Notes under the pieces: generated by a model | Told to the model about the DNA's origin: nothing | What the model saw: the letters and a program-made list of their open reading frames with translations, nothing else | Databases searched by the model: none | NCBI GenBank assembly: GCA_000004985.1 | Contig: GG739102.1 | Length of the DNA: 7,808 nucleotides | From: Naegleria gruberi | Taxonomy: Eukaryota | Strand: one strand, 5' to 3' | Position numbers and translations under genes: made by a program | In this document: in pieces, positions 1-7,808 of the stretch | Layout of the letters: every line of letters starts with the position of its first letter | Position numbering within the stretch: the stretch's first letter is position 1

Positions 1-2
1 AA

Positions 3-965
3 AAGTCAAAATCAAAGGATGAAGCTGGTGGTCCGAAACATGCCCAATTTTACTCGGCAGGAACTTATGAAGAGGAGGCAGAGAGTGCCGCTGTTCAAAC
101 ACCTGTAGCTGCCTCTTCCGAGACAACAGAGGCCACTCCTACATTGACTAAACAAGAAAAGGCACAAAAAAAGGCCACGAAGGAACATACACTTGGGTTG
201 ATTACTTTTAAAATTATTGAATTTTTGCAGGAAGACACTTCTAAAAAGTATACATTTCAACAAATTTTGGAAGCCATTGATCATAGCAGTTGTACCAATG
301 AAGTTGACGAGGAGGAGGAAAAGGAAAAAACTGGAGTTAAATTTGAGGATTCACTTGCTGCTCATCTTGACGATCGGATAAAGAAGGCCATCTATCTGAA
401 ATTAATGCAAAATCACAAGGTGGATTATCAAGGACCAACCACAAAGAATATCGATGAAAATGCTACCTTTTGCTTTAAGGCTATCCATCAGTCTATCAAG
501 GAAAAAAAACACGTTTTGGAATTATTGCAAAATCCAGAGTTTGTAATTAGTGGAATTCCTGTATCTGAATTGGCTGAAAGTTACAAGGGTGTATTAAATG
601 ATATTGAAGAGCTCAAGAAGGAAAAGGCTGTCATTTCCATACCCAACCAAGATAAGAAGTGTGACATTTTGTACTTTAATGATGTGAGTGTAGATATGCC
701 AATAGTTGATGTTAAACTGAGAGATTTGTGGAGGGGAACAAGAGAGAGACGTATTCCTGCATCAGATTTACCATCCCTCCTACAAAAAGTTGGTCTTCCC
801 GCTATACAAACTGTTGAATGGCCAGAAGATGAACACAGAAAGAAGAAGGAAGCTGAAAGAGAAGAAAATGCAAAGAATACCAAGACTAAACGTACTCGTA
901 AGATGAATGTCAAGAAGATGACCAATAAGCACTTGGCTGAAGAATTTGTTGCTCACCAAAAGTAA
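3..965 (+). CDS. TFA2: General transcription factor TFIIE beta subunit, the small subunit with a winged-helix domain. It is 5'-partial: the frame is open to the window start and it ends at TAA 963-965.
   Basis: Frame 3 has no stop from position 3. Track position 144 is a TTG codon, so it is not the real start. The translation aligns along its whole length with the human TFIIE-beta protein as I remember it. The winged helix GLITFKIIEFLQ...YTFQQILEAI matches human FGVLAKIVNYMK...LTLDEILDET. KKCDILYFNDVSVDMPIVDVKLRDLWRG matches [26 protein letters not shown]. The basic C-terminal tail ends KMTNKHLAEEFVAHQK, against human KTHNEHLAGVLKDY. The N-terminal part in the window is the S/T/A-rich low-complexity region typical of this factor. 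Confidence 0.75.
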   Translation, partial: KSKSKDEAGGPKHAQFYSAGTYEEEAESAAVQTPVAASSETTEATPTLTKQEKAQKKATKEHTLGLITFKIIEFLQEDTSKKYTFQQILEAIDHSSCTNEVDEEEEKEKTGVKFEDSLAAHLDDRIKKAIYLKLMQNHKVDYQGPTTKNIDENATFCFKAIHQSIKEKKHVLELLQNPEFVISGIPVSELAESYKGVLNDIEELKKEKAVISIPNQDKKCDILYFNDVSVDMPIVDVKLRDLWRGTRERRIPASDLPSLLQKVGLPAIQTVEWPEDEHRKKKEAEREENAKNTKTKRTRKMNVKKMTNKHLAEEFVAHQK

Positions 966-1245
966 ATATTCAAAGTTTTTTGACATGATCAAAAAACAGT
1001 TTTACTTCATAACAAAAGAGGGTAGAAATTAATTATGTGTGTTATTGATGTATTAAATTGGGAATGTTTTGTATTATTCGAAATAATATTAATAAGGTGA
1101 TATTCTAAATTTGGTAATTTACAAAGTAATTTCAAATCAATTTCACTAATAGGATTACAAAAGGTTAAATCTCTCAATGTTGATATTTTAGAAATGTAAT
1201 GAAATATATTCTTATTCTTAATAATGCTTCACAAATATGGTCCAA
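966..1245 (+). terminator. AT-rich 3' flank of the TFIIE-beta gene, presumed 3' UTR and polyadenylation region. It is interrupted by the assembly gap.
   Basis: It lies immediately downstream of the TAA stop. It is very AT-rich with TA-rich and AATAAT-like elements and has no ORF on either strand. No specific signal could be confirmed. Confidence 0.25.
1041..1092. repeat. Left copy of an imperfect direct repeat flanking the gap. It reads GTTATTGATGTA, then about 25 nt, then TTCGAAATAATATTA.
   Basis: The 12-mer GTTATTGATGTA (1041-1052) and 15-mer TTCGAAATAATATTA (1078-1092) both recur on the other side of the gap. They keep the same order and a similar spacing, 37 nt here versus 30 nt there. 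TTAAATTG also occurs in both flanks. Confidence 0.5.
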
Positions 1246-2913
1246 NCCNNNNNNNNNNNNNNNNNNNNNNNNNNNNNNNNNNNNNNNNNNNNNNNNNNNN
1301 NNNNNNNNNNNNNNNNNNNNNNNNNNNNNNNNNNNNNNNNNNNNNNNNNNNNNNNNNNNNNNNNNNNNNNNNNNNNNNNNNNNNNNNNNNNNNNNNNNNN
1401 NNNNNNNNNNNNNNNNNNNNNNNNNNNNNNNNNNNNNNNNNNNNNNNNNNNNNNNNNNNNNNNNNNNNNNNNNNNNNNNNNNNNNNNNNNNNNNNNNNNN
1501 NNNNNNNNNNNNNNNNNNNNNNNNNNNNNNNNNNNNNNNNNNNNNNNNNNNNNNNNNNNNNNNNNNNNNNNNNNNNNNNNNNNNNNNNNNNNNNNNNNNN
1601 NNNNNNNNNNNNNNNNNNNNNNNNNNNNNNNNNNNNNNNNNNNNNNNNNNNNNNNNNNNNNNNNNNNNNNNNNNNNNNNNNNNNNNNNNNNNNNNNNNNN
1701 NNNNNNNNNNNNNNNNNNNNNNNNNNNNNNNNNNNNNNNNNNNNNNNNNNNNNNNNNNNNNNNNNNNNNNNNNNNNNNNNNNNNNNNNNNNNNNNNNNNN
1801 NNNNNNNNNNNNNNNNNNNNNNNNNNNNNNNNNNNNNNNNNNNNNNNNNNNNNNNNNNNNNNNNNNNNNNNNNNNNNNNNNNNNNNNNNNNNNNNNNNNN
1901 NNNNNNNNNNNNNNNNNNNNNNNNNNNNNNNNNNNNNNNNNNNNNNNNNNNNNNNNNNNNNNNNNNNNNNNNNNNNNNNNNNNNNNNNNNNNNNNNNNNN
2001 NNNNNNNNNNNNNNNNNNNNNNNNNNNNNNNNNNNNNNNNNNNNNNNNNNNNNNNNNNNNNNNNNNNNNNNNNNNNNNNNNNNNNNNNNNNNNNNNNNNN
2101 NNNNNNNNNNNNNNNNNNNNNNNNNNNNNNNNNNNNNNNNNNNNNNNNNNNNNNNNNNNNNNNNNNNNNNNNNNNNNNNNNNNNNNNNNNNNNNNNNNNN
2201 NNNNNNNNNNNNNNNNNNNNNNNNNNNNNNNNNNNNNNNNNNNNNNNNNNNNNNNNNNNNNNNNNNNNNNNNNNNNNNNNNNNNNNNNNNNNNNNNNNNN
2301 NNNNNNNNNNNNNNNNNNNNNNNNNNNNNNNNNNNNNNNNNNNNNNNNNNNNNNNNNNNNNNNNNNNNNNNNNNNNNNNNNNNNNNNNNNNNNNNNNNNN
2401 NNNNNNNNNNNNNNNNNNNNNNNNNNNNNNNNNNNNNNNNNNNNNNNNNNNNNNNNNNNNNNNNNNNNNNNNNNNNNNNNNNNNNNNNNNNNNNNNNNNN
2501 NNNNNNNNNNNNNNNNNNNNNNNNNNNNNNNNNNNNNNNNNNNNNNNNNNNNNNNNNNNNNNNNNNNNNNNNNNNNNNNNNNNNNNNNNNNNNNNNNNNN
2601 NNNNNNNNNNNNNNNNNNNNNNNNNNNNNNNNNNNNNNNNNNNNNNNNNNNNNNNNNNNNNNNNNNNNNNNNNNNNNNNNNNNNNNNNNNNNNNNNNNNN
2701 NNNNNNNNNNNNNNNNNNNNNNNNNNNNNNNNNNNNNNNNNNNNNNNNNNNNNNNNNNNNNNNNNNNNNNNNNNNNNNNNNNNNNNNNNNNNNNNNNNNN
2801 NNNNNNNNNNNNNNNNNNNNNNNNNNNNNNNNNNNNNNNNNNNNNNNNNNNNNNNNNNNNNNNNNNNNNNNNNNNNNNNNNNNNNNNNNNNNNNNNNNNN
2901 NNNNNNNNNNNNN
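1246..2913. other. Assembly or scaffold gap: 1668 consecutive N, apart from cc at 1247-1248.
   Basis: A run of N. The long all-X ORFs in the track across this interval are artefacts. Confidence 0.99.
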
Positions 2914-2930
2914 CTCAGAGATGAAATTAA

Positions 2931-2975
2931 GTTATTGATGTACATCAATCGATAATTATTTTCGAAATAATATTA
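2931..2975. repeat. Right copy of the same imperfect direct repeat. It reads GTTATTGATGTA, then about 18 nt, then TTCGAAATAATATTA.
   Basis: It holds GTTATTGATGTA at 2931-2942 and TTCGAAATAATATTA at 2961-2975. It is the partner of the 1041-1092 copy. Confidence 0.5.
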
Positions 2976-3059
2976 TTAAATTGTGAAATAAACAACCCAA
3001 ACCAACGTTCATTTGTTGATTGAAGCAAACGTGATCATCTTTTAAAAATACTTATTAAA

Positions 3060-3231
3060 TCAATCGAAGGCGTTGTTGTATTCTTCTTGCCAGCCATCAC
3101 GGAAGAGCAATCGTGTTTACAAAAAAACTTCCGATAGGAAATAAAACACAGTCAAATCGTTCCGAGACTAGCCATTCACAACAACAGCGAAAAAAAAAAT
3201 AACAAGAAACCCCTCGCTATACAACAATAAG
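3060..3231 (+). promoter_or_regulatory. Putative promoter and 5' UTR of the HSP90-like fragment.
   Basis: The leader on the coding strand is A/C-rich. It has a poly(A) tract at 3192-3201 and an A at -3 (aagATG). This is typical of a highly expressed yeast-type gene. I could not find a convincing canonical heat-shock element (nGAAnnTTCn arrays). Confidence 0.3.
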
Positions 3232-3636
3232 ATGTCTACCGAAACATTCAAGTTCCAAGCTGAGATTAATCAATTGATGAGTTTGATCATCAATACCTTC
3301 TACAGCAATAAGGAAATCTTCTTGAGAGAATTGATATCCAATGCTTCTGATGCTTTGGATAAGCTTCGTCACATCAGTTTGACTGAACCATCAGTCTTGG
3401 ACTCTGAAAGAGAGTTGTTCATCCACATTATTCCTGATAAGGTTAACAAGACATTGACCATTAGAGACTCGGGCCTGGGCATGACTAAGGCCGATTTAAT
3501 TAATTGTTTGATCCATAGTAATCACAATCACTGGGACCTTAATAAAATGCTCTTTGAAAAAATTTTAAAAAATATTTTCTCTCTTGCTCGACAACATGCA
3601 CCCCTTAATAAAATGGAATTTCTTCTTCAAAATTGA
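3232..3636 (+). pseudogene. HSP90: HSP90 (Hsp82/HtpG family) N-terminal fragment. Homologous residues 1-91 are encoded at 3232-3504. An unrelated 43-codon tail then runs to TGA at 3634-3636. This is a truncated or chimeric HSP90-derived ORF.
   Basis: The translation starts [47 protein letters not shown]...[18 protein letters not shown]. This is the HSP90 ATP-binding N-domain up to the G1 box. The expected continuation NLGTIAKSGT...GQFGVGFYS (ATP lid and G2 box) is absent in all frames downstream. The tail [43 protein letters not shown] is instead low-complexity. Near-invariant positions are substituted: DKIRY is DKLRH here and DSGIGM is DSGLGM. Confidence 0.7.
3537..3615 (+). repeat. Exact 13-bp direct repeat CCTTAATAAAATG at 3537-3549 and 3603-3615. 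It sits inside the non-HSP90 tail just past the homology breakpoint.
   Basis: The exact 13-mer was seen twice, 66 bp apart. Confidence 0.4.
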
Positions 3637-3905
3637 AAAATATCTTTTTACTCTCGTAAACTGATAGTATCAAGTTTGAATCATCACACTAGCCTCTGTT
3701 CTTTCACCAAACAATCCGATCGTGGCAATTAGCTTCCATGTGATGACAAATGCTATTGTTGTGATTTTGATTCCTTACATTCTCCACAATGATGGAAGTA
3801 AATTGGTTTTTTGATGGTAATGATGATGATCATTTGTTACTCCACTGAAATTACATGACCGATTTATTTTTACTCATCCATAAACAATCAAGCGAAAAAG
3901 CGATT

Positions 3906-4171
3906 TTGCAACACAATGTGAAACAAGCCTAAATTCCTTCCTTATTCGAAATTAACTCAAAAAAAAAACGCTGCATTTATTGACTCACATAGTTGACAAA
4001 TCAATATTTGCAACACTTGGCAACAAGCCTTTGGTATACAATTCATCACAAGACTTTCATCATCATCACAACAAGACTTTCATCACAACCCTGGTTCACA
4101 TCTAACTGACATAACTAATTTTCAATCTTTCATCAAAATTCAAATTATCTAAAAACAAGCCTTTTTGCAAC
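3906..4171 (+). repeat. Dispersed short motif family. AACAAGCCT occurs three times (3922-3930, 4022-4030, 4154-4162). TTGCAACAC occurs twice (3906-3914, 4008-4016), with TTGCAAC at 4165-4171. The first two instances form a composite unit of 23-25 bp, TTGCAACAC-N5-7-AACAAGCCT.
   Basis: The exact 9-mers were seen at the listed coordinates. The spacing between instances is about 100 and 132 bp. Confidence 0.45.
4044..4084 (+). repeat. Imperfect tandem duplication. The sequence is CATCACAAGACTTTCATCA followed by CATCACAACAAGACTTTCATCA.
   Basis: Read directly from the sequence: two adjacent units of 19 and 22 bp sharing CAAGACTTTCATCA. Confidence 0.6.
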
Positions 4172-4290
4172 TTCACATCTACCAGATACAAAACCATAAG
4201 AAACAACCCTATTCAAATCCATTCAAGTCTCGCAGCAACAACAACACTCATCATTCATTCACTAATTAAATCCTTCGTCATACCATCACA

Positions 4291-7200
4291 ATGTTATCAG
4301 CATCAGCAGAAAATAATCTGCAAGACATGTTTGCTCAATTCCTCAAAGGTCAAAGGGTTGACACTGGAATGGAAGAAGAAAACAAAAAGTTGAAGAAACA
4401 AGTTAATTTTCTCCAAAATCTTGCCTGGGAAAAAGAGCAAGAACTTGAAGAAAGGGATAACGCATTCTATGCAATGGCTGCAAGGGTTGATGGAGGTGTG
4501 CTAGCAAAATATTATACAAAAATAGTTAAAAGTGATAGATCCTATAGAATGCAAATCAATACCATCAAACAACAACTCAAAGAGTGTGATCCAGATGATA
4601 CATTAATTATGAATTCCTTAAAGAAGAAGATTGAGACATTAAACAAGGAACAAGAAGAAGATAAATCCCAATATTTCCTTGAGTATGAGAATGCAATGAA
4701 GATTACTGATGCTGAATTACATGCCATTTACCAAAAACACAATGCAGAGATGTTGGAACAGAAAAAGTTGATTGACTATCTTTATGCAAAGAGCAACGAA
4801 TACGAGTTGACTGGAAAGAAACTTAATGATGGACTGATGGGGAAGGCGTTAGAAATTGAAATACTCAAGAAAAGAGTACAAGAGACTGAGAATCGTTTAA
4901 GAGATGAAGAAAATAGATTTTTAACAGCACAAAATCAGACAATGAATGAATTTGATCTCCGAAACAAATCATTAATTTCAGAAATGAATACTAATCATCA
5001 ATCATTAATATTAGAATTGGACACAAAGCATCAAATGTTAGTATCAGAAATGAATCAAAGATACATGACAAAATTGTCTGAGTTGGAAGAAGAAAACAAG
5101 CAATTAAGGGTCGATACATCAAATTTTTTGCTAGAGTTACAACATTCAAAGTTAAGAATTGATCAATTGGAACTTGAAGTTAAGGAAGCAAAATTAACAC
5201 AGCTAACACTTGGACAGGCAGCTATTAATCAAACTCCTACTACATATTCCAGAACTGAGGCCATGAAAGATTTCAATATCGGTGCATTTTCTGGTGATGC
5301 CATGAGTATTCTCCTTAGACCTCAACAAAGACAAACAATTAGAGAATTTCAGTTCAATCCAGAACAAGACAATGTTACAACATTCCAAGGATATATAGAA
5401 GCTTCAAGAAAAGTGGGTAAAAGAACCTTTGAGAAAAACACTTTAAACAATCATAGGTGTGCAGTAAGGAGTTACTTGAAATTTATTTCAATGTCTCCAG
5501 AGGAAATAGAAGTTATTCCACCAAATAATGATGCCATCAATGCTTGGTTGTGTTTCTTAGCAAGAGAATCAAAGGCCTTCAACACTATTTTGAATTATGG
5601 AAGAGGATTATTAAGCCATATCAGAGAAGAAACAGGTGCCAAGAACAATGCCTCAATAGACCAACTAGACTATAGAAGATTTTCTTCCACTTTGAGTAAC
5701 ATTCTCAAATCATTTGGAAATGAAGAAGAAAAGGCATTAGTATACGATGATGTGGAATACTTTAATGTAATGAAGAAGAGTTATTCATCAACAAGAAGAA
5801 CTATTCTTAGAGATAGAGCCATGTTTGCCTGTCAGAGTGCAATTGGTCAAAGACCAGACTCTATTTCATTCATGAAATTGCGTGATGTTGAGATTTTTAT
5901 CACAGTTGACAAGAGGGTCAAAATTATTTACTCAACCAGGAAAATGAAGACAATTTTGAAAAAACCTCACAAACAGCCAATCACTTCTCAACATAATGGT
6001 GATAGAGAGGTTTGTCCAAATCATGTTTTATTGAACTATCTTATCGCAAGAGGTGCTTTGGCTTCATATGACATCAATACTCCGTTGAACAAAGTTTTGG
6101 AAACTCCTGGTCAAGTATTGATAAAAACAGATATGCAAGACAAGTATTTATTTCCTTGCATGAAAGTAGATGGAACTTTTAGAGATAACAATCGTTTAAG
6201 GACTTTGTATTTCACAAGAATATATCGTCAGCTTTTTTCATTAGCTGGCTACAACAAAAAGGTCAGTGGATATTCCCCTAGAAGATCCTGCGTTACTAGA
6301 ATGATTGAACACTTTATGGACAAAAACACTTACAATGCTGGTGCAGAAGTGGTTGTTAAATGGATTGGTTGGGAAGCTGACTCTAAGGTTTTTAGAGAAT
6401 ATGTTGATGATGTTGTCAAGAACCACCTCAAAATTGGTGACATTTTTGGTTTGAATGAAAATGAACAAGACGGTGAAGAAGATGAGCAAGAGGAAGATGT
6501 TGATGAACAAGATCTAGAAGTAGAGGATGAGGAAGATGACCAATTAAATGAAGATGATGATGATTATCAACAGTCATCAGAATGCATTTTAAATGATGAT
6601 GAAATTGAACTTGAATTCATTCTCAAGATTAATGATGATCAACAATCACCAAGAAGTGTAGAGCTTAATATTGAAACAAGACCAGGATTAGACCCTCAAA
6701 TATCAGCCTACATTGAAGACAAATGTAGAACACTTTATGAATTTCCAAATGATCTCATTATCAAATTTCATTCTAAAATGAGAATTCGTTTTGTGAATTT
6801 TTTATTTTTTGCTCACTTTGAATTAATGCTTCAATTCAAAGACACTTGTAACAATAGAAGATTGAATCAAGAGCAGAGAACCAATCTTAAAATGTCAATT
6901 ATTAATGAAAGATTGAAGAATGATAATTTTAGAAAATCACTTGAAGAAGATGTTGAAAAATTTTTCACTAGAATTATGCCAAGTAATAATCCTTCTAAAG
7001 ATTCTAAATTTGATATCTATTTCAAAGGTATTGATATTCCTATTCGTTATCATGACAAAGCTATTGAGATATATGATTCTGCTGATAATGATATGAACGA
7101 TGAATCAGATCAAGATGAGGTGATGATTACATCTGGTGCAGATGAAGATGAGCAAGAAGAGGCCAACTCAAACTCATCAATCATTACATGGACAGCACTT

Positions 7201-7808
7201 TCTAGAGGAAAGACTTTTCCAAAGATTAGATATATTGCAAAGACGTTAATTTTGAGGGATTCTAAACTCAAAGATAGACTTAATGTCATTCTTCCCAAAA
7301 ACAAAACGAAATATATTGTTTCTAAAGCTTACATCATTCTTTTATTGAAGGAATTACGAGTGAAAGGACTGACAATATTACATGATTTGTTACCACATAT
7401 GAAAAGGCTCAAATCTTGGCAAAATTCTTATACAATCCCAACAAATTTTACTTCTGGAAAAGCTTTTAACAATTACTTATTAATTGAAGGTTATGGTGAA
7501 AAGTTTATTCATAAGAGTGAAAAAGTTAAAGAAAGATTTATGGAATTATTTGTTGGCAAAGATGGTAAATGCAGGGTAGTAGAATATGATGTGAACACTT
7601 TAGAAATAATTCAAGATTCTAAATATCAAAACTCCTTCAGGAAAGCATGTGATTTAACTAAATGTAATTCAAGAAGTGAATCCTATCATTTTCGTTCAGA
7701 TTCAGTTAGGGCACATTTAGAATCTTTAGATGGTATTTCCACAATTTTCAAGAAGGGTAATTATATTTCAACTGCCAATGTTTATGAAAATGAAATGTCA
7801 ATCAAACT
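4291..7808 (+). CDS. Large ORF, 3'-open, of at least 1172 aa. It encodes an N-terminal coiled coil, a central tyrosine-recombinase domain (phage-integrase, Cre/Flp, Crypton-like), an acidic linker, and an unassigned C-terminal region. It is probably the transposase of a Crypton-like mobile element or a gene domesticated from one.
   Basis: The ATG is at 4291. An in-frame TAA lies at 4267 and no earlier ATG follows it. I checked codon by codon that there is no stop through 7808, giving 1172 codons plus 2 nt. It is missing from the ORF track only because it has no stop in the window. Box I is GQRPDSISFMKLRDVEI, with R521 at nt 5851, and it mirrors lambda Int GQRVGDLCEMKWSDI. The lysine region is TRKMKT (K551/K553). 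YSPRRSCVTR (Y661, R664) sits at the HxxR position, compared with Cre HSARVGAARD. WIGWEADSKVFREY (W694, Y704) matches Cre GGWTNVNIVMNYI with the catalytic Tyr 10 residues after the Trp. An upstream region resembles a core-binding domain (RCAVRSYLKFI...AINAWLCFLARESKAFNTILNYGRGLL). The codon usage is coherent, and the antisense ORFs over it are short. Confidence 0.85.
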   Translation, partial: MLSASAENNLQDMFAQFLKGQRVDTGMEEENKKLKKQVNFLQNLAWEKEQELEERDNAFYAMAARVDGGVLAKYYTKIVKSDRSYRMQINTIKQQLKECDPDDTLIMNSLKKKIETLNKEQEEDKSQYFLEYENAMKITDAELHAIYQKHNAEMLEQKKLIDYLYAKSNEYELTGKKLNDGLMGKALEIEILKKRVQETENRLRDEENRFLTAQNQTMNEFDLRNKSLISEMNTNHQSLILELDTKHQMLVSEMNQRYMTKLSELEEENKQLRVDTSNFLLELQHSKLRIDQLELEVKEAKLTQLTLGQAAINQTPTTYSRTEAMKDFNIGAFSGDAMSILLRPQQRQTIREFQFNPEQDNVTTFQGYIEASRKVGKRTFEKNTLNNHRCAVRSYLKFISMSPEEIEVIPPNNDAINAWLCFLARESKAFNTILNYGRGLLSHIREETGAKNNASIDQLDYRRFSSTLSNILKSFGNEEEKALVYDDVEYFNVMKKSYSSTRRTILRDRAMFACQSAIGQRPDSISFMKLRDVEIFITVDKRVKIIYSTRKMKTILKKPHKQPITSQHNGDREVCPNHVLLNYLIARGALASYDINTPLNKVLETPGQVLIKTDMQDKYLFPCMKVDGTFRDNNRLRTLYFTRIYRQLFSLAGYNKKVSGYSPRRSCVTRMIEHFMDKNTYNAGAEVVVKWIGWEADSKVFREYVDDVVKNHLKIGDIFGLNENEQDGEEDEQEEDVDEQDLEVEDEEDDQLNEDDDDYQQSSECILNDDEIELEFILKINDDQQSPRSVELNIETRPGLDPQISAYIEDKCRTLYEFPNDLIIKFHSKMRIRFVNFLFFAHFELMLQFKDTCNNRRLNQEQRTNLKMSIINERLKNDNFRKSLEEDVEKFFTRIMPSNNPSKDSKFDIYFKGIDIPIRYHDKAIEIYDSADNDMNDESDQDEVMITSGADEDEQEEANSNSSIITWTALSRGKTFPKIRYIAKTLILRDSKLKDRLNVILPKNKTKYIVSKAYIILLLKELRVKGLTILHDLLPHMKRLKSWQNSYTIPTNFTSGKAFNNYLLIEGYGEKFIHKSEKVKERFMELFVGKDGKCRVVEYDVNTLEIIQDSKYQNSFRKACDLTKCNSRSESYHFRSDSVRAHLESLDGISTIFKKGNYISTANVYENEMSIK
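4363..5280 (+). other. N-terminal coiled-coil region of the large ORF, roughly residues 25-330.
   Basis: It is K/E/Q/L-rich and heptad-like, for example NKKLKKQVNFLQNLAWEKEQELEERD, LEIEILKKRVQETENRLRDEENRF and LSELEEENKQLRVDTSNFLLELQHSKLRIDQLELEVKEAKL. It has no Pro or Gly. The 12-mer TCAGAAATGAAT is duplicated internally, encoding SEMN at 4978 and 5047. Confidence 0.5.
5440..6420 (+). other. Tyrosine-recombinase domain (core-binding-like plus catalytic) within the large ORF. It spans roughly residues 385-710.
   Basis: See the motif list in the CDS entry. The residues R521, K551/553, Y661, R664, W694 and Y704 appear in canonical order and spacing. Confidence 0.7.
6454..6573 (+). other. Acidic low-complexity linker NENEQDGEEDEQEEDVDEQDLEVEDEEDDQLNEDDDDYQQ. 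A second D/E-rich patch lies at about 7072-7165.
   Basis: GAA/GAT/GAG-rich codon runs are seen directly. Confidence 0.6.

Follow-up and report, generated by a model that had tools for sequence, protein, structure and literature searches.

A tyrosine-recombinase gene next to the first exon of an HSP90 copy in Naegleria gruberi

Introduction

Crypton DNA transposons (Goodwin et al. 2003; Kojima & Jurka 2011, PMC3212892) are proposed to move via a circular intermediate, and both of their termini bear short direct repeats of 4-6 bp, with no TIRs or LTRs (PMC3212892). In ATF7IP, a Crypton-derived recombinase lies in an intron and is predicted to be spliced to host exons (Kojima & Jurka 2011, PMC3212892). 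Another point of reference is DIRS-1, the classic case of a tyrosine-recombinase element controlled by heat shock, whose terminal repeats are described as containing heat-shock promoters (Zuker et al. 1984, as cited in PMC2685390 and PMC2175303). Pezizomycotina carry Starships, giant cargo elements whose captain gene sits at the 5' end (PMC10104507).

Here, we describe a locus of Naegleria gruberi (assembly GCA_000004985.1, contig GG739102.1) that invites comparison with each of these. The window, meaning the whole stretch of 7,808 nucleotides that was analysed, holds a 5' fragment of an HSP90 gene followed by a recombinase ORF. An initial annotation had reported that the fragment sits directly upstream of the ORF, and this adjacency is real. 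As in ATF7IP, the recombinase coding sequence shares its orientation with a host gene and lies within or downstream of that gene's 5' portion, and a splice between the two can be predicted. However, the ATF7IP arrangement is conserved across vertebrates, whereas here a single locus is observed and the host gene is apparently broken. As in Cryptons, this is a eukaryotic unit in which a tyrosine recombinase is the only recognisable enzyme in the window; there are no terminal inverted repeats near the gene, and the boundaries are invisible in a single copy. Taken as a whole, the locus looks like an ordinary gene disruption, caused by a mobile element of a poorly known kind, and falls short of demonstrating promoter capture.

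The HSP90 fragment ends at an exon boundary

The HSP90 portion of the window comprises the following features.

2914..3231, plus strand: 5' flank of the HSP90 copy with its promoter region, cut to 318 bp by an assembly gap
3221..3510, plus strand: HSP90 first exon, 11 nt of leader and codons 1-93, ATG at 3232, frame intact
3511..3636, plus strand: tail of 41 read-through codons without relation to HSP90, within ORF 3232-3636, TGA at 3634-3636

HSP90 residues 1-93 are encoded by positions 3232-3510, behind 318 bp of 5' flank. They match solved HSP90 N-domains in the PDB (E ~4e-40) and constitute sequence of the N-terminal GHKL ATPase domain. Within the window this copy has neither the remainder of the N-domain nor the middle and C-terminal domains, its frame stopping at 3636. 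A tblastn search with a longer HSP90 query finds no further HSP90 sequence in 3511-7808, bearing out the earlier statement that everything past the break is unrelated to HSP90.

As a reference for exon and intron layout we used L001, a metagenome contig with an intact HSP90 gene. Window positions 3221-3510 align with L001 119-406 at 97.6% nucleotide and 98.9% amino-acid identity; exon 1 differs by a single amino acid, and its frame is open. Exon 1 of L001 ends in TTGG|GTAAT, followed by a 102-nt intron (GTAAT...CAG) and exon 2. Similarity between the two sequences ends 1 nt short of this exon 1/intron 1 junction, and the canonical G|GT of the exon end is absent from the window. Similarity also collapses ~11 nt upstream of the ATG, and at neither end does it extend past the coding exon. 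No significant similarity links the L001 intron to the tail at 3511-3636. Conservation between the two HSP90 copies thus simply does not reach into the non-coding flanks.

This comparison changes how the break is to be read. The initial annotation had placed it at about 3505, 786 bp upstream of the recombinase ATG; the break itself stands, while the L001 alignment moves it to 3510|3511 and shortens the distance to 780 bp (ATG at 4291). The proposal that it marks the left terminus of an element is not supported, since it falls 1 nt before the exon 1/intron 1 junction of a near-identical intact HSP90 gene. A break that coincides with an exon boundary in L001 is not in itself enough to define a transposon terminus.

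Upstream of the ATG, the promoters of the window copy and L001 have only one 37-nt block in common (p ~0.014), which marks the window copy as a gene of its own and not the product of a recent segmental duplication. The block, at 3097-3133 (TCACGGAAG...TTTACAA...CTTCCG), aligns with L001 20-55 at 76% identity, a level reached by 7 of 500 shuffles, and the pattern CGGAAG...CTTCCG is common to both flanks. Further, three of the four TTCCG/CGGAA sites in the window lie at 3100-3164. A canonical heat-shock element (at least three alternating nGAAn units) finds no match with up to one mismatch in 2914-3231. Consequently, the region previously called a heat-shock promoter is the 5' flank of a heat-shock gene, with no canonical heat-shock element trimer in its 318 bp. 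In DIRS-1, by comparison, the heat-shock promoter belongs to a terminal repeat; the sequence here is a piece of a host HSP90 gene, coding exon included, and lacks the canonical element.

An assembly gap of 1668 N ends 318 bp upstream of the HSP90 ATG and is preceded by ambiguous bases. The linkage of promoter to junction rests on the assembly, the contig starting 318 bp upstream of the ATG.

A repeat-rich spacer separates the two genes

Between the break and the recombinase lies a spacer with several sets of short direct repeats.

3511..4290, plus strand: non-coding spacer of 780 bp, A/C-rich and G-poor on the plus strand, with short direct repeats
3537-3549 and 3603-3615, plus strand: 13-mer CCTTAATAAAATG, two copies 66 nt apart
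3905-3930, 4007-4030 and 4154-4171, plus strand: composite motif TTTGCAAC(AC) / AACAAGCCT, order permuted at 4154-4171
4048 and 4071, plus strand: ACAAGACTTTCATCA, two copies inside the 3905..4171 repeat region
4095 and 4172, plus strand: TTCACATCTA, two copies in the spacer

The spacer holds no ORF of at least 50 aa, and its GC skew drops to -0.55. No tRNA was found in it, and snoRNA-like matches were sub-threshold only. Repeated 10-mers number 17 against 1.9 expected, a count exceeded by none of 500 shuffles. The repetition of the 13-mer CCTTAATAAAATG at 3537 and 3603, pointed out in the initial annotation, is well above expectation (0.03), and no shuffle contains two copies. Two further motifs had been named there: AACAAGCCT is present three times (3922, 4022 and 4154; 0.04 expected), while the two copies of TTGCAACAC do not by themselves exceed chance. 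Cis-acting regions of mobile elements are often rich in direct repeats, and those in the spacer could equally be promoter elements. We regard the spacer as a candidate for the 5' non-coding part of the recombinase unit, serving as promoter, subterminal region or both.

A near-orphan tyrosine recombinase

The recombinase ORF fills the remainder of the window and is divided as follows.

4291..7808, plus strand: tyrosine-recombinase ORF with long N- and C-terminal extensions, at least 1172 codons, running off the window
4291..5220, plus strand: N-terminal region of ~310 aa, Pro/Gly-poor and charged, with an 11-aa tandem repeat (33-nt unit, 4967-5060)
5263..5640, plus strand: core-binding SAM-like part, Phage_int_SAM_1 at E 0.012 over nt 5383-5484
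5839..6411, plus strand: catalytic domain, from profile alignment
5851-5853, 5947-5949 and 6013-6018, plus strand: R521, K553 and CP motif of the catalytic domain
6271-6282, plus strand: Y661-x-x-R664, replacing H-x-x-R
6370-6372 and 6400-6402, plus strand: W694 and Y704, assigned by eye, motif KWIGW...FREYV
6452..6560, plus strand: acidic low-complexity linker, 40% D+E in aa 736-800
6640..7808, plus strand: C-terminal region of at least 389 aa, in which neither domains nor relatives are detectable

Several lines of evidence agree with the original call of a recombinase and show it to be a tyrosine recombinase. A combined tyrosine-recombinase profile scores 34.4 bits, compared with 6.9 for the best of 200 shuffles. 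Pfam places Phage_integrase at 23.9 bits (cutoff 27.1) and Phage_int_SAM_1 upstream of it, also sub-threshold, in the correct domain order; PHROG gives a concordant integrase match (phrog_216, E 4e-5), and R, K and x-x-R are aligned. The catalytic residues read R-K-Y-R-W-Y against R-K-H-R-(H/W)-Y for the superfamily, with R521, K553, R664, W694 and Y704 kept and the box II His replaced by Tyr661, a replacement that puts catalytic competence in doubt. Judging by its composition, the N-terminal region of ~310 aa is probably a coiled coil. AlphaFold models are of low confidence (pLDDT 34.5 for the C-terminal region and 31 for the recombinase fold). No reverse transcriptase, RNase H, methyltransferase or other enzymatic domain occurs in the 1172 aa seen, the ORF continuing past the window.

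Among 1.84 billion representative proteins, one partial relative was found (P0121), with 41% identity over ORF aa 243-451 and 51% over aa 332-449. It lacks the first ~220 aa of the recombinase N-terminal region, and nt 5263-5640 form the only recombinase stretch with a detectable relative. To judge from this search, the family is rare and the present member nearly an orphan. The relative's contig (L002/L003) belongs to another organism. On it, the 3' part of a decayed recombinase copy lies 78 nt before a second copy, which is frameshifted; the contig holds no HSP90, and in particular none lies upstream of the relative in L002. Head-to-tail copies are expected for elements that integrate through circles, and the decayed head-to-tail copies of the relative argue against a conserved host gene.

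The earlier label 'Crypton-like' proved too specific. Profiles of four Crypton groups, which are small and were built from OCR text of Additional file 4 of PMC3212892, give 0.1 (CryptonF), -0.4 (I), 2.0 (S) and 4.7 bits (A), where the best shuffles reach 3.3-7.3; F, I and S are at noise level, with A hardly above. Membership of these groups was rejected, as none of the four profiles recognises the recombinase. CP...YL and GRW-like motifs are present, as in Cryptons. Unlike Cryptons, the protein has the tetrad R-Y-R-Y instead of R-H-R-Y, lacks GCR1_C, DUF3504 and peptidase domains, and extends to at least 1172 aa, with ~310 aa N-terminal and more than 430 aa C-terminal to the recombinase.

Of the group profiles, the DIRS-type recombinase profile scores best with the catalytic domain, weakly (11.2 bits versus at most 4.7 for shuffles). 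In DIRS-like elements, unlike in this window, the recombinase is accompanied by RT, RNase H and methyltransferase, and no terminal repeats are visible at this locus. DUF3435 matches over the catalytic domain at E 0.002-0.006. The score, 16.1-17.7 bits, does not reach Pfam's cutoff of 25.8 and so does not support identification as a Starship captain; the host looks like a divergent protist and not an ascomycete.

Proposed disruption of an HSP90 paralogue

We tentatively favour the explanation that recombinase-carrying DNA recently disrupted an HSP90 paralogue, and that the recombinase came to lie behind the HSP90 promoter incidentally. The HSP90 copy is genuine: its promoter is its own and has diverged, and its first coding exon is complete and undecayed. 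Almost exactly where that exon ends, at least 4.3 kb of unrelated DNA stand in place of the ~100-nt intron and exon 2 that would be expected, namely the 780-bp repeat-rich region and an intact recombinase gene of at least 1172 codons in the same orientation. The direction of the event would be that of a probable mobile element integrating via a circular intermediate at or next to the intron-1 donor, inactivating the HSP90 copy. Expression of the recombinase would probably be driven by the A/C-rich region upstream of it, and the left end of the element, the one possible end within the window, would lie somewhere in 3511 to ~3900. An undecayed exon 1, one amino acid from L001, and an intact 1172-codon ORF fit a recent event. 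A random insertion within 1 nt of the exon end is unlikely a priori; about equally unparsimonious is a retained donor in the GTAAT at 3518, which would call for a 6-nt insertion together with a G-to-A change.

An unlikely alternative is a rearrangement without mobility, in which a resident, possibly domesticated single-copy recombinase adjoins an HSP90 stub left by partial duplication or deletion and ending at an exon boundary. The single observed locus, with no evidence for multiple recombinase copies, would suit such a history, as would the change of box II His to Tyr, which can occur in domesticated recombinases, and the long non-catalytic extensions, which are unusual for a minimal transposon. 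A diverged promoter beside a near-identical exon would likewise fit an old paralogue fragment under gene conversion. However, the catalytic R, K, R, W and Y are all kept, and the only relative consists of two decayed, frameshifted head-to-tail fragments, as seen for dead mobile elements.

Candidate splice signals and possible promoter capture

Two features bear on whether the HSP90 exon could be joined to the recombinase.

3518..3523, plus strand: GTAATC, putative splice donor, phase 1 as in the real L001 donor GTAATT
4260..4300, plus strand: hypothetical branch site CACTAAT (4260-4266) and acceptor AG (4299-4300)

The initial annotation recognised GTTTGA at 3506 as the only donor; GTAATC at 3518 is a second candidate, in phase 1 and resembling the genuine GTAATT. 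CACTAAT (4260-4266) and CAG (4298-4300) are present as described there, and the HSP90 and recombinase ATGs do share a genomic frame. The first AG after the in-frame stop at 4267-4269 is that at 4299-4300, and the AGs at 4299, 4305, 4308 and 4323 are all in frame with a phase-1 donor. With a better donor at 3518 and nearby AGs all in frame, a splice fusion would be slightly more plausible than on first reading.

Nevertheless, we consider it improbable that the element captured the promoter and first exon, with a donor at 3517|3518 joined to an AG in 4299-4309 to give a possibly stress-inducible fusion of HSP90 1-95 with the recombinase. In its favour are the donor's resemblance and phase, the shared frame of the AGs in 4299-4324, and the closure of the recombinase frame only 7 codons upstream of the first ATG. 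Precedents also exist in the heat-shock promoters of DIRS-1 (Zuker et al. 1984, as cited in PMC2685390 and PMC2175303) and in the predicted splicing of ATF7IP (PMC3212892). However, the intron would measure 783 nt, when the one intron known from the lineage has 102 nt, the available flank lacks a canonical heat-shock element, and the relative in L002 has no HSP90 upstream. Further, no function is obvious for 95 residues of the HSP90 ATPase domain, and the A/C-rich leader before 4291 resembles HSP90 ATG leaders, suggesting an independent 5' UTR.

An assembly artefact has a similarly low probability. A 290-bp near-exact exon-1 repeat of HSP90 paralogues could have been misjoined, linking one copy's promoter to a junction from another place, or reads could be chimeric at the junction, in a draft scaffold with a nearby 1668-N gap and exon 1 in at least two near-identical versions. 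However, the junction is ~600 bp from the gap, within continuous sequence; there is no shared repeat at 3511, and a collapse of exon 1 would still require a real exon-1/3511 junction somewhere in the genome.

HSP90 of Giardia is a split gene completed by trans-splicing. That this HSP90 copy still works, with the sequence from 3518 onward an enlarged intron 1 in which the recombinase is nested and exon 2 past 7808, or as a trans-spliced split gene, is very improbable: exon 1 is undecayed and followed by a donor-like GTAATC in the correct phase, but use of 3518 adds Ile-His and turns the universally conserved Gly of LGTIA into Ser, the canonical G|GT is lost at the exon end, and exon 2 is not found within 4.3 kb. 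We give least credence to an undescribed eukaryotic tyrosine-recombinase family (R-K-Y-R-W-Y, a giant protein with a coiled-coil N-terminus, head-to-tail integration), one copy of which co-opted the HSP90 promoter and exon through a 3517->~4301 splice, producing a stress-inducible fusion that couples mobilisation to heat shock.

Significance

The juxtaposition of HSP90 and recombinase is in itself ordinary, being mobile or rearranged DNA that breaks a gene copy. It carries a lesson for annotation: a homology breakpoint relative to a conserved gene can be an exon boundary, and no transposon terminus should be drawn from it without a second copy. The recombinase is the less ordinary part, a near-orphan that falls outside four Crypton groups and has an unusual active-site residue and large unexplained extensions. 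Should it prove to be multi-copy in its host, it would represent a new lineage among eukaryotic tyrosine-recombinase elements, of which few are known. Were the HSP90 exon indeed spliced to the recombinase, the locus would be a natural case in which recombinase expression is coupled to stress, as is familiar from DIRS-1.

Genomic Context of the Recombinase ORF

The initial annotation placed a heat-shock promoter and 5′ gene fragment directly upstream of a recombinase ORF, and offered insertion, capture or assembly artefact as explanations. This interpretation is partly supported. The HSP90 fragment beside the recombinase ORF is confirmed: within the ORF at 3232-3636, the match to HSP90 N-terminal domains is confined to residues 1-93 (E ~4e-40), and a tblastn search of the window with a 273-residue HSP90 found no HSP90 sequence beyond this fragment.

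Features of the window
Whole window, draft eukaryotic scaffold, ~33% GC
1-965 (+), 3′ part of a TFIIE-beta-like gene (Pfam TFA2_Winged_2, E 1e-15)
1246-2913, assembly gap of 1668 N, with ambiguous bases (ccaanccnn) just before it
2914-7808, continuous contig with the HSP90 5′ fragment, a 780-bp spacer (3511-4290) and the recombinase ORF

Only 318 bp of contig precede the HSP90 ATG (3232), and so the DNA before the contig is probably repetitive or difficult to assemble. A canonical heat-shock-element trimer is absent from these 318 bp of available 5′ flank. The neighbouring TFIIE-beta-like gene is intronless over 963 nt, and it is so diverged that a PDB search returned no solved TFIIE-beta at E 0.01 or better, which points to a divergent protist host rather than an animal or fungus. 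The host is an AT-rich eukaryote with few introns. Scanning the window for bacterial promoters and terminators, a scan irrelevant for a eukaryote, gave nothing above chance.

The HSP90 Break Is an Exon Boundary

Among the proteins matching the 134-residue ORF, one stood apart as an outlier: P0001 (E 1e-52), an HSP90 protein called on a 1048-bp ENA metagenome contig, L001. Its intact HSP90 5′ region is arranged as follows (slashes here mark the exon boundary).

Features of L001
128-407, exon 1
408-509, intron of 102 nt (GTAATT...TTACAG)
After 509, exon 2 (GTACTATTGCTAGATCTGG), continuing ...LG/TIARSGTK...

Identity between window 3221-3510 and L001 119-406 is 97.6%, and S2A is the single amino-acid difference. 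On the 5′ side, similarity collapses ~11 nt upstream of the ATG, and the two promoters have only a 37-nt block in common (76% identity; 7 of 500 shuffles did as well). On these alignments the two copies are alike in coding sequence only, as paralogues would be, or close species whose genes are under strong constraint or undergo gene conversion. Having its own promoter, the window copy is a separate gene copy rather than a recent duplicate of the L001 gene. The coding-only likeness also means that the break is an exon boundary, which by itself does not locate a transposon terminus. The homology breakpoint reported at about 3505 is real, yet lies between 3510 and 3511, and its reading as the left terminus of an element finds no support.

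HSP90 similarity stops at 3510, 1 nt before the exon end in L001, where the junction reads TTGG/GTAATT in L001 and TTG-ATCCATA-GTAATC in the window. The canonical G/GT is lost, and GTAATC follows 7 bases on in the same phase 1, a better candidate splice donor than the poor one originally noted. If used, it would add Ile-His and turn the invariant LGTIA Gly into Ser, making a functional HSP90 from the window copy unlikely. The stub ends after 41 codons unrelated to HSP90.

Several further features of the two copies were recorded. Window 3232-3510 and L001 128-407 have in common the lineage-specific changes NNLG to NCLG and GIGMT to GLGMT at normally invariant positions. The L001 intron (408-509) is an internal tandem duplication with a unit of ~52 nt (TTTTACATTATTTCTTGAWWTYTTAACAAATTATTATTA), and P0001 arose from the gene caller reading through this intron, with TGA taken as a sense codon. 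We considered whether the sequence after the break is a diverged HSP90 intron, and rejected this: neither 3511-3700 nor 3511-4290 aligned locally to the L001 intron better than shuffles did, and a TTAAYAAAWT motif at similar offsets in both is within chance (p ~0.16).

A Nearly Orphan Tyrosine Recombinase

From its start at 4291, the recombinase ORF runs on for 1172 codons to the end of the window at 7808 without closing. Its Pfam and PHROGs matches are sub-threshold but concordant, and occur in the right order.

Domain matches in the recombinase ORF
5383-5484 (+), Phage_int_SAM_1, Pfam, sub-threshold
6121-6408 (+), Phage_integrase, 23.9 bits against a cutoff of 27.1
Within the ORF, DUF3435, E 0.002, sub-threshold
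Within the ORF, phrog_216 integrase, E 4e-5

Combined and group profiles were built from Additional file 4 of PMC3212892, in which tyrosine recombinases of eukaryotes and prokaryotes are aligned. Against the combined profile the window domain scored 34.4 bits, whereas none of 200 shuffles exceeded 6.9.

Scores against individual group profiles, with the best shuffle
DIRS-type, 11.2 bits (best shuffle 4.7)
CryptonA, 4.7 bits (3.3)
CryptonS, 2.0 bits (3.6)
CryptonF, 0.1 bits (3.8)
CryptonI, -0.4 bits (7.3)
Prokaryotic, 2.6 bits (5.9)

Profile alignment places R521, K553 and a CP motif, and puts Y661-S-P-R664 at the expected H-x-x-R position, with Tyr for the box II His (window 6271-6273, within the motif GYSPRR). 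Telomere resolvases such as ResT also have Tyr at this position. W694 and Y704 lie in the motif KWIGW...FREYV. The combined-profile score and these placed catalytic residues identify the predicted product as a tyrosine recombinase, whose membership in any Crypton group is not demonstrable.

Outside the catalytic domain, composition suggests a coiled coil for the ~310 N-terminal residues. Within the N-terminal coding region, 2.9 copies of a 33-nt unit stand in tandem (4967-5060, +), encoding an 11-residue repeat (SLISEMNTNHQ / SLILELDTKHQ / MLVSEMNQRY). The C-terminal region, of 430 or more residues, has no assignable domain, and neither a reverse transcriptase nor any other further domain was detectable in the ORF. 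Single-sequence AlphaFold models had pLDDT values of 31 for the recombinase region and 34.5 for the C-terminal region.

The Spacer Is Rich in Direct Repeats

The short repeats first listed for the spacer are all present: CCTTAATAAAATG occurs twice (0.03 expected), AACAAGCCT three times (0.04 expected) and TTGCAACAC twice, the last not unusual taken alone. Short direct repeats are strongly enriched across the spacer as a whole, with 17 repeated 10-mers where 1.9 are expected, a number exceeded in none of 500 shuffles. In a search for a recombinase core site, with inverted repeats of 11-13 bp flanking 6-8 bp, the sole find was an imperfect pair at 3972-4012 whose halves are 17 nt apart, and no tRNA that might have served as an integration target was found in the spacer.

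C strongly exceeds G at 3814-4413: GC skew drops to -0.55 immediately before the recombinase ATG and turns positive within the ORF. Leaders of a similar A/C-rich, G-poor make-up stand before the HSP90 ATGs of the window and L001, and the ATG of a recombinase relative on contig L002. A block upstream of the recombinase ATG that looked conserved by eye between window and L002 (CACTAAT...CATACCA) aligned no better than shuffles. Non-coding RNA searches of the spacer gave sub-threshold C/D-box snoRNA-like matches only, and these fold no better than shuffles. Many of these weak matches fall in the adjoining stretches 3733-3799 and 3811-3891 (+), the best being SNORD11B (24.7 bits against a cutoff of 50). 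The stretches have C-box-like GTGATGA and ATGATGA and a 7-bp terminal stem, CTTCCAT/ATGGAAG (3733-3739, 3792-3798), and lack a terminal D box.

A Single Distant Relative

No other copies of the element were found by word-indexed protein searches, exhaustive HMMER, scans of metagenome, genome and viral contigs, an exact look-up of the 134-aa ORF or a cluster look-up, which returned only the HSP90 relative on L001 and a distant recombinase relative, P0121. The latter was the single match when ORF residues 331-1172 were searched exhaustively with HMMER against 1.84 billion representative proteins (E 1e-26). Its gene lies on two identical contigs of 39% GC, L002 (JGI metagenome) and L003 (ENA), with no HSP90 upstream of it there. 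The relative's protein seems to stop ~30 residues beyond the catalytic Tyr and so to lack the >430-residue C-terminal extension seen in the window. Conservation of the start codon was considered and dropped: BLASTP puts the P0121 N-terminus at ORF residue 243, so P0121 is uninformative on the true ORF start.

At L002 2167-2506, as in L003, a decayed 3′ recombinase piece (...MFREYVDEVVKDKL...stop) containing the catalytic-Tyr motif MFREYVDEVVKD lies 78 nt upstream of the next copy's ATG, in head-to-tail arrangement. That both contigs end at the same base suggests a repeat boundary. The second copy has two compensating frameshifts around a 75-nt segment (L002 3130-3245), which recur unchanged in independent metagenome assemblies (JGI 3300002220 and ENA ERZ27315067). 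Such decayed head-to-tail copies are the expected leftovers of elements integrating via circular intermediates, and speak against a conserved host gene.

Origin of the Arrangement

In the history that we tentatively prefer, an HSP90 paralogue was the target of a recent integration: DNA containing the recombinase unit entered at its intron-1 donor or right beside it. Integration would have left the promoter-plus-exon-1 stub that now runs into its unrelated codons, and a recent event would fit the undecayed state of both stub and recombinase ORF. The spacer, A/C-rich, G-poor and full of direct repeats, plausibly holds the unit's own promoter and possibly recombinase-binding sites. The left terminus would lie between 3511 and about 3900.

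A non-mobile rearrangement beside a resident recombinase gene is unlikely but deserves consideration, given that multiple copies were seen nowhere in protein and contig searches. Capture of the promoter and exon with in-frame splicing (3517 to 4301-4310) appears improbable. Both ATGs do share one genomic frame, the proposed CACTAAT and CAG are where the initial annotation put them, the candidate donor is better than first thought and all nearby AGs are in frame; however, the intron would be 783 nt, the available flank has no heat-shock element and the relative on L002 lacks HSP90. We attach similarly little credence to misassembly across the 290-bp exon-1 repeat, which the draft scaffold and the gap 318 bp upstream of the ATG would permit. 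Given the LGTIA substitution, it is very doubtful that this HSP90 still functions with a giant intron 1 or a split one.

Among known systems, Cryptons follow the same overall logic, but the window recombinase neither groups with them nor has their tetrad. DIRS-like elements offer the closest, though weak, recombinase similarity, yet the window lacks their reverse transcriptase; DIRS-1 has heat-shock promoters within its terminal repeats (Zuker et al. 1984, as cited in PMC2685390 and PMC2175303). The intronic Crypton-derived recombinase of ATF7IP has a similar geometry of host exon and recombinase. The adjacency of HSP90 stub and recombinase is in itself ordinary. As a variant of known tyrosine recombinases, the window enzyme is unusual and nearly an orphan, and the decayed copies in another organism lend indirect support to the mobility of its family.

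What the first reader, a model, noticed from the sequence alone, without database searches (positions are those of the whole stretch)
3232..3636. HSP90 gene broken after residue 91 and fused to unrelated sequence
The ORF starts as a bona fide cytosolic HSP90, matching eukaryotic HSP90 across the first 91 residues including the [15 protein letters not shown]-binding box. The match stops exactly after GMTKADLIN at 3502-3504. None of NLGTIAKSGT, the ATP lid, GQFGVGFYS or the remaining roughly 600 residues is encoded in any frame downstream. Instead there is a 43-codon nonsense tail. Substitutions at near-invariant positions (DKIRY to DKLRH, DSGIGM to DSGLGM, and an unusual TFKFQ) suggest relaxed constraint. 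A full-length HSP90 is expected to be essential, so this is most likely a duplicated 5' fragment or pseudogene. It could also be the functional locus disrupted by an insertion whose left end is at about 3505.
Basis: partly seen in the sequence, partly recalled or inferred. Interest (0 to 1): 0.6.

Follow-up and report, generated by a model that had tools for sequence, protein, structure and literature searches.

The report
HSP90 first exon abutting recombinase element
A leftover 7.8-kb scaffold of the amoeba Naegleria gruberi carries the promoter and intact first exon of the HSP90 chaperone gene, which stops at its normal splice junction and is followed by a probable mobile element encoding a tyrosine recombinase, so this is an ordinary interrupted or partial gene copy and not a decayed pseudogene.

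Summary
Window 3232-3510 encodes residues 1-93 of a cytosolic HSP90 (PDB hits E 4e-40). No later HSP90 residue is encoded in any frame of the window.

The window is a whole small scaffold of Naegleria gruberi. Its left contig duplicates, at 100% amino-acid identity, the TFIIE-beta gene of a 1-Mb scaffold.

An intact close relative (metagenome contig L001) shares exon 1 with 4 nucleotide differences in 279. It carries every "odd" residue (TFKFQ, DKLRH, SGLGM, INCL), so these are lineage features and not signs of decay. In L001 the exon ends one base after the point where similarity to the window stops. A 102-nt intron and exon 2 (GTIARSGT...) follow. The break therefore sits at the exon-1/intron-1 junction.

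Downstream lie 0.78 kb of non-coding DNA and an ORF of more than 1172 codons that runs off the scaffold. This ORF shows weak but consistent tyrosine-recombinase signatures. It has one, frameshifted, homologue among 1.84 billion representative proteins.

Best reading (confidence about 0.45): a Crypton-like element interrupts one HSP90 copy or haplotype at its splice donor. Still open are a dead-end duplicated fragment, an assembly chimera, and a giant intron. The finding is of low interest; the orphan recombinase is a minor by-product.

The parts
1..965 (+). 3' 320 codons of the TFIIE-beta gene (context; the N-terminus is cut by the scaffold end)
   Evidence: Pfam TFA2_Winged_2 E 1e-15. 100% identical to EFC35627.1 'predicted protein, partial [Naegleria gruberi]' on a 7808-bp contig. 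319/319 aa identical to full-length XP_002682618.1 on a 1,001,995-bp scaffold.
1246..2913 (.). Scaffold gap: one isolated N at 1246 and a run of N from 1249. The link between the TFIIE-beta contig and the HSP90/recombinase contig rests on scaffolding only.
   Evidence: Read directly.
2914..3231 (+). HSP90 upstream region (promoter and 5' UTR), diverged from that of the relative L001 but recognisably homologous. Shared block at 3097-3133 (TCnCGGAAGnGnAAT..TTTACAAnAAAC.TTCCG) and ATACAACAATAA just before the ATG.
   Evidence: Global alignment score 29 against a shuffle mean of 6.9, sd 3.6, max 23. blastn 75.7% over 37 nt.
3232..3510 (+). HSP90 coding exon 1, codons 1-93 (GHKL ATPase motif [13 protein letters not shown] and motif DSGLGMT). 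Intact, with strong codon bias.
   Evidence: PDB phmmer E 4e-40. 97.6% nucleotide identity to L001 119-406. 4 nucleotide differences in 279 coding nt, one non-synonymous codon. GC3 0.52; AAG, TTC and TAC each used 100%.
3511..3636 (+). Read-through tail of the ORF (41 codons plus TGA). It is non-coding in character and carries two copies of CCTTAATAAAATG (3537-3549 and 3603-3615), each containing AATAAA.
   Evidence: No similarity to the L001 intron (score 17 against a shuffle mean of 16.7). No protein homologues extend into it; P0001's own tail is different intron read-through. GC3 0.24.
3518..3523 (+). GTAATC, a donor-like hexamer 7 nt after the break (L001's real donor is G|GTAATT). If used, the exon would end at A3517 in the same phase, adding 6 nt and changing LINCL-G-T to LINCL-IHS-T.
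   Evidence: Sequence read directly. No evidence of use.
3511..4290 (.). 780 nt of non-coding, A/C-rich spacer. It is either the 5' part of the putative element or its promoter region. No ORF >= 42 aa.
   Evidence: ORF list. GC skew down to -0.55. No Rfam hit above threshold; weak C/D-box-like hit at 3812-3890, E 0.9. Not conserved with L002's upstream region.
4291..7808 (+). Open reading frame of at least 1172 codons that runs off the scaffold end. Layout: N-terminal coiled coil (res 1-310), SAM-like core-binding region (about res 370-450), tyrosine-recombinase catalytic domain (about res 505-710), acidic tract (res 722-760), then an uncharacterised C-terminal region.
   Evidence: Pfam Phage_integrase E 5.8e-4, res 611-706, below the gathering score. 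PHROG 216 integrase E 3.4e-5, res 493-674. hhalign against XerD+Cre E 5.9e-4, probability 29%, aligning box I. One homologue only, P0127 at 51% identity, among 1.84e9 representatives. No word-index hits. None in viral contigs.
5851..6402 (+). Candidate catalytic residues of the recombinase: R521 (5851-5853, AIGQRPDSISFMKLRDV), Y661 in place of the first His (6271-6273), R664 (6280-6282, YSPRRSCVT), W694 (6370-6372) and the nucleophile Y704 (6400-6402, GWEADSKVFREY).
   Evidence: Read from the translation and matched by eye to XerD RDKAMLEVLYATGLRVSEL / SPHVLRHAFAT / LGHSDLSTTQIY. Box I placement is supported by hhalign. The remaining assignments are inference.

Best explanation
Window 2914-3510 is the promoter, 5' UTR and complete first coding exon (codons 1-93) of the Naegleria gruberi cytosolic HSP90 gene. 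At 3510/3511, one base short of the gene's exon-1/intron-1 junction, it is joined to foreign DNA. That DNA is 0.78 kb of non-coding sequence followed by an ORF of more than 3.5 kb for an orphan tyrosine recombinase.

The most likely reading is that a Crypton-like (recombinase-only) mobile element has integrated at the splice donor of one HSP90 copy. This is probably one haplotype of a heterozygous strain, which the assembler set aside as a 7.8-kb leftover scaffold that ends inside the element. Transcripts from the HSP90 promoter would then fail to splice, run into the element, and meet the stop at 3634 and the AATAAA signals at 3541 and 3607. The 134-aa ORF would be a by-product, not a chaperone. 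The event would be recent, because the exon carries no disabling change.

Shown: the identity and extent of the exon, the position of the break relative to the intron of an intact relative, the absence of the rest of the gene in the scaffold, the source organism and the leftover-scaffold status, and the recombinase-like nature and patchy distribution of the downstream ORF.

Inferred: that the downstream DNA is a mobile element, that it inserted rather than the exon being copied next to it, that the rest of HSP90 lies beyond the element, and that the locus is one allele.
For: - HSP90 residues 1-93 match at E 4e-40, and nothing beyond residue 93 is present in the window.
- The intact relative L001 shows exon 1 ending G407|GTAATT, a 102-nt intron, then exon 2 [33 protein letters not shown]. 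Window-L001 similarity is 97.6% over 3221-3510 and stops at 3510.
- The upstream region is still detectably homologous (z about 6), whereas the sequence after 3510 is not (z about 0). The 3' loss is therefore sharper than ordinary non-coding drift.
- The exon has only one amino-acid and two synonymous differences from L001 and keeps high-expression codon bias, which collapses at 3511.
- The downstream ORF gives three independent weak recombinase matches that agree on the same domain, and the catalytic motifs are present in order.
- The ORF has no orthologue in N. fowleri, N. lovaniensis or Willaertia, although their proteomes are in the searched libraries (their TFIIE-beta was found; ORF searches). 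Its only relative is a frameshifted copy in a metagenome. This patchy, decaying pattern is typical of mobile elements. Its codon usage is unbiased.
- The window is a complete 7,808-bp N. gruberi scaffold. Its TFIIE-beta part is 100% identical in protein to the copy on a 1-Mb scaffold, as expected for a set-aside haplotype carrying a structural variant.
Against: - No second copy of the element, no empty site and no element termini were seen, so mobility and the insertion boundaries are unproven.
- The recombinase assignment rests on sub-threshold profile matches. The single-sequence AlphaFold model was useless (pLDDT 32).
- In N. fowleri and N. lovaniensis, TFIIE-beta is followed by an F-box/LRR gene. 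No HSP90 lies within 10 kb. The TFIIE-beta-HSP90 adjacency implied by the scaffold is therefore not conserved, and it crosses an N gap.
- The junction lies 1 nt inside the exon rather than at a recognisable target duplication.
- I could not retrieve N. gruberi's other HSP90 locus. Allele, paralogue and artefact therefore cannot be separated.
Confidence: 0.45

Rival explanations
1. Dead-end duplicated fragment. Only the promoter and exon 1 of HSP90 were copied (by segmental duplication, or by capture next to or inside the recombinase element). No HSP90 continuation exists downstream, and the functional gene is elsewhere and untouched.
For: - TFIIE-beta is not next to HSP90 in two other Naegleria genomes. 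This fits a fragment sitting in a non-native place.
- The exon is 98.6% identical to L001 while the promoter is only loosely similar. This could reflect a recent copy or gene conversion of the exon alone.
- The scaffold ends before anything can be seen.
Against: - The copy would have to end within one base of the exon boundary by chance, or by an RNA-mediated route that should have brought in exon 2.
- Upstream homology to L001 extends at least 140 nt with conserved promoter blocks, as for a genuine locus.
- No disabling mutations.
Confidence: 0.2
2. Assembly or cloning chimera. Reads from the true HSP90 5' end and from a repeated element were joined in a low-coverage leftover scaffold of the Sanger draft, and the junction does not exist in the genome.
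For: - The window is a whole 7.8-kb scaffold with a 1.67-kb gap and an ambiguous base at the contig end.
- Its left contig duplicates a main-scaffold gene exactly.
- The junction is only 600 nt from the contig's left end, within reach of one read.
- The scaffold stops inside the ORF, as assemblies do in repeats.
- No independent sequence with this junction was found.
Against: - A random ligation or mis-join would fall within 1 nt of the exon-intron junction with probability well under 1%.
- The contig has no ambiguous bases across the junction.
Confidence: 0.2
3. Functional gene with a giant first intron. Exon 1 is spliced, from the GTAATC at 3518 or another donor, across more than 4.3 kb containing the element to an exon 2 beyond the scaffold end, so HSP90 is still made from this copy.
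For: - A donor-like A|GTAATC sits 7 nt after the break, in the same phase as L001's G|GTAATT.
- The exon is intact and codon-biased.
- Similarity between any two diverged loci is expected to end where an intron begins.
Against: - Using that donor replaces the invariant Gly of NLGTIA(K/R)SGT with Ile-His-Ser.
- The relative's intron is 102 nt.
- From my own knowledge, Naegleria introns are generally short.
- There is no GT at the position homologous to the real donor.
Confidence: 0.1

Closest known systems
Cytosolic HSP90 (HSP90A/Hsp82 family; GHKL ATPase N-terminal domain)
   Same: Residues 1-93 align end to end with HSP90 N-domains (about 71% identity to yeast Hsp82, about 80% to fungal and plant HSP90). 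This includes [12 protein letters not shown] and the DxGxG-type DSGLGMT motif.
   Different: Only 93 of about 700 residues are present. The ATP lid, GQFGVGFYS, the middle domain and the C-terminal dimerisation/MEEVD region are all absent from the scaffold. Lineage-specific residues (DKLRH, SGLGM, Cys in place of the conserved second Asn of LINNLG) are shared with an intact relative.
Crypton DNA transposons (eukaryotic elements that encode a single tyrosine recombinase)
   Same: One long intron-less ORF with a tyrosine-recombinase domain preceded by a SAM-like region. No reverse transcriptase in 3.5 kb. No obvious terminal repeats. Patchy distribution, with a decayed relative.
   Different: No detectable sequence similarity to any Crypton or other eukaryotic recombinase in a 1.84-billion-protein scan. 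No GCR1_C-type DNA-binding domain. It has a 310-residue coiled-coil N-terminus and a C-terminal extension of more than 450 residues. Copy number, termini and mobility are unknown.
DIRS1-like tyrosine-recombinase retrotransposons (candidates reported but unconfirmed in N. gruberi; PMC3266345)
   Same: They encode a tyrosine recombinase. N. gruberi is listed with 7 degraded candidate copies.
   Different: No RT, RNase H or methyltransferase signal in the ORF or in any other frame of 4291-7808. The ORF is far longer than DIRS recombinase ORFs. The element is incomplete, so a downstream RT cannot be excluded.
Transposon insertions in heat-shock gene 5' regions (for example P elements in Drosophila Hsp70 promoters; recalled from my own knowledge, not tested here)
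   Same: A mobile element sits in the 5' part of a constitutively open, highly expressed chaperone gene.
   Different: Here the junction is at the first splice donor, not in the promoter, and the element type is different. No population data are available.

Membership tests
Cytosolic HSP90 | N-terminal GHKL ATPase motif I (ExxxNxxDAxDK) and motif II (DxGxGM) | tested here: met
   [12 protein letters not shown] and DSGLGMT are aligned to HSP90 structures, E 4e-40.
Cytosolic HSP90 | ATP lid and G2 box (NLGTIAKSGT ... GQFGVGFYS) | tested here: not met
   tblastn finds nothing after residue 93 in any frame of the window. These motifs are present in the relative L001.
Cytosolic HSP90 | Middle domain, C-terminal dimerisation domain and MEEVD | tested here: not met
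   tblastn with full-length Hsp82 gives no hit with E < 1 outside 3232-3510. A continuation could lie beyond the scaffold end.
Processed or decayed pseudogene | Frameshifts, stops or an excess of non-synonymous change relative to a functional copy | tested here: not met
   93 codons are open, with 1 non-synonymous and 2 synonymous codon differences from L001. Codon bias is retained. The comparator is a close relative, not N. gruberi's own intact copy.
Tyrosine recombinase superfamily | Catalytic domain with R..K..H-x-x-R..H/W..Y, recognised by family profiles | tested here: inconclusive
   PF00589 scores 20.1 bits against a cut-off of 27.1, E 5.8e-4. PHROG 216 integrase E 3.4e-5. hhalign against XerD/Cre E 5.9e-4 but probability 29%. 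The motifs R521, Y661-x-x-R664, W694 and Y704 are present in order. The structure model failed.
Crypton transposons | Multiple genomic copies with definable ends and empty sites; sequence affinity to Crypton recombinases | not testable with these tools
   The N. gruberi genome was not retrievable. No similarity to any known recombinase family member at E <= 1e-3.
Crypton transposons (fungal CryptonF type) | C-terminal GCR1_C DNA-binding domain | tested here: not met
   No Pfam hit other than Phage_integrase and a spurious coiled-coil match.
DIRS1-like retrotransposons | Reverse transcriptase/RNase H (and methyltransferase) ORF alongside the recombinase | tested here: not met
   No RT-family hit in the ORF. 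No other ORF >= 60 aa on the + strand in 4291-7808. The element is truncated by the scaffold end, so absence is not proven.

The most novel reading that the evidence does not exclude
The HSP90 promoter and first exon are not a victim but a part of the unit. A tyrosine-recombinase element (or a chimeric host gene) would have captured a strong, stress-responsive HSP90 promoter, first exon and donor-like site (A|GTAATC at 3517/3518) and would splice it onto the recombinase ORF. In-phase AG acceptors exist at 4299-4309, just inside the ORF, and both ATGs are in frame 1. This would give heat-shock-driven expression of an HSP90(1-95)-recombinase fusion.
Probability: 0.04. Interest if true: 0.6.

Novelty: new member of a known kind. 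Interest (0 to 1): 0.25.

Why it matters
For HSP90 biology it matters little. A gene 5' end interrupted by, or copied next to, a mobile element on a leftover scaffold of a draft assembly is routine, and annotation pipelines should simply not call 3232-3636 a protein.

Two small points have some value:

1. The residues that looked like decay are genuine features of Naegleria HSP90. They include a Cys at the conserved second Asn of LINNLG, a residue I recall (not tested here) lying close to the ATP pocket. This is relevant to anyone modelling inhibitors against Naegleria HSP90.
2. The downstream ORF is a large, essentially orphan tyrosine recombinase, with one relative among 1.84 billion representative proteins. 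If it proves to be multi-copy, it would define a new heterolobosean lineage of Crypton-like elements. It would also help settle the unresolved status of recombinase-encoding elements in N. gruberi.

Tried and rejected
**Looking for the window's own sequences in public assemblies**
- Exact look-ups of the 134-aa ORF, of P0121 and of the full-length TFIIE-beta P0128 all returned 'not on record'. I therefore could not see N. gruberi's main HSP90 locus or the scaffold's neighbours.
- The cluster look-up of L001's exon-2 product found that it is not in the collection.

**Looking for the junction elsewhere**
There is thus no independent sighting of the junction.

**Characterising the long ORF**
- The word-index homologue search found nothing.
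- The exhaustive representative search found one hit.
- The viral-contig scan found nothing.
- The NCBIfam and PDB sequence searches found nothing meaningful.
- Single-sequence AlphaFold of ORF residues 351-720 gave pLDDT 32 and was unusable, so I ran no fold search.

**Looking for element ends or structure**
- The repeat search found no terminal inverted or direct repeats bracketing anything.
- No non-coding block is shared between the window's spacer and the upstream region of the metagenomic relative.

**Other checks**
- Rfam and tRNA scans gave only sub-threshold hits.
- The bacterial promoter/terminator scan was uninformative for a eukaryote.
- Literature searches for N. gruberi HSP90 accessions, for Cryptons in Naegleria and for the source project of L001 gave nothing decisive.

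**Readings considered and rejected**
- Intron sliding, with a donor GTTTGA at 3506. It needs the GTTTG/GCTTG match to L001 to be coincidence.
- A U12-type AT-AC donor at 3511. ATCCAT does not fit ATATCC.
- In-frame splicing into the recombinase ORF as meaningful evidence. In-phase AGs are expected from the A/G-rich codon composition.

Full report
**What is in the window.** The window is AT-rich eukaryotic DNA (GC about 33%) with a 1.67-kb run of N (1249-2913, plus an isolated N at 1246). Three coding features lie on the + strand.
- An ORF open from the left edge to 965.
- The 134-codon ORF of the finding, 3232-3636.
- An ORF from 4291 that is still open at the right edge (at least 1172 codons).

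Pfam identifies the first as TFIIE-beta (TFA2_Winged_2, E 1e-15). It gives only weak HATPase_c hits for the second and a sub-threshold Phage_integrase hit for the third.

**Source.** The TFIIE-beta fragment is 100% identical to EFC35627.1, 'predicted protein, partial [Naegleria gruberi]', whose longest contig is 7,808 bp. The window is therefore an entire small scaffold of the N. gruberi draft genome.

The same 319 residues are identical to residues 58-376 of the full-length TFIIE-beta XP_002682618.1. That protein lies on a 1,001,995-bp scaffold. So the left contig of this scaffold is redundant with the main assembly. That is what one expects of a set-aside haplotype, an unplaced repeat-containing piece, or a mis-scaffold. 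I could not fetch the N. gruberi genome itself.

**Checking the observation.** Residues 1-93 of the ORF align without gaps to HSP90 N-terminal domains (7k9r E 3.9e-40; many human HSP90-alpha entries about 1e-37). It finds only 3232-3510, and every other hit has E > 0.6. The rest of HSP90 is therefore not encoded anywhere in the scaffold. The match extends two residues further, to 3510, and the tail is 41 codons.

**The informative relative.** The best database hit, P0001 (E 1e-52), comes from a 1,048-bp ENA metagenome contig, L001.

L001 119-406 is 97.6% identical to window 3221-3510. Within the 279 coding bases there are four differences: codon 2 (TCT/GCC, Ser/Ala) and synonymous changes in codons 70 and 92.

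L001 then reads TTG G|GTAATT, followed by a 102-nt intron (408-509) ending in TTATTACAG, and then GT ACT ATT GCT AGA TCT GGA. The spliced protein is ...[43 protein letters not shown]..., which continues as good HSP90 to the contig end.

Two consequences follow.
1. The pseudogene-by-decay argument fails. The exon's codon usage supports this: AAG, TTC and TAC are each used 100% of the time and GC3 is 0.52, typical of a highly expressed gene. GC3 drops to 0.24 immediately after 3510.
2. Similarity between the window and the intact gene ends at 3510, one base before the exon's last base (G407 in L001; the window has A3511). The break is at the exon-1/intron-1 junction.

**Flanks of the exon.** Upstream, the window and L001 are still recognisably homologous, though diverged and gapped. 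The global alignment score is 29, against a shuffle mean of 6.9 and sd 3.6. Shared blocks include TCnCGGAAGnGnAAT..TTTACAAnAAAC.TTCCG at 3097-3133 and ATACAACAATAA before the ATG. The window thus carries an HSP90-type promoter, not a bare exon.

Downstream of 3510 there is no similarity to L001's intron (score 17 against a shuffle mean of 16.7). No acceptor followed by exon 2 exists.

A donor-like A|GTAATC lies at 3517/3518, in the same phase as the real donor. Using it would turn the invariant LGT of the ATP-lid hinge into LIHST, so I regard it as cryptic or coincidental. The tail carries two copies of CCTTAATAAAATG, each containing AATAAA, at 3537 and 3603.

**What follows the break.** 3511-4290 is non-coding and A/C-rich.

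The ORF from 4291 has the following layout.
- A 310-residue coiled-coil N-terminus, including a 33-nt repeat present 2.9 times.
- A region resembling the SAM-like core-binding domain of XerC/D-type recombinases (FEKNTLNNHRCAVRSYLKF...INAWLCFLARESKAFNTILNYGRGLL).
- A catalytic-domain-like region with AIGQRPDSISFMKLRDV (box I Arg521), YSPRRSCVT (Tyr661-x-x-Arg664 in the place of H-x-x-R) and GWEADSKVFREY (Trp694, Tyr704).
- An acidic tract.
- More than 450 further residues with no recognisable domain.

Three independent profile methods point weakly to the same assignment.
- Pfam Phage_integrase, E 5.8e-4, below the gathering score.
- PHROG 216 'integrase', E 3.4e-5.
- hhalign against XerD plus Cre, E 5.9e-4 but probability only 29%. 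It places box I on XerD's RDKAMLEVLYATGLRVSEL.

A single-sequence AlphaFold model was useless (pLDDT 32). I therefore call this a probable, not proven, tyrosine recombinase.

It is nearly an orphan. The word-index search found nothing. The exhaustive scan of 1.84 billion representatives found one protein, P0127 (51% identity over ORF residues 319-449). P0127 lies on metagenome contigs L002/L003, where the reading frame is broken by two frameshifts.

The libraries searched held the N. fowleri, N. lovaniensis and Willaertia TFIIE-beta proteins, yet none of these organisms has a homologue of the ORF. The 20-kb regions around their TFIIE-beta genes contain neither HSP90 nor this ORF.

The element-like features are these:
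- a large intron-less recombinase ORF;
- unbiased codon usage;
- patchy distribution, with a decayed relative;
- a scaffold that stops inside the ORF.

Together these fit a mobile element of the Crypton type, meaning a recombinase with no reverse transcriptase in view. They do not fit a conserved host gene. Membership of the Crypton or DIRS superfamilies cannot be shown. There is no sequence affinity, no GCR1_C domain and no RT. Copy number and termini are unknown. A survey of DIRS1-like elements lists only degraded, unconfirmed candidates in N. gruberi (PMC3266345).

**Most likely mechanism.** My best reading (about 0.45) is that a recombinase-encoding element integrated at the splice donor of one HSP90 copy, plausibly one haplotype of the laboratory strain. 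The assembler could not merge that haplotype, which left this small scaffold.

Such an allele would produce unspliced, prematurely terminated transcripts and no chaperone. It would be tolerated because other copies remain. The intact, codon-biased exon argues that the event is recent.

**Rivals.**
- A dead-end duplicated promoter-plus-exon-1 fragment, about 0.2. It is favoured by the non-conserved TFIIE-beta neighbourhood.
- An assembly or cloning chimera, about 0.2. It is favoured by the leftover-scaffold status and by the junction lying 600 nt from a contig end. It is disfavoured by the coincidence with the exon boundary.
- A functional gene with an element-bearing intron of more than 4.3 kb, about 0.1. 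It is disfavoured by the loss of the canonical donor and of the invariant glycine.
- A speculative reading in which the HSP90 promoter and exon are spliced onto the recombinase. In-phase acceptors exist at 4301-4310, but they are expected from codon composition alone. I give it about 0.04.

**Verdict.** Its central argument for decay is refuted.

The feature is an ordinary kind of thing, a gene 5' end abutting a probable mobile element on an unplaced draft scaffold. Interest is low. The only mildly novel by-product is the orphan tyrosine-recombinase ORF.

Decisive tests need the rest of the N. gruberi genome, the underlying reads and RNA-seq. None of these was reachable with the tools here.

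Noticed in passing
window 1-1248 and 1249-2913: The left contig (the 3' part of TFIIE-beta plus 281 nt) duplicates a gene on a 1-Mb N. gruberi scaffold at 100% protein identity. It ends in a low-quality base (N at 1246) just before a 1.67-kb scaffold gap. The whole window is thus a redundant leftover scaffold, and its internal linkage rests on mate pairs only.
   Followed up: partly
window 3505-3507 (codon 92) and L001 401-403: Naegleria-type HSP90 has Cys where other HSP90s have the conserved second Asn of LINNLG. From memory this is human Asn106, which I recall as a nucleotide/inhibitor-pocket residue; I did not check this. The lineage also has DKLRH in place of DKIRY and SGLGM in place of (S/T)GIGM. 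All are present in the intact relative, so they are lineage features.
   Followed up: partly
window 3537-3549 and 3603-3615: The 13-nt direct repeat CCTTAATAAAATG occurs twice, 66 nt apart, just after the break. Each copy contains an AATAAA polyadenylation-like signal.
   Followed up: no
window 3812-3890 (+): Weak C/D-box snoRNA-like match (SNORD11B, 24.7 bits against a gathering score of 50, E 0.9), with an AUGAUGA box and a CUGA. Probably chance. Noted because snoRNAs often sit in introns of highly expressed genes.
   Followed up: no
window 4967-5060: A 33-nt tandem repeat (2.9 copies, 74% matches) inside the coiled-coil part of the long ORF encodes SLISEMNTNHQ / SLILELDTKHQ / MLVSEMNQRY.
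   Followed up: no
window 6452-6570: Asp/Glu-rich tract (ORF residues about 722-760) built from imperfect 9- and 21-nt repeats. It separates the recombinase domain from an uncharacterised C-terminal region of more than 450 residues with no database match.
   Followed up: partly
L002 2506-3403 (JGI metagenome 3300002220) and L003: The only homologue of the long ORF is broken by two frameshifts (near L002 3150 and 3240) and has a much shorter coiled-coil N-terminus. It sits 365 nt from a divergently oriented gene for a 361-aa Q/P-rich membrane protein. L002 and L003 are 100% identical over 1386 nt.
   Followed up: partly
L001 408-509: The 102-nt HSP90 intron of the relative contains an internal direct duplication of about 45 nt (TTTTACATTATTTCTTGA..TTAACAAATTATTATTA occurs twice).
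   Followed up: no
L004 and L007 (N. fowleri and N. lovaniensis TFIIE-beta loci): Gene order around TFIIE-beta is conserved between these two species: DENN, Mito_carr, DFP upstream; F-box/LRR and WH1/PBD downstream. It does not match the right-hand part of the N. gruberi scaffold.
   Followed up: partly

Follow-up and report, generated by a model that had tools for sequence, protein, structure and literature searches.

A long open reading frame with a divergent, putative tyrosine recombinase at the end of a Naegleria gruberi scaffold

Cryptons (CryptonF/S/A/I; Goodwin 2003; Kojima & Jurka 2011, PMC3212892) encode a tyrosine recombinase (YR) as the sole recognizable enzyme, in a long protein with non-catalytic regions. 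Short (4–6 bp) direct repeats at both termini, no TIRs or LTRs, and dispersed or polymorphic copies are expected of them. The name is now applied operationally to every YR DNA transposon from a eukaryote and does not denote a monophyletic group (PMC13465315). A literature search found no report of Cryptons in heteroloboseans. The Captain recombinases of Starships (DUF3435) are large proteins with a long C-terminal extension, and in one of these, HhpA of Hephaestus, a Tyr (Y381) at the position of the active-site His is functional (PMC10104507). All known Starships come from Pezizomycotina fungi. A YR is also found in the VIPER/TATE and DIRS-type retroelements (PMC6681497; PMC3266345), of which ITRs plus ICRs, or split direct repeats, are expected. 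VIPER-like elements occur in kinetoplastids, which like Naegleria are members of the Discoba, and show the order Gag-like, YR, RT/RH (PMC6681497). The site-specific recombinases Cre (phage P1) and XerD (E. coli) are two-domain proteins in which a SAM-like core-binding domain precedes the catalytic one.

The stretch of DNA analyzed here (the window) comes from the heterolobosean amoeba Naegleria gruberi, and not from a yeast-like genome as proposed in an earlier reading made from the sequence alone (the sequence-only reading). Its 7,808 bp make up an entire scaffold. The scaffold end falls inside an open reading frame (ORF) whose parts are as follows.

4291–7808, + strand: ORF of at least 1172 aa, 3′ end cut by the scaffold end (translation, shuffles)
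4291–5262, + strand: N-terminal region, aa 1–324, rich in E, K, Q and L, without a family match
5263–5763, + strand: predicted core-binding (SAM-like) domain, approximately aa 325–491 (Phage_int_SAM_1 and alignments)
5764–6435, + strand: predicted catalytic domain, approximately aa 492–715 (Phage_integrase, PHROG 216, DUF3435)
6451–6570, + strand: acidic low-complexity linker, aa 721–760, 52% D+E (repeat family D1)
6571–7806, + strand: C-terminal region, aa 761–1172, without a recognizable family

The long ORF is real and coding. Translation gives 1172 sense codons from ATG 4291 with no stop before the last scaffold base. In 200 shuffles of the ORF the open run never exceeds 155 codons, and base composition gives a probability of about 1e-44 for the absence of a stop over 1172 codons; the ORF is thus confirmed as the sequence-only reading had described it. 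The longest open run in the remaining five frames across 4291–7808 is 90 codons. The nearest upstream in-frame stop is a TAA at 4264–4266, which makes ATG 4291 the first possible start. The ORF had also been described as missing from the six-frame track and as running off the 3′ edge. It is indeed missing, because the six-frame tool leaves out ORFs that run off an end. There is no stop, as was said, but the edge is the end of the whole scaffold and not an arbitrary cut, which leaves nothing downstream in this assembly for the extension proposed in that reading. The composition of the ORF is host-like, with a GC3 of 0.21–0.31 versus 0.34 for the flanking TFIIE-beta gene.

The middle third of the ORF holds up, at sub-threshold strength, as a predicted two-domain, very divergent and apparently intact YR. 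Four independent YR profiles are collinear in the correct N-to-C order: Phage_int_SAM_1 (Pfam; aa 365–398, E-value = 1.6e-3, 19.1 bits, cutoff 22.3), the PHROG 216 integrase (aa 494–674, E-value = 1.5e-5), DUF3435 (Pfam; aa 515–666, from box I to HxxR, E-value = 1.6e-3, 17.9 bits, cutoff 25.8) and Phage_integrase (PF00589; aa 611–706 on profile positions 87–167 of 172, E-value = 2.1e-5, 24.8 bits, cutoff 27.1). Every Pfam match is below its curated gathering cutoff, and phmmer, BLAST and PDB searches with the ORF protein matched no YR. The claim of a tyrosine-recombinase protein is carried by the four profiles and the alignment of catalytic residues, against the sub-cutoff Pfam scores and the failure of phmmer and BLAST, and the description of the match as near-textbook was overstated. 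The AF2 single-sequence model for the YR fold has a pLDDT of 31, too low for use. In the core-binding domain, the motif FEKNTLNNHRCAVRSYLKF aligns with LAENTLNAYRRDLSMMVEW of XerD, and Cre and lambda Int align there too.

The putative active-site positions are these.

5851–5853, + strand: codon of R521 in box I, AIGQRPDSISFMKLRDV, in the same column as Cre R173, XerD R148 and lambda Int R212
5941–5949, + strand: K551-M-K553, candidate beta-hairpin lysine (motif and spacing)
6271–6282, + strand: HxxR position, occupied by Y661-S-P-R664 with Tyr for the canonical His, aligned with Cre H289/R292 and XerD H244/R247
6370–6402, + strand: W694 to Y704 (WEADSKVFREY), second His/Trp position and putative nucleophile, aligned with Cre W315/Y324 and XerD Y279

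The motifs quoted in the sequence-only reading are all present (GQRPDS at aa 519, TRKMKT at aa 549, YSPRR at aa 661 and WIGWEAD...FREY at aa 691–704), with W694 and Y704 spaced by 10 residues as was stated. The catalytic order R...K...Y-x-x-R...W...Y is aligned to known active-site positions, the Lys by spacing only. Reference recombinase sequences were verified against the PDB. In pairwise global alignment R521, Y661, R664, W694 and Y704 fall on R173, H289, R292, W315 and Y324 of Cre, i.e. all five residues; with XerD four of five agree, R148, H244, R247 and Y279 being exact and H270 off by one. The residues proposed earlier as catalytic thus lie on catalytic positions, although the pairwise alignment scores alone are non-significant (z of about 1.6). 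The candidate hairpin motif IIYSTRKMKTIL was compared with VEQSKTGVKIAI of lambda Int. The distance from R521 to the candidate Lys is 30–32 aa (28 in Cre, 32 in Flp), but pairwise alignments do not resolve the Lys, and K551 or K553 is a candidate on the basis of the motif.

The likeness to Cre and XerD consists of the two predicted domains and the alignment of R, H(Y)xxR, W/H and Y, and the ORF shares Trp at the second His position with Cre and Flp. Identity to Cre and XerD is in the twilight zone, without a BLAST or phmmer match, and the ORF differs by about 7 extra residues between R664 and W694, about 20–35 between the hairpin Lys and Y661, about 320 at the N-terminal end and at least 450 at the C-terminal end. 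With Captains the ORF shares the weak DUF3435 match, the His-to-Tyr active site, the large protein with its long C-terminal extension, and a gene near the visible junction and pointing inward. However the DUF3435 score of 17.9 bits is below the cutoff of 25.8, by which Captain membership was rejected; Phage_integrase scores higher, and the host is a heterolobosean.

As in Cryptons, the predicted YR is, up to the scaffold end, the sole recognizable enzyme of a long protein with non-catalytic regions. The ORF differs from Cryptons in the Tyr for His of the R-H-R-Y tetrad, and none of the Crypton proteins resembles it in sequence. The link to GCR1_C and Ndc10/Cbf2 factors drawn in the sequence-only reading did not survive: when the profiles it named were searched, Phage_integrase was recovered below its cutoff, and there was no Pfam match to GCR1_C or Ndc10 at E ≤ 10 with the full ORF or its parts. 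CryptonF and the yeast Crypton-derived genes (Gcr1, Msn1, Hot1, Cbf2/Ndc10) were rejected as relatives, GCR1_C and Ndc10 domain II being absent, as was membership in CryptonA, the DUF3504 profile being unmatched at E ≤ 10 with the full ORF or parts. The argument that a YR-only protein must be a Crypton is also unsupported, the ORF and the element both being cut by the scaffold end. Because the scaffold ends inside the gene, the ORF is not yet callable as a Crypton.

An exhaustive HMMER search of 1.84 billion protein representatives gave a sole relative, one metagenomic copy with two frameshifts. This copy adjoins an unrelated membrane-protein gene, i.e. it has a different genomic context. Its two contigs (L001 and L002) are 100% identical in their overlap and are possibly assemblies of the same data; both contigs and the N. 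gruberi scaffold end inside the gene, as repeats often do. The core-binding domain is the best-conserved part (MKDFNI, AVRSYLKF, NYGRGLL..IREET), box I is preserved as AIGQRPDSIAFMKLKDI, and the FREYVD motif is found again. On the relative's contig the last 16 or more recombinase codons, from just before the catalytic Tyr, lie at the left edge of the element, about 135 nt upstream of an ATG; the YR tail MFREYVDEVVKDKLEV and its stop end about 80 nt before this next ATG, with no RT between and no RT/RNase H ORF on the contig. HMMER found no homolog in annotated proteomes, including those of N. fowleri, N. lovaniensis and Willaertia, and the NCBI entries for N. gruberi within the collection searched do not include the protein. 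There is no relative by protein patterns or box-I DNA pattern in 2.9 million viral contigs, and no match in phage and plasmid collections or prokaryotic genomes. The family is nearly an orphan and most likely restricted to the Naegleria lineage.

The ORF is preceded by two features.

3105–3510, + strand: Hsp90 promoter block and exon 1 (ATG 3232), with 98% DNA identity over 3221–3510 to an intact Naegleria Hsp90 (L007)
3511–4290, + strand: non-coding stretch of 780 nt from the Hsp90 break to the ATG of the ORF, presumed 5′ part of an element or promoter

The intact Hsp90 gene continues with an intron and exon 2. In the window, Hsp90 homology ends at 3510, 1 nt short of the exon-1 splice donor, and the remainder of Hsp90 is not found. 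Position 3510/3511 is a candidate left junction of whatever carries the ORF, the right end of which would lie past the scaffold, but the truncation could also reflect a misjoined assembly or a rearrangement of other origin. A flanking fragment of TFIIE-beta has 100% identity to an NCBI entry annotated 'predicted protein, partial [Naegleria gruberi]'. The genes that come after TFIIE-beta in N. fowleri and N. lovaniensis are of the F-box/LRR and WH1/PBD types, and these loci show no Hsp90 and no trace of the ORF. The linkage to TFIIE-beta spans a 1.67-kb N-gap in the scaffold, so the synteny argument depends on scaffolding; N. gruberi is also distant from N. fowleri (63% TFIIE-beta identity), so that local synteny is perhaps not to be expected anyway.

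On balance the ORF is somewhat more probably than otherwise the recombinase of an uncatalogued, Naegleria-restricted mobile element that moves by YR chemistry. The protein would consist of a charged N-terminal region, XerD/Cre-type core-binding and catalytic domains, an acidic linker and a C-terminal portion of 410 or more residues, with a predicted active-site set of R521, K551/553, Y661-x-x-R664, W694 and the nucleophile Y704. If it acts as Cre, Flp, Cryptons and Starship Captains do, it would bind paired sites in the element DNA, cleave via a 3′-phosphotyrosyl link formed by Y704 and pass through a Holliday junction during strand exchange. The element may then be excised as a circle and reinserted at a short matching target without target-site duplication, as proposed for Cryptons, with which it also shares the lack of a visible TIR or LTR at the one junction seen. 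The element, or a rearrangement caused by it, may begin at 3511, where Hsp90 breaks after exon 1.

As a rival reading, the ORF could be the Gag-like and YR part of a DIRS/PAT/Ngaro/VIPER-like element with RT/RNase H past the scaffold end, which would use an RNA route and a circular DNA copy, and the YR for integration only. The cut ORF leaves room for a downstream RT, and DIRS-class YR retroelements are reported in Naegleria genomes: seven DIRS1-like sequences, degraded and unconfirmed, in N. gruberi (PMC3266345), and 89 copies in the repeat annotation of N. lovaniensis, where no retroelement class is larger than 'DIRS' (PMC6125883). VIPER and DIRS also resemble the ORF in a charged region upstream of the YR, and the Gag-like ORFs of VIPER yield weak SMC-type matches (PMC6681497), which is compatible with the charged N-terminal region. 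Yet no RT, RNase H or methyltransferase signal is found across the 3.5-kb ORF, not even in the 450 aa that follow the YR, the place of the RT in VIPER (the element itself being cut by the scaffold end). The N-terminal region and YR are fused in one frame, whereas known YR retroelements have separate or overlapping ORFs, and there is no similarity to DIRS or VIPER proteins among the 1.84 billion representatives. This retroelement reading is unlikely. We lean modestly toward a DNA element that has a YR but lacks an RT (an operational Crypton) on the absence of RT/RNase H from the 3.5-kb ORF, the single ORF with no RT between its N-terminal region and YR, and the short interval after the relative's YR tail. 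A domesticated or lineage-specific host recombinase-fold gene, immobile and serving e.g. as a DNA-binding/chromatin factor or a dedicated site-specific recombinase, would suit the presence of one intact ORF longer than 3.5 kb, its host-like composition and GC3, the lack of direct evidence for multiple copies, and the long extra domains, which are also seen in domesticated Crypton derivatives (PMC3212892). Such a gene is improbable, because the sister species show neither an ortholog nor synteny and the catalytic residues are all kept, while these are mostly gone from domesticated YRs (DUF3504 genes, Gcr1, Cbf2; PMC3212892); the sequence-only reading had offered domestication as one of two outcomes. 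The frameshifts and different context of the sole relative, the broken Hsp90 gene abutting the ORF, and the absence of the protein from the N. gruberi proteins searched also argue against it.

The integrase of an integrated virus- or plasmid-like element (giant virus, virophage, polinton-like fragment or 2-micron-like episome) is a very improbable source. Virophages and polinton-like viruses carry YR integrases, and a YR near the junction and pointing inward could be followed by unseen cargo, but the viral, phage, plasmid and prokaryotic searches gave no relative, and the window has no viral hallmark gene and a host-like composition. For the preferred mobile element, a bolder version can be offered tentatively: the ORF might be the first representative of a new superfamily of YR DNA transposons confined to Discoba, with an R-K-Y-R-W-Y active site, unrelated to CryptonF/S/A/I, DIRS/Ngaro/PAT/VIPER or Starships, and intact and possibly active in N. 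gruberi. More speculative is a sub-case that would place the crossover site within the 3′-terminal part of the recombinase gene, so that integration would split the gene, suggested because the recombinase tail is at the left edge of the relative's element. Archaeal SSV1-type integrases have their gene split upon integration; we know of no such gene-splitting integration in eukaryotes.

The regions outside the recombinase domains display few recognizable features. The C-terminal region (aa 761–1172) has no Pfam, PHROG or NCBIfam match, no RT or RNase H motif and no homolog among the 1.84 billion representatives, and its AF2 single-sequence model has a pLDDT of 35, too low for use. The N-terminal region is about 225 aa longer than that of the metagenomic relative, with the extreme N-termini alignable; a coiled coil was considered for it and was unsupported by a crude heptad test. 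No long repeats are found inside 2914–7808. Short repeats are present, with 11-aa tandem repeats in the N-terminal region of the ORF (4967–5032) and, in the 780-nt stretch, three exact copies each of AACAAGCCT and TTTGCAAC, all on the + strand within 3905–4171.

The open reading frame (ORF) at 4291–7808 (+) shows 1172 stop-free codons on translation. The nearest upstream in-frame stop is a TAA at 4264–4266, thus ATG 4291 is the first start codon, and the ORF stops at 7808 because the scaffold ends there. With the base composition of the region (A 0.39, T 0.29) one stop is expected per ~12 codons, therefore the probability of 1172 open codons is ~1e-44. The remaining five frames have ≤90 open codons, and the longest open run in 200 shuffles of the ORF is 155 codons. 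The long unannotated ORF proposed by the sequence-only reading is thus confirmed, and the four motif strings it listed are present at amino acid (aa) positions 519, 549, 661 and 691–704. ORFs running off an end are left out of the mechanical ORF list, which is why this one is absent from it. The idea of a yeast-like genome was mistaken, as the window is the whole of a small scaffold in the N. gruberi draft genome. Features of the scaffold are:

3–965, + strand, 3′ part of TFIIE-beta (TFA2), cut by the scaffold start (TFA2_Winged_2, E = 1e-15)
1246–2913, assembly gap of ~1,668 Ns
ATG at 3232, exon 1 of Hsp90, which with its promoter is the first feature past the gap
3922, 4022 and 4154, + strand, three exact copies of AACAAGCCT upstream of the ORF
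3905, 4007 and 4164, + strand, three exact copies of TTTGCAAC upstream of the ORF

Listed ORFs on both strands at 1199–2955 run through the N gap and are therefore artefacts. No tRNA or ncRNA targets were found, and no pieces of the ORF were found elsewhere in the window.

Four profile models related to tyrosine recombinases (YRs) match the ORF, in the order seen in known YRs:

aa 365–398, Phage_int_SAM_1, E = 1.6e-3, 19.1 bits (cutoff 22.3)
aa 494–674, PHROG 216 "integrase", E = 1.5e-5, 25.2 bits
aa 515–666, DUF3435, E = 1.6e-3, 17.9 bits (cutoff 25.8)
aa 611–706, Phage_integrase (profile positions 87–167 of 172), E = 2.1e-5, 24.8 bits (cutoff 27.1)

None of the Pfam matches reaches its curated cutoff. 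The YR domain claimed earlier is thus recovered by the Phage_integrase profile with a low E-value but with a bit score under the cutoff. A word-indexed search of 5.8 billion proteins gave no YR match to the ORF, phmmer against PDB gave no match, and tblastn against phages and plasmids gave no meaningful match.

The reference Cre, XerD, lambda Int and Flp sequences were confirmed against PDB by full-length matches of 634–947 bits. In a plain global pairwise alignment, Cre residues R173, H289, R292, W315 and Y324 correspond to R521, Y661, R664, W694 and Y704 of the ORF, so the catalytic residues first picked out by eye do fall on Cre catalytic positions. With XerD, global pairwise alignment places R148, H244, R247 and Y279 exactly and H270 off by one. 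A five-way alignment has the box-I Arg of the ORF, Cre, XerD and lambda Int in one column, with that of Flp three columns away, and the core-binding motif FEKNTLNNHRCAVRSYLKF of the ORF aligns with LAENTLNAYRRDLSMMVEW of XerD. The pairwise alignment scores with the reference YRs are not significant (z ~1.6), hence the profile matches carry the statistical weight and the residue agreement is corroboration. The candidate beta-hairpin Lys is K551 or K553, assigned by spacing and likeness to lambda Int SKTGVK. Two AlphaFold single-sequence models are of low confidence (pLDDT 31 and 35). Judged from its sequence, the ORF is a putative tyrosine recombinase of extreme divergence, and a real, intact and unannotated gene of N. 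gruberi.

The canonical His of the HxxR motif is replaced by Tyr (Y661) in the ORF. Telomere resolvases likewise have Tyr at this position; no protelomerase Pfam match was found in the ORF. The Starship recombinase HhpA also has a Tyr, Y381, where the ORF has Y661; Y381 is needed for activity and His cannot substitute for it, and the authors state that Tyr substitutions at the HxxR His position recur among YRs (PMC10104507). Since HhpA works with Tyr at this position, Y661 is compatible with an active enzyme.

N-terminal to these motifs, aa 1–324 are charged and rich in E, K, Q and L. A coiled coil was considered for this segment and dropped, as a crude test for heptads and a 3.5-residue period gave no significant result. 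Within this segment, three tandem 33-nt units at 4967–5065 encode 11-aa repeats (SLISEMNTNHQ / SLILELDTKHQ / MLVSEMNQRYM); a search for internal protein repeats in the ORF found none. The C-terminal coding region contains a 22-nt inverted repeat, 91% complementary, at 6991–7012 and 7712–7733, with arms 699 nt apart. In a sequence this long, such a repeat is at roughly the limit of what chance would produce.

An exhaustive HMMER scan of aa 330–1172 against 1.84 billion cluster representatives showed a single protein, P0001 (E = 6e-27), which originates from two metagenome contigs, L001 and L002, that are identical across their overlap. By tblastn the relative has 41% identity over aa 243–535, as far as the contig end, and the N-terminal region of the ORF is ~225 aa longer. 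Within ~70 nt the relative's copy shifts out of the reading frame and back into it, and is thus decayed; it adjoins an unrelated multi-pass membrane-protein gene. Annotated proteins of N. gruberi, N. fowleri, N. lovaniensis and Willaertia, whose proteomes are included in the collection, gave no match, and scans of metagenome contigs, viral contigs and prokaryotic genomes found no further relatives. The two contigs share 1386 nt at 100% identity, and their ends (L001 at 3403, L002 at ~1386–1392) lie no more than 6 nt apart, just past box I. The arrangement is consistent with a branch of the assembly graph in multi-copy sequence; alternatively, both may derive from the same data.

On L001 (2323–2427) the catalytic-Tyr motif recurs as a 16-aa copy (MFREYVDEVVKDKLEV), with 18 further codons and a stop after it. 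The whole lies ~80 nt upstream of the relative's ATG. The score of the 16-aa copy was reached by 0 of 1000 shuffles, and its best match across the entire ORF is aa 700–715. A longer truncated copy extending back to HxxR was rejected, as the similarity is limited to the 16 aa. Possible readings of this YR tail are the remnant of a tandem copy, a terminal direct repeat that overlaps the 3′ end of the gene, and an integration site within the recombinase gene.

The ORF most probably belongs to a previously unknown, lineage-restricted YR mobile element. The 3.5-kb ORF shows no signals for RT, RNase H, methyltransferase, DDE transposase, GCR1_C, DUF3504 or Ndc10. Links to CryptonF, CryptonA and yeast domestication, which had been suggested from the sequence, thus find no support, given the absence of the last three. 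As the element is truncated, it cannot be described as "YR-only". An RT could lie beyond the truncated end and the element be a YR retroelement, a reading of real though lesser probability. YR retroelements are reported in Naegleria (PMC3266345; PMC6125883), and VIPER-like elements of the kinetoplastids, which are related to Naegleria, have the order Gag-like, YR, RT/RH (PMC6681497). However, the N-terminal region and the YR are fused in one ORF here, the 450 residues following the YR contain no RT, and on the relative's contig, where no RT-like ORF was found, the MFREYVDEVVKDKLEV copy and its stop lie just before the next ATG. Because of the single ORF, the lack of RT in this stretch and the short distance from YR tail to ATG on L001, we lean towards a DNA element, a Crypton in the operational sense (PMC13465315). 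Domestication as a host gene is unlikely, given the lack of orthologs, the intact catalytic residues of the ORF and the decay of its sole relative.

By analogy with Cre, Flp, Crypton and Starship models, the protein of such a DNA element would bind paired sites, and Y704, activated by R521, K553, Y661, R664 and W694, would cleave to give a 3′-phosphotyrosyl intermediate. Strand exchange would pass through a Holliday junction, and the excised circle would be reinserted at a short matching sequence. The AACAAGCCT and TTTGCAAC copies form a cluster in a single orientation over ~270 nt (3905–4171). Window-wide enrichment is modest, the counts being reached in 4 of 200 shuffles for AACAAGCCT and 2 of 200 for TTTGCAAC. 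These repeats are candidate recombinase binding sites, and may equally be promoter elements.

YR elements are uncommon in eukaryotes, with a patchy distribution and an unclear origin, and the literature searched reports no YR DNA transposon from Heterolobosea. With a single relative in 1.84 billion protein clusters, an intact YR of such divergence would extend the YR tree by a deep branch, and the natural lineages in which Tyr occupies the active-site His position would then number two. Its host can be grown axenically, and the protein would be a compact candidate for a site-specific recombinase. Should the ORF prove instead to be part of a retroelement or a host gene, it would be an ordinary omission from the annotation of a draft assembly dating from 2010.

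The TFIIE-beta fragment at 3–965 is 100% identical to the NCBI entry "predicted protein, partial [Naegleria gruberi]" and shows 63% identity to its orthologs in N. fowleri and N. lovaniensis. It is joined to the Hsp90/YR contig by scaffolding only, across the N gap. The genes downstream of TFIIE-beta in these two species are an F-box/LRR gene and a WH1/PBD gene, with no Hsp90 or any trace of the ORF within 10 kb.

The intact metagenomic Naegleria Hsp90 sequence L007 shows 98% identity to window positions 3221–3510. Beyond exon 1 L007 continues with "...TTGG|GTAATT", a ~100-nt intron and then "GTACTATTGCT..." (TIARSGT...). In the window, Hsp90 homology ends at 3510, one base short of the L007 splice donor, and the remainder of Hsp90 is absent from the whole window. 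Unrelated non-coding DNA fills the 780 nt from 3511 up to the ORF. Most simply, the element bearing the ORF would have inserted into an Hsp90 gene copy at 3510/3511 or rearranged it there; the junction could also stem from an assembly join or from a deletion unconnected with the element. A retro-copy or chimeric-mRNA origin of the exon-1 fragment was considered, as its homology to the intact gene stops at the splice donor and appeared to start close to the transcription start. For the 5′ side this origin was rejected: window 3105–3135 and L007 25–55 have a promoter block in common, and the locus is therefore a bona fide Hsp90 one that carries its own promoter. A left-end motif (ATCCRTNGTAA) shared by window 3511 and L001 ~2297 was discarded, since chance alone would give the pattern 0.69 times in the window and the two regions do not align.

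The promoter block reads GGAAG.G.AAT.G..TTTACAA.AAAC.TTCCG with GAA/TTC arms, and by eye looks like a putative heat-shock element. GC3 is 0.52 in Hsp90 exon 1 (3232–3510) and 0.21–0.34 in other coding regions of the window. The high value fits the strong codon bias of a highly expressed gene, and such bias may account for the 98% exon identity to L007 alongside a far more divergent promoter. The first five bases of GTAATC at 3518 match the start of the intact Hsp90 intron. With TTATCAG| ending at 4300, GTAATC gives, by eye, a possible 783-nt phase-1 GT..AG intron, which if spliced would fuse Hsp90 exon 1 in frame to ORF codon 4/5; a phase-compatible AG is expected by chance in 1 of 3 cases.

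Follow-up and report, generated by a model that had tools for sequence, protein, structure and literature searches.

What kind of protein carries a long stretch of no recognisable family behind a recombinase domain, and what might that stretch do? The question is raised by a long open reading frame (ORF) of the heterolobosean amoeba Naegleria gruberi. An earlier reading of the same DNA (the original prediction) had flagged the 3' part of this ORF as an uncharacterised C-terminal region following a tyrosine recombinase (YR). The window that we analysed, 7,808 nt, is an entire unplaced scaffold of 7.8 kb.

The flagged region is genuine coding sequence

The long ORF occupies frame 1 of the + strand and is open from 4270 to 7806 (1179 codons, no stop), where the scaffold end is reached. 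Read from the Met at 4291, it encodes 1172 aa, which is a minimum because the frame is still open at that point. Within the flagged region (6454-7806), none of the 451 codons in this frame is a stop; the remaining five frames hold 25-79 stops each (29 and 79 in the remaining two + frames), and mononucleotide shuffles (n=2000) averaged 40 stops and never fell below 23. Because the shuffles always contained at least 23 stops, a run of 451 stop-free codons at roughly 30% GC is not random sequence. Synonymous codon usage in the C-terminal part correlates with that of the recombinase part (0.86) and of the N-terminal part (0.81), and the codon usage of the ORF also matches that of the host TFIIE-beta gene. 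GC3 is lower in the tail (0.22) than elsewhere in the ORF (0.30-0.31). The flagged region is thus genuine coding sequence and encodes the C-terminal portion of a single, very large protein of 1172 aa or more. We rejected the idea that the linker is an intron or non-coding DNA, since it is in frame, stop-free and generated by repeats. Scans of the whole window for tRNAs and Rfam families returned none.

Helical, recombinase, acidic and C-terminal segments follow one another in the ORF

The protein divides into the following segments.

4291..5250, + strand (aa 1-320): N-terminal helical (coiled-coil-like) region, delimited by sequence, helix periodicity and 33-nt repeats
5251..5730, + strand (aa 321-480): core-binding, SAM-like N-terminal part of the YR module, from Phage_int_SAM_1 (E 0.011, below threshold), the metagenomic relative and the Cre N-domain
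5731..6435, + strand (aa 481-715): catalytic YR domain, from Phage_integrase, DUF3435, phrog_216 and the Cre motif register
6436..6588, + strand (aa 716-766): acidic linker, net charge -27, pI 4.05; the flagged region begins inside it at 6454
6589..7074, + strand (aa 767-928): CTD1, a near-neutral orphan segment of pI 5.7 and folded-like composition
7075..7176, + strand (aa 929-962): second acidic tract, net charge -14, with a DNA repeat common to the first linker
7177..7806, + strand (aa 963-1172): CTD2, a basic orphan segment of pI 9.75 and net charge +17, open at the scaffold end

This layout agrees with the four-part architecture that had been proposed (helical N-terminus, YR, acidic linker, C-terminal region). 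It also bears out the claim of a long, intact region of at least 400 aa after a strongly acidic linker, as 406 aa are left between the linker and the scaffold end.

The N-terminal ~300 aa are low in Pro and Gly and show a strong amphipathic-helix periodicity at 3.6 residues, which 0/2000 shuffles equalled. They include three 11-aa repeats at about aa 229-261, visible as 33-nt repeats in the DNA. The original prediction described this part as a coiled coil of ~300 aa; its helical character was recovered, but a crude test found no strict 3.5-residue heptad signal, so that a coiled coil is no more than plausible.

For the YR module, three Pfam matches were all below threshold but concordant: the SAM-like family, Phage_integrase (E 1e-4, 22.6 bits against a cut-off of 27.1) and DUF3435 (PF11917; E 5e-3, 16.2 bits against a cut-off of 25.8, over aa 515-666). 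The PHROG integrase family phrog_216 matched the catalytic domain with E 3e-5, and aa 321-480 gave a local alignment to the Cre N-domain. Neither a phmmer search of the catalytic domain against PDB sequences nor a scan of viral contigs with the recombinase returned anything. R521/K544/Y661/R664/W694/Y704 align to Cre R173/K201/H289/R292/W315/Y324, so the catalytic R-K-H-R-(H/W)-Y set is recovered in the Cre register except for Tyr661 at His-I. Judged by these aligned residues, the enzymatic core of the ORF is apparently an intact tyrosine recombinase, although activity is not guaranteed with Tyr in place of His at His-I. The YR domain ends ~16 residues past the catalytic Tyr704, at the start of the linker.

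The tail is an orphan of alternating charge

The acidic linker lacks basic residues from aa 721 to 750, is disorder-like on a charge-hydropathy plot and is encoded by imperfect 9-15-nt GAA/GAT-rich repeats. A comparison of the tail with itself and with the rest of the ORF matched the two acidic tracts to each other and nothing more. Outside these tracts the composition of the tail is folded-like, and CTD2 is most basic over aa 963-1075 (pI 10.3). Both peptides quoted in the original prediction are present, ITWTALSRGK... starting at aa 965 and KCRVVEYDV... at aa 1093.

We searched the tail against a broad range of collections. Pfam hmmscan of aa 722-1172 (E<=1) and of aa 767-935 and 961-1172 (E<=10) gave no credible family and no GCR1_C, Myb or zinc finger. 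An identity as GCR1_C, for which the earlier reading had likewise found no confident match, was rejected on the lack of a Pfam match at E<=10. The 406-aa tail contains just 5 Cys and 8 His, with no canonical zinc-finger-like spacing. No match to the tail was obtained in NCBIfam (E<=1), PHROGs, a word index of 5.8 billion proteins, scans of metagenome and viral contigs, or tblastn against phage and plasmid DNA, and aa 767-1172 matched no protein of any organism in the word index or in an exhaustive phmmer search. Profile searches gave no clear match to a well-known enzymatic domain, which would have counted against the original prediction; a hit to an AlbF homolog was marginal. The structure prediction that had been suggested did not help: single-sequence AlphaFold2 models were unusable at pLDDT 31-35 (34.5 for CTD1, 31.2 for CTD2), and no fold searches were run on them because matches to models of such pLDDT are meaningless.

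At the sequence level the tail is therefore an orphan with no known domain. It represents dark protein sequence, for which about 1.8 billion representative proteins yielded no relative; as things stand it is an orphan in an under-sampled protist, which is a common situation.

The only relative is a decayed metagenomic copy

Among 1.84 billion representatives, an exhaustive phmmer search with aa 330-1172 recovered a single match, the metagenomic fragment P0001, confined to aa 331-450 (51% identity, E 6e-27; 53% identity with a frameshift-repaired copy). Residues 321-480 are the sole part of the ORF with a relative in the protein collections. The whole ORF matched nothing in the 5.8-billion-protein word index, self-match included, and is absent from all protein collections searched, although the TFIIE-beta gene that shares its scaffold is annotated. 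The collection underlying the exhaustive search includes proteins of N. fowleri, N. lovaniensis and Willaertia, yet the search recovered no orthologue, and a two-sequence profile scan of metagenome contigs yielded nothing further. A viral origin was rejected, as no viral homologues were found. The lineage restriction of the ORF is extreme.

This one relative of the whole ORF (n=1) spans just the helical N-terminus, which it also possesses, and the front of the recombinase module. It is decayed, being interrupted by in-frame stops and by a pair of frameshifts, and next to it lies another decayed piece of this gene. A relic of the YR 3' part at the relative (W-K-A-D...MFREYVDEVVKDKLEV) reaches a stop 19 codons past the YR-domain end (~35 past the catalytic Tyr) and is followed by no acidic linker or tail. 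Because the relic stops in this way, the tail may lack conservation within the family; the relic itself, however, has decayed by a 5-nt deletion and may be truncated.

These findings bear on the alternative that survives best, namely that the tail is a non-conserved, functionless extension into unrelated sequence, which arose when the original stop codon was lost or when this copy or scaffold underwent a fusion or rearrangement. The early stop in the relic without an acidic tract, the lack of a tail homologue anywhere searched, the lower GC3 of the tail (0.22 against 0.30) and the AlphaFold2 models without a confident fold are all in line with such an origin. It accounts poorly for 451 stop-free codons where shuffles contain at least 23 stops, for a codon usage like that of the rest of the ORF (r = 0.86) and for the folded-like composition outside the acidic tracts, and the relic from which it draws is itself damaged. 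We consider it unlikely.

The ORF may belong to a Crypton-like mobile element

The neighbours of the ORF on the scaffold are an Hsp90 gene cut short after 91 codons and the annotated TFIIE-beta gene. The long ORF lies directly downstream of the truncated Hsp90, and the break near 3505 is a possible 5' boundary of an element. In a synteny comparison TFIIE-beta did not adjoin Hsp90 in N. fowleri, and exact-protein look-ups aimed at extending the scaffold or placing the Hsp90 break gave no record. An ORF missing from protein collections, an unplaced scaffold, a truncated Hsp90 alongside, a decayed sole relative and the lack of an orthologue are consistent with a mobile element, and the ORF is probably derived from one.

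Because neither the 3.5-kb ORF nor the ~800 nt ahead of it yielded a reverse transcriptase (RT), a Crypton-like, YR-only reading is the most economical. We see about an even chance that the ORF belongs to a Crypton-like, YR-only DNA mobile element of a very narrow, undescribed lineage, in which the tail is a lineage-specific accessory and not GCR1_C. The fungal Crypton frame of the original prediction does not fit, as the host is a heterolobosean amoeba, and Pfam searches of the ORF reached neither DUF3504 nor any Crypton-specific family.

Published Crypton groups have C-terminal regions of their own behind the YR: CryptonF has GCR1_C, and CryptonS another conserved region (PMC3212892). CryptonF elements of fungi and oomycetes (YR + GCR1_C; Kojima & Jurka 2011, PMC3212892) resemble the Naegleria ORF in encoding a single large protein with the YR as its sole recognisable enzyme, a non-catalytic C-terminal region behind it and no RT seen as far as the scaffold extends. 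The Naegleria ORF differs in its heterolobosean host and lack of GCR1_C, and it adds a helical N-terminus of ~320 aa, a pair of poly-acidic tracts and a tail of far greater length (at least 406 aa). It showed no detectable similarity to deposited Crypton proteins in the exhaustive phmmer search of 1.84 billion representatives. The closest analogy in architecture is CryptonS (oomycetes, diatom), in which the YR is followed by a group-specific C-terminal region other than GCR1_C and whose terminal repeats are of the TATGG type; the exhaustive search detected no similarity of the ORF to stramenopile proteins. CryptonA/I and DUF3504 genes (animals; Glomhopper in Glomeromycota, PMC13465315) are eukaryotic and YR-only, as the Naegleria element would be, but the Naegleria ORF lacks a DUF3504 match and animal Cryptons lack a C-terminal domain. 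Starship 'captains' (DUF3435) are eukaryotic YRs to which the Naegleria catalytic core shows a weak match, below the Pfam cut-off; Starships occur in Pezizomycotina fungi only and carry cargo genes.

Instead of serving an element, the ORF could be a domesticated, recombinase-derived host gene (cf. Gcr1/Ndc10 and DUF3504 genes) whose tail serves regulation or interactions specific to the host. Domestication of Crypton recombinases is a recurrent event (PMC3212892), and a long, intact ORF of host-like codon usage, seen in one copy and with Tyr at His-I, would suit such a history. Unlike most domesticated YRs, however, it keeps the remaining catalytic set including the nucleophile Tyr. It also has no orthologue in N. 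fowleri, N. lovaniensis or Willaertia, is unannotated next to an annotated neighbour and sits directly behind a broken Hsp90, and the one relative it has is a pseudogene accompanied by another fragment. In our view domestication is less likely still than a functionless tail.

Like the Naegleria ORF, DIRS, Ngaro and VIPER-TATE retrotransposons place a helical, gag-like region ahead of the YR, and the YRs of VIPER/TATE group near those of Cryptons. VIPER and TATE are found in kinetoplastids and thus in Discoba, the supergroup that includes Naegleria. The flagged region might accordingly be the front of a pol-like segment in a DIRS/VIPER-type YR retrotransposon (gag-like, YR, RT/RH) with its RT beyond the scaffold end. 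The ORF is indeed open there, a gag-like ORF precedes the YR and RT/RH ORFs in YR retroelements (PMC6681497), and uncertain DIRS1-like remnants have been reported from N. gruberi (PMC3266345). In contrast to these elements, the window holds no RT/RH or methyltransferase, and a single continuous frame encodes both the helical region and the YR. Pfam searches at E<=10 detected neither RVT nor RNase H in the ORF, including the 451 aa past the YR, no overlapping ORF exists in other frames, and the exhaustive search recovered no RT-bearing homologue. Known elements, moreover, usually have separate, overlapping YR and RT ORFs and not a fusion through an acidic linker (PMC6681497). We regard a retrotransposon as improbable, below domestication in rank; an RT-containing pol inside the window was rejected for want of any RT/RH signal.

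The sole PDB match of the tail aligned aa 1000-1084 to residues 19-104 of the M16-like AlbF homolog 7y8u_F (phmmer E 0.008 with CTD2 and 0.026 with the 406-aa tail as query). CTD2 as a degenerate, catalytically dead M16 (pitrilysin/AlbF-like) peptidase domain is very improbable: downstream of the active-site helix the alignment shows a G...N.Y...E pattern and some oomycete Cryptons encode a peptidase, but of the C48 type (PMC3212892), whereas the E-value is marginal after several searches, a single family member matched despite many M16 structures, Pfam Peptidase_M16 (E<=10) and NCBIfam (E<=1) were negative, and HxxEH is absent, with LLPHMKRL aligned to AHFLEHLKF and P-H-M-K-R at the motif position. 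The match, the one lead towards a function of the tail, is probably due to chance.

A working model for the Crypton-like protein

If the ORF encodes the recombinase of a Crypton-like element, its helical N-terminal region would drive oligomerisation, and the SAM-like and catalytic domains would perform cleavage and strand exchange. CTD1 and CTD2, set off by the two disordered poly-acidic tracts, would be borne on a flexible acidic tether. The basic CTD2 could serve as an accessory module for nucleic-acid or chromatin binding and targeting, perhaps as a positional and functional analogue of the fungal-Crypton GCR1_C or of the CryptonS C-terminal region; a role of the tail as a DNA- or chromatin-targeting module, the possibility raised in the original prediction, is only a guess. 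The acidic tracts may serve as spacers, or they may mimic DNA within the molecule and so mask the basic domains.

Should the recombinase belong to an active element, Crypton-like (YR-only) DNA transposons would be extended to Heterolobosea/Discoba, with an architecture found in no described group. The tail would then be a third unrelated accessory domain after the recombinase, besides GCR1_C in CryptonF and the CryptonS C-terminal region. Time and again such domains have been domesticated into transcription factors and centromere proteins, so a further one could supply DNA-binding folds particular to a lineage.

A more specific version of this model involves a motif cluster upstream of the ORF.

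3906..4171, + strand: three AACAAGCCT motifs, each adjoining TTGCAAC, in upstream non-coding DNA outside the flagged region

We speculate, tentatively, that the ORF represents an undescribed heterolobosean YR DNA-transposon lineage (helical N-terminus, YR, poly-acidic tether, bipartite tail) whose basic C-terminal module is a new DNA/chromatin-targeting fold, which would recognise either the subterminal AACAAGCCT/TTGCAAC repeats of the element itself or some target in the genome. DNA upstream of the metagenomic relative does not conserve the motifs. In the window, AACAAGCCT occurs 3 times against 0.04 expected (equalled in 0/200 shuffles), with TTGCAAC at 3906, 4008 and 4165, and the cluster is a candidate for regulatory sites or for binding sites of the recombinase or its accessory domain.

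Architecture of the tail

The tail of the long open reading frame (ORF), its C-terminal part from window position 6454, is free of stops over the 451 codons of its reading frame (6454-7806), while the other five frames contain 25-79; in 2000 shuffles of this stretch the mean was 40 stops and the number never fell below 23. This confirms the long tail after a strongly acidic linker that had been proposed from the sequence, with 406 residues behind the linker, and the two peptides quoted at the time were both found in the ORF, at aa 965 and aa 1093 (numbered from the Met at 4291). The 406 residues are non-uniform, consisting of two segments, CTD1 and CTD2, that are split by a second acidic tract.

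Segments of the tail (residues of the long ORF)
aa 716-766: acidic linker, net charge -27, encoded by imperfect short GAA/GAT-type repeats
aa 767-928: CTD1, pI 5.7
aa 929-962: second acidic tract, net charge -14
aa 963-1172: CTD2, pI 9.75, net charge +17; pI 10.3 for its first 113 residues

Outside the acidic tracts, a charge-hydropathy plot places the composition on the folded side. Neither an internal duplication nor a zinc-finger-like Cys/His pattern was detected within the 406 residues. The tail coding region also contains a 22-nt inverted repeat (6991-7012 and 7712-7733, 699 nt apart, 91% complementary; chance expectation roughly estimated at 0.05), and close to it lies a direct similarity, KDSKFDIYF (6998) versus QDSKYQNSF (7613).

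What we observed in the tail is an architecture only; with regard to function, we infer from position, charge and analogy. On these grounds, we see about an even chance that the tail genuinely belongs, as an accessory part, to a tyrosine recombinase (YR) mobile-element protein, in which CTD2 has a binding or targeting role and the acidic tracts a spacer or masking role. The basic CTD2 would be held on flexible acidic tethers and would most likely add to the binding of nucleic acid or chromatin and to the choice of target, while the acidic tracts may act as spacers or as self-masking DNA mimics.

Alternatively, the tail could be a functionless extension, acquired by read-through or fusion, which we regard as doubtful. 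In relative synonymous codon usage, the tail correlates at 0.86 with the recombinase part, at 0.81 with the N-terminal part and at 0.70 with the host TFIIE-beta gene; its GC3 is somewhat lower (0.22 vs 0.30).

Recombinase module and N-terminal region

Weak but concordant sequence matches identify the middle of the long ORF as a YR. Phage_integrase matched aa 611-706 (E 1e-4; 22.6 bits, under the cut-off of 27.1) and Phage_int_SAM_1 aa 365-398 (E 0.011), and the module also matched DUF3435 (E 5e-3) and the PHROG integrase phrog_216 (E 3e-5). We aligned it to a Cre sequence whose known catalytic positions agreed. In this register, R521 corresponds to R173 and K544 to K201; 'SGYSPRR' aligns with 'SGHSARV', placing Y661 at H289 and R664 at R292; and 'IGWEADSKVFREY' places W694 at W315 and Y704 at Y324. 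The sole departure from the Cre catalytic set is thus the Tyr at the catalytic His-I position, where a Tyr is also found in the telomere resolvase ResT. The YR domain ends about 16 residues past Y704, exactly where the acidic linker starts.

The N-terminal coiled coil of about 300 aa in the original prediction is plausible: these residues are poor in Pro and Gly and show a strong amphipathic periodicity of 3.6 residues, but no strict heptad signal could be shown. The helical region includes three consecutive 11-residue repeats (SLISEMNTNHQ / SLILELDTKHQ / MLVSEMNQRYM; window 4967-5070), which are encoded by 33-nt tandem repeats.

A decayed metagenomic relative

An exhaustive phmmer search through 1.84 billion representative proteins, with aa 330-1172 as query, gave a single match, the metagenomic protein P0001, over aa 331-450 only. 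Its gene lies on two metagenome contigs, L001 (JGI 3300002220) and L002 (ENA ERZ27315067), which are 100% identical over 1386 nt. By tblastn, the relative shows ~41% identity to aa 243-535, a stretch that takes in the last part of the helical region, the SAM-like domain and the box containing the first catalytic Arg; both contigs stop short of the catalytic core. Between 3150 and 3240 of L001, in-frame stops occur and a stretch of about 30 codons is readable only in another frame, as in a compensating pair of frameshifts. Because the same lesion is present in contigs from two independent samples, we consider it real and pseudogene-like and not a sequencing error. Once repaired, the relative matches the window at 53% identity.

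L001 also contains a relic, 'W-K-A-D...MFREYVDEVVKDKLEV' (2290-2425; identical in L002), about 140 nt before the relative's start codon. The relic corresponds to W694-I714 at the 3' end of the recombinase and shares 27 of 33 nt with window 6391-6423. It shows a 5-nt deletion, and 19 codons further on a stop follows, with neither acidic tract nor tail. Two decayed fragments of one gene adjoin on L001 and look like transposon debris, either from tandem copies or from a terminal repeat into which the 3' end of the ORF falls. They also hint that some members of the family may lack the long tail, a thin hint since the relic is short and degenerate.

The whole long ORF gave no self-match in the word index and is therefore not annotated as a gene. 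No protein collection searched contains this intact 3.5-kb ORF (4291-7806), although NCBI does annotate the partial TFIIE-beta gene of the same scaffold, a pattern consistent with repeat-masking before gene calling. That the long ORF is instead a domesticated host gene appears unlikely.

Searches for relatives of the tail

The original prediction had considered a GCR1_C-type domain without a confident match, and this was borne out: down to E 10, Pfam profiles gave no GCR1_C, Myb/SANT, HTH or zinc finger in the tail. Nor was the tail matched in NCBIfam, PHROGs, a word index of 5.8 billion proteins, scans of metagenome and viral contigs, or tblastn against phages and plasmids. AlphaFold2 without an alignment produced unusable models in two runs (mean pLDDT 34.5 and 31.2).

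The same Pfam search detected no RT, RNase H, methyltransferase or peptidase in the tail. YR retroelements combine a gag-like ORF with YR and RT/RH ORFs (PMC6681497), and the tail might represent the front of a retroelement pol with its RT beyond the scaffold end, a reading we find quite improbable.

The only non-trivial match of the tail was to an AlbF homolog structure, 7y8u_F, an M16-type peptidase (marginal, E 0.008-0.026), between aa 1000-1084 (window 7288-7542) and the N-terminal domain of the AlbF homolog. A dead M16-like domain in the tail is nevertheless very improbable, and the match is probably due to chance, because the HxxEH motif is not conserved in this segment, no other M16 structure was matched and family profiles gave no support.

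Comparison with known elements

According to Kojima and Jurka, CryptonF elements combine a YR with GCR1_C, CryptonS elements combine a YR with a different conserved C-terminal region, and animal Cryptons have no C-terminal domain; their survey does not include Naegleria (PMC3212892). Piednoel et al. list N. gruberi only with uncertain, frameshifted DIRS1-like remnants (PMC3266345). In its working, the long ORF comes closest to a Crypton, since no enzyme other than the YR was seen and an accessory tail follows the YR. It nevertheless falls outside the Cryptons on those membership criteria that could be checked: neither GCR1_C nor DUF3504 is present, and none of the Crypton proteins shows detectable similarity to it. 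The best description is a YR element protein of Crypton-like type, from a new, very restricted lineage, whose bipartite tail is an orphan. The tail is a real orphan region in an under-sampled protist.

Scaffold context and upstream region

The window (7808 nt, ~33% GC) is eukaryotic and makes up the whole of a small unplaced scaffold of Naegleria gruberi, an amoeboflagellate and not a fungus.

Features of the scaffold (window positions)
3-962: partial TFIIE-beta gene (TFA2_Winged_2, E 1e-15)
1249-2913: run of N (scaffold gap), 1665 nt, between TFIIE-beta and Hsp90
3232-3504: first 91 codons only of an Hsp90 gene, similar to Hsp90 up to '...GMTKADLIN'
4270-7806: long ORF, a single open frame running off the scaffold end, 1172 aa from the first Met at 4291

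At 100% identity, the TFIIE-beta fragment matches the NCBI-annotated 'predicted protein, partial [Naegleria gruberi]'; with the orthologues of N. fowleri and N. lovaniensis it shares 69% identity. Its adjacency to Hsp90 is a matter of scaffolding alone because of the 1665-nt gap, and no such synteny exists in N. fowleri, where an F-box/LRR gene comes after TFIIE-beta. The Hsp90 fragment, directly upstream of the long ORF, has an intact start, 91 well-conserved codons and good codon bias; similarity is lost at ~3505, a stop at 3634 closes the frame, and no plausible short intron was visible at the break (3232-3640). The break fits a recent transposon insertion into one Hsp90 allele, and also a chimeric scaffold or chimeric assembly of a repeat. 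Exact-protein look-ups revealed no other contig.

The 785 nt from the Hsp90 break to the start codon of the long ORF are non-coding. Within C/A-rich DNA of this region, AACAAGCCT occurs in three exact copies (3906-4171) against 0.04 expected, a count reached by none of 200 shuffles. The metagenomic relative shows no conservation of these motifs in its upstream DNA. In the window, every copy of AACAAGCCT has TTGCAAC at most 16 nt away.
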